This document shows, one piece after another, positions 1-64,000 of a stretch of 64,000 nucleotides of DNA (positions are counted from its first letter, which is position 1; every line of letters begins with the position of its first letter). The position numbers were made by a program, and so were the translations under genes. This stretch comes from Eledone cirrhosa. Its lineage: Eukaryota. Below the pieces are notes generated by a model that was given only the letters and a program-made list of their open reading frames with translations, searched no databases and was not told where the DNA came from. The DNA lies in contig OZ024742.1 of the NCBI GenBank assembly GCA_964016885.1, positions 257,424,001 through 257,488,000 of the forward strand. The letters run 5' to 3'.

Positions 1-544
1 ATGGGAACTTCTTGTATTGTTGACTATGCTTAGTCTACACCGACGATATGAGATAACTAATACGAGATGAATTTTTCCCTATGTTATCGTGTAAGTAATG
101 ATTTATCAAATTTATATGAGCATTATTCATTTAAAATAAATTATTGTGTACATTTATGTAGAGTAAAATGAATTATCTCTGCAGGGTACAATTAATTGCT
201 TTCGCAATGATCATTTCATAGGTACTGAATATTTCATTGGATTTCAACAAGCGGCAGGAGGAGGATAAATAATATGTCCCCTCCAATACATATATCTGGG
301 CTTTCTCTCTCAAATAATATCCAATTAAAATATACAATGACAATAACAATACAATGTTTGTGGATTCTGAATAACCACACTTACATAGATACATACCATA
401 TATACATACATGCATATATAAATACATGAAAAATATGTATGTAATACATACATATGTATGTATTGCTGATGATTTCTAACAAATACAACCGACCTTGTCA
501 TTTCTACAACAACAACAACAACAACAGTAATCATAATAATAATA

Positions 545-750
545 AAAATGTCTACTATAGGAACAAGGTCAGCAATTTTAGGGAGGAGAAATTCGATTAA
601 ATCGACTCCAGTTCGTTATTGGTACATTATTTTATCGAACCCGTAAGGATAATAGGCAAGGCTACTCTCGGCGGGACTTGGACACAGACAGTAAAGGGAC
701 TTAACTCTGTGTCGCTAAGCATTGCCTCCGATTCTAAAGATACTGCCAAA
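545..750 (-). mobile_element. tRNA-derived SINE family A, decayed copy
   Basis: Reverse complement is similar to the copies at 7057-7649 and 53472-53657 (ccttacgggttcgataaaataatgtacca core; gaccttgttcctatagtagac tail). Confidence 0.7.
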
Positions 751-849
751 TAATATATATGGGTAAGACCTTACTACTCAGGAAACTATCAGTGCCATCA
801 TTCAATTGAATACTTGACACATTAATTGGGATATTATGTATGTACGTGT

Positions 850-946
850 GGTTGACTTTGCCTTTCATCCTTACGGGTCGATAAAATAAAGTACCAGTAA
901 TGCACTGGGTAGTTTGCTGGCCTTGTGCCTAAAGTAGAAACAATTA
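850..946 (+). mobile_element. SINE family A, 5'-truncated copy
   Basis: gttgactttgcctttcatccttacgggtcgataaaataaagtaccagtaatgcactggg...gccttgtgcctaaagtagaaacaatta matches the 3' half of 53472-53657. Confidence 0.8.
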
Positions 947-1689
947 TGTATGTACGTGTATGTCTCTGTTTATTGATATATCTATATGAATGTGTTATTC
1001 AACGTTAGCATATGTTACATACCCTTTATTACATGGAATGGTAGTTGCATTACGTAATGGTGTCCAACGTCTGATAAAAAGATACAATATTTGATTTCCT
1101 TATGTTGTTGTAGTGTATCATGATTCGGTTGTTTGGAGATGAATTAACCGTCCAGGATGGTGTTTTAAACTGTATGAGATTACGTTTTACTTCATTATTC
1201 ATCTTTTGTTACAATCTTCCACTGAATATAACTCTTAGTCATTGTCAATATTGTATCTTAAAGGAATCAATTAAGAACCGTTCGGCTCGCTTGTGTTTTC
1301 ATATTCTCTATTAGTATCTTCAGTTATAACGTATTTGTTAAACAGCAAATGAAGCCGATATATACCTTTCTGTCTATGACTGTCACATATTTAAAAATAT
1401 AATTTAAATGACAACAACTGTAGAATGGAACCACAGTAATGAAGGTTAAGTGTGTTGAAATCACCTTTAGAAACTAACACGATATCAAAAGAACAGGAAT
1501 TAAACCAACATCTGTATTGTGTCATTTATATACATATACGGATGAATCATAGTTAACCGATTTTGTTTTTATGTTACATTAAAACTGTCTCAGCAATATC
1601 ATTATACTAAAAGTGTAGAATTGTAGTTTCCTCGTGTGTCGAAGAATGTGTGTAGGGGATGAAGCTCTGGCGATTACAATGACAAGCGT

Positions 1690-2388
1690 TCCCGTTTATC
1701 TTGAAATGAAAGTATAACTTGCGGAGAATTTCACCTAAAAGTTTACTTTAATGCAATTCTCAGGGGCATTCAACGTGATACAGTGTGTAACAAGCCTGCC
1801 TTTTGAATTACAATACAGCATATTCGACGGTTTTCCAACTATTTATTACCCAATTTCACACACAAGGAAGAAGTAAATGGCAGTTGCTAAAAATGTTACC
1901 CAGTGAGATAGAACACAGAACATAATGTATGCGAATCGAACTACTTAACCAATTGACTACGCTGCATCAACCGTATTATAGTACTAGTTATAAATTTAAC
2001 AATAAATGGTGTCACATAGAAATACCATTTAAAATTATCTTCGTCATCTACCATTAAATAATATCATAACATCTAAGATATATTGATAGTAAATGAGTAT
2101 AACTTTAAATTGAGAATATGATAAATTGTTTGTGGAACTCCGTCGGCTCTGAAGACGAGGGTTCCACTTGTTTCATCAAACGTGCAAGTAACTGTGCATT
2201 CCATTGACACATGTATACTTAACCTAATGTTCAGGGAGATTCAATGTAACACCATATACAAAAGGCTAGAGTTTTGAGTTACATGTATAACATATTGCTT
2301 TAGCTGAGTGAACTAGAGAGAAGAGAAATAATGAGACACATCGGGAACCAAATTTACGATTGTGAGCCGAACCACTGTGCCACGTGCA
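1690..2388 (-). mobile_element. Two decayed copies of CORE-like SINE family B (about 1690-1970 and 2131-2388)
   Basis: The two segments resemble each other (ctcaggggcattcaacgtgatacag / ttcagggagattcaatgtaacacc) and end in a reverse-complemented tRNA-like head related to 45443. Confidence 0.5.
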
Positions 2389-2800
2389 AATACAGTTTGA
2401 TAGACTATATTTATTTAGATAGACGAAGGAGAAAAAGAAATATAATTAGAGTTAAAAGCAATGAAGCAATGCTAAACAAATACGCAACTTATGTAAGGTA
2501 ATTTTCTTCTAAAGTAGATATATTAATAGAAATTGTATTTAAAAATATATGATGAAAACATTATCAATTCAAAATGAAACAGAGTTCAGATTCTGAACAA
2601 ATACTTTTAAAAAAAACATTATTTTCTTGATAGGTGTTTGTTTGAGAACACATTTTTTTTTATATTCATTCAGCTCTTATTCCAAAATTTGCAGAGTAAT
2701 TTCATTGTTATTTTGCAACAAAAATCGGAAAATGAATAGAATTACATATACATGATGGATATATATATATATATTTATATATATATATATATATATATGT

Positions 2801-2868
<68 letters not shown>

Positions 2869-3299
2869 ACTGTATCCTACCTCAGGCATTTTAAAGAAAA
2901 TAGATTATTTCATGTTATGCTTCAACTCATCAGATTTGATGATGCAAACTGTGTACAATAATCCATATTTCACACTGATATATTCATAAACCTAATGCTG
3001 TCTACAAGATATCCAGGTATTTTAAAATTATGAAAAATTACACCACGTTTATAAATGATCATGACATCAGTACCAACAATAAAACTAATCAAGCTGGAGT
3101 TTTCAGTGCCAGGTTAAGAGCGAAGCTGCAGAGAGAGAGCCAGCAGATGGTTTTAGATAAAATAACTGATCAGTGACTAGTTGCTGCTCTTGAGACGCAC
3201 ATCAGGACCTGTTCAGCAACGTTTGGTTTAACTATGCAAGGCGGATTGAAATAAAAAGACATTAAACACACAATTGCAGGTTAAATCAATCTACGTGAA

Positions 3300-4050
3300 A
3301 TGATCTTGTACATATTAAAGATATATGCGTTACTACTAAATACTATATGATATACGCAAGATATATAATTTGAAATAACCGAAAATCAGTTAAATATAAT
3401 GGAACACACGTTACCGTATATATCGACAAAATCTGTGAAGGTTACATGCATAAGAGCGAAAGTGCGGGGTATAGGTGTTGTAGTGGTGTGTCCTTCAGCA
3501 TGTTATATCATTTCAGTTTGTTCCAGTCGACACAAATGAAGAAACATACCAGTAAAAAGGTCGGTTTATAGCTCCATGCACTCGCGTAGCTTCCAATGAA
3601 GAGCATTTTAATGTCAGTGACTTTAATGCCAGTGAATCTGATGAGCCTGCCAAATTCGCAGAAACTATAATTTACATTCAAACCTATAACAATGAACTAT
3701 ATCACAACCATAAAATGCCATTGCTTAATGGTTAAACTGAAGAACTCTGCTGATTTCCATTCTCGGTGGTGAGACAATGTATTGCCTATTAATGAAGTCA
3801 ACTCAATTGAGAAAAATGTGTACCTTTTTTCATTAAAAATATCAAGGTTTTCATACGCTACGGCACTCCGTATTGCCCGGTGAATAAGTTGAAGGGTGAG
3901 TGAGACTAGAATGCACACCAAATTACATGAACATTTTATGAGCTGGCTTCTACCTGTTACGAACAACTGGAATTTTCCTCTTGAGACGTAAATATAAGTA
4001 AAAAACATATGTTCGGAATTATTTCGTTCGACCACTTTTGATTAGGATAC
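3300..4050 (-). pseudogene. Highly decayed PLE RT C-terminal / GIY-YIG remnant
   Basis: Minus-strand fragments RKPAH, LVSLTLQLIHRA and SCVYHI...AYI fall in the order expected for a PLE RT thumb followed by GIY-YIG; many stops. Confidence 0.35.
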
Positions 4051-4479
4051 AACACGATGTCAATTTAAGCATTCGATATACAAAGCCACATATTGAAAAA
4101 CAAGCATGATGGGAAGATGGTACGAAAATATATGGTGGCATGGGAGACAGTCATTTAAGGGAAGAATAGGATAGTGAGCGTACGAGATTACACAATAAGT
4201 AAGGGACATGTAAGCTATCTCAAAGAATGGCAGAGAGTGATAGAGATGCGGAGATATAGAAGAAAATGAAAGATAGTTGTAATTATAGGAGAGAGAGAAT
4301 AATAAAATTAATAGTTTAGGTATCATATATTGTTAATTTTGGTTTATAAAGCAACATAACAAAGGAAAACAGAACATAAGTCCATTGGCATTCCAAAACG
4401 CATGAATCCATCATTTCTACGGCATTTACACAGAATTATTAAGGTTGTATTGTGATAAATTTATCGAAAATCTTAGTGT

Positions 4480-5075
<596 letters not shown>

Positions 5076-5356
5076 CATATATATTTTATTTAGAATTTGC
5101 TTAGAAAATAATTGGGAAGTAACAAATGAATAAATGAATACATATATAAGTAGATGTCGGTGGTTTCATTTCTTTTATACAGGCATTTCCTGCGGCTAAC
5201 TACATATCTCTATGTATATCAATGTCTGATATTGCATAAATAAATACATGTAAAACATGAAGATACTGAATTCATTGAATACGAAAATAATCAATCACAT
5301 TAATACAAGTAAAAATCTGATCCCACTAATCATTCCTTAGGGAATATCTCTGGAGA

Positions 5357-5394
<38 letters not shown>

Positions 5395-5451
5395 ACATAT
5401 GACTGTGTATGTATATATATATATATATATATATACATATGATTGTGTATG

Positions 5452-5515
<64 letters not shown>

Positions 5516-5583
5516 CATTTATGTATATAGAAATATATGTCTCTGTATCTGTTTGTGTGTGCATGTCTATCAATTTATCTACT

Positions 5584-5671
<88 letters not shown>

Positions 5672-6549
5672 CATGGGCACACTGACACACACACACATGC
5701 ACAGACACAAACATGCGCACCTATTTGCTGATTACAGAATGCCGATTGAATAATTGTATCGGTACCAATTTATCTACCGCTGATTATCTATGAAATAATT
5801 ATGTATTGTGAAATGAATAAGCATATTTTAATTAGTTTCAAGTGATATATTTAGCATTGCATTATTAATTTCAATTATCTTCCTGCTATCTATCAGAACA
5901 TGATGACAAAATTAGGCTGATTTTACCTTAGGATGTAACATATGCAATACTGTATTTATGATCTGAAAATGGAGTTCGTAAATTTTGTTCGTTAATTTTC
6001 ATCAATTCCTTATTTTTTTATTTTTAAGGGAGTTGGGCGAGAAAGCAAATAAAATGGGAATCATTAATACTAAAAATCTTTTGATAAGTTCATATGAAAT
6101 TATAATTTCTAAATATTCTAGAGTTAATAGTAAATTAAATACGCTTACTAGCAGCTAAATGGAAGAATTGTTTACCTTTTCTAAATTAAGATCGTTTCAG
6201 ATTAGCAGTTATGCCACCTGGGCAGGTTTGAATAATTTCCGGTCGTGCAAGTTATTGAGGTAGTGCATGAGGAACCGAGTTTTATTCAATTAGCGACATG
6301 GCATTGCATTTTCTAGGAAATGATATTTTGTATCTAATTCAATATGTTGATGCTACTGTTTGAAATGATGAAGCTACCATTGCTCAATGGAGTGTGGACC
6401 TTTCAATAAAAAAGAAATAGTTAATAAGGGTGATTATTTTCAGCGAATGCTCGAAAAAAAAGAAAAAGAAAACAGATACCGTTTAAATCTATAAAAGTCG
6501 CCGATGTTGCCGTTGCCTGTCTCAGTTATATGCAGATTAATCAATGCAA

Positions 6550-6611
<62 letters not shown>

Positions 6612-6937
6612 TAATAATATATATAATAATAATAATATATATATTAATAATAATATATATATTATTAATAATATATATATATATATATATATATTTATTT
6701 ATATATATATAGCTTCTGTTAGTCTTTCAATGAATCAATGTATAATGTCGTCAGATAATTTAAAATATATAATGCCATTTATCACAACAATGTCTACCTG
6801 GTTTTCATATATTTCTTTGTCTCTCTTATTCCAACAATCTTTCACCCCAGGAGGAGACATTCACGAACACAGCCACGCAGACCTGCATAAATAGTTACAA
6901 ATACACACACTGACACATACATATATAAAAAAAAAAA

Positions 6938-6997
<60 letters not shown>

Positions 6998-7056
6998 GCA
7001 TATATAAATAGATACATATATATACATTCATATGTATATGAATATATATATATATA

Positions 7057-7649
7057 TAATTGTTTCTACATTTGGCACAAGGCCAGTAATTACCCAGTGC
7101 ATTACTGGTACTTTATTTGATCGACCCCGTAAGGATGAAAGACAAAGTTAACCTCGACGGGATTTGAACTCAGAATGGCAAGGGCCGTAACTCTATAAGT
7201 CAAAGCATGGCGTCCGACCCTCTACCGATACTGCCAATTCACCGCCCTCGAATGAATATATAAATAATTGTTTCTACTTTAGGCACAAGGCCAGCAATTA
7301 CCCAGTGCATTACTGGTACTTTATTTTATCGACCCCGTAAGGATGAAAGGCAAAGTCAATCTCGGCGGGATTTGAACTCAGATCGTAAAGGGACGTAACT
7401 ATGCTGGAAAGCATGGCGTCCGACCCTCTACCGATACTGCCAATCCACCGAATATATAAATAATTGTTTCTACTTTAGGCACAAGGCCAGCAATTAACCA
7501 GTACATTACTGGTACTTTATTTTATCGACCCCGTAAGGATGAAAGGCAAAGTCAACCTCGGCGGGATTTGAACTCAGATCGTAAAGGGACGTAACTATGC
7601 TGGAAAGCATGGCGTCCGACCCCCTACCGATACTGCCAATCCACCGCCC
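7057..7649 (-). mobile_element. Three tandem copies of SINE family A (about 7057-7248, 7263-7450, 7458-7649)
   Basis: About 195-bp direct repeats; minus strand has an A-box-like TGGCAGTATCGG and B-box GAGTTCAAATCC; central cctttcatccttacggggtcgat domain resembles Deu/Nin-type SINE domains. Confidence 0.85.
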
Positions 7650-7876
7650 TATATAAATAATGAAACATAAATAGAAAAAAAGTGAGAGTGAGGAAAAGGG
7701 AGATGAAATACTTTTAGATATAAATAAAAGCTGATAACATATAATCAGTGAAGAGTACAGATTATTTATTTATACAAAACCGATGATTACCTCAGTCGCT
7801 TGTCTGATTACCAACCGTGGGAATCATAACGTTCAATTTGATATACATACACACATAATACACACACCTCAACGCA

Positions 7877-7940
<64 letters not shown>

Positions 7941-8075
7941 CGTGTGTGTATGTGTATGTGTGTGTGTGTGTGTGCGTGTGTGTGTGTGTATGTGTGTGTG
8001 TGTTGGATTGTTTCCGTGTGGGCGTAAATGTGTATATCCCCATAAACGCACACATAGCTATATATATATATAGAT

Positions 8076-8106
<31 letters not shown>

Positions 8107-8499
8107 CATAGGTAGATAGATAGATAGATAGATAATTCACGTTTTTTGACATATATTGGATAGATGTCTTCGTTCCACTTCTGTCGATCTGATTATGTAT
8201 ATTTTTTCATATTTTGTATCTCTTCCCTCCAGTATGCTTGGAACACTAAAGTTGATAACTTCGTCACTAATGTTTCAGAAACGTCGCACAATAGAACAGA
8301 AAATACATAATACCAAACCATAAATTAACAATAATTCTATACTAGATGAAATACTAAATTTATAAACCTTCGTGTCAACAAGAAACCAAAATCGTGTAAA
8401 ACAGCACTGGAGTTAATTATACCCCGTGTGATTTATACATTCAATTTCAAAACTTTATGATTCTAACTGTTATATTAGTCGTACAATTATGACACTCAC

Positions 8500-8688
8500 A
8501 TCGCTGGTCCAATGTGTTAATACAAAACTGCCATTGCAATCCATCACAACAGAAAAAGCATAGAAAATCAATATTGGATAAATACTTGTGCGCATCGCAA
8601 CATAACATTGCAGAGTTCACGACAAATATATACCAGTAATAAAGAAAGCAAAACTCATAACGCAACAGTAGTAAGACTAGATGTTGAT
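8500..8688 (-). other. Candidate host exon encoding a signal-peptide-like N-terminus (ATG 8595; MRTSIYPILIFYAFSVVMDCNGSFVLTHWTSD)
   Basis: Minus strand has tctttcag| acceptor at 8688 and GAT|GTGAGT donor at 8500, with 32 open codons including a hydrophobic core; no partner exon found. Confidence 0.25.
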
Positions 8689-9077
8689 CTGAAAGACGGA
8701 ATAAATCTTACGAATTCAAAACGAAGAGTGTCACTGACAAGGAGCAGAGGTCAGTGAGAAGATCACAGCATGTATCACGAAAGACGTATCACTCTAAAAT
8801 AATAATCATTGGAATATTTATCTAACTAATAATACAACCTAAAATAAATCAAATGGGCCCCGTAATTTTAATGGCATCATTATCCTCTTAATATAAACAA
8901 TATATATATATATGTACAGACATATATATATATATATTCGGTATACTGTGATGCAATTCATATTTAGTACTCAACATCATATTACTTCCTAAAAACAAGG
9001 ATGGTGGAGTATATTAATATACGAATAGGTAAAAAAAACTTGACTTGTCATTGTTCATTATTTTTATTGTTAGATTA

Positions 9078-9154
<77 letters not shown>

Positions 9155-9158
<4 letters not shown>

Positions 9159-11520
9159 TAAAATAAGAGATTAAAGTTTAAGCAAAGAATCGCTGCTTTC
9201 ACCCTTAACGGGATCTTCTGAAACTAACAAAGTCAATCTGTAAACGGAGAAGTGGATATTTCAAAAAACGTTGCAACCGGAGGAAGACAGGAAGACGGTA
9301 CTTTGGTTCGTGGAAACTTTCCCTGGCAAAGAACGGGAAAAAATGAATATAATATGTCATAAATAAGAGCAGTGAAAAACAATTACGCGCAAAGACCGAA
9401 CCACTTTTATGGTATGAAAGAAGTCGTAGGCTAATGTTCTCTTAGGTGGTTCATAGAGACGTTCTCTGGCATTGAACGAAAAAAACGAAGATAATACGTC
9501 ATATGTGGATCGTGGAGAACAATTGCACGCAAAGACAAAACCACGTAAATGGTATAGCTGAAGTCGTAGACTAAATTCTAACTAGGAAACCGAATGTATC
9601 TCCGCTTCAGAGTTAAGAAAAAAGAAAATAAATACAATACAGGGGTAATAAAAATTAAATAAATGCATACACACATTCAAATACGTACATACACAACCAT
9701 ACGTAAAAAACTTGCCATAGGTATACAAAACCACGCACATATAAATATGTGCGTGTGTGTGTGCGTGTATACAAATAAATAATTAAATAAACGTAAATAA
9801 ATAAATAAATACGTATATAACAAGCGCACCCACATACATATATGTAAATATACAAATGTTCGAAGACGTAAGTCAGCCAAAACATGAAGTACACATATAC
9901 GCACACCCTACATACGTACGAACCTGCATACACACGCAGACGCAAAACTCCCGTATACACATAAGCAAACCATATGTACCAGAAAATATGAGAAAATTAT
10001 ACGCCACAACATAATCTATCAAATATACGTATGAGGAAGTATACGTACATTCACAAAACATACAGGTAATATATAATTACCTATGCAAATAAGTAATGGT
10101 ATAAACGAAACATATACTTAGCTACCATATCAAGACGTAAAAAATCCACGTATAGATCGTACTATCCGTTAGGGTATAATGTGGGGCTGTAATACAGGAA
10201 AGTTTTGTGCAATTTATGTTTACAAGCCGAAATTGCCTCAGATTTTTTGTTTAAGATGTGGTCTGTGGCGTAGAGTATTTCCAGGGCCTCAACGGCGCAG
10301 AGGTCACATGTTCTTTTATTTCCGTTATACGATCTAGCCCTAGCTAGGATCTCCCAGTGTAACTTAAATTAGGTGTGGTTGTCTTTTAGACTCCAGATAT
10401 AAGCTGAAAGTGACGTCATATTCCTTCTAGGAGGGTAACGAAAATAATGGGTATGCATGTAAAGACGCTGCTTGAATCTATTGGCGGTTGACCTTATGTA
10501 GGCCCTACGGGACGTGGGTGTTTCAACCTTACATTTGTAGACAATGTTAATAGAGAGGCATTTCCCGGATAGGGGGCAATCAACCCGATTCCTACAATTA
10601 CAGTTAGTACTAACTACAGGGTTGCACGTGTTCCTACGGTTAGGTAGTTTAGCTAAATTTGAAGCTGTGATGTTATGTGCAAGGTTAGGAGTCGTAGAGT
10701 AAGAAATTCTAATAGTCTTTCTGTTAAAAATGTTACTATATTTATGTGTAGGGGGAAAATGCTTCGTAATAAGGGAAATAAAGATCTTAGCTAATGGTGT
10801 GGCCACTTCCATATTATATGGTGGGTTATACCAACAAATGCGACGGATCTATTACTTCTAGGTCTATTTTCGTACTCTGTATATGCTACCTTATCGACAA
10901 ATCCACTTTGAGCAAGAGCTTCATTGTAATAAGTGGAATGGTCGTTGAAAATATGCTCGTTAGTAGATAGACGTGAAAGCCTCAACGAAACTTTTCTTAC
11001 CAGGTTCTTGGTTATGCTGGCAGGATGGTTGGAATGCTTACTTATGTAATTAAGCGTATCATTCGGCTTTCTATACGGGTAATACAGCCCATTCGATAAA
11101 TTGAGGGTAACGTCGAGGTAATTAACGACCGAGAGATTGGAATCAACCTGAATAGAGAGGTTGAAGCCTTTATAGAAGGCTGTGAGTTCTTTTCTGAACA
11201 TGTCTCAAGAACGAGTTCCGCACTTAGTCATGTTCAAAAGACCATCATCACGGTACAAACCACCGCCAGAGTTGGGGAATTCGTCCTTGATAGAGAAAAA
11301 GAAGGAAAAGGCCGATAAGAAAAGTAACCTCCACAGAATCGCTAGCGCCCATACTCACGTCGAATGGGGTACTATTGGATTTTTTAATCCAAATAGAGTC
11401 GTCGAAATTAATCACCGACTTACGGGCATTGAGGATGACATCAACTTCGAAATCCTTAACCACTGTGAGTGTTTTAGCGAAATTGATAAGTCTAAGGAGA
11501 AGTGGTAAAGTGATGGAGGA
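9155..11520 (-). mobile_element. Penelope-like retroelement, 5'-truncated (left arm of inverted pair): RT C-terminus, GIY-YIG, 3' repeat
   Basis: GLYRDDGL RT motif near 11250; VNYLDVTL..YRKPND (ORF 10791-11201); CNCR..CPLSGKCL..IVYKC..AYI GIY-YIG (10369-10812); frameshifts and stops; ends at (AT)n. Confidence 0.9.
9175..9225 (-). ncRNA. Hammerhead-like motif with variant core CAGAAGA
   Basis: agttt-CAGAAGA-t ccc gttaa ggg t-GAAA-gca..tgc-TT-aaact; stems I-III pair. Confidence 0.55.
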
Positions 11521-12859
11521 GTAGTAATTAAGGATTTCGAAGTTGATGTCATCCTCAGAAAAGAACTCACAGCCTTCTTTAAAGGCTTCAACCTCTCTAT
11601 ACAGGTTGATGCCAGTCTCTCGGTCGTTAATTACCGCGACGTTACCCTCAATTTATCGAATGGGTTGTATTACCCGTATAGAAGCCGAATGATACGCTTA
11701 ATTACATAAGTAAGTATTCCAACCATCCTGCTAGCATAACCAAGATCCTGGTAAGAAACGTTTCGTTGAGGCTTTCCCGTCTATCTACTAACGAGCATAT
11801 TTTCAACGACCATTCCACTTATTACAATGAAGCCTTGCTCGGAGTGGATTTGTCGATAAGGTAGCATATACAGAGAACGAAAATAGACCTAGAAGTAATA
11901 GATCCGTCGCATTTGTTGGTATAACCCACCATATAATATGGAGGTGGCCACACCATTAGCTAAGATCTTTCTTTCCCTTATTACGAAGCATTTTCCCCCT
12001 ACACATAAATATAGTAACATTTTTAACAGAAAGACTATTAAAATGTCTTACTCTACGGCTCCTAACCTTGCACATAACATCACAGCTTCAAATTTAGCTA
12101 AACTAACTAACCGTAGGAACACGTGCAACCCTCTAGTTAGTACTAACTGTAATTGTAGGAATCGGGTTGATTGCCCCTATCCGGGAAATCCCTTTCTAGT
12201 AACATTGTCTACAAATGTAAGGTTGAAACACCCACGTCCCGTAGGGCCTACATAGGGTTACACCGGCAATAGATTCAAGCAGCGTCTTTACATGCATACC
12301 CATTCTTTTCGTTACCCCCATAGAAGGAATATGACGTCACTTTCAGCTTATATCTGGAGTCTAAAAGACAACCACACCCAATTTAAATTACAATGGGAGA
12401 TCCTAGCTAGGGCTAGTTCGTATAACGGAAATAAAAGACCATGTGACCTCTGCGCCGCTGGAGCCCTGGAAATACTCTACGCCACATACCACATCTTAAA
12501 CAAAAAATCTGAGTCAATTTCGGCTTGTAAACATAAATTGCACAAAACTTTCCTGTATTACAGCCCCACATTATACCATAACGGATAGTACGATCTATAC
12601 GTGGATGCTTTACGTCTTGATGTGGTAGGTAAGTATATGTTTTGTTTATACCATTACTTATTTGCATAGGTAAGTGTAGATTACCTGTATGTTTTGTGAA
12701 TGTACGTATACTTCCTAATACGTATATTTGAATGATTATGTTGTGGCGTATACATTTTTTATATTTTCTGGTACATATGGTTTGGTTATGTGTATACGGG
12801 AGTTTTGCGTCTGCGTGTGTATGCAGGTTCGTTCGTATGTAAGGTGTGTGTATATGTGT

Positions 12860-13229
12860 CATGCTGGAGTCAGGGTTCCAGAGCAAGAGAGCGGAAATGA
12901 TTTCATTGCTGGCACGGTGACAATGGCCAGCAAATGACTCCAGCCTGACTAGGAGTAGGAAGATGTCATTCCCTGACGTTATCTCTAGAGCTGAGTTCAA
13001 ATCACGCCGAGGTTGATTTTGCCTTTCATCCTTACGGGGTCGATAAAATAAAGTACGAGTAATACACTGGGTAATTGCTGGCCTTGTGCCAACAGTAGAA
13101 ACAGTTATCTCTAGAGATACGAGAATCAGTAGACGGGACCTGGGGGCAGCGATGGGGGAGAGGGAATTCTGGGGCACGAGAGTGAGATCCATCATCTCGA
13201 CAGTAGTCGACGAATGATGATGATGATGA
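12860..13229 (+). mobile_element. 3' fragment of RTE-like LINE with 5' inversion and (GAT)n tail, inserted in the PLE arm
   Basis: TSD tgtatatgtgt (12849-12859 / 13230-13240); FAGHCHRASNEIISALLLWNP on minus strand, then RSRKMSFPDVISRDT..AAMGEREFW on plus strand; absent from the left arm. Confidence 0.75.
12991..13103 (+). mobile_element. SINE family A, truncated, nested in the RTE fragment
   Basis: 13-bp TSD gttatctctagag at 12978-12990 and 13104-13116. Confidence 0.85.
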
Positions 13230-13904
13230 TGTATATGTGTACTTCATGCTTGGCTGACATACGTCTTCGAACATTTGTGTATTTACATATATGTATGTGG
13301 GTGCGCTTGTTATATACGTATTTATTTATTCATATACGTTTATATAATTATGTATTTGTATACACGCACACACACACACACATATTTATATGTGCGTGGT
13401 TTCGTATACCTATGTCAAGTGTTTTGCGTATGCTTGTGTATGTACGTATTTGAATGTGTGTATGCATTTATTTAATTTCTATTACCCCTGTATTGTATTT
13501 ATTTACTTTTTTCTTAACTCTGAAGCGGAGATTCATTCGGTTTCCTAGTTAGAATTTAGTCTACGAATTCAGCTATACCATTTACGTGTTTTTGACTTTG
13601 CATGCAATTGTTCTCAACGCTCCACATATGACGTATTATCTTCGTTTTGTCCATTCATTGCCAGAGAACACTCTATAAACCACCTAAGAGAACATTAGTG
13701 TACGACTTCTTATATACCATAAACGTGGTTCGGTCTTTGCGCGTAATTGTTTTTCACCGCTCCTATTAATGACGTATTATATTCGTTTTTTTCCCGTTCT
13801 TTGCCAGGGAACGTTTCCACGAACCAAAGTATCGTCTCCCTGTCTTCCTCCGGTTGCAACGTTTTATTAAATATCCACTTCTGCGTTTACAGATTGACTT
13901 AGTT

Positions 13905-13954
13905 AGTTTCAGAAGATCCCGTTAAGGGTGAAATCAGCGATCTTTGCTTAAACT
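13905..13954 (+). ncRNA. Hammerhead-like motif with variant core CAGAAGA (mirror of 9175-9225)
   Basis: agttt CAGAAGA tcccgttaagggt GAAA tcagcgatctttgc tt aaact; stem III has one mismatch. Confidence 0.45.
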
Positions 13955-14059
13955 TCAATCTGTTATTTTAATAAATATTTGCTCTACGGTTCTTATATAT
14001 TTGATATATTTAACCTTATCGAGCCCTCTTTGGATTTTAGTCTTTAAATTTATTATTAT

Positions 14060-14169
<110 letters not shown>

Positions 14170-14502
14170 TAATGTAACAAAGAATATAATAACAACGTCA
14201 CTTCATATCATTGTTTTACGATAATCTCTGAGGGTTGACCTTATTGAAATATCGACTGATATATAGCAGTTATATAACTGTATATAATCATACATTATAT
14301 ATACATTCGATCAGATGGTCCTCTTCGGAAATAAACTATGGATTTAACTGGATTATTCGCTTTCAGATTACATTGTGTCCTATATACCGTACGGACCCTA
14401 CCACGATGGATAGACCCCATTGAATATATATATATATATATATATAAAATAAAATAAACTAAAATAAATAAGTCAAATATTTAAAATTAAGCTTCTTTTA
14501 TT

Positions 14503-14557
14503 ACTGCTATATATATTTCGGTGACAGCTATTTTTGGCTGTGAGCTCTTTAGGCAGT
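14503..14557 (-). ncRNA. Decayed type I hammerhead (core CTAAAGA), same family as 46885
   Basis: actgc-CTAAAGA-stem II (acagc..gctgt)-GAAA-tatata-TA-gcagt. Confidence 0.55.
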
Positions 14558-14711
14558 CCGAATTAGTGTGGTAGAGACGAGTACACATGTTCTTGAGGTG
14601 TTTAACTTTGTCAATACTCTGATATGCCGAGTTTCTGGTTGGGTTGTTATTTCACTGAGGAACTGGAATCATATGTATTTAAACAAACGAATTTCACCGT
14701 CAGAGGACATC

Positions 14712-15154
14712 TCTCCTCCCATTGGTCAGGTATGAGAACATTCCTCAGTCAAAAATCTATAGAAATTCATTCTGAGGCGAGGCAATCTGTAGTGGCTGTT
14801 CTTGTTATTGTTAAATACATCTGGCTTCTACTCTTATGTTGGTAGTGGTGTTGGTGTTGGATTCAGCTCAAAACAAAGATAAAATGATAAAAATGATAAA
14901 ATGGTATAATGTGGTAAGAGAATAAAATAAGATAATCAAATAAAATATGTGTGTGTTATAAACAATCTCAAAGTTAGAAAGATTTGTAAGATCCACTCCT
15001 CCCATTGGTCAGTTGTGAGAGCATTCCTCAATCAAACGTCTATAGAAATTCTATCTAGGGTGAGGCTATCTGTAGTGTTTGTTTTTAATATTGCTAAGTA
15101 TATCTATCTGACCTCTACCCTTATTTTGGTAGGGGTGTTGGTGCTGCGGTCAGC
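14712..15154. repeat. Diverged direct repeat of about 155 bp (14712-14867 / 14995-15154)
   Basis: Both copies begin ctcctcccattggtcag and end ggtgttggtg..g.tcagc. Confidence 0.75.
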
Positions 15155-15248
15155 CTAGGTCTTGCTGCTGCTGATTTTAGAAGTATCTGAGTGTGGTTGC
15201 ATCCATCCTGCCACCATTTCTCGTGTTGGTATACAATCAACATATACT

Positions 15249-15340
<92 letters not shown>

Positions 15341-15885
15341 GTAGAAAACTGGTGAATTACATCCACAGTAGTAGATCATTCAGTCCATGGGACGTGTTTG
15401 GTAGAGATAGTTCAGTCATTTCTCAACAGTTATTACACCATTTCGAAGAACACTTGTTACACCCCTAACGGCTCATATACATACATATATATATATATAT
15501 ATATCCTATGCCTGAGTGGAAGAGTATATATGTTAATGATTTAACTGCACCTATGGTATCATACGAAAAGGCAAAACATGTCTTTTTGGAGCTCGGAATT
15601 GGGAGCTGAGAACCTACTTAATCATTGGCTATTTTTATCCAATTCGTGATACTTTTATTCTGAGAAATATTATTGATTTCTGTTCACTAAATTGCTAGAA
15701 GTAATCATCCATTAACAAGTACTTATCTCCATAGTAAAATAATGCATATGATTCAATTATTATTGTAATGGCTTCTAATTTTATCTCGGTTAAATTTTTC
15801 ATTTAAAATAACTGAAGGTCTACAAATAGATATTTACATTTTTCAAACAATAGCAGGTGAAATGATTCAACACATCTACCAAAAT

Positions 15886-16135
<250 letters not shown>

Positions 16136-16854
16136 TATTATTAACTTTTAGGGGAAATTTCAGATGCCCTATTAGTTTTTCCTATAAGAGGTTGTATGCT
16201 ATATTATTCACGGTTTTCTTGACACCAGAGAGATTGATGTTGTTGATGTTCTGCTAAAATTATCGCGTGTTCATTATTTAGAGATTGATTGACTTGATAA
16301 GGGTGAGAATGTGAAATGGTCGACGTTCTGTTGTAGAGGAAATGCCATATTTATATTCAGAGACAACATAGAAGAAAAGAGGAGGACAAACGAAGGGGCC
16401 GGGTGCAAGTCATTGACTACCAAACTGCTGGGCTTAGTGATAATTCCTGGAAATAAAAATAACGGACCGGGAAATACATGGGTATGAGGATGGGAGTGAC
16501 GAGTGAATAAGGCGTTTCGAAGTTGTGGCGGCATGGTTTCAGCAGGTTCCGTTGTTCAGATATATGTGAAGTAATACTGGAAGAAACAGAAAGATGGACA
16601 TCATGTGTGAGAGCGAGAGAATTGGGAAATAAATTATGGAGAACTTTATCTGCAGGAATTTTTTTTAATATGCTAGAACGTATTCCTGAAACCTTGACAC
16701 ATGCTAGAGTCACAGGGGTGCCGTAAAAACATGCACACTTGTGTATTTATACCTCACGGAGACCATTGTGATCCACGTGGAACTGCAGCCGTTTTGATCA
16801 AACAAATAAAGGCTAAGAAAGCATATGTTAAAGGTAAGTGAGAAAGAGATATAG

Positions 16855-17008
16855 TGCGATATTTGACTTCAGTACTTTACCAGGAATTTAGTTGAGGACC
16901 TAGAAATGATAATGCCACAGATAACCCCAGTGAGATTTGAAATCTGATCGCAAGGTGTCGAAACAAATACTGCATACCATTTTATCCGACGTTCTAATTA
17001 TTCTGCCA
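16855..17008 (-). mobile_element. SINE family A, old decayed copy
   Basis: gagatttgaaatctgatcg...tccgacgttctaattattctgcca aligns loosely with family A. Confidence 0.5.
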
Positions 17009-17045
17009 TATGAAGAATGATTATATATATATATTTATATATATA

Positions 17046-17179
<134 letters not shown>

Positions 17180-17223
17180 TATATATATATATATGTATAT
17201 ATAAATGTACATATATATATATA

Positions 17224-17292
<69 letters not shown>

Positions 17293-17319
17293 CGAACCAA
17301 TAGAATTTTATTTTATTTT

Positions 17320-17359
<40 letters not shown>

Positions 17360-18361
17360 AGACTTCTATCAGTTCGTTAGTTAGCATCCATTCATTTGAG
17401 TCCTCTATTACGTCTGGCATTAAACAAAAAATTCTAGACAATATCAAATATGTGCAAATATGTCTGAGAATTATAGACAAATGAAACAAAGAAAATATTG
17501 CAACAATTTTGAACTATATGTAAACAAGAGTTATAAATTGATTAGAGTTCGCTGCATAGATACGACTTTCTCCAGAAGGGAAACAAATAACCGTGGTTGT
17601 ATTGGCATGAATTGAGAAGATAATGATTTCTTTGTATTTTAGCTTGTTATATGATTGGCAATATATTGTTGATTGTGACTTTATTGCAAAAAGTAAATAG
17701 TGTACTGGTATTAGGGCAGAGATATTCTTTACACTATTAATAAGAAAATTGTCATGTTTATGATTATATGCATGAATAAAGACGAAAGAGTAGGATTACT
17801 ATTTCCTGTGACACACATGTAACCTTGATATATAATAAACGCTTTTGATTACAAAGTACATTTAAGCAACCTAATTGATTATTTATATAATATGAATGTT
17901 GTCTTGGTGAGCATTAGACGAAAAAATAGGTAGAGTTGAGTTGACTGCCCATTTTGTATTCCAGCCTGTGAAGTTTGTGTTACTAATATAATTAATCAGT
18001 CGGTTTTACGAACTTTCAGTCATATTTTATATACGAACATTAATGTCTAATCAAATCATTGGAATACCGTGTATGTTAAGGCTTTGAATTTCAAGTATAA
18101 TATATAGGACGGCATTCCTTAAACTTTTTTTGTTCCCAATTTCACAACTCCAAGTCATAGTACAGACTTTTATTTTAAAATGCCACACAGTGAAATCGAA
18201 CAATATATTTAATGATTGCTAAAGAGATTCCTTCACTTTACAATCATGAAGTCATGGATTCGACTTAAATAATTCAGTTATACTGATGACATTATATACA
18301 TGCGCTTAGCATATGGACACACACACATACACACACATAATATAAATATATATATACACAA

Positions 18362-18412
<51 letters not shown>

Positions 18413-18479
18413 GTATGTATGTATGTATGTATATGTATATACATATATATACGTGTGTGTGTATATATATATACTTAGT

Positions 18480-19349
18480 TACAAAAGTGCACTATACAGA
18501 TATTTCAGTTTCGTTGACTTACTCGAACTCATTCAGCCTGTTATAAAACCAAAGATTGCTACGCCCGCAGAAGTATTTAGAAGTTTTAAGGTTGTTTCAT
18601 GGTTTAGGAAACGGCTTTCCAATTGGCTCACAGGGACGTCCAGACTTTAGTTTGGTCGTTTTTGTTGGTGGAGGCCACATTTGTTTCATTTATTCGCACT
18701 AGCGTTTTGCCTTGTTTGTCCAGGTGGCAAGCCACTTGCCTTCCCTATGAGCATCCGTAAGGTGAAAGGCTTTTGATTTTTGTGGGGAACAGGGATTTTA
18801 TGTTAAATGTACAATAGTAATCTATTTTCATTGTATGTTGATTGAATGTTTGTCAGTTATCGTGGCGTACACGGATGTGAAGTTCTGGGAGAGCTATGAA
18901 TTTTCTATTTACATTAGTCTTCATATTGCGTGCGAATAATGGCACGAACTACACTACTTCTTGCTAGATATAGAGAGTTGATGAGGAGTGTAAGTGATTA
19001 TTTCGGAAAACGCGCTGTTGTAGCAGATGTTACACTGTCAAATATAGATTTGCCAAAAGAGTTGTTGAATATCGTCTTACTAATGTTAGTAGTGACATTT
19101 TTAAAATCTATAGGAGGTGGCTAGTGTCCTTTTAAATATATATACGTTTTTCACTGGCTTTGTGGAATGGTTTGTATATGTGTGAACGTAGGCCTAAATT
19201 ATCTTTGTTTATATAACAGGCTGAATGGGTTGGGGTATATAAACCAATAAAACTTAAGTGACTGTATATGTCGCTGCTGTAACTATATTTTACTTAATTC
19301 GTGCTATGGACTGAGTACCTCTTGATATCACTACCAAACTTGTACTATA

Positions 19350-19350
<1 letters not shown>
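18480..19350 (+). mobile_element. Decayed PLE 3' fragment (GIY-YIG-like remnant plus 3' repeat) between (AT)n tracts
   Basis: Cys-rich frames (..VKCT..LF..VC..C..Y) at about 18720-19120, followed by a relic HHR-like motif near 19216-19266. Confidence 0.3.
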
Positions 19351-19399
<49 letters not shown>

Positions 19400-19477
19400 T
19401 GTTAAATCTAAGACAGGAACAAAAACAGAGAGATAGTACAAATATCGGTTTATTATATATATATATATATAAAAAAG

Positions 19478-19660
19478 GAACTGTGGTAAAGAACCAGATG
19501 GACCAACACGCACCAGAGTACCCAATACTTAGGGTAGTAGAGAGAGAAATAGGAAAAAGTATGACCCCGACGGCAGAGCTCAAGCCGTTCGAGGGCTATT
19601 TCTGGACTAAAGTAGAATGTTTAGCCTGGTGAATAAAAAGCCGAACTTGTCAAGGGGTAC
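19478..19660 (-). mobile_element. HHR-bearing repeat family (also 42134-42329 and 63802-63978); decayed HHR at 19564-19658
   Basis: Minus strand: acccc-TTGACAA-long stem II (ggct..agcc; ggctaaa..tttagtc)-GAA-cggc..gccg-TC-ggggt; shared 3' segment ends at (AT)n in all three copies. Confidence 0.6.
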
Positions 19661-19997
19661 TTCCTAATATGGGAAGATTATAGTTGTCAAGAGGATTGGT
19701 TAAAATTTGTTGTAAACACAAATAAGTCTATAATGGCATTTGGTGGGAGGTAGGGGTGGCTGAACTTGCCTGTAGAACAATAGGGGTGTGAGTGGACCGG
19801 TCAAGCGTTGAAAGTGATATGTATACAGCAGATTCTAAGGATAGTGTATGAAGTGGAGGAGGGAGGTTATAGAACAGGTAATTCGAATGAGAGTAGGAGA
19901 CAATAAAAGATAATAGAAAAAAAAATAGATATATATAGTGAGAAATGAATAAAAAAAATCACAATGCTATCTTACAATTATAAGTTAATGAGTTGAG

Positions 19998-20551
19998 AAT
20001 GGAAAAAAAACTTTTAGAAATTGAGTAGTACCAGAACTGTTACAAAATTAAAGGGGTTTACACGTCTACTATAAGTAGTTAGTAAAACGTATTCGGCCAA
20101 TTCTATCTTAAAATTACAGGCGTGGTGGAACTGATGCTAGAGAAGCACGATGGGCTGCATCGGGCTAGGCGAAAGAGGAAAAGCAGTCGAGGAATAAAAT
20201 AGGGGTGGAAGGAAGTGATAGGATGAGACAGGGGAAGAAGAAGACAAACAGGAATAGAAAAGAAGATGTATCTCTTTTCTTTTTTTTCTTTTCTGTTCCT
20301 TTTTGTCTTCTTCTTCCCCCTGTCTCATCCTATCACTTCCTTCCACCGCCTATTTTCTTCCTCGTCTGCTTTTCCTCTCGCCTACCCCGATGCAGCCCAT
20401 CGGGCCTCTGTAGCATCAGTTCCCTCACCCCTGTAATTTTAAGATAGAATTGGCCGAATACGTTTTACTAACTACTTATAGCACACGTGTTAAAGCCCTT
20501 TAATTTTGTATCAGTTCTGGTACTACTAAATTTCTACAAGTTTTTTTCCAT
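19998..20551. repeat. Fold-back inverted repeat, arms about 270 bp, centre about 20268
   Basis: 19998-20266 is the reverse complement of about 20271-20551 with scattered mismatches. Confidence 0.9.
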
Positions 20552-21700
20552 TGGCAGTGTTGAATATATTCTGGTGACATGGGTTGTGTGTCACACAACC
20601 CATGTCACCAGAATATATTCAACACTGCCAAAGCAAACCTACCGATCATTGCTCAAAGTAATGAATTAAAAGGCTTAATCACAGATCGATCTTTGACTCT
20701 TAGTAAAAGACAGCCAAAAAATGTGAAGCAATTGCTAACAAAAGCAAAGTTTGACCTTAACAACAAAGATCAATCATTCACTGTATCTAAATGCAATGAT
20801 AATCGATGCGGCACATGTCAATCCATACACGCCGGTCAATATATGAAAACAAAAACTGGAAAAATATTCCCAAATGCAAATATGAACTGCAAAAGCAGAA
20901 ATCTAATTTACTGCATTAAATGCAGAACTATATGTCGGTCAAACTGGAAATGCACTATCGGAAAGTGCACGGGTACACCGTCAACAAATCAGAGACCCAA
21001 ATGTCCGTCAGATACCCCTAAGCGGCCACCTGGCAACATGTGGTCAGGGAATATTTATAATATTCCCATTCTACAAATTGCACAGCCCAAATGAAATCAA
21101 GAGAAAAATCAAAGAAAAGAATTTGATTAATAAATTCAAACCCAAGCTAAATGAACAATAATAAAGCCTAGGGGTATTACTTATACTACCACTATGACCA
21201 CGACCACTCACAACAACAACAACAACAATAATAATAATAATTGTTTCTACAGTGATGTTGATGGTGATGATTAATAGAAAATGCTATTTTCATCATTTCA
21301 AAAAGCAAAACAATTGATACGTTGGGTATGACTATTGGTCGTTAGCATGCTCAACCAGCCGTGACGCTTAAACCAATCAGCTGTAGTAATTCAGTGAAAC
21401 TACACACTGATTGGTCGAAATACAGTTTACAGTTCTTTGCATTCTGGAGCCACTTTTCTCTGTATAAAATGTATAAAAGTTAGGAAATTTACCCATCTCA
21501 TTACAGTTGAAAATTGCAAACTCGACTGTCACCACATATCATGAACCTGAAGATTGCGAAAGCATGGAAGTACTTGTTCAATTAACACTTAGAATTTAAT
21601 ATTCTATCATACTATTTCATTATAATACCATTATATTTATTTTAAAGGATTGTAAATAAAACGAGCAAATCAGACAAAGTTGGAATTCCTCTTATTAATA
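20551..21700 (+). mobile_element. PLE 3' fragment: Zn-finger/GIY-YIG endonuclease plus 3' repeat
   Basis: ORF 20579-21094 [29 protein letters not shown]; continues in another frame to FKPKLN; paralog of 33167-34380. Confidence 0.88.
21542..21580 (+). ncRNA. Minimal type I hammerhead with GAAA mutated to GGAA
   Basis: tgaac-CTGAAGA-ttgcgaaagcat-GGAA-gtac-TT-gttca. Confidence 0.6.
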
Positions 21701-21753
21701 TAATCTTCTATACACAATCATACACACCCGTGTATATTTACCTATCTATATCT

Positions 21754-21881
<128 letters not shown>

Positions 21882-22199
21882 GTGGGGGGTATGTATGTGT
21901 GTGTGTGTGTGGTGCTCTGAAATAGCGATGTATATATGAATCTATATATTGTATATTTGATAATATACTCTAACTTCAATTTAAAACATTGTCAAGGACT
22001 TTTCCACTATGAATTTAAGATACAAACTATAGTCACATACCTAGCTTCAGCTTCAGCTTCAGCTAGACATGTGACAAAAGTCGCAACTGTAAATTCATAG
22101 GGGTAGACGTTGACAATGCTTTTAAATAAACATAGAGTATATTATTAAATATACAAACCGTACATCCATATATATATATATGAATGTACGTTTATATAT

Positions 22200-22236
<37 letters not shown>

Positions 22237-22237
<1 letters not shown>

Positions 22238-25200
22238 CATTATCTATAAAAGGCAGATTGTTGTTGTTGTGTGTGTGCGCATGTTCCATGTTTATACATT
22301 TGCACAATTTCAAACCGATTCGACTCAACGTCGGTAAGAATGTTATAAATGGTCAACGAATATTTATTTATTTCCACTTCACCCACAATTACGGAAATAA
22401 TCGATAAAACTAAAAACATGACGCTTTACCCCTCTAATACAATGTGATTTACTCTCCCTAACTCCGATACATACCGCAACCTTCTCTTATATACGCTTAT
22501 AAACCCACTCCTTAATAATTTTCTTTAGCGAGAGAGAAAAAAATAAAGGAGGTAGCCAGAGAGACAGAGATAGAGACAAACGTTAAATACATGACGCTTA
22601 CATCTCTTATATATGCTTATAAACCCACTCCTTAATAATTTCACACAATTACATGTTGTGTATAACTTATTTACACGTTTGAGTGAAAAAAAAAACACAT
22701 AGGGATTTTTGGCCAAACAACTTCACATTGCTGACAGAAGCGCGCTTTAAACAAACTGTGAATTCTTTATTTGCTTCTGTAAGAATGTTGTAAATGGTCT
22801 AACTTAGGTCAACGACTATTTATTTATTTCAAAATCACTATCAATTACGGAAATAATTTCCTCACTCTACTCCACATAAAAATCGAAAAAAAAAGAATAC
22901 ATGCTCACACACAATTACATTTTGTGTATAACAGATTTACACGTTTATTGAGTGAAAAAAAAAACTACATAGGGATTGTTGGCCACACAACTTCAAATTG
23001 CTGACAGAAGCGCGCTTTCAAAAAACTGTGAGTTATTTATTTGCCGTTCGTTCTCCCACTTTTTACCCTGAGGAACGCAGACAGTTTTCAGCCTTATACT
23101 TTCAAAGGCAATTTTGCTGTAGAAGTAAGTTTCACCCTTTCTTGTTCACATAAAATGCCACCTAAAAAGAGAAGTCGCCTCGGTTGCCATACCGCGTCAG
23201 CGGCGGTGCAGAGGGCGATTACAGCAAACGTGTCCCCCGAGGAAACTGCTTTAAGACTTTCACAGAGATCCTTACGTTCAGCGGAATGCAGAGCTGCTGA
23301 AAGTTTTCAACAACGCACCGCACACCTAGCCAAGATGGCTTCACACGACGCCTCGAGACGTGCTGCGATGTGCGATTCAGAGCGGGCGATACGTCATTCC
23401 CCCCAAAAAAACGCTTCTACTGCTACTTCCAGGGCTTCAGAAGGCCCGGAACAAAGGTCGACTCGCCTGAATAGAAACGCTCCTGCTACTGCTGCTTCTA
23501 GGGCTTCAGAGGGCCGGGAACAAAGGGCGGCTCGACTGACTAGAAAAGCTGCGGCTACTGCTGCTTCCAGGGCTTTGGAAGGTTTTGAACGGCGGACGAA
23601 TCGCCTTGCTAGGAACGCTGCGGCTATGACTGCGTCCATGGTTTCTGAAGATGCAGACGGGCGCTCCATTAGGATTGAAAGGGTGGCTTCTGCTACTGCT
23701 GCGAGAGCTTCCCACGACCTACAAGAGCAACATTCTACGTTGGAGCGGAACAGTCGACGACAAGAAGCTGCTCGCGGTGTAACGAGCCCCGACAGCCCAT
23801 ACTGGCACCTACGGGCTTTCAAGTATGAGCCCAACGTTAACTACTCGATGCGTGCCGAGATAAATATAGGGGAAATTCGCTTCCATTGCAAATTCTGCAA
23901 TGCTAAAAAGTGGGCTGGGGAGCCACGTGCAATGTGCTGCTTAAACGGTAAGGTCAGCTTGCCCCCTCTTGGAGAACCACCAGAGCCTTTGAAGGAACTA
24001 CTTACTGGTTCTACCTCCAGGTCATCCAAGTTCCTTCAACTCATCAGGAAGTACAATTGTGCGTTTCAAATGACTTCTTTCGGGGCTAACGTTGTCAGAG
24101 AAAGTGGTTGGATGCCTACTTTGAAGGTCCAGGGGCAGGTGTACCATCTTATTGGGTCGCTCCAGCCACTACAAAATTGCAAGCCTTAGTTCCTTCAAAT
24201 TTACTTCATTTCTAACTACAGTAGGCAAGTTGATGCGCGGTTCGGCGTTATTCCAACACCTGCAAACATTGACGCTGACACCTTTGAAAGGACGTGCTGC
24301 TCGGTCTTCAAAACATACTTCATGAGCACGACAGTTATATTCGCAGTTTCAAATACGCATTGGAAACAAATCCTTCACCAAACTTCACCATTGTCATCGA
24401 TGCTGTCAAAAGACCTTCTAGGGAGCACGTACGCTGTTATGACGCTCCTCCGTGCAATGAAGTGGCCGCAGTTATCCATTGTGAACAGCACAATAAACGA
24501 GACATAGTTCTTCAAAGTTGTGACAGTGGTCTTCGACGTATTAATGAGACGCATCGTTCATACGACGCCCTGCAGCATCCCCTTCTTTTTGCATTCGGAG
24601 AAGACGGGTACCATTTAGGCATTCCTCAGCACAAACCAAACGAGCCCACTGCTGCGACATCTAAAACTGTTTCATGCATGGCTTTATACTCCTACCGCTT
24701 CATGACGAGGCCTAACGATTTCAGCACCCTGCACAGGTCACGGGAAGTGTTTCGCCAGTTTGCAGTTGAGATGGCTACAAAGATGATGTCGGAGAGATTG
24801 TGCTTCATAAAAGTAAATCAGAAGCAGCTGCGCTCTGACTCCTACATCCATTTGCGTGACGGCATCAGGAATGATACTGACCCCAGGAACATCGGCAAAA
24901 TGTGCATTCTCCCCTCAACCTATACGGGGGGCCATTGTACATGCACGAGCGAACACAGGACGCTATGCCGTTCGTTCGGCATTATGGTGATTTATTGATC
25001 ACGTTTACGTGTAACCCCAAGTGGGTTGAGGTTACGCGAGAACTTATCCCAGGGCAGCAGTACTGCCATCGGCATGATATTATTGCCAGGGTTTTCAGGC
25101 AGAAGCTGGCTAAGCTAATTTGATCTTATTGAAAAAGGGAAGGTTTTCGGGCCTGTTAGGTGCCACATGTATACTGTTGAGTGGCAGAAGAGAGGGTTGC

Positions 25201-28200
25201 CATACGCGCACATTTTGGTTTATTGGTCACCAAAATAGACCCTACAGTTATAGATGACGTCATCGCAGCGGAAATACTGGACCCCGTTGTTGACCAGAAG
25301 CTGTACGACATTGTCAAGGCACACATGGTGCCGGTCCGTGCGGTCCCGGTTTTCAAGAGTTTCCTTCATGCCACAAGGACCATATCTGCACTAAACGATA
25401 CACAAAGAGGTTTGTTGAGGAGACCCAGACCGGCGGCGACGGATACCCACTGTACAGACGAAGGCGGCCTGGGAACGGTGGATTCACTATGACGTTACGG
25501 GGTCATCAAGTTGATAATAGGTGGGTGGTCCCATACTGTCCATTTCTGATGAAAACTTTCAACGTTCATATAAATGTGGAGTTCTGTCATTCAGTGAAGT
25601 CAATAAAGTACATATGTAAATATGTTAACAAGGGTTCCGACGCTGCCATGTTCGGCCTTCAAAACGACGATAGCAGGGACGAGGTGTCGGAGTACTTGGC
25701 AGGTCGACATATCAAAAGTGGTGAACCTTTTTGGCGGATATTCGGGTTTCCATTTCACCAAAGGCACCCCGCTATCATACAACTAGCGGTTCATTTGGAA
25801 AACGGCCCGCGGGATTACTTTACTGAACAGACTGCTGCTCATTTGGCGGCCAATCCAAAAGAAACAACTTTGACTGTTTTTTTACGCTTTGCCAACTTGA
25901 CACATTTGCAAAAAAACTTACAGACCCTCAGGTCCCGTCCTACTACGTGTGGTCAAACAACACTTGGGTGCGTAGGAAGTCAGGTCTGGATGCTGAAGGA
26001 CATCCTGGTGTCAAGTTTGACAGTTTTCTAGGAAGAGTGTACACTGTACCTCCCAACCAGCATGAGTGTTTTCACCTGCACCTTCTCCCCCATGAGGTTT
26101 TTGGCCCACAAAGCTTTCGAGACATAAGAACTGTTGACGGTGAATTATGTGACACTTTCCGGGAAACCTGCTTTAGGCGTGGCCTTTGGGAGGAGGATTC
26201 ACAATGGGGCGCCACTATGGCAGAGGGCGTTTTGTTGATATCTCCTAAAAGACAAAGATCGCTTTTCGCTATTCTACTCCTATGGTGAAACATGTGTGAT
26301 CCGGCCTCTTTATGGCTTAGCTACAAAGATTACATGTCTGAAGATTTCCTGCGTCACGCTCAGTTTCTAAACCCATCGATAGAGGTCGGGTACAGTGACC
26401 TCATTTACAACAGGGCGCTGCTTGAGATCGAAGATACTGTTTTCGATATGGGCGGGAGTGCGTTGGCGGTGTATGGCCTACCTTCAACAAACCGGGAAGG
26501 CGCAAACACTCTGTCTTCGGATTTGCTGCGTGAGACATCTTATAATGTTGACGAGCTTGCCCAGTACATAGCGGAGAAAGAGCCAAAGCTCCTTCCAGAA
26601 CAGAAATTCGCTTACAACTCCGTTGTTAATTCCGGGGCAAAGCTGATGGGATTTTTTTCCTGGACGCTCCTGGGGGGACTGGGAAAACCGTTGCCACCAA
26701 ATTAATATTAGCTGAGATTAGGCGAACAGAAGGCATTGACTTAGCTGTGGCATCATCTGGAATTGCGGCTACTTTGTTGCCGGGCAGCAGGACAGCTCAC
26801 TCCTATTTCAAGCTCCCGCTTGACTTAGCAAAGACTGAGACACCCACTTGCAACATCAGTAAGAGCTCCGATCAGGCAGAAGTGTTCAGACAATGCAAGC
26901 TTATCGTTTGGGACGAATGCCCACATAGGTGCTCTTGAGGGGCTAGATAGAACTCTGAGAGACATCAAAGACTCTACGGCTCCAATGGGAGGCATAACAC
27001 TTGTTCTTTTAGGGGACTACAGGCAAACGCTTCCCGTTATTCCCAAGGGGACTAGAGCTGATGCAGTACGTTCGTGTCTTAAGTCATGCACATTGTTGCC
27101 CCTGGTGAAGACTCTGAAACTTCACACTAACATGCGTGCTCATATGCGAGGTGATATCACATCAGCAGCATTTTCTCACACCCTCCTTGCACTTGGCGAA
27201 GGCAAAACGCCCGGGGATGAAAAGGGTAATATTGCCATCGACTTACTTTGTACCGTTGTTAGTACGCCTTCTGATCTCAAAGATGCAGTGTTCCCATATC
27301 TCCAAGCAAATTATCAGAATATGGTTTGGCTTGCCCAAAGGGCTATTCTGGCCCCGAGGAATAAAACTGTTAATCATATTAATGAGCAAATGCTAAGTCT
27401 CATTCCTGGGGATGGCTACGTATATAAGTCTATCGATAGAACTCCTGACCCCGAGGACGTCATCAACTATCCAATAGAGGTACTAAATTCCTTTGAGACC
27501 CCGGATTACCCCCACACATTTTGAAACTTAAAGTTGGTGCCTCTATAATGCTCATTCGAAATTTGGTTCCGCCGAAACAATGCAATGGCACACGTTTGGT
27601 CGTTAAGTCCTTAGCTCCCAATCTGATTGAAGCCACGATAATCACAGGGTGCAGTCGGGGCAAGCTTGTGCTCATACCGAGGATGCATCTTTTCACATCA
27701 GGAGCAGACCTACCTTTCACATTTCGGAGGTCCCGGTCAGGCCATGCTTCGCAATGTCAATTAACAAAGCGCAGAGACGAACACTGTCTGTCGTGGGAAT
27801 ACATTTGGGGGAGCCGTGTTTCTCTCATGGTCAACTTTACGTTGGCTGCTCGCGTGTCGGCATCAACAGTAATGATTTCGCGTTCGTTCCGCGAGGAAAA
27901 ACAAAAAACATTTTATAACTTTTTTATTTTTTTATTTTTTTTGCCTTGTCGTGAGTATTTTCTAAGTAGGTTAACCTTCACTGAAGTGCACTGGACACTC
28001 CCCACCATCTGTCGTACAAAGGCTGATTCTCGCGGCGTTACAAAGCTTCATTGCAACTCCGACCCTACTCAAATATCAGCTGTTGCTCTTCACCAACCAC
28101 GTTTGGTGGGCCTCGGAGGACCGTGGACAGGTTAGTATTTCACCTCCGTACGACTCTCAAAGGGTCAACAATGCTTTAATGACGGGATTTACATTTTTAG

Positions 28201-28712
28201 GCGGTTCCCTGCAATTACTTCACACTTCACCAACACCTGACCTCCTCCCAGCTCTATTTCCCTCCCTCCGTCGGCACAGCAGCAGGCTCATCTTCTACGT
28301 CCGACGTACATGATGCACCAAACATACAATGACACCTCTTCCTCTTTTTTGGTTGTCATAATTAGACAATGTTTTCCGGCCCCTGTTTGCGGTTCCCTCA
28401 ATCCACCCCTCCCCTGTTAAAACATGTCATGCAGAATAACTCTATCGCAGCTCTGTTGTTCGGCTGGCATCGTCTACGCGGGTATTGCGCAAGTCCTGCG
28501 AAACAAGAAATGTGAACACTTCTTTGCACAGAGATAATATCAATAGGCGAAACTACAATTGTCACTGCTGGCGCAGCTCCTGCTTCGGTAGTGCAGGTTT
28601 GCAATTCATTCAACTAGTGCCTGGCAGACAAAAAAGTGCTGCCATAAAATGTGTGGTGCAACCTAACTTTGGTAACTTACTGACCCCGAGCAACGCCGGG
28701 AGTTAATGCTAG
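22237..28712 (+). mobile_element. Full-length Helitron (rolling-circle transposon), inactivated
   Basis: 5' A|TC at 22237; 3' GC-rich hairpin cccgagcaacgccggg followed by CTAG|T at 28709-28712; internal Rep/Helicase; subterminal 5' direct repeats at about 22400-23045. Confidence 0.92.
23155..27918 (+). pseudogene. Helitron Rep/PIF1-like helicase (RepHel), multiple stops and frameshifts
   Basis: CxxC..CCxxGK zinc finger; Rep motifs TFTCNPKW, VEWQKRGLPYAHIL (first His of HUH changed to Tyr), KYICKYVNKG; helicase motifs [33 protein letters not shown]; N-terminal ~22-aa repeats. Confidence 0.95.
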
Positions 28713-28844
28713 TATATACATAAAATGAAATATTCGCTCTACATGGCTGAATAAAATAAATGGCGAGTCAGCTTCCTGTATACGAGCGATAAATGGCCGG
28801 CTTTGCCAAATTCAAATAAAAGAGAACATTGTCGCTCTACTTGG

Positions 28845-28983
28845 GTCTGCTAATATGCAGATCTGACAAGAAACTAACTGGCCAGTCTGCTTATATTCAA
28901 ATCTGGCTGATCAGTGGATCTGCTAATATGCTGATCTGACTGATCAGCCAGTCTGCTAATATGCAAATCAGGCCGATCAGTCA
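28845..28983 (+). repeat. Four ~33-bp tandem units containing octamer-like TAATATGCAAAT
   Basis: gtctgctaatatgca(a/g)atc..g.c.gatcag repeated; last unit has an exact ATGCAAAT. Confidence 0.8.
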
Positions 28984-29045
28984 CTGTGTATTTTTGAAAA
29001 TAGCATATATTTTCACTAGCTCTGACAGTTTAACAGGTGAAGAGT

Positions 29046-29095
29046 GAGCTGTACTGATGAAGGGTGATACCCAGAAACATTAGTGTCTGCAGTTC
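29046..29095 (+). ncRNA. Type I hammerhead ribozyme
   Basis: gagctgta-CTGATGA-a ggg tgata ccc a-GAAA-cattagtg-TC-tgcagttc; 8-bp stem I; GUC cleavage triplet. Confidence 0.8.
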
Positions 29096-30664
29096 TGTTC
29101 ACATGCCAACACAAGAGCAAGAATGAATGGTTTATTCTACTGACATGGCTATGAAATTGAGGCTTGCTTGCATAATTGCAAACGAATCGAATGTTTTTAA
29201 TATTCGAAAAACTCAGATTATATATATATATATAATATGTGTGTCGGTATACTTATATATATTTGCACTTTTGTCTGAAGACAAGACTAACATCCATTGC
29301 TTAAAACTTCAGAATGAGTTAATGTATATTAGCTAAAGAAACATCAGCAGCGTTATATTTTTCCATTTATATATTAATATCAATTGCTGGGGATAAATTT
29401 AAAAACAAAATAATTCGAAATATTTACTAGTGTCTAATAACTTAAGTGTCATATTCACTTCAATTTAAATTGAAATAATTTTACTACACTATGGAATAAA
29501 CATCGTTGTATTCGAAGACATGTCTAATAATTCAATCTACGTTTTGTTTTTAAAACTGTAAATATCAAAATGTAGACCTTTGGCTATTTCATATATAAAT
29601 GTTAAAGATGTTATAACTGAAGTAACTGAATGCAAAAGAACAGATATATTTAGGAAGGCCAATATTGACGTGTCATTCACTCTGTGTAGAAATATATATA
29701 TATATATATTTCTTCGAAGGTGGGTTACACAGCGCTTTCATTGTACAATACATTGTTTATGGAAGTATTATATAATGTTAAGTAACCTTTTCATTGCCAT
29801 AGTTTATTTACCTTATTTCTAATGTAAGCCACTGCCTATACGTTTCTAATCATTTCGAAAAATAATCAAGATTTCGTAGGCATCTAACAAATAAACGAAC
29901 TTACTCTAAATGACTCTGGAGTTCGGAACGTTACATAAGATTATGTTAGAATTCTTTAGATAATAAAAAAAAAACTTACTTTGCAGATTATAACCATGTG
30001 TGGTCTCTGGTAGTTTGGTACCAAAATACTATCTTACAAGCACTCAATTCGTCCATGATGTCTAAGCCACTGGAATGAAGATTAATTTCATAAAAGTTAA
30101 CATAACAAACCTTCGCTAATAACAGCTGAAATAATATTAACCCAGTTCCTGCTAATTACTTATAATGATATATTAAAAATCACAAGATGTATAATAAGAG
30201 CTCGTGTATATCTCATTAATAGCTTACAATCACTTTAGTATACCATGCATACCACTAACTCAATTCTCTCAACATGTACGTAATCAATAATTTCTGTTTA
30301 ACAAAGGTCAACGCTGGTTTTCATCGTTCCATGTGCAATAGGATGAATTACATGTATCGTAATAGATCAACATCCTTCGCTACACTTCTACCTATATCAC
30401 CTCTGTTTTTATCGTTGCCATAAATCATGATTTAACTTACTCATTTGTAGTATTATTTGTTTAGATTTGTCTCGAAAATGTTGATTCTTCTCATAAACTC
30501 GCCTATATTTATCGTGTGTTTAAATAGTAAACAATTCTAACAGTTACCGTAAACATAAACGGTTTCACAGACACGTATATGACCTGGCATCAGATAATAA
30601 TTATAGCTAATAATTTTTAAGCATAGATACTCCTATACTACGCTAATCAAGAAGTAGTATTTCA

Positions 30665-32734
30665 TGATAACATATAATGGATTGTATGAATACAACAAAA
30701 CACTAGGTTGTGTATATAACGTTTAATTAACAAGTTGAGTTTATGTAGAATAGTATAGTTGACATGTCAATGAGTAGTAGATGAAAGAATGCAGTAAAGT
30801 TATTTGTTACCGTATTAAAGTTAGCTCGCAAGAGGCCATGTTAGGGCTGCCAGACGAACGCGCCTGGCCGAAGGGCCAGGCAGGTTAGAAGGCCAGGAGC
30901 CGAAAGGCAAATGAGAGAGAGAGAGCTGAAAGTTATTCCATTTATAATTCCTGGGACGGAAGTAACAAAAAGGTCTCTGCCACCCCAACGGGAAGCAACT
31001 CCAGCTACTTCCTGTCTAGAAGATGTTACTCTATTGGTGATGTGATCGTCACAACAAGGGAGGCAACTCTTGCCATATTATCTCCCGCCAGATTTTTTAA
31101 ACATAAAAATCGAATGACACATGTATGGAGTAAGATGGCGAGCATGTAACAGGCATGAAAATTACGAAAAAAATAATGTTTGCAATAAAAGGAAAACAGC
31201 AAAATATATGCATGCAAAAATCAATGATAGATATCAAGGTAGCCAACCGCTATTGGCCAGAGAACTATATATCCATCACTCAAAGATACAATGTAATCAA
31301 AGTAAAAGAAGAAGTCAAAGTTCAAATGTTCCAAATACAGTTCACAGGTGTGCAATCACATGACAGCAGGAAAGAAAGTGTGTTCCAGAGAATGAATGCA
31401 GGTGGTTTCTGGTCTGTGGTATAACGTGAAATTTCCAACCTCCGAAGGGATTTTCTCACGGGAAGAGTGCTGCAAAAATAAATTCTCTGGCGTGTTCTGC
31501 TGGTTTTGGTTGTTGATGAAGCTGTGTTGTTGTTGATGTTGTTGTCTCGCGGAGTGAGCGTATTCGATGTTTAAATTCACAGTAAACATTTTGCCAGAAA
31601 AAACGAGTTGCGCAAAGTGCTATAAATAACAGCCAAAGTTGATGGTCGATGTTGAGAATGCGTTGACCTGGAAGGGTCAAGAGGCCAGCGACCAAAGAAA
31701 TAAGCATTCTGAATAAATGCGCAGTTTTCAACGGCAAATTTACGTGGTAAATTTTTAAACCGGCAAATAGGATAATATAGCTTAAGGCTGGAGAATCCTA
31801 GGCGAGAAACATTATCCATGGCGTGTGGTATCTCAGTGAGTCGAGGTGAGTGCTGCCTACACGTGCCGAAACAAGGTTAAGTTGAAAAAAATATATATTT
31901 CTATTGCGCAGGAAAATGGCGCGAAAATGATAGTGCAACAGGTCGTTGGCAGCCATTTTGAAAAATGTGTGTGTGAACGTAACCATATGATGAAAAAGAA
32001 TGAAAGGCTTCACTTAGTATAACAAACATGGCGAGATCAATTTGTTTGTGAACGATGAAAAAAATAAACTTGGTGGTAAGAATAAACAATAGTTGAGATG
32101 CAGCAAAAATAAATGTTCATGTTGAAAAAGAGTCTGTCTGAACGAGAATTTCACATGTGCGTGTGTTCGTTTTTGTGTCTGCGAATTTTTCCTAGTTTGT
32201 TAATAAAGTTTGCTGCGTATTCGAAATGTTGGTCGACACATTCCAACGAAAATGGGATATTGCTAATTAATTTTTTTTTTCCATACTCACACAACACCAG
32301 ATTCTGTTATTTTTTCTTTTCTATTCGGGGTTACCACTTATAACAAAATGCTGGTGTGTATGAATATAACAACATACTCAGTTTTTTATATAACGTACAA
32401 TTAACAAGTTGAAGTTATGTAGAATAGAATGGTTGATAAGTCAATGAAAGTAGATGAAAGAATGAAGTAAAGTTATTTGTTACCGTTTTGAAGTGAGCTC
32501 GCAAGAGACCATGTTAGGGTTGCCAGTCGAACGCGCCTGGCCGCAGGGCCAGGCAGGTTAGAAGAGGGTAAATGAGAGGTAGAGAGCTGAAAGTTATCCC
32601 CTTTATAGGTCCTGGGACGGAAGTGACAAAAAGGGCTCTGCCACCCCAACGGGAAGCAACTCCAGCTACTCCCTGTCTAGCAAGCCTCTATTGGCGATGT
32701 GATCGTCACAACAACGGAGGCAACACTTGCTACA
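30665..32734 (-). mobile_element. Small non-autonomous LTR retroelement (LTRs about 30665-31077 and 32338-32734)
   Basis: About 400-bp direct repeats with TG..CA-like ends on minus strand; PBS-like TGGTAACCCCGA next to the 5' LTR (tRNA-Trp PBS is TGGTGACCCCGA); purine tract GGCGGGAGA before the 3' LTR; possible gag relic inside; TSD not clear. Confidence 0.75.
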
Positions 32735-33042
32735 AACATGTATAATGATTTCAGCAACAGATATCCGTAAAGTCGCAAGTCGACACAGGCACCCACTTGG
32801 CCGTTCTTCTTCTGATCCAGCGGAACATCGAAGACGTGACAGCAGTAATGAGAGAAGATTTCACCAGCAGTGGGCTAATAATTTTCACCACAATAATATG
32901 AAATGCAAAGTAAACACAGGAGGTATTTGAATTCAGAACGTAGATACCTGGATCAATTATTCCATATTTAACAACGCCGTCTATTAACCGTCTCATATAC
33001 ATATGTACACTCATATACACAGCTCAATTAAATATATGCATG

Positions 33043-33147
<105 letters not shown>

Positions 33148-33166
33148 GTATATACGTATATATATA

Positions 33167-34380
33167 TATTAATAAAAGGAATTCCAGCTGTGTCTGATTT
33201 ATTCGTTTTATTTACAATCCTTTAACATTATAATGGTATTAAAATGAAATAGTATGGTAGAATATTAAATGTTAAGTGTTAATTGAACAAGTACTTTCAT
33301 GCTTTCGCAATCTTCAGGTTCATATTCTGTGGTGAGAGTCAAGTTTGCAATTTTCAACTGTAATGAGAAGGTGTAAATGTTGTGCCTGATTTACAGTGAA
33401 AATCGGCTACAGAATGCTAAGTTTTGCAAACTGTATTCGACCCATCGGTGTGTAGTTTCACTGGATTACTAAAGCTGATTGGTTTAGGCGTCACGGTTGG
33501 TTGAGCATGTCTAACGACTTCTATTTGAACCTATCCAAATCATCAATTTTTTGCTATTTTTAGAAATGATGAAAATAGCATTTTCTACGGTTTTTATAAA
33601 AAGTCTTCAGTAATCATCACAATCAACATCACTTTTATTATTATTATTATTGATGTTGTTGTTGTTGTTAGTGGTGGTAGTCGTAATGGTCGTAGGCGTA
33701 GTCATAGTAGGAGTAATACCCATAAGCATTAGTATTGTTCATTTAGCTTGGGTTGGAATTTATCAATAAAATCTTTTCTTTAAATTTTCTCTTGATTTCG
33801 CTTGGGCTATGTAATTTGAGAAAGAAAATATTAAAAATATTTTCTGGCCACATGTTGCTAGATGGTTACTCAGGGGTATCTGACGGACATTTGGGGTCTC
33901 TGATTTGCTGTTGGTGCACCCGTGCACGTTCCGATAGTGCATTTTGAGTTTGACCGACATATTGTTCTTCACAATCGGGCATTTAATGCAGTAAATTAGA
34001 TTTCTGCTTTTGCCGTTCATATTTGAATTTGGGTATATGTTTCCAGTTTTTGTGTTCATATATTGACCGGCGTGAATGGATTGACATGTTCCACATCGAC
34101 TATCATTGCATTTAGATACAGTGAATGATTGGTCTTTGTTGTTAAGGTCAAAGTTTGTAATTGGTAGTAATTGCTTCACATTTTTCGGCTGTCTTTTACA
34201 AAGAGTCAAAGATCGATCTGTGATTGAGCCTTTTAATTCATTACTTTTAGCAATGATCGATAGGTTTGCTTTGGCAGTGTTGAAGATATTCTGGTGACAT
34301 GGGCTGTGTGTCATTACAAATGGTATGACCAATTCTTGGTTTCTTCTTCCTTGGGTTTTCCTAAGTTGTTGTATAGGTGT
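33167..34380 (-). mobile_element. PLE 3' fragment (GIY-YIG plus 3' repeat), paralog of 20551-21700
   Basis: [27 protein letters not shown] in ORF 33763-34632; flanked by (AT)n on both sides. Confidence 0.88.
33284..33322 (-). ncRNA. Minimal type I hammerhead ribozyme
   Basis: tgaac-CTGAAGA-t tgc gaaa gca t-GAAA-GTAC (palindromic loop)-TT-gttca. Confidence 0.75.
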
Positions 34381-34381
34381 G

Positions 34382-34435
<54 letters not shown>

Positions 34436-34477
34436 TATATATATATATATATAAAAATATATATATATATATATATA

Positions 34478-35450
<973 letters not shown>

Positions 35451-35713
35451 CGGCGATGAATTAGTTTTGCGTGGTTTTTTATATGAAATCGTGTGTCGAA
35501 ACAAATATTGTTATACTTGGGGAGGGTCATATTTCTGTAATATTGCCAGAATTAATAACATAACACACTCACTGTTTGGTTGGTTTTTGCTTTTCGCTTC
35601 TGTGTCTTTTATATCGGTAATCTAATTTATTCGGTCATCAATGTTGCCATTGACTGACCGACGGTCAAAAATAATACAGATACAATATAGACACAAACAC
35701 ATATATATAGTTT

Positions 35714-35755
35714 ATCAAAGTTCTTTCGTTGCACATCTGCAACATCGTCAGTGGT
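35714..35755 (-). ncRNA. Minimal type I hammerhead (mirror of 36010-36051)
   Basis: Reverse complement reads CTGACGA-t gttgca gatg tgcaac-GAAA-gaac-TT. Confidence 0.65.
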
Positions 35756-36009
35756 GCTATTGTTTCCTCCCGTTACATTGTATGTCTACGCCATTTTTAT
35801 TTAGTCTGTCTATATATTTATTTATTTATTTGTTTGTTTGTTTATTTTATTTTGTCTTCTTTGCGCATGCGTTTGCGTGTGTGTACAGTGTTTTGTTTGA
35901 TGTGTGTACAGTGTTTTGTTTGATGTGTGTTCGTGATTGGGTGACTGTGTATCGGTTAATGTAGTCTATAATGGCGTAGACATACAATGTAACGGGAGGA
36001 AACAATAGC

Positions 36010-36051
36010 ACCACTGACGATGTTGCAGATGTGCAACGAAAGAACTTTGAT
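36010..36051 (+). ncRNA. Minimal type I hammerhead
   Basis: acca-CTGACGA-t gttgca gatg tgcaac-GAAA-gaac-TT-tgat; stem I has one mismatch. Confidence 0.65.
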
Positions 36052-36252
36052 AAACTATATATATGTGTTTGTGTCTATATTGTATCTGTATTATTTTTGA
36101 CCGACGGTCAGTCAATGGTAACATTGAGGACCGAATAAATTAGATTACCGATATAAAAGACACTGAAGCGAAAAGCGAAAACCAACCAAACAGTGAGTGT
36201 GTTCTGTTATTAATTCTGCCAATATTACACAAATATGACTCTCCCCAAGTAT

Positions 36253-36325
<73 letters not shown>

Positions 36326-37420
36326 GTACATGTGTGTTTGAGGGGGTGTATATGTGTGTGTGAGTGTGTGTGTGAGTGTGTGTCTGAGAGAGAGAGGGAG
36401 AATGTGTGTGTCTCTGTGAATATATGAATATACGATGTCTGAGTGTTGGTGTGTACATTTCAATAAAAATGTAATTGCATTTGAGTAAAGTAATTCTAGT
36501 TGTCATTGATTAGATTTTAATATATTCCGAGAGCTGTTGAAAGAGATATGTGTTTTATTTATGTTGTTACATGGTTATATCTCTTTTTAATTCGAAAATA
36601 TTTTAGCTTTATCAGATGACATTTGCTGACTGCTATATGATTGATGAGTTGGCAATTACATCACTTGAAGATCATTGATATAAAAAAGAAAATCAAATCA
36701 GATGTTAGATTCTAAATTATCTCGTGAAAATAACTGCTTGTGTATCAGGTTGTTAGTTAAAGGTGAAAGGTGTAGTCACTAATCTAATATTATTTGGTTT
36801 TAGTTTCCTGTTAATTTAATTTAGACATATAAGATAAACTGAGAAACTAGTGACTATTCCAATACTATCTTCCTGAATATTTAACCTAAAATACCCAGAA
36901 ATGTGCTACAACAATGTTTTGCGAGAATACTAAAACTGTTTGGTTAAACTAATGACACATCCATTTATTATATGGTTTAAGAGGGAAGATACGTAGTTTG
37001 TTCAGCTAACGTATATAATAAATAAAACAATAAGGTTTATACTGTAGAACCAGAACTTCCTTTATTACACAGGTTATGTCAATTCGTCTTATAATATATG
37101 GTTAGAGTCGGACCTTCTTGTAGCTTAGCTGCATCCAGTGATGTTAACTAAGCGTACTATCCAAGGCATTAAGCAAACATTAACAACGTATTACATTATG
37201 CGTTAATGCAGTAAAGGAAATTAATGGCAGCCTTTCAACGAAACCTGTTCTTCTTTATTAGACTAGATGTTTGACAAGTCATTAGAAGAGAAGGATATTA
37301 AAGACAATGCAGTAATTAATTTCAAAAAGCATTTTTCAGTGAAAATGCATCACAAATCACAAACATTAGCCAATCGCGCTTTTAAAATTAAGGATGTACT
37401 CGGTTTTTCATCCGTGTATA

Positions 37421-37780
37421 TTAAATGATATAGTTATCTCTAACATGGTAGGATGGCTCACTAGAATTGTATAGACACGGTAGTAAAATCAAAGAAACCA
37501 TACGCCTGTCTTCATCACGAGTTAATTTTCCTGTTGGGTTTAGATAAATTGTTTTCGACTTTCTCTTCACGTTACATTCATTAATAGCATAAATATGCGA
37601 AGGCATGTGACTTCCTGGTAAGCGTGCTAGCAGATGATCGTATGTTTCTGCGTTCAATTCCCAGTGATTCGTTGTGTTCTTATGCAAGACACTTAATTAT
37701 ACGTTGCTCCTATCTACAGAAATGAGATCTAGATGGAATTCGATTGGCCAAATGTTTATACATTGTATAACTCATTGTAT
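37421..37780 (-). pseudogene. piggyBac-like transposase C-terminal remnant
   Basis: RLPGSHMPSHI..CNV..TGKLTRDE..PCL..YH resembles the piggyBac cysteine-rich tail. Confidence 0.35.
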
Positions 37781-37788
37781 TAAAGGTA

Positions 37789-37799
37789 CAACAACAACA

Positions 37800-37850
<51 letters not shown>

Positions 37851-37880
37851 GCTACTGCTGCTGCTGCTGCTGCTACTACT
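37789..37880. repeat. (ACA)n(ACT)n(GCT)n microsatellite
   Basis: Directly visible. Confidence 0.95.
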
Positions 37881-39589
37881 TCTTCTTTTTCTTCGCCCAC
37901 TTATTCCTGACAGGGACAGGGGGGGGGGAGAGTCCACAAACGCACTTTCCATTAGCGGCTCTACCTTAAGTATCTCTCTGACCTGCGTTAGTAGAAAGAC
38001 CACTCTGCTGCATGTATTATTACTCACGATTCGTAAGGGTTTACACGAATACTAAATTGAATATAGTGCGTTTGACATTTACGCCTACATCCCTTCTTTT
38101 GTTTACTCAATTATTGCTCTTAATTCAGCCTTCTGTCTTCCATTACACGTACACTCATCCCCATGATGCCTGGACCTCTCTATATGCTTCAGTGGAACTC
38201 CATTTATATATAGGGTGCACTGTGCAGAGTTTTTTGCGAGGACGAATGTCTCAGATTTCACAGCCCTGATTTTATTTCCAGCCATGCAGCACTCAGTATC
38301 AAACCTATGGAGAGGAAGTCGAATTACATTTTCTCATATATATTTATGATGAAAAGTTTCTGATAAATAATATGAAATTTAGAAGCAATTTCATCGTTAT
38401 TTGATGGACGGTATGAGAGGGTGCAAGCGACACGAGTAATTCACTTGTAATTTATGTTCACTAATCACCTTTTTTATAGAAAACAGGAGATTGGTATGAA
38501 AAGGCTTTTAAAAAGATGAATACTTTACGTTGATGAGTGAAATTGTTTACTAAATCCATGCAAAAAGCTAAATAATTGAATGATGTTGATCTGCAATCGC
38601 TTCACCCCAAAAGGGTGATGCAAATTAACAAAACATAGCATAAGAATATATAAGGTAATACACAAAATAACGGAAAATATTAACAGATAATTTAATAAAA
38701 ATCATGAATAATTGCAAGAAATACTGTAAAACAACGTACATGTATTTCCCAGCAGGCAACTAGCAACTATAAACACCGTTGTTAGTAATAGCCTATCTAA
38801 TTTGTCACGGATTGTCTCCATAGATGCTATGAGAAAGAAGACGTGTAACAACAATTCTAAATGCGTGGGGAAGCGGGGCTGAAAATTTAATTACACCTTC
38901 TCTAACCATATTAGAAACAATCAAATTTAGCAACAACCCTACGGTATTCATTGTAATCATGGGAAAAGAGATCAGGAAATGTTTTAATCAAGTTTGAAGG
39001 ACAAGTTAATAATAGCTACAGAGAGCGATATTTATTTAAATATAAATACGAAATTAAAATCTTCCATCTTCATCATTCTTAAATATGTAAGTAACTAATC
39101 AATAAATAAATGTGAAAATGTATTAACACATGCATGGTGGTGTGTTATTATACATACATAAACCTAACCAACATGTATACATACAGAGACGTAAATGTCT
39201 ATACATAAATACATAAATATGTATGAATATATATATATATGTAAATATATATATATATTTATATATCTGTGTGTGTGTGTGTGTGTGATTGTGGAGGGGG
39301 CATATATGTGTGTTCGTGTGTGTATGTGTGTGTGGTTCCATTTATTTTGAGCGAAGACAAAAGAGTGGTCACGACAAAACATTATACATTCATTTGTGCT
39401 TTGTGGTTCACCAATGATTGTAACTTGTCATTCCGATTAGTTAACCATGATGTAATAATAGGAAAACACTTTACGTTATACAATTCCCCCATCGTTGATG
39501 CACAGTTAATTAATAATTTGTTATAAACAACAGGAGGTCGGACTAGTGAAATCCCCTTAATTTATTGTATTGCTGCAAAAAACACTATA

Positions 39590-39930
39590 TTTTAATGACC
39601 TGGTAAGCTCTTGGCGACCTCTTCAGTTGCGGTTTGCATAATTAGTTGATCAATAAAAAGACATATGGCAAACACAACAGAGAATAGAAAAAAATATTTT
39701 ATTCGGATATGGCTCGTGAAATAGGTGTTATTGTTGCGCAGACTCTCTCCAAATAATAAATTCGTCAATACAAATAATGTTTGTTTGGTAGGCACGACCA
39801 AGTCGTTTGAGTGGTGAAGAAGAAACTCTGCTATTACAGATAGTGTTATGCCGTTGAAAAGAAATATACGGTGTTCTGCCAAAGAGGTTAGGGTTACTAA
39901 TATTGCCACAAATAATAACAGAAAACACAC
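39590..39930 (-). pseudogene. Possible piggyBac DDE-domain remnant
   Basis: AYQTNIICIDEFII resembles the piggyBac Y.P...I.IDE motif; same strand as, and upstream of, the 37421 remnant. Confidence 0.25.
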
Positions 39931-40134
39931 ACTGTATCTTTTATATCTCCACGTTTATCATTGATTGACCAATGGTTATAAATACATATATATATATATG
40001 TAGATAAATCTACCTAAATGTACGGTAGTGTCCAATCCGTATGAAGAACTCAATGTAATCCGAATATCATGAAAAGAGAAGATGTATTCAAAAATGTTTT
40101 TTCCGATGAAAAATGCAGGAAAACAGAGTCAAGA

Positions 40135-40678
40135 TAAATTAATAAAAATAATGAATAAAAACAAAGAAACAGTTCCTTATATTAAAAAGTTCATCATTTT
40201 ACGATCATTTCTAGGATATATATGTTTGTGTTGGTATGTATATCATATAGATCTATGTAAAATGTTTACAAACTATCAGAGGGAATATACATACCTACAC
40301 ATATATATGCTGTCTTCAGAAATAATGATATTTGTTTATTGAAAAAACCCAATAAAGATTTAATATAATAGGTCTGTTTGGGAACAGGTTTTGAATTGAC
40401 CAATAGAAAGGTAGTAAGTGGTCAAGATGGTAGAATAGTAGTAATAGAACTTTAATTTAGGGGTAGAGGAAAGCAGATTTCAGTTTTGAATGGAAAGAGT
40501 ATGATGAATGAAAAGATTATTTTAGGGATGAAAATAGGTCATGTCGGTAAAAGGTACACGAAAAATTGATGTTATAAAAGAATAATGTTAATGTAAATAT
40601 CTAAGGAGAATAACATTTTACGATAAATGTGTCAGTGAAAAATATCAATCTTATTTAAAATATAGGGAATTTACATCC
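40135..40678 (-). mobile_element. Non-coding repeat family with long-stem-II HHR (copies also at 51275-51820 and about 62060-62400)
   Basis: About 545 bp near-identical to 51275-51820; reverse-complement homology to 62060-62400. Confidence 0.85.
40191..40328 (-). ncRNA. Type I hammerhead with about 100-nt stem II
   Basis: tcattattt-CTGAAGA-long hairpin-GAAA-tgatcg-TA-aaatgatga. Confidence 0.7.
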
Positions 40679-41930
40679 TCTCTTGCAGACTGCTCGTCTC
40701 TGAATTGGAACAAATAGCCTCACGAAATTTCTTTGCAGTCTCCACAAGAACATAGAGCGGATTAGAACCATGTGACTAAGGATGAGTCTATCAATGCTGA
40801 AAACATGTGTCGTGTTGCTGGTGTTGTTATTGTCACTCCCGCTGTCATTGCCTTCTTCTTTTTAATGGTGGTGGTAGTTGATACTAACACTTATTTCGGC
40901 TGCCAGGCTGGCTGCTGGGGTTCGAATGCCTTATTTCACCGAAGATGCGGGGTTGTTGAGTTTGTCACTGTTGCTGTCACTGCCTTCCTCTTGTTAATGA
41001 TAGTGAAGAGTGGTGGTGCTACCTATATCAGCGTCTGTGAGTGAAGCTCCAATGGCCTTCTTTCACCGAAGGTGTGGGTCAATGGCTTTCGGCATTATTT
41101 GGCAGCACAACGGCATATATATATTTTCTTTGTTTTCTACTCTCTTTCTAATTCGATTCAAATAATTATTTGGCAGTGAATTGATATTCGTTTTATTTTT
41201 GTTTGTTTACTTTTATTTTTATTTATTTCTCTCGCTCTTGTCGTATATTTCGGGGTGCGTTATATTTGTGAGCTTTCTATCAATGATTAATAGCATTTAT
41301 TATTTGTGGTTGTGTGAAGGATGGGTGTGCAAGCTGACAAATGCAAATGTTATTTGTGCTTATATTTCCATTCTATGATGTATTCCATCGTAACAGAACA
41401 TTCTGCTTCCAGACATCTTGTATTAAACTGTTAACTAATGCCGCGATTGTTTGGGACGAGAGAATATTTGACTATTGGGTATTCAAAGAATCCAAGCGTA
41501 AAATCATCAATGTTGAGTAAACAAATCTTAAATAGAGCTTGGAGAAGACGTTACGTTAAGAGAACATTCGGAATGGGGTAGATGTGGATAGAGTACAATG
41601 TATTTAAGAATATATTAGAAGTGATGAAGAACTTGGTAAATGTTTAAGATGAACATTGATTATAAACTTACCTTAATCTTTGTTTGTTTGTTTGTTTAAA
41701 TCAAGAGGATTAGTATCTGATGCAAGCAAATGTCCTCCATCGACGTCAAGTTCAACATCATTATGGACTTCGCGTTTTGAGGTACGTATGGTGAACTATA
41801 ATGTTTAATAATTCGAGACAAGTATAACAGCACTGCATGGCTCTCATTGCAATGAGCTAAAAGGTCTGTAAATGAGCACACTTGTTCTAATTAATAATAC
41901 AGTATTAGCATACTATATATATATATATAT

Positions 41931-42052
41931 CGAGAGTCGATCGGCTCTTTTCGTCAAATCGGACCGAGGAAACAATGTTTTCGTTGGTCTTTCCAATTGC
42001 TAATACTATCTATCGGTCGCAACTCCAGGTAGGATGAGCAACGTGAAATAAA
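41931..42052 (-). mobile_element. Partial copy of the SINE family B variant at 45443
   Basis: Reverse complement of about 45543-45657. Confidence 0.8.
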
Positions 42053-42055
42053 TAA

Positions 42056-42133
<78 letters not shown>

Positions 42134-42135
<2 letters not shown>

Positions 42136-42329
42136 CGAAGGAAATGTGGTAAGGAACCAGATGGACCATAAAGCACGAAAGTACTCAAACTTAGGGTAGT
42201 AGAGTGGGTAATAAGAACGAGTAGGACCCCGACGGCTGAGCTCAGGCCGTTTCGACGGCTACTTCTGGAGTCCAGAATTAGCCGTCGAAACGGCTTCAGC
42301 TCAGCCGTCGGGGTCCTACTCGTTCTTAT
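42134..42329. mobile_element. Fold-back copy of the 19478 family (centre about 42270), carrying HHR 3' halves
   Basis: 42213-42269 mirrors 42271-42329; GAAAcggc..gccGTCgggg. Confidence 0.8.
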
Positions 42330-42339
42330 ATAAATATAA

Positions 42340-42670
42340 TGGCTTAGTGGTTAGAGCATTGGCTTTGCAATCGAAAGGTTGTGAGTTCGATTCACAGACC
42401 GAGTGATGTGTTGTTTCCTTGAGCAAGACACTTTATTTCACATTGCTCCAGTTTACTCAGCTGTAGAAATGAGATGATAGGGACTGGGTCCATATCATTT
42501 CACTGTGAAGTGGTCGTGGAGGTGCCACGGCAAAAAAACACCCAGCACTCACTGTAAATGAGGTTGGTGTTAGGAAGGGCATCCAGCTGTAGAAATCAAG
42601 CCAGAATCAGTTCCCGCCCCACCCTTGCAAGCAGGGAAAAGCGGACGTAAAATGATGATGATGATGATGA

Positions 42671-42672
<2 letters not shown>
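42340..42672 (+). mobile_element. CORE-like SINE family B with RTE-type tail and (GAT)n
   Basis: A box TGGCTTAGTGG, B box GTTCGATTC, CORE-like ccttgagcaagacactt, tail ttaggaagggcatccagc..ggacgtaaaatgatgatg. Confidence 0.8.
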
Positions 42673-42701
<29 letters not shown>

Positions 42702-42704
<3 letters not shown>

Positions 42705-43473
42705 CATGCTGCTTGTTTTTTCCTATATTTGCGTTGCTATCATCCTTCTATGTTTGTTTACTTGTCCCGCTCGCTTTACGCGATTTACTTGTCCCAATAG
42801 CTTTATTTAGCTATTGCTCGCACCAACCGGAGTTATATGATTTTTAAAGCGATGAAATACCAATGAAGTTTGGAAAATCATTGACGAAGGACTATTTTTA
42901 TCATATGTAACCCATGTGCAACCACGCAATATTCTTTCTTCTCATGTTTTTTATATATATATTCCTCGGCTGCGTTTGTCTGTTTCTCTCTTACTGCTTC
43001 CCCGCTCTCTCTGTTTCCCTCACCTTCTTTCGCCCCCTCTGTCATTTACACTTTCTGTCGACTGCCTCTTCCTCGCACTTCCATTCACTCACTCTTTGTT
43101 TCTCCCCTTCTCACTTCCTCCCGTTTGTCCTGTAGTGGGTCCTCTTCTTGCTCACATCTCACTCACAATAGATGGCCTGTATCTTACTCGCTCATGAAAT
43201 CCACCCGGCTTAAGCTGGGCGGATTTCCATGCTGCTAGTTTTTTCCTATCTTTGCGTTGCTATCATCCTTCTATATTTGTTTACTTGTCTCGCTCGCTTT
43301 ACGCGATTTGCTTGTCCCAATCGCTCTATTTAGCTATTGCTCGCACCAACCGGAGGTATATGATTTTTAAAGCGTTGAAATACCAATGAAGGTCGGAAAA
43401 TCACTGACGAAGGACTATTTTTATCATATGTAACCCATGTGCAACCACGCAGTATTCTTTCTTCCCATGCTTT
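42702..43473. repeat. Terminally redundant non-coding unit, period 523 bp (about 250-bp direct repeats at 42702 and 43225)
   Basis: Direct repeats; hairpin atcc.cccggc ttaa gctggg.ggat at the junction; (AT)n on both flanks. Confidence 0.85.
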
Positions 43474-43499
43474 ATATATATATATATATATTAGTATAC

Positions 43500-43572
<73 letters not shown>

Positions 43573-44206
43573 GTGGGTAACAGCACGTGTTACTGTGTTT
43601 TCCTGCTGACTCTAGCAGAACCCCGAGAAAACAAGCCTACATAGTTCGGCTGCTCGTGTGTGCCTGTATATATTTGATTGTGATATACGAGGAATGTTGT
43701 CTACAACTATTACTTCCTCTCATGCTACTTCATGTAGTTTCATATTCCAATTCATATCTGCATAGCTTATTATTTGTTAATTAGTTTCTGAAAAATACTT
43801 TTCGAAGAAAGTTATCAACATCTCTAACTCGAATACTTTAACCATATTGAAGTAGATCTTGATTCGATAAATTATACTTAACTACAGAGAGTTTTACTCA
43901 TCTCATTTCCATGGCAGTAAGGTGAAAGAATTCACTTTGCAAACATGTGGTTTTGTATGAAGATCTGCTCCGGCTTCGGCATGACGAATGTCTTGTGAGT
44001 AGAATGTTGTAGTCAGGAGCAGCAGAACTATATCATACGTACACACACACACACACACACACAAATACACACACGTTTGCTTACAAACATACACGCACAC
44101 ACATACACACACACACAAACAACACACACACACACACATACACACACAAAGACATACACACATACATACACGCGCGCGCGCGCACATACACACACCTATA
44201 CACACG

Positions 44207-44264
<58 letters not shown>

Positions 44265-44704
44265 GTTATGCAAGAAATGCTTAGGATTATCCTGAATTCA
44301 GTAATTGTTAATTACTACACTAGATAGAATCGACGTACGGTGAGGTGTTACTCAACGAGTTATGGCGGAATAGTCGGAAAAACTTAATTTCTAATCCTTC
44401 TGTATTCCGGAGTGTAGTTAAAGGATGAATAATAACAGGTAGACATCATAAAAAGGTAATTTATTCCGAGTGCTTTCAAATGTTTCAACAGTAGTTATAC
44501 AGCCTAGACATGCTATGTGCAATTGGTGATTATTTGATTGCAGAAACTCAACTTTTAAATGATGCGACTACCGTTTCCTCAGAGCAGAATGGTTAAAATG
44601 TAAATACCCTTGTATTTCTTAAAGGAAGTTATTGGAGAAGATAGAGTAGAAAGGATGAGAGAAAGAAGGGGATAGAGAGGGAGGGAGAGAGAGAGAGAGG
44701 GAGG

Positions 44705-44786
<82 letters not shown>

Positions 44787-45330
44787 CTACGTAGGGGTTG
44801 GAGAAGTGGGAGAGAGTGGTTTGAAGAATACAGATAGCTTGATCAAAATGTTGTGGTAAGGTTTTATTATACTGTTTACTCTCAAGGTGACAGCCTTAGG
44901 CATTGTGTAGATGTGGTCAAGATTGGGATTATTTATTGCCTCAGAGAGCAGGTTAATAGATGTGGTGAGGGAGTGAGGTAGGCCGAGGGCGAGAGAGAGA
45001 TAGAGAGAGAGAGAGGAAGGGAGAGAGAGAAAGAAAGAGAGATAGAGAGCAGACAGACGAAGGCTACGAGATGGGGATACATGGACTTCATAGTTGTAGT
45101 CTGCAAATCGCACTCGAGTACCCATTTATAATGATAAGCAGAGTATTGGGTTTTAGTGTAGGGGTGGGGGATATAGTTAGGAAGTAGTTGTTGAGAGGAA
45201 TTAGTTAGCAAGAAAGCGATGTTGTAGTCTCAGGTTCAAATGTTAAGTTATTTTATAGTGAGAAAATTTAGCCTTCAGTTTGTGGTTGCCGTATAACGAT
45301 CGTTCGATTCTGTCATTTAGAAGTTCATTT
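44787..45330 (-). pseudogene. Decayed PLE RT C-terminal fragment interrupted by (AG)n
   Basis: Fragments YTKTQYSAY.. and RVNSIIKPYHNILIKLSVFFKP resemble a PLE RT thumb. Confidence 0.3.
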
Positions 45331-45395
45331 TTGGATTATGAGATATGAAAGAGTTCAAGGTTGCATAATCTGCAGTGCTTCAATCCACTCCGAAA

Positions 45396-45440
<45 letters not shown>

Positions 45441-45442
45441 GA

Positions 45443-45660
45443 AGGCGTGTGGCTGAGTGGTTAGAGTATTGGATTCACAATCGTGAGGTTGTGAGTTCGA
45501 TTCCTGAACCAGGCGATGCGTTATGTCCTTGAGCAAGACACTTTATTTCACGTTGCTCCTTCTACCTGGAGTTGCGACCGATAGATAGTATTAGCAATTG
45601 GAAAGACCAACGGAAACATAGTTTCCTCGGTCCGATTTGACGAAAGTCGATCGACTAGAA
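45443..45660 (+). mobile_element. CORE-like SINE family B, short-tail variant
   Basis: TGGCTGAGTGG A box, GTTCGATTCC B box, gtccttgagcaagacactt. Confidence 0.85.
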
Positions 45661-45913
45661 TATATATATACACACACAATATATAGAGAAACACACAGAT
45701 ACATGCGGACACATATAAATGAATATATCAACATATATCCTTGGGTTAGTGGTACCAACCTCAACCGATATTGCTCTATGAATAACTGGGATAAACTAAT
45801 CCGAATGGATTAGATTGATTCAGTATCAGAGTTATAGAATACATTAGGAAGAGAAAAGAAACCTTAGATATAATTAATAATAAGATATATCATACCCAAA
45901 CTGTTTCTTTAGT

Positions 45914-46004
45914 CCCCGACTACGAAGTTTCGTGCCATATTATGCAAAAACACAACATCACAGAGATATAGAATTTGTGTGAGGTCTGCCGACTTATCAA
46001 GAGC
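45914..46004 (-). ncRNA. Decayed hammerhead relic
   Basis: gctc-TTGATAA-gt...ac-GAAA-cttcgtag-TC-gggg. Confidence 0.35.
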
Positions 46005-46171
46005 ATACTTCATTAAGAGTTTCATATGTATATATATGTATGTATATATATATACATACACACGCGCAAACAAATATATATAAATACGTGTGTGTGTGTT
46101 TATCCCGGGTTCGATCGGGGGTAACCACAATAAGTAAGTTACGTAATACATAGCAGAGTATAAATATTTAT

Positions 46172-46221
46172 ACTTCTACAGGACTAGAACTGTTTTGTTC
46201 AGGATAACTTCATCAGGAAAC
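46172..46221 (-). ncRNA. Type I hammerhead with GAAA changed to AAAA, downstream of a possible GIY-YIG tail (about 46350-46510)
   Basis: gtttc-CTGATGA-a gtt atcctg aac-AAAA-cag..ctg-TA-gaagt. Confidence 0.55.
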
Positions 46222-46575
46222 CGACTGTCAATGTAATATGGTAGTATTTATACATTTTCTGGTAGTAGCAGAGGGTGGGGATTGCTATGAGTGGAGGTCA
46301 GTGGTGGATGAATTTAAAGAAATCGGATTCTTTAAAAATTATATTTAGAGAAATATAGTGAAACGAAGGCAGAAAAAGTTCACGCTAAGTCCCGATAGAC
46401 AAACCCGAACACAGTAAGTGGTACTCCTAAATTTTAAGGTTGATTTATTCCAAGCAAAAAATGGGTATACATTGGTGACGTCTGTAAACATGGTCAGGTG
46501 TCTACAATGAACAATCCTCCCCACACACTGATATATATATATATACATAGACATACATACACACACAAATACATG

Positions 46576-46641
<66 letters not shown>

Positions 46642-46771
46642 TCTCTCTATCCCTCTCTCTCTCTCTCTATCTCTGGCTCTCTGTTAGGGAAACTTTTCTT
46701 CTCTTGTTTGTGTCCCGATTAGCTTCTAACACTTCGTTTTCAGTAACGACACAGCCTCGTCTGCTAACCTG

Positions 46772-46832
<61 letters not shown>

Positions 46833-46884
46833 GTATATAGTGACAAAACATAAGTCAATTGCATGAACTCATAATCCTTTATTT

Positions 46885-46940
46885 ACTGCTATATATATTT
46901 CGATGAGAGCCATTGAATGGCTATGACCTCATCAGGCAGT
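46885..46940 (-). ncRNA. Type I hammerhead ribozyme
   Basis: actgc-CTGATGA-ggt..agccat tca atggct..atc-GAAA-tatata-TA-gcagt. Confidence 0.8.
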
Positions 46941-47053
46941 TAGTCAGCTCTTAGATATGCCAGCTCTATGTTTATAGTGTTGATGGTATCAGAGCCTTGG
47001 GACATATGGGCTTGTAAGGAATACTAGATATATGTGTATATATATATATATAA

Positions 47054-47123
<70 letters not shown>

Positions 47124-47261
47124 AGTGTAATTTACTACACAAAACGAAGGTTATAGAGAAAATGGAGGTTGGTAATGGCACATGGAATATATAAGAGACA
47201 GAATACTTTTTTGTGAAAAAACATATAATTTTATAAGGTAAGGAAATAATAAAGGGTATAA

Positions 47262-47309
47262 AAAATTACCGGTTTCGATGCGTCTGCAAAAGCCATCTTT
47301 TCAAATGTT
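47262..47309 (-). ncRNA. Decayed hammerhead relic, possibly the 3' repeat of the PLE at 48460
   Basis: TTGAAAA-gatg..catc-GAAA-CCGG-TA. Confidence 0.4.
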
Positions 47310-47665
47310 GATTAATATTAAGAAAAATTAATATTAAGAAGAGTTAAAATTTGAGATTTGAAAATTCAAGTATAAAATTCATTGTGGGATTTCATAGCAG
47401 CTTTCAATATGTTAGCCGCAAGTTGACTGATGTGTGCTTTTCTGGTAGTGAATGAGAAGTTATTTGGGGGTGTGGGTTATTTTATAAAGGACAGATTTAG
47501 CAATGGCCAGATGGCCAGCTGCTGGTCAGTGAGGGGGTGGAAGCAATATACATACATATAGATCCCTGTGGTCGGTAGGAGAGGGGAGATTGATAGAAAG
47601 GGATTTAGTGCACTTACACCTATATATACACACATACCTTCATCCACACATACATACATATACAT

Positions 47666-47711
<46 letters not shown>

Positions 47712-48459
47712 TCAGGTTATCATATATACATATACACACATACACACACACATATATATGCACATACACACACATATATATATATACACACACACACATA
47801 TATATATACATACACATACATCCAGATACACACATACATAGACACACACATATATATATATATACATACACACATACAAACACACACACACACACATATA
47901 TATACACATACACACACATATATATATACACACACACACACACACATATATATATACACATACGCATACATCCAGATACACACATACATACACGGACACA
48001 CACACACTCACACACAATACATACATCCACATGCACACACACACACACACACACACACACCCATATACACATACATACACCCACACACAGAGAAATGGCC
48101 TCCAAATATATATATATACATACATACACATATATTTTTTCCATAATATAAGAAGTTAGGGAGTGAAATTAAAATACAAGTCATTCTGATCACATTGAGT
48201 TCTTCATGTAGATTGGGCCCCGCAACCGACAGTGGTGAATTATGTGTGCGCATATATATATATAGATATATGTGTGTGCACGTGCAGGGTTTAACATGGA
48301 TGTGTTGGTCACACAAAGGCATGGTCTGTCAACGAATAAACCTGATTCTACAGAATTGGTCTCTGGTCTTTAATAGTAGTGATAATTATATACATGCATA
48401 CATACAAACACATATATCTGTCACTCCGTGCGTATGTGTGTTTATATTTTATGACAATT

Positions 48460-51260
48460 CTATTGGGTTGATAACCCGTTTAGTTTTGGTTTAAATTTGT
48501 TGAGGAATAGATTTTCTTTGTTTATTCTTTGTTGCTGTGTGAACGAATCTGAGCACTTGTAGAAGGGGAAGATTTTAAAGTTGGGTAGTGTCATTCCTGC
48601 GCAGTTCGCAATATGGCTGCTCAAGGGGATTTTTCTTGTGTTAGCGTCCCGGATTTGTTGGCGGTGGATGGTCATTCTTTTGCGTAATGAGGTGCCCGTC
48701 TGTCCTATGCAGTTGTGTTTGCACCCACCGCAAGTTATTGCGTAAATCAAGTTCTCCGAGTTGCAGGTGAAATTGCTTTTTACTGTAAATGTTTGGCCAT
48801 CTTTAAATGTAAATTTTTGTCCTTCAGTGAGGTAGAGGCACGTTCCACAGTTTGTTCTACCACATTTGGTAACTGTAGGGTTGAGGATTGGTTTGGGTAT
48901 ATTTGGTCCAGTGAGAATGCGTTTTAGTGATTTGGGTTGTCTTTTACTTTTAAGGATCTTGTGTGTTTCAAGAATAGACTTCATTTTTACATCTTTAAGT
49001 AGGATCGGGAGGTTTTTGTGTAGGTGATCAAACATTTCGGTATTTCTGGGGTTGAAAGTGGATACATATGGCAGGGTGTGGTTTTCTGTTTTGGATTGTT
49101 AAGTTGATGGGGATTTAGGTGTTTTGCCCTGTCTATTCCATTGTTGATTATTTCAAGTGGAAAGGCTCTTAAGATAAGGGTGTCTTTTAGTTCCTTTAGT
49201 CTTTGCTCCCGTTTAGGTGGATCTGATACTATGGTACATATACGTTTGGCCAAATTGTAAGGAATGTTAAGTTTTGTATGTTTTGGGAGATTTGATGTGA
49301 AAAAGAGGTATTGCTTGGAATCTGTGGGTTTATAGAATATATCTGTATCTAATTTCCCGTCTATTACAGAGATGAGAATATCCAAGAAGGCTAATTCCTT
49401 GGGATTAGATTCCATTGTGAATTGTATGTTATTGTCTATGTTGTTTATCATGTTTTTAAACATAGTAAGTGAGTTCATGTCTTCTTGCCATAGGATAAAG
49501 CAGTCGTCTAGATATCTTTTCCAATTGGCTTTGAGGTGTGTGTGGAAAGAGTCTCCAAATAAGAGAAGGGACTGACTGTATATTTGTTGTTCATGGAATC
49601 CCATGACTAGGTTGGCATATGTGGGTGCTACTTTTGTACCCATTGCCGTACCTGATACTTGACTGTATGTTGAACCATTGAATGTGAAGTAGTTATTTTG
49701 TAGGATAAAGCGGAGTCCGTCAGTGATAAAATATTTGTTGATGCGTGTCGGTATTTCTGATGGGTGTGTGTGAAGCCAGTATTGGACTGCTGTTATTCCA
49801 TAGTTGTGGGGTATGTTTGTGTAGAGGTTTATTACGTCAAAGGAGACAAGAATTGTATTTGCACTTACTGTTTTAGGGAGGTGTTTCAGCATGTCAAGGT
49901 CATCTCGTATGTAGCTCTGTATATGTTGTAGAAAGGGTTTCAGTAGGATGTCCAGAAAGTTGCTAAGTCTGTGGGTTTCACATGTAGGGCCTGCTATAAT
50001 TGGTCTGAGTTTTAGGTCTTCTGGTGGTGTTAGTTCAATGTAATTGTTGGTTGAAGTGTCACATGCATCGTTTATGGGTTTACATTTGTGGAGTTTCGGT
50101 AAGCCGTAAAAAGAGCTTGTATTGCATTTGAAGTGGCTTATATAGTTAAACTCTTTGTGGTTAAGCTGTTGCGGTATTTATTCAGTAAGGTCAAAAGGTT
50201 CCCCATTGTTTTGGTGTGTTTGTAGTTTTCTGTTTTTTCATAGTATGTGTTGTTTTCTAAAATGTTAAGTGCGAGGGTCCTATAGTAGTCCGTATTCATA
50301 ATGACAACAGTACTGCCTTTATCGGCTTCTTTGATAGTTATCTCAAAGTTGTTTCTAAGTGTGAATAATTCTTCCCATTCGTGTGTAGATAGGTTTGATT
50401 TCGTGTGTTTATTTGTAATTTTTTCATAGGGAAAGTTGGTGATGTGTTCGCAGTACGTGTCCAGTGCTTTATTTCTTCCCTTTTGTGGGCAGAAATTGCT
50501 TTTATTTCTAACCAGTGATTCGTCTTCAGTGTTGGTGTCGTTGTGGAAGAATTCCGTTAGTCGCAGCTTTCGGCAGTATTCCATGATGTCATCCTTCATT
50601 TCGGGGAAGTTTGGTTTACGCGGTGTAGGTGGAAATTTCAGGCCCTTACTTAAAATGTTGATTTGTGTGTTGGTTATAGGTGTCTTTGAGAGGTTGATTA
50701 TTGTTGGTTTCTCCTGAGGGGGGGGGGGGGCATCGAGTATCCTGGTATTTCAGGCTTTTCTCTAAAAAAGGAATGTAGTTTTGTGTGTGATTATATTTTG
50801 TTGGTTTGTTGCGTGTGGGTCTGTAGCTTGTTGTTTCATGAGGGTGAATGTGATGGTGGGGGTTATATGTGTTGTGGTTGTTGATGAGCAAGGGTTCTGT
50901 TGTTGGTTCATGTGGTCTGGGTGCGTTATTTCTGTGGTACAGAGTGTTGAGGTTGGGGGGTTGTCTTTTGTTGGATTGAGGGTGATGTCTGGTGTGGTTG
51001 TGGGTAAGTTCTGTTGTGATTTCAAGTGGTCTGGGTGGATTTCTTCTGAGGAATGTGGTGTGTGTGTTGTGAGTTGGATCTATGTTATTTCGGCGTTGGT
51101 TTATGTAGGGGGCATTTCTACGGAAACCTGTGTTGTGGTGGTTGGGTGTGTTTCTTTTGGTGTAGTTGGCCGTATTTGGTTTGTGTTGGTGGGGGATGTG
51201 CCTGTGGTTAGTGTGTGTTGGGTTTGGTGGTGTAAATGTGTCTATTGTAGTTCTTGTTAT
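48460..51260 (-). mobile_element. Near-complete PLE (Neptune-like): Thr/His-rich N-terminus, RT, Zn-finger GIY-YIG; few frameshifts
   Basis: IKEADKG, RPIIAGP, SFDVINLYTNI, QVSGTAMGTKVAP, RYLDD, FLDI, FYKPTD; KCGRTNCGTC..NLIYAITC..CIGQT..FKPKLN. Confidence 0.93.
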
Positions 51261-51274
51261 ATATATATATATAT

Positions 51275-51820
51275 ATATAAATTAATAAAAATAATGAATA
51301 AAAACAAAGAAAACGTTTCTTATATTAAAAAATTCATTATTTTACGATCGTTTCTAGGATATACATGTTTGTGTTGGTATGTATATCATATAGATCTATG
51401 TAAAATGTTTACAAACTATCAGAGGAAATATACATACCTACACATATATATATGCTGTCTTCAGAAATAATGATATTTGTTTATTGAAAAAATCCAACAA
51501 AGATTTAATATAAAAGGTCTGTTTGGGAACAGGTTTTGAATTGACCAATAGAAAGGTAGTAAGTGGTCAATATGGTAGAATAGTAGTAATAGAACTTTAA
51601 TTTAGGGGTAGAGGAAAGCAGATATCAGTTTTGAATGGAACGAGTATGATGAATGAAAAGATTATTTTAGGGATGAAAATAGGTCAAGTCGGTAAAAGGT
51701 ACAAGAAAAATTGATGCTATAAAAGAATAATGCTAATGTAAATATCTAAGGAGATAACATTTTACGATAAATGGGTTAGTGAAAATTATCAATCTTATTT
51801 AAAATATAGGGAATTTACAT
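51275..51820 (-). mobile_element. Second copy of the long-stem-II HHR repeat family
   Basis: Aligns with 40135-40678; starts at (AT)n. Confidence 0.85.
51334..51473 (-). ncRNA. Type I hammerhead with about 100-nt stem II
   Basis: tcattattt-CTGAAGA-long hairpin-GAAA-CGATCG-TA-aaataatga; 9-bp stem I; GUA triplet. Confidence 0.8.
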
Positions 51821-52285
51821 CTATAAAAAGAAAATAAATTAATTAAATTGATAGGTATATTTACATTGATAAATTTATATTAATTCATATAGATATGATA
51901 AATAAGAGTTAGATGTAATTGAAGAGTGCTGTTAAAAACGAAGGGAAAATAAAAATAATTATTATTATTATTGGGCGGGGGGGGGTAACTTTATTAGTGA
52001 GAAATAACAAATTTATATAGATTATAAGGAACATGGAATCATAACCTGAAATTAAATAGTTTATATGTATACTTATTAGTATAAATTTCAGGAAAAGATA
52101 GCTGTAAAAGGGAAATAAAATTATGCAGTTCATTAGTAATAGAATATTAATTATAGGTTAACTAATTAAAAAAAAGTGTTATTATAATAATTTCTAAAGG
52201 GTATATTAATTAGGTTTATAATATTTAAAAGTTCTTCTCAGTGTATGATTGCATGATATAATTAATTCCTGTCGTTTATTTAATA

Positions 52286-52324
52286 GGATATCCTTACATA
52301 TATGTATACAGACGTACAGTAGCA

Positions 52325-52394
<70 letters not shown>

Positions 52395-52825
52395 CATACA
52401 GGTACACATATATACATGTACGTATCAGTTTAGCGGACGTTTATTATAACGCCCGCTTTGTCCGTTTGTAAACAAACGGACAGCCTGATTTATGCCGTAC
52501 GGTGTTAAGGCAACCACGTCACCTTTTTGTTCAACACTGACACAGGAACGATGTACTAGTTTCAAGCTTCTTAGCTATCATCAGCTCCGTATACCCTTCT
52601 GCCAGATGGTTGAACGTTCGAAAGTATATACTTTCCTTATGAAAATTAACGGCTGAGCAGCCTAATTTGCATATCGAGTGAGTTCAGTCGGCCAGGCGTA
52701 CCGAAAACGATAAGTTGTAATATAATGAAACGAAATTTCATTTCTCTCTCTTAGTACGGCACTTACTCAAATGTAAGTATGTACGTATACGTACATACAT
52801 ATATGTATACAGACGTACAGTAGCA

Positions 52826-52870
<45 letters not shown>

Positions 52871-53267
52871 TTACAGGTACACATATATACTTACATTTAA
52901 GTAAGTGCCGTACTAAGAGTGGGAAATGAAATTTCGTTCATTATATTCCAACTTATCGTTTTCGGTACGCCTGGCCGACTGAACTCACTCGATATGCAAA
53001 TTAGGCTGCTCAGCCGTTAATTTTCATAAGGAAAGTATATACTTTCGAACGTTCAACCATCTGGCAGAAGGGTATACGGAGCTGATGATAGCTAAGAAGC
53101 TTGAAACTAGTACATCGTTCCTGTGTCAGTGTTGAACAAAAAGGTGACGTGGTTGCCTTAACACCGTACGGCATAAATCAGGCTGTCCGTTTGTTTACAA
53201 ACGGACAAAGCGGGCGTTATAATAAACGTCCGCTAAACTGATACGTACATGTGTATATGTGTACCTG

Positions 53268-53363
<96 letters not shown>

Positions 53364-53471
53364 GGGTACTGTACGTCTGTATACATATATGTATGTACGT
53401 ATACATACATACTTACATTTAAGTAAGTGCCGTACTAAGAGTGAGAAATGAAATTTCGTTTCATTATATTC
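52286..53471. mobile_element. Retrozyme-like family R: head-to-head pair of more-than-unit-length copies (pivot about 52890); HHRs at 52548-52590(-) and 53076-53118(+)
   Basis: Inverted arms; each arm is terminally redundant (acttacatttaagtaagtgccgtac at 52889 and 53411); CTGATGA-tagct aaga agctt-GAAA-CTAG-TA. Confidence 0.85.
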
Positions 53472-53657
53472 GGTGGATTGGCAGTATCGGTGGAGGGTTG
53501 GACGCCATGCTTTCTAGCATAGTTACGTCCCTTTACGATCTGAGTTCAAATCCCGCAGAGGTTGACTTTGCCTTTCATCCTTACGGGGTCGATAAAATAA
53601 AGTACCAGTAATGCACTGGGTAATTGCTGGCCTTGTGCCTAAAGTAGAAACAATTAT
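53472..53657 (+). mobile_element. SINE family A, near full-length
   Basis: tggcagtatcgg A box, gagttcaaatccc B box; same tail as other copies. Confidence 0.88.
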
Positions 53658-53666
53658 ATTACAACT

Positions 53667-53697
<31 letters not shown>

Positions 53698-54285
53698 ATA
53701 TGCTTCTCTTTTATCTATCTATCATTCTCTCTCTCCCTCACTCTCTCTCTCTCTCTCCATATATATATATATACGTGTGTTTCTAATAATTGTAACAGTA
53801 ACGGTCATACTGTAAATATTGGTTGACTGCATATAGATGAATTTTTGACTTATGTAGGCTATAATTATCAAAGTTTGTTTGAATAAAAAAAATATTTGAA
53901 TGTTTTTGTTTGAATGCCGTAGTATTGCTCATGGATTAATTTAAATTAATTGCTATATAGATTGAAAAGTCTACTAAAATATGCATGCATTTATTTTTAC
54001 TATTTTGCTACTTAAGTTAGATGAGTTATATATTCCTTTTTTGCCTTCTGGGTGGAGTAAAAATAAATACTTAACTGTATTTTGAATAAAATACATTGCT
54101 ATTTTCAATCATGAGACAGCTATTGTGTTGAGATATTGTATAAAAATTGTTTTTATTTGATCATATCGATCTCATTGCAACTTTTCAACTCTAGTAAATG
54201 ACAGGTGATGACAGATCAAACAAAAATAAAGTAATGTATTACCTACTATATTTCAACTTAGGTCAATTAATAAAGAACACACAAA

Positions 54286-55075
54286 ATTCGTTTTCATTTT
54301 AACTGTTACAGCTCCACATTTAAAAACAGGATAATGGCCCTGAAATACCATGTTAAACTATACAGGGTAACACATTTTTGCTCTTTTTATATTTGTCATG
54401 TGTCCTTTATATGTTTTTAACGCACTTTTCTGCGCAACTATGAAAATATATACTTTCAAACGTTCAATCAACTTACAGGAAGGTATACGGTTATGATGAC
54501 AGCTAATAAGCTAGAAATAGTTCATCGTTCCTTTGTCAGTGTTGAAAAAAATGGCACCGATAGTTGCCGAACACTGTACGGCGAATAATTCGGGCTATTT
54601 GTTTACAAACAAACCGAGCATAATAATAAATGTTCGGTAAGCCAAAAGGAAATATATATATAAATGTGTACATATATGTATGTATATACATACTACTGTA
54701 CGTCTGTATACATATATGTATGTCCGTATACATACTTATATTTAAGTCTCAGCCGTACTAAGAGTCAGAATTGACATTTCATTTTTTCCATTTATCGTTT
54801 TCGGTAAGCCCTGCTGACTAACTCACTCGATATTCAAATTAGGCTGCTCAGCCGTTAATATGCATAATGAAAGTATATACTTTCAAACGTTCAATCAACT
54901 GACAGGAGTGTATACGGTGCTGATGACAGCTAATAAGCTAGAACTAGTTCATCGTTCCTTTGTCAGTGTTGAACAAAATGGCAACGATGGTTGCCGAACA
55001 TTGTACGGCTAATAATTCGGGCTGTTTGTTTACAGGCAAACCGAGCATTATAATAAATGTTCGGTAAACCCATAC

Positions 55076-55163
<88 letters not shown>

Positions 55164-55212
55164 ATACATACTACTGTACGGCTGTATACATATATGTATG
55201 TACACATAGATA

Positions 55213-55306
<94 letters not shown>

Positions 55307-56506
55307 TGTAAGTATGTATCTATACGCACATACATATATGTATACAAACGTACAGTAGTATGTATATATACATACATGCACACATATATATATATGTACG
55401 TATGGGTTTACCGAACATTTATTATAATGTTCGGTCTGTTTGTAAACAAACAGACAGCCCGAATTAAGCCGTACAGTGTTCAGGCAACCATCGGCGCCTC
55501 TTTGTTCAACACTGACACAGGAACGATGTACTAGTTTCAAGCTTATTAGCTATCGTCAGCATCGTATACCTTCCTGCCAGATGATTGAACGTTTGAAAGT
55601 ATATACTTTCATCATGCATATTAACGGCTGAGCAGCCTAATTTGCATATTGAGTGAGTTAGTCGGCAGGGCTTACCGAAAACGATAAATGGAAAAGAATG
55701 AAATGAAATTTCATTTCTCACTCTGAGTGCGACTGATACTTAAATGTAAGTATGTATAATATACATATAAATATAAGTATGTACGTATACATACATACGG
55801 CCGACTAACTCACTCGATATACAAATTAGGCTGCTCAGCCGTTAATATGCATAAGGAAAGTATATACTTTCAAACATTCAATCATCTGGTAGGAAGTTAT
55901 ACGATGCTGACGATAGCTAATAAGCTTGAAACTGGTACATCGTTCCTGTGTCAGTGTTGAACAAAGAGGCGACGATGGTTACCTGAACATTCGTTTTCAT
56001 TTTAACTGTTACAGCTCCACATTTAAAAAGAGGGTAATGGCCCTGAAATACCATGTTGAGACATACAGGGTAACACATATGTTTGTTCTTTTTATATTCG
56101 TCCTTTATATGTTTTTAACCCACTTTTCTGCGCCACTATGAAAGTATATATTTTCAAACGTTCAATCATATGCAAGGAAGGTATACGATGCTGACGATAG
56201 CTAATAAGCTTGAAACTAGTACATCGTTCCTGTGTCAGTGTTGAACAAAGAGCCGACGATGGCTGCCTGAACAATGTACGGCTTAATACGAGCTGTTTGT
56301 TTGTTTTCAAACAAACCGAACATTATAATAAATGTTCGGTAAACCCATACGTACATATATATATATATGTGCATGTATGTATATATATATACATACTACT
56401 GTACGTCTCTATACATATATGTATGTGCGTATACATACATACTTACATTTAAGTATCAGCCGTGCTAAGAGTGAGAAATGAAATTTCGTTTCATTCTTTT
56501 ACATTT
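54286..56506. mobile_element. Retrozyme-like family R cluster with five HHRs: 54487(+, decayed), 54914(+, GAA), 55523-55565(-), 55901-55943(+), 56185-56227(+)
   Basis: acgatg-CTGACGA-t agct aata agct t-GAAA-CTAG-TA-catcgt; tandem period 427 bp between the first two HHRs; mixed orientations. Confidence 0.85.
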
Positions 56507-56689
56507 ATATATATATAGATGGAGGAATCTATAGTTTACGTGTTGCATTGCATATGGTATAAAGAATTGGAAGTTTGAATGCCACGACAATGGGAAATGA
56601 ACGAATTAATAAATAACCAAGTCGGATGAAATAAGAAGCATTTTTACCTTATTTCTTTAAGTCCTGATATTTCGAGATTCAAGGTCATC

Positions 56690-57730
56690 TCGGGGATAGC
56701 TGTCCGCATAGTGAGTGTCTCGAGTGAGCTAGTTTTAAGTCTATCCCCTCACTTCGGATAGCAGTTGCTGTGCCATCACTGAAATGTGGGAGCATCGGGA
56801 AGCAGATCTTGGTGAAGTTCGTGTTTCGAATGAAGTGTTTCCTATTTCTAAGGTGATTCAACTTGGATGTTAGGTAACCGTTTAGCATAATCATTTCACA
56901 GAATTGTGTGGTGTGCATGTCTCGGTCTCCTGTAGTGCTTCATTTACTCCAAATATGTCTCAGTTCATTCGTTATATATCAAGGCCTGGTACCAAGGGGA
57001 AGAGCCAATTTAAAAGGGAAAAACAGGTCATTGATGTCGGCTTTTTAGCATGGACGCCGCCTTTTTCCGTTACAGTTAGTTGGGAGTCAAGCAGGGAAAT
57101 GGCATCCTGTGTCATCGGGGAGTTCCCTGCTGTATCATTATGTTAATGTTCATACTAGAGAATGCTGTGTATAGTTTGTCTGCATCTTTACAGGATGGTG
57201 TAATGATGAGTATGCCATCTACATATCGGGTGAAGAAAACACAGAAGTGGCAATGTTTGAGGGTCAGACGTTCTAGCCGGTTCATGTACGTTGTGGCCAG
57301 CAGGCCCGATAGGCTGGATCCCATAGATAGTCCTGTTGATTTGCTGTATGCGTGTTGGTAGAAGTTGAAGTAAGTATTATCCACCGTAATGTTTAGAAGC
57401 TGGTGTATGTTTGACAGGCGGAGGCCATAGCAGTATATGTTCTCAAAGACAATGAAGTCCGTCAATAAATTGAGAGTTGGGTGAGCAAAACTGTAGTTTA
57501 GAGGGAGACAAGTCGAAAATAAAGGGCGTACCTTTTGATTCTATGGTGGTCTGATTGGAGTTGATGGAGTCTTGTAAAACTTCCTCGGAGCTACTGAAAT
57601 GACGGAAGGTGGAGAGGATAGACATAAGTATCTGGGTGAGGAGTCAAAACATTCTATATCGAGGTCCTTCTATGCTGGAGACGATAGGTCTCATTTTGAG
57701 TCTGGTATTATTTTGTGGGCCTTAATGAAT
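56690..57730 (-). pseudogene. Decayed PLE reverse transcriptase fragment
   Basis: NTYFNF..GLSMGSSLSGLLA..YM..FTRYVDGIL (ORF 57112-57465). Confidence 0.75.
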
Positions 57731-57841
57731 CTACTCACCCAGATCTATAAGTATGTAGAAGAAATATTTATAACACCAACTATGAATGAAGAAGGTAATT
57801 TTAACTTGTTGACTGACACTCCTTTCTTATCTCTCTCTCTG

Positions 57842-58234
<393 letters not shown>

Positions 58235-58580
58235 TTAAGCTCTGTTACCTACATAGAGCACTCTTTTTCCCAGACTTTTCCGACGTAATTACTTCCTTTA
58301 CACACACATACACACACATATATATATATATATATAAATATATAGTATTAAGGATACTATTTATAGTTATGTATATACTAAAACCTTTTATAGTTATATA
58401 TATTTTTAAACCCTAAATAGTGAAAGACAGTAATTTATTACTATCTTATTACCAGTAAGATAAATAGCTCAATGTAATAACATCAGTTGTTTTACAGAGC
58501 AGTTATATAGAAATTACATGAATCAATGTTCATTTTAAGCAAATAAATGATTTAAACTGAACTTTGATTCATGTAATTTC

Positions 58581-59690
<1,110 letters not shown>

Positions 59691-59835
59691 CTAGTATTTA
59701 TTGCTATCATACCATAAGTTTATTCTATATATATAGACATATATATATACACATATAAATACATAGACATATACATATATACACACATATATATATATAT
59801 ATATATACACACATACATATATACATACATTCACA

Positions 59836-59899
<64 letters not shown>

Positions 59900-59940
59900 A
59901 TAAATACACTCATGTATATACACATATACACATACATAAC

Positions 59941-60004
<64 letters not shown>

Positions 60005-60021
60005 CATATACATATATATAT

Positions 60022-60073
<52 letters not shown>

Positions 60074-60134
60074 ACACACACATGTACACATACACATATA
60101 CACAATGATATATATATATACACACACGTATATA

Positions 60135-60174
<40 letters not shown>

Positions 60175-60471
60175 ATATACACACATATATATACATACAT
60201 ACATATATATACTCATACATAGACATACATATATACACACACACATACACACATACATATACGCATATATACACATACATACACATACATATATATATAT
60301 ATATATATGCACATATACATATATATATATATATATATATATGGAAAGTTATATTTAAATTGTTGGGTTACAACTAGTAAATATTTATAACTGATATAAA
60401 AGCACTCAACAAGTATTTGGAGTATATTTACGATATTAAATAAATGGCAACTATATTTATAAAACCATATT

Positions 60472-60537
60472 TATTTCATTATATATATTTCAGGGATATC
60501 TTATTAACAATATGTTATGCCTTCTTCAGACAAAATA
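60472..60537 (-). ncRNA. Type I hammerhead (mirror of 60658-60723)
   Basis: Reverse complement has the same CTGAAGA..GAAA-tatata-TA core. Confidence 0.7.
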
Positions 60538-60657
60538 CAATATAGACAGTTTTATAGATAAATAGATTTGACATACCGTTCAACATCGACTTTTTCAAAT
60601 ACAAGTCGATGTTGAACAGTATGTCAAATCTATTTATCTATAAAACTGTCTATATTG

Positions 60658-60723
60658 TATTTTGTCTGAAGAAGGCATAACATATTGTTAATATGATATC
60701 CCTGAAATATATATAATGAAATA
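60658..60723 (+). ncRNA. Type I hammerhead ribozyme
   Basis: tattttgt-CTGAAGA-agg..taaca tat tgtta..cct-GAAA-tatata-TA-atgaaata. Confidence 0.7.
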
Positions 60724-60884
60724 AATATGGTTTTATAAATATAGTTTCCATTTATTTAATATCGTAAATATACTCCAAATACTTGTTGAGTGCTTTTATA
60801 TCAGTTATAAATATTTACTAGTTGTAACCCAACAATTTAAATATAACTTTCCATATATATATATATATATATATGTATATGTGC

Positions 60885-60915
<31 letters not shown>

Positions 60916-61274
60916 CATATTTGTCTGACTGGGTGTATTAATTTATTTATTTATTTATTTATTTTATTTATTTATTTTTTTATTTTTTATTTTTTTATTT
61001 TTTTATTTTTTTATTTTTTTATTTTTTTATTTTTTTATTTTTTTATTTTTATATATATGTATATATATGTATATATATATATATGTATATATATGTGTGT
61101 GTGTATGTATATGTATGTATGTATGTATGTGTATGTATATGAGTGTGTGTGTGTATGTGTGTATATATTTATATGTGTATATATATCTCTATTTATATAT
61201 GTATATATATATATATGTGTGGGTATGTATGTGTATATGTGTATATACATGAGTGTATTTATGTATGTGTGTAT

Positions 61275-61312
<38 letters not shown>

Positions 61313-61331
61313 TGTGAATGTATGTATATAT

Positions 61332-61381
<50 letters not shown>

Positions 61382-61480
61382 ATATATGTATATGTCTATG
61401 TATTTATATGTGTATATATATATGTATGCGCGTGTGTGTATGTGTATGTGTTTATGTATATGTGTATGTATATGTATATA

Positions 61481-61523
<43 letters not shown>

Positions 61524-61549
61524 ATCGATGTATATTTTATATTTTACTT

Positions 61550-61588
<39 letters not shown>

Positions 61589-62181
61589 CTTATTATTTTT
61601 CTTTTTTCTTTTTCTTTTTATTTCCTAATTTTATAGATACATTTTTAAATAGGCAGTTTGCTGACACCAGTAAATACTGACCTCTCCCCCCCCCCACCTA
61701 CTTTCTGTATATGGATCTAAATATGTGTGGCAGTGTTTATGTGCGCGCATTAATGTCCATATGCTTATGATAATAGTATATACACATATATGTGTGTGGG
61801 AGTGTGTGTGTGTATGTATGTTCGTGGTTGTGTGTATGTTTATGCATATATGCGCGTGTGTGTGTGAATGTATGTATATGTGTGATTATATGAATGTGTA
61901 TATATTTATTTTTATATTTATATGTTTATATGCGTATATGTATTTTATCTGTAGATTATAAACATACAGAGACATTAGCCCTGATTTTTTGTATTTACAT
62001 ACATCTTTTCGGCATGCGTATGCATATGAACATATATTTTTATGCATATCTGTGAACGAAGTTTCTTACATATATACACACACCTAACTGTATAAACTTT
62101 TTGTGTTTCCATTGGTCAATTTGAACTCTGTTCCCAAACAGACCTGTAATTTTGAATTGTTGTTATTATCAATAAATATAT

Positions 62182-62335
62182 TTCATTATTTCTGAAGACG
62201 GCATATATATGAGTTGGTATGTATATTTAATTTTGATAGTTTGTATAATTTTGTATAATTTTGTACATAGATCTGTTAAATATACATGCCAATTCTAACA
62301 CATATATATCCCAGAAACGATCGTTAAATAATGAA
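62182..62335 (+). ncRNA. Type I hammerhead with about 115-nt stem II (diverged member of the 40191/51334 family)
   Basis: ttcattattt-CTGAAGA-..ttggtatgtatattt..aaatatacatgccaa..-GAAA-CGATCG-TT-aaataatgaa; perfect 10-bp stem I. Confidence 0.78.
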
Positions 62336-62414
62336 CTTTTTTGGTTTAATATAAGGAACTGTTTCATTGTTTTATTCATTATTTTTTTAATATTTTATAT
62401 ATATATATATATAT

Positions 62415-62770
62415 ACACGCATAGCAGAACATTGAACTGAAATTAATTGAGCGCACGCGCGTGTGTATGTGTGTAGCGTTGGTTAACCCAATATTTCGAA
62501 TTTACATCGTTAAATTTAGCTCTTTACATGGATGTGTATATACCCGGACTCCCCCCCCCCCCCCACACACACACACATTTTTGGGACGATTCGGATGTGT
62601 ATATACCATTTACCATAACGCACACTTCAAGATATGGATGTTACAATTGGATCTATACACGTACAGCAGAACACTGACTGAACTTACTTGCGCGCTACGC
62701 GCGTGTGTTTGTGTGTATATGTGTGTAGCGTTGGTTAACCCAATATTTCCGATTTACATCGTCAAATTGA
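62415..62770. repeat. About 105-bp direct repeat (62415-62520 / 62655-62770) upstream of the HHR at 63236
   Basis: tacacg..agcagaaca..tgtgtagcgttggttaacccaatattt occurs twice. Confidence 0.8.
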
Positions 62771-63235
62771 CATCTGACCGACATAGCTTATGTTGATTTG
62801 CGAACTAACTTTTCGGTGATTGCTGTGTTGGTACATTCTTATATGTGCTTTTTCTCGGATTTCGCTTCGGTGTGAGTTGGGGTGTGTGTTTACCCACCCA
62901 CGCTAATTCTGCGGATTTAATACTGTGTTCATGCGTGTATATATATGTATTTATTTTTATTTTTATTTTTCTTTGGCGTCGAGCCGATGTATGCGGGTGT
63001 GGAGTGTGTGTGTATCCACTCACTTCTAACTGTGACTGACTGTATCCCTACTGATTTGTTTGATATCCAGCGTCTTTTGTAGCGATAGAAGTCTGAAAAC
63101 GTTTATGACCTGAACTAAAGCTAATAGCAGTCGCCTTGTCTGTGACTGACTGGTGTGTCTCCATATGAGGGAATGAATTATGTGAGAGAACATCGTTATT
63201 TTTTCCTCCCTCATATCGAGAATTTTAAGACAATT

Positions 63236-63321
63236 CATTTTCACCTGATGAGATCAGTGATAATCGATCATGGCTTCACAATCGAACTATCTCTTATTGA
63301 AACATGTGTCGTGATTAAATG
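63236..63321 (+). ncRNA. Type I hammerhead with extended stem II
   Basis: cattttcac-CTGATGA-gat..gata.tcgat..atcga.ctatc..att-GAAA-catgtg-TC-gtgattaaatg; GUC triplet. Confidence 0.7.
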
Positions 63322-63532
63322 ATTGGAATTTTACCTTGCCTTCGGATTTTCATTTTGATACTTATACTCCGTTTTACAACATCTAGCTGTTCCCTCGAAT
63401 GGAATTGGAGATATACAAAAGCGTGGAGAACTTAATATTGCTAACATAAAGTAATTGGACCATTTTACACAACCAATATTGCACCTTACTATATATATAT
63501 ATAGTTATGTAATAAACAACATAAGATAATTA

Positions 63533-63592
63533 TTTCATTTAACAGTGGTTTCTTGAAAGCAATTAAATCTGCTTTCAGTTGTCAGAATGAAA
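63533..63592 (-). ncRNA. Decayed hammerhead (core CTGACAA), 58144 family
   Basis: tttcatt-CTGACAA-ctgaaagca..tgctttcaa-GAAA-ccactgt-TA-aatgaaa. Confidence 0.6.
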
Positions 63593-63741
63593 AAAACGTG
63601 GTGTTTTTTAGTGAATGTGGATTTGAAAACAGAAATATAAGAAATATGAAAGTGAGGCTGAGGAAACAACGAGGGAAGAAGAAAAACATTATATATATAT
63701 ACACACACACATACACACACATTTATACATATACACACACG

Positions 63742-63801
<60 letters not shown>

Positions 63802-63803
<2 letters not shown>

Positions 63804-63978
63804 AACCAGTGCTGAGCTCAAGCCGTTTCGACAGCTAATTCACGAATTAGACGTCGAAACGGCTTGAGCACAGCCGTCGGGGTCTTACTTGTTCCTATTA
63901 CCCACACTACTACCCTAAGTATTGAGTACTTTGGTGCGTTATGGTCCACCTGGTTCCTTACCACATTTCCTTCGTTAT
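63802..63978 (+). mobile_element. Fold-back copy of the 19478/42134 family (centre about 63842)
   Basis: gctgagctcaagccgtttcgac..ctaattc ac gaattag..gtcgaaacggcttgagcacagc; flanked by (AT)n. Confidence 0.8.
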
Positions 63979-64000
63979 ATATATATATATATATATATAT

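What the first reader, a model, noticed from the sequence alone, without database searches (positions are those of the whole stretch)
52286..56506. Retrozyme-like structured RNA family with seven HHRs, tandem/permuted units, covarying hairpins and an internal (AT)n
Seen: a non-coding unit of about 430-520 bp (HHR period 427 bp at 54487/54914; terminal redundancy period 522 bp at 52889/53411; length differences lie mostly in the internal (AT)n). Copies start and stop at different points and occur in both orientations. Two hairpins downstream of the HHR show compensatory changes: gtccgtttg..caaacggac (53185) vs gtctgtttg..caaacagac (55436, minus) vs gtttgtttg..caaacaaac (56295); and gcgggcgtt..aacgtccgc (53210) vs ccgaacatt..aatgttcgg (56316). 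Established: metazoan non-LTR retrozymes are HHR-containing tandem repeats processed to circular RNA. Inference: this is a selected RNA structure, probably a circRNA copied by PLE RT. A microsatellite inside the unit could seed new (AT)n targets.
Basis: partly seen in the sequence, partly recalled or inferred. Interest (0 to 1): 0.87.

Follow-up and report, generated by a model that had tools for sequence, protein, structure and literature searches.

The report
Self-cutting RNA repeat riding Penelope elements
This is a non-coding repeat of about 420-520 bases, present more than 17,000 times in the genome, that carries a hammerhead self-cutting RNA motif and a likely small-nuclear-RNA-type promoter, and its insertion ends have the same shape as those of a Penelope-like jumping gene in the same genome, so it likely spreads as a predicted circular RNA copied by such an element's enzymes.

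Summary
There are seven type I hammerhead (HHR) motifs (five intact), the stated periods are right, and the hairpins covary. They belong to three separate insertions of one dispersed family with at least 17,000 HHR copies. It fits the non-LTR retrozymes; cleavage and circular RNA are untested (no RNA run listed).

One correction: only the 5' ends are random. The 3' ends fall at two sites, usually on (TA)n. In inverted insertions one arm ends short and the other long (35 of 37), a median 59 nt apart. A co-resident Penelope-like element (PLE) shows the same short/long ends with a 58-nt tail and has no detected sequence homology. This is in-genome evidence for mobilisation by PLE enzymes.

The unit also carries the 12-mer found at -77 of host U6 genes, plus a U1/U2-like box and TATA. 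At least five other divergent HHR families share this octamer upstream of the HHR (1,623 matches against 1 control). The internal (AT)n is a variable hairpin tip, absent from a sister family; 5 of 189 carry later insertions.

Verdict: new variant of a known kind.

The parts
52295..52889 (-). Insertion 1, inverted arm (about 1.05 units, young subfamily); its 3' end lacks the usual (TA)n flank
   Evidence: identical to the plus arm over 226 core positions, sharing one variant seen in none of 98 other loci
52890..53667 (+). Insertion 1, direct arm (about 1.15 units), long-type 3' end into (AT)n; interrupted near its end by a SINE-like repeat
52548..52590 (-). Type I HHR, intact core, predicted cleavage after 52554
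52993..53046 (+). Predicted snRNA-type promoter: U6-like octamer 12-mer 52993-53004, U1/U2-like TCAG box at 53010, TATA inside the palindrome 53031-53046
53076..53118 (+). Type I HHR: helix I 6 bp, helix II 4 bp closed by U.U, palindromic 2-bp helix III; predicted cleavage after 53112
53166..53435 (+). Predicted multibranch domain closed by a long-range helix (53166-53173 with 53428-53435). It holds the two covarying hairpins (53184-53207, 53210-53233), the long AU hairpin whose tip is the (AT)n (53273-53360), and the small hairpin (53412-53427) in whose loop the short 3' ends fall
53445..53471 (+). Palindromic hairpin just before the long 3' end site
53472..53657 (+). Unrelated SINE-like repeat inserted later, with a short target duplication
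   Evidence: 'SINE' is a recalled label
54287..54440 (+). Piece of an unrelated older repeat (U), 5' flank of insertion 2
   Evidence: none of the 28 fetched matches outside this window is followed by the unit
54441..55218 (+). Insertion 2 (C.A / GUU subfamily, about 1.7 units, 5'-truncated, short-type 3' end into (AT)n); both HHRs (54487-54528, 54914-54955) have core lesions
55216..55301 (.). (AT)n tract shared as target by the 3' ends of insertions 2 and 3
55306..55797 (-). Insertion 3, inverted arm, short-type 3' end; HHR 55523-55565
55798..56506 (+). Insertion 3, direct arm: partial unit with HHR 55901-55943, a second copy of U (55990-56137), then a unit with HHR 56185-56227 (predicted cleavage after 56221) and long-type 3' end
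   Evidence: the three pieces share one private variant

Best explanation
This is a high-copy non-coding hammerhead repeat (non-LTR retrozyme type) that is likely transcribed from a predicted snRNA-type promoter inside each unit, predicted to be cut to unit length by its hammerheads and likely closed into a circle, and likely copied into (TA)n tracts by the reverse transcriptase and endonuclease of a Penelope-like element. Shown: unit anatomy, copy number, tandem and inverted arrangement, two fixed 3' end sites paired short/long, (TA)n flanks, and covarying structure. Inferred step 1: transcription starts about 10-15 nt before the hammerhead and runs through tandem units. Step 2: the hammerheads, with a 2-bp palindromic helix III and a weak helix II, cleave best as dimers in the multimer; the long helix around the cut holds the two ends together for ligation. 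Step 3: the PLE enzyme nicks both strands of the self-complementary (TA)n target. One strand primes at the long site and the other at the short site about 59 nt upstream; each cDNA runs for a random length, often more than one round, and the two join back to back. Because each copy carries the promoter, any copy with two hammerheads can be a new source. The best partner candidate is the (TA)n-targeting PLE whose 3' end lies at window 58750-59690.
For: 16,197 + 1,125 HHR matches, controls 0, plus a further 422-bp subfamily. Young copies are 98-99% identical, in arrays up to about 8 units. 3' ends cluster. Of 62 inverted insertions in 99 loci, 37 have both ends in the two classes: 35 short+long, 2 long+long, 0 short+short (binomial p 1e-8 against 50%). 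All 35 have at least 15 nt of (TA)n on one side; 54 of 70 ends have at least 15 nt. The offset has median 59 nt (17 of 35 measurable). The co-resident PLE (GIY-YIG hit; RT upstream in L103) has short and long ends with a 58-nt tail in 4 of 4 tails measured. PMC8557442 (section 6 read) describes inverted truncated copies, a tail at one end only and (TA)n targets as PLE features. A 9-bp target duplication at a non-(TA)n site (L114). Structure: 94% of cells paired, 53 cells with double change against 19.9 in shuffles (0/500), slid controls 27-39% paired. The long-range helix changes on both sides at two positions. Circular monomers give z -4.0 to -10.2 (5 folded); a sister family about 60% identical has the same predicted fold and short+long ends in 6 of 6 double-ended loci. 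Promoter: the 12-mer lies at -77 to -79 in 3 of 5 U6 loci viewed, each from a separate cluster; 2 background hits in 439 kb; octamer-then-HHR pattern 1,623 against 1 control after excluding this family. U.U at the base of helix II occurs in an axolotl retrozyme HHR shown to cleave, better as a dimer (PMC7229834, results read).
Against: No RNA evidence of any kind; cleavage, circles and start site are untested. Single HHR regions fold weakly (z -1.5 to -2.9) and helix III does not form in the MFE structure. In the 2026 preprint 8 of 9 tested frog retrozyme dimers did not cleave. No sequence homology to the candidate PLE was found, so the partner rests on geometry and target only. The sister family's offset is about 68-72 nt, not 58, and published tails are 30-40 bp. 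Covariation counts are not independent events: about seven subfamilies; the pair-level shuffle gave 13/500 and 'further pair types' 500/500. Local hairpins can also be perfected by DNA template switching (own knowledge). The C.A monomer folds slightly better antisense. The promoter is a hybrid (octamer as in U6, spacing as in U1/U2), the box position was chosen after seeing it, and the same bases pair in the predicted RNA fold. 25 of 62 inverted insertions have an end outside the two classes.
Confidence: 0.7

Rival explanations
1. Same PLE-driven copying, but the template is an uncleaved linear multimer read through tandem source arrays; the hammerhead is weak or vestigial and circles play no part.
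For: Nearly all sampled copies run intact across the cleavage site, and 5' ends do not pile up there (1 of 182 within 272-280; the sample was selected to hold an intact HHR, so this is biased). The HHR is marginal as a monomer. Homogeneous source arrays would also give homogeneous daughters.
Against: The catalytic core is kept across subfamilies and in a sister family only 60% identical. Helices join the two ends of the cleavage-to-cleavage monomer. Related animal repeats were shown to be circular (PMC7229834). Units within arrays are near-identical, spacer length included (L029 0 differences; L140 spacers all 37), as expected from repeated copying of one template.
Confidence: 0.17
2. The unit is the pseudo-LTR of an autonomous PLE that was not sampled, and the copies are its truncated 3' ends.
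For: PLE-type geometry; 24 of 60 loci have a PLE protein hit within 8-10 kb; a decayed PLE RT lies next to the finding at 56550-57800. The 2026 preprint finds pLTR homology for 24 of 57 frog families.
Against: Units join head to tail with no ORF. No ORF-to-unit link in 60 loci: the closest cases, L131 and L114, are insertions into a PLE ORF. The neighbouring RT is in the opposite orientation. Among 100 listed copies lacking the octamer at its usual distance, the 6 with unrelated upstream DNA all differ (weak test, about two thirds were a shifted subfamily). Helix II is 4 bp, not the 7-8 bp with bulge of PLE minimal HHRs (PMC4209133 passages).
Confidence: 0.06
3. A satellite or DNA-transposon-type repeat spread by DNA mechanisms (unequal crossing-over, rolling-circle or cut-and-paste), with the hammerhead as a passenger.
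For: Tandem arrays exist (the sister family has an array of about 40 units); many palindromes; TA targets are also used by DNA transposons (own knowledge).
Against: Random 5' ends with fixed 3' ends, strand-specific G.U wobble changes, no terminal inverted repeats, a 9-bp duplication, and the same end geometry as a PLE.
Confidence: 0.04

Closest known systems
Metazoan non-LTR retrozymes (Cervera and de la Pena 2020, PMC7229834; parts 2-3 of 6 and Discussion read, supplement not readable)
   Same: Non-coding low-GC tandem units with a type I HHR, highly self-paired predicted circle; U.U at the base of helix II as in axolotl HHR_Amex2; PLEs proposed as mobilisers.
   Different: Unit 420-520 nt against about 170-400 reported. 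(TA)n targeting, inverted arms with paired short/long ends, an internal (AT)n and a promoter module are not described in the parts read ('inverted', 'microsatellite', 'octopus' 0 occurrences in the main text). Expression and cleavage are untested here.
Li, Clavereau, Pollet 2026, bioRxiv 10.64898/2026.07.22.740005 (parts 1-3 of 5 read; supplements closed)
   Same: Animal retrozymes as non-autonomous PLE derivatives; monomers, dimers and multimers.
   Different: Their evidence is co-occurrence and pLTR homology in vertebrates. Here there is no detected pLTR homology, and the link is the insertion geometry shared with a co-resident PLE.
EN+ Penelope-like elements, Neptune/Nematis-type linker (Craig et al. 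2021, PMC8557442; passages and section 6 read)
   Same: 5' truncation, partial tandems, inverted truncated arm, tail at one end only, (TA)n targets.
   Different: No ORF; tail about 55-61 nt rather than 30-40; small canonical-type HHR instead of the PLE minimal type.
Newt satellite 2 (snRNA-type promoter; Coats et al. 1994, seen only as a citation and title in PMC2220036; paper not held)
   Same: HHR repeat with an internal snRNA-type promoter.
   Different: Here the module is inferred from the host's own U1/U2/U6 genes and recurs in at least six divergent families; polymerase unresolved.

Membership tests
non-LTR retrozyme | Type I HHR in each repeat unit | tested here: met
   (motif and helices; 2 of 7 window copies degenerate)
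non-LTR retrozyme | Short tandem units of a few hundred bp, monomers to multimers | tested here: met
   422-520 bp, somewhat above the published range
non-LTR retrozyme | Non-coding, no LTR-element structure, GC under 50% | tested here: met
   no ORF of 120 aa or more in the region; GC 35-37%; PBS/PPT not searched explicitly
non-LTR retrozyme | Target duplications longer than 4 bp when present | tested here: inconclusive
   9 bp in L114, about 9 bp in L145, of 7 single-ended loci viewed; hidden in (TA)n elsewhere
non-LTR retrozyme | Highly self-paired predicted circular monomer | tested here: met
   64-70% paired, z -4.0 to -10.2
non-LTR retrozyme | Self-cleavage | not testable with these tools
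   needs an in vitro assay
non-LTR retrozyme | Expressed as linear and circular unit-length RNA | not testable with these tools
   no RNA holder listed
autonomous PLE (pseudo-LTR) | Joined to an RT + GIY-YIG ORF | tested here: not met
   0 of 60 loci; not exhaustive
autonomous PLE (pseudo-LTR) | Minimal HHR with 7-8 bp helix II and bulged base | tested here: not met
   helix II 4 bp; criterion from PMC4209133 passages
PLE-mobilised element | 5' truncation, inverted arm, tail at one end only, (TA)n target | tested here: met
snRNA-type promoter | Host snRNA upstream elements in the right order and spacing | tested here: inconclusive
   octamer 12-mer as in U6; TCAG box and 25-nt spacing to TATA as in U1/U2; function and polymerase untested

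The most novel reading that the evidence does not exclude
The genome hosts a guild of at least six sequence-divergent ribozyme circles that each carry a copy of the host snRNA promoter inside the circle. This family is copied by a PLE it does not resemble in sequence, by mimicking the shape and spacing of that PLE's two priming sites (59 against 58 nt). That would name both the promoter type and the enzyme behind animal retrozymes, and show that PLE 'tails' come from two fixed priming sites on the RNA used by the two strands of a palindromic (TA)n target.
Probability: 0.4. Interest if true: 0.8.

Novelty: new variant of a known kind. Interest (0 to 1): 0.6.

Why it matters
For animal retrozymes, the enzyme that copies them is proposed but not shown (PMC7229834 Discussion; 2026 preprint), and how they are transcribed is known for few cases. 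This family gives sequence-level handles on both questions: a named candidate partner with matching end geometry, and a promoter module that can be mutated. Thousands of young insertions act as a record of PLE integration intermediates, so they also bear on the unexplained PLE tail and inverted arm. With more than 17,000 copies it is a sizeable unannotated RNA-element load (Rfam finds none in the window). Searches for a prior description in cephalopods or of this promoter arrangement found none; the library lacks most subscription papers and Repbase.

Tried and rejected
Rfam scan: no hit. RNA runs: no RNA holder listed. Contigs of four unlabelled runs were laid: X1 holds the family at very high summed depth, X6 five low-depth contigs, X4 and X5 none; nothing on expression. 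Segment U as 3' UTR of an autonomous parent: rejected, its other copies are not followed by the unit. The PLE at 48460-51281 and the decayed RT at 56550-57800 as parents: different 3' end or opposite orientation. L131 as ORF-to-unit link: an insertion into an ORF that continues in L141. Exclusion patterns to find a parent gave only more non-coding families; of 23 loci tested by tblastn, 3 had a PLE hit, not inspected further. De novo (AT)n synthesis by the RT: many single-ended copies have (AT)n only on the 3' side, but flanks such as L005 and L131 fit existing tracts plus target deletion, so it is unsupported, not excluded. Fold-back copying as the source of the inverted arm: either arm can be the longer, and only 5 of 51 private variants are shared between arms. 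Pol III as the polymerase: not favoured, since several subfamilies have T5-T7 runs inside the unit, though two young monomers have only T4. One monomer (L114) failed extraction. Helix 4 was out of register in alignment A1 and left out; the closing helix and S-end hairpin counts were partly mis-anchored and not used. Earlier-findings look-ups returned nothing. The supplement of PMC7229834 was unreadable and could list related invertebrate families.

Full report
OBSERVATION. The region holds seven type I hammerhead-like motifs, five with an intact core. Helix I has 6 bp, helix II 4 bp closed by U.U or C.A, and helix III is a 2-bp palindrome; the predicted cut follows GUA or GUU (56221 is right). 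Rfam misses them. Self-comparison and private variants resolve three insertions: an inverted young one (52295-53667, split by a later SINE-like repeat), an older direct one (54441-55218), and an inverted one (55306-56506). The last two point their 3' ends into the same (AT)n tract. The host is a 3.0-Gb genome; it looks like an octopus from recalled repeat features, which I did not test.

FAMILY. An HHR pattern has 16,197 exact matches (control 0), a C.A variant 1,125. A further 422-bp subfamily made up about two thirds of the 100 rows listed of 5,829. The 40 best copies of the young unit are 98-99% identical, some in arrays of about eight. I fetched 60 loci covering most of the first 100 listed matches on the largest contig. 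24 have a PLE protein hit nearby, but in none does an ORF lead into the unit; five were read in full and the rest judged from coordinates and flanks. Units within most arrays differ by 0-3 changes and often share spacer length; one array (L026) differs by 6-13.

ENDS. 5' ends are spread over the unit. 3' ends cluster at two sites just after the internal (AT)n hairpin. In 99 loci there are 62 back-to-back inverted insertions; in 37 both ends fall in the two classes, and 35 of these pair a short with a long end, 2 are long+long, none short+short. The other 25 have an end elsewhere, often at the internal (AT)n or cut by later events. 54 of the 70 paired ends abut at least 15 nt of (TA)n. The offset has median 59 nt in the 17 measurable cases. 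An autonomous-type PLE in the same genome (endonuclease at window 59211-59690, Pfam GIY-YIG; RT upstream in L103) ends either at a short site on (TA)n or after a 58-nt tail (4 of 4), and its inverted pairs combine the two. Craig et al. list this geometry as typical of PLEs. A profile of the retrozyme does not hit that PLE, so recognition would be by shape. That the PLE enzyme primes at the two sites from the two target strands is my inference.

STRUCTURE. On 42 aligned copies (chosen from 71 loci plus window copies), 40 named pairs are 94% paired, with 7 pairs and 53 cells changed on both sides (shuffles 4.6 and 19.9; 13/500 and 0/500), against 27-39% for slid partners. Motif-anchored counts on 164 copies show three common double changes in the second hairpin, two in a helix spanning about 260 nt, and G.U/A-U toggles that keep pairing on the sense strand. 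These are few independent events (about seven subfamilies). Circular monomers fold with z -4.0 to -10.2. A sister family found (466 bp, about 60% identical, G-C-closed helix II, near-identical young copies) has the same predicted architecture and short/long ends, and no (AT)n. The (AT)n is therefore the variable tip of a long hairpin (median spacer 31 nt, n=189), and 5 of the 189 carry later insertions. Single HHR regions fold only weakly, as expected for dimer-dependent hammerheads.

PROMOTER. 89 nt before the HHR core lies a 12-mer identical to the element at -78 of one host U6 gene; two other U6 clusters have near-identical elements at -77 and -79, and two U6 copies lack it. The U1/U2 loci viewed lack it there but have TCAGT 22-26 nt before a TATA-like box. 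The unit has TCAG 25 nt before its TATA and scores above the 99.9th percentile of 20,000 random sites on a matrix from 7 U1/U2 upstream regions (anchor chosen after inspection; the sister family scores only at the 7% level). An octamer-then-HHR pattern that excludes this family finds 1,623 matches against 1 control; this gives at least five other divergent families, one in this window at 28959. Most have a TATA 41-46 nt after the octamer; one copy viewed (L297) has none. Two other HHR repeats seen in passing lack the octamer. Newt satellite 2 is the precedent (citation only). The start site (about 10-15 nt before the HHR) and the polymerase are predictions; internal T5-T7 runs favour Pol II.

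VERDICT. It works like, and on every feature that gave a clear result here is, a non-LTR retrozyme; the target-duplication test was inconclusive, and the two biochemical features could not be tested. The class and the PLE hypothesis are published. What I did not find in the papers read or searched is the paired-end geometry matching a co-resident PLE, the (TA)n targeting, and the shared snRNA-type promoter. Unread supplements (the preprint's are closed) may bear on this. New variant of a known kind; interest 0.6.

Noticed in passing
window 28886-29100 (+); L141:6100-6250; L091: A third HHR family in this window, with repeated octamer-like 33-bp units upstream, TCAGT box and TATA; non-coding.
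   Followed up: partly
L158, L184-L213; G000:C1:95946373-95964832: Sister family, 466-bp unit, canonical helix II, copies about 100% identical, 843 first-look candidates, one array of about 40 units; a variant in L264 has a compensatory helix II change.
   Followed up: partly
L279-L308: Further octamer-HHR families (one abundant with a GC-rich HHR, one old and divergent, one with U6-like spacing also in L121).
   Followed up: partly
L100:6600-8700 (also L077): A 310-bp HHR tandem array with inverted arm, U.U at the base of helix II and no octamer, next to a family-1 array.
   Followed up: no
window 58020-58260: Inverted pair of a PLE-type HHR element between (TA)n tracts.
   Followed up: no
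window 58750-59720 (-): 3' part of a PLE (CX4CxxC linker, GIY-YIG, HHR near 58940, short end on (TA)n); candidate mobiliser.
   Followed up: yes
window 54287-54440 and 55990-56137; copies at 54920 and 55559: A flank segment of insertion 2 is duplicated inside insertion 3 at the same junction, and two copies of different subfamilies share two private variants: local template switching or gene conversion.
   Followed up: partly
window 48460-51281 (-), 10369-11652 (-), 56550-57800 (-), near 20564 and 33763: Several other PLE copies of different families, frameshifted or decayed.
   Followed up: partly
window 23032-28135 (+): Decayed Helitron-like Rep/helicase coding pieces (label from recalled motifs, not searched).
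   Followed up: no
L214-L216, L229-L274: Host U6 genes have an octamer directly at -77 to -79; U1/U2 have TCAGT at -56 to -58 and a TATA-like box near -31, unlike the textbook TATA-less animal U1/U2 (own knowledge).
   Followed up: partly
flanks in L064, L089, L093, L126, L135: Several unrelated repeats pile up in the same (TA)n tracts, often 3' end to 3' end.
   Followed up: no
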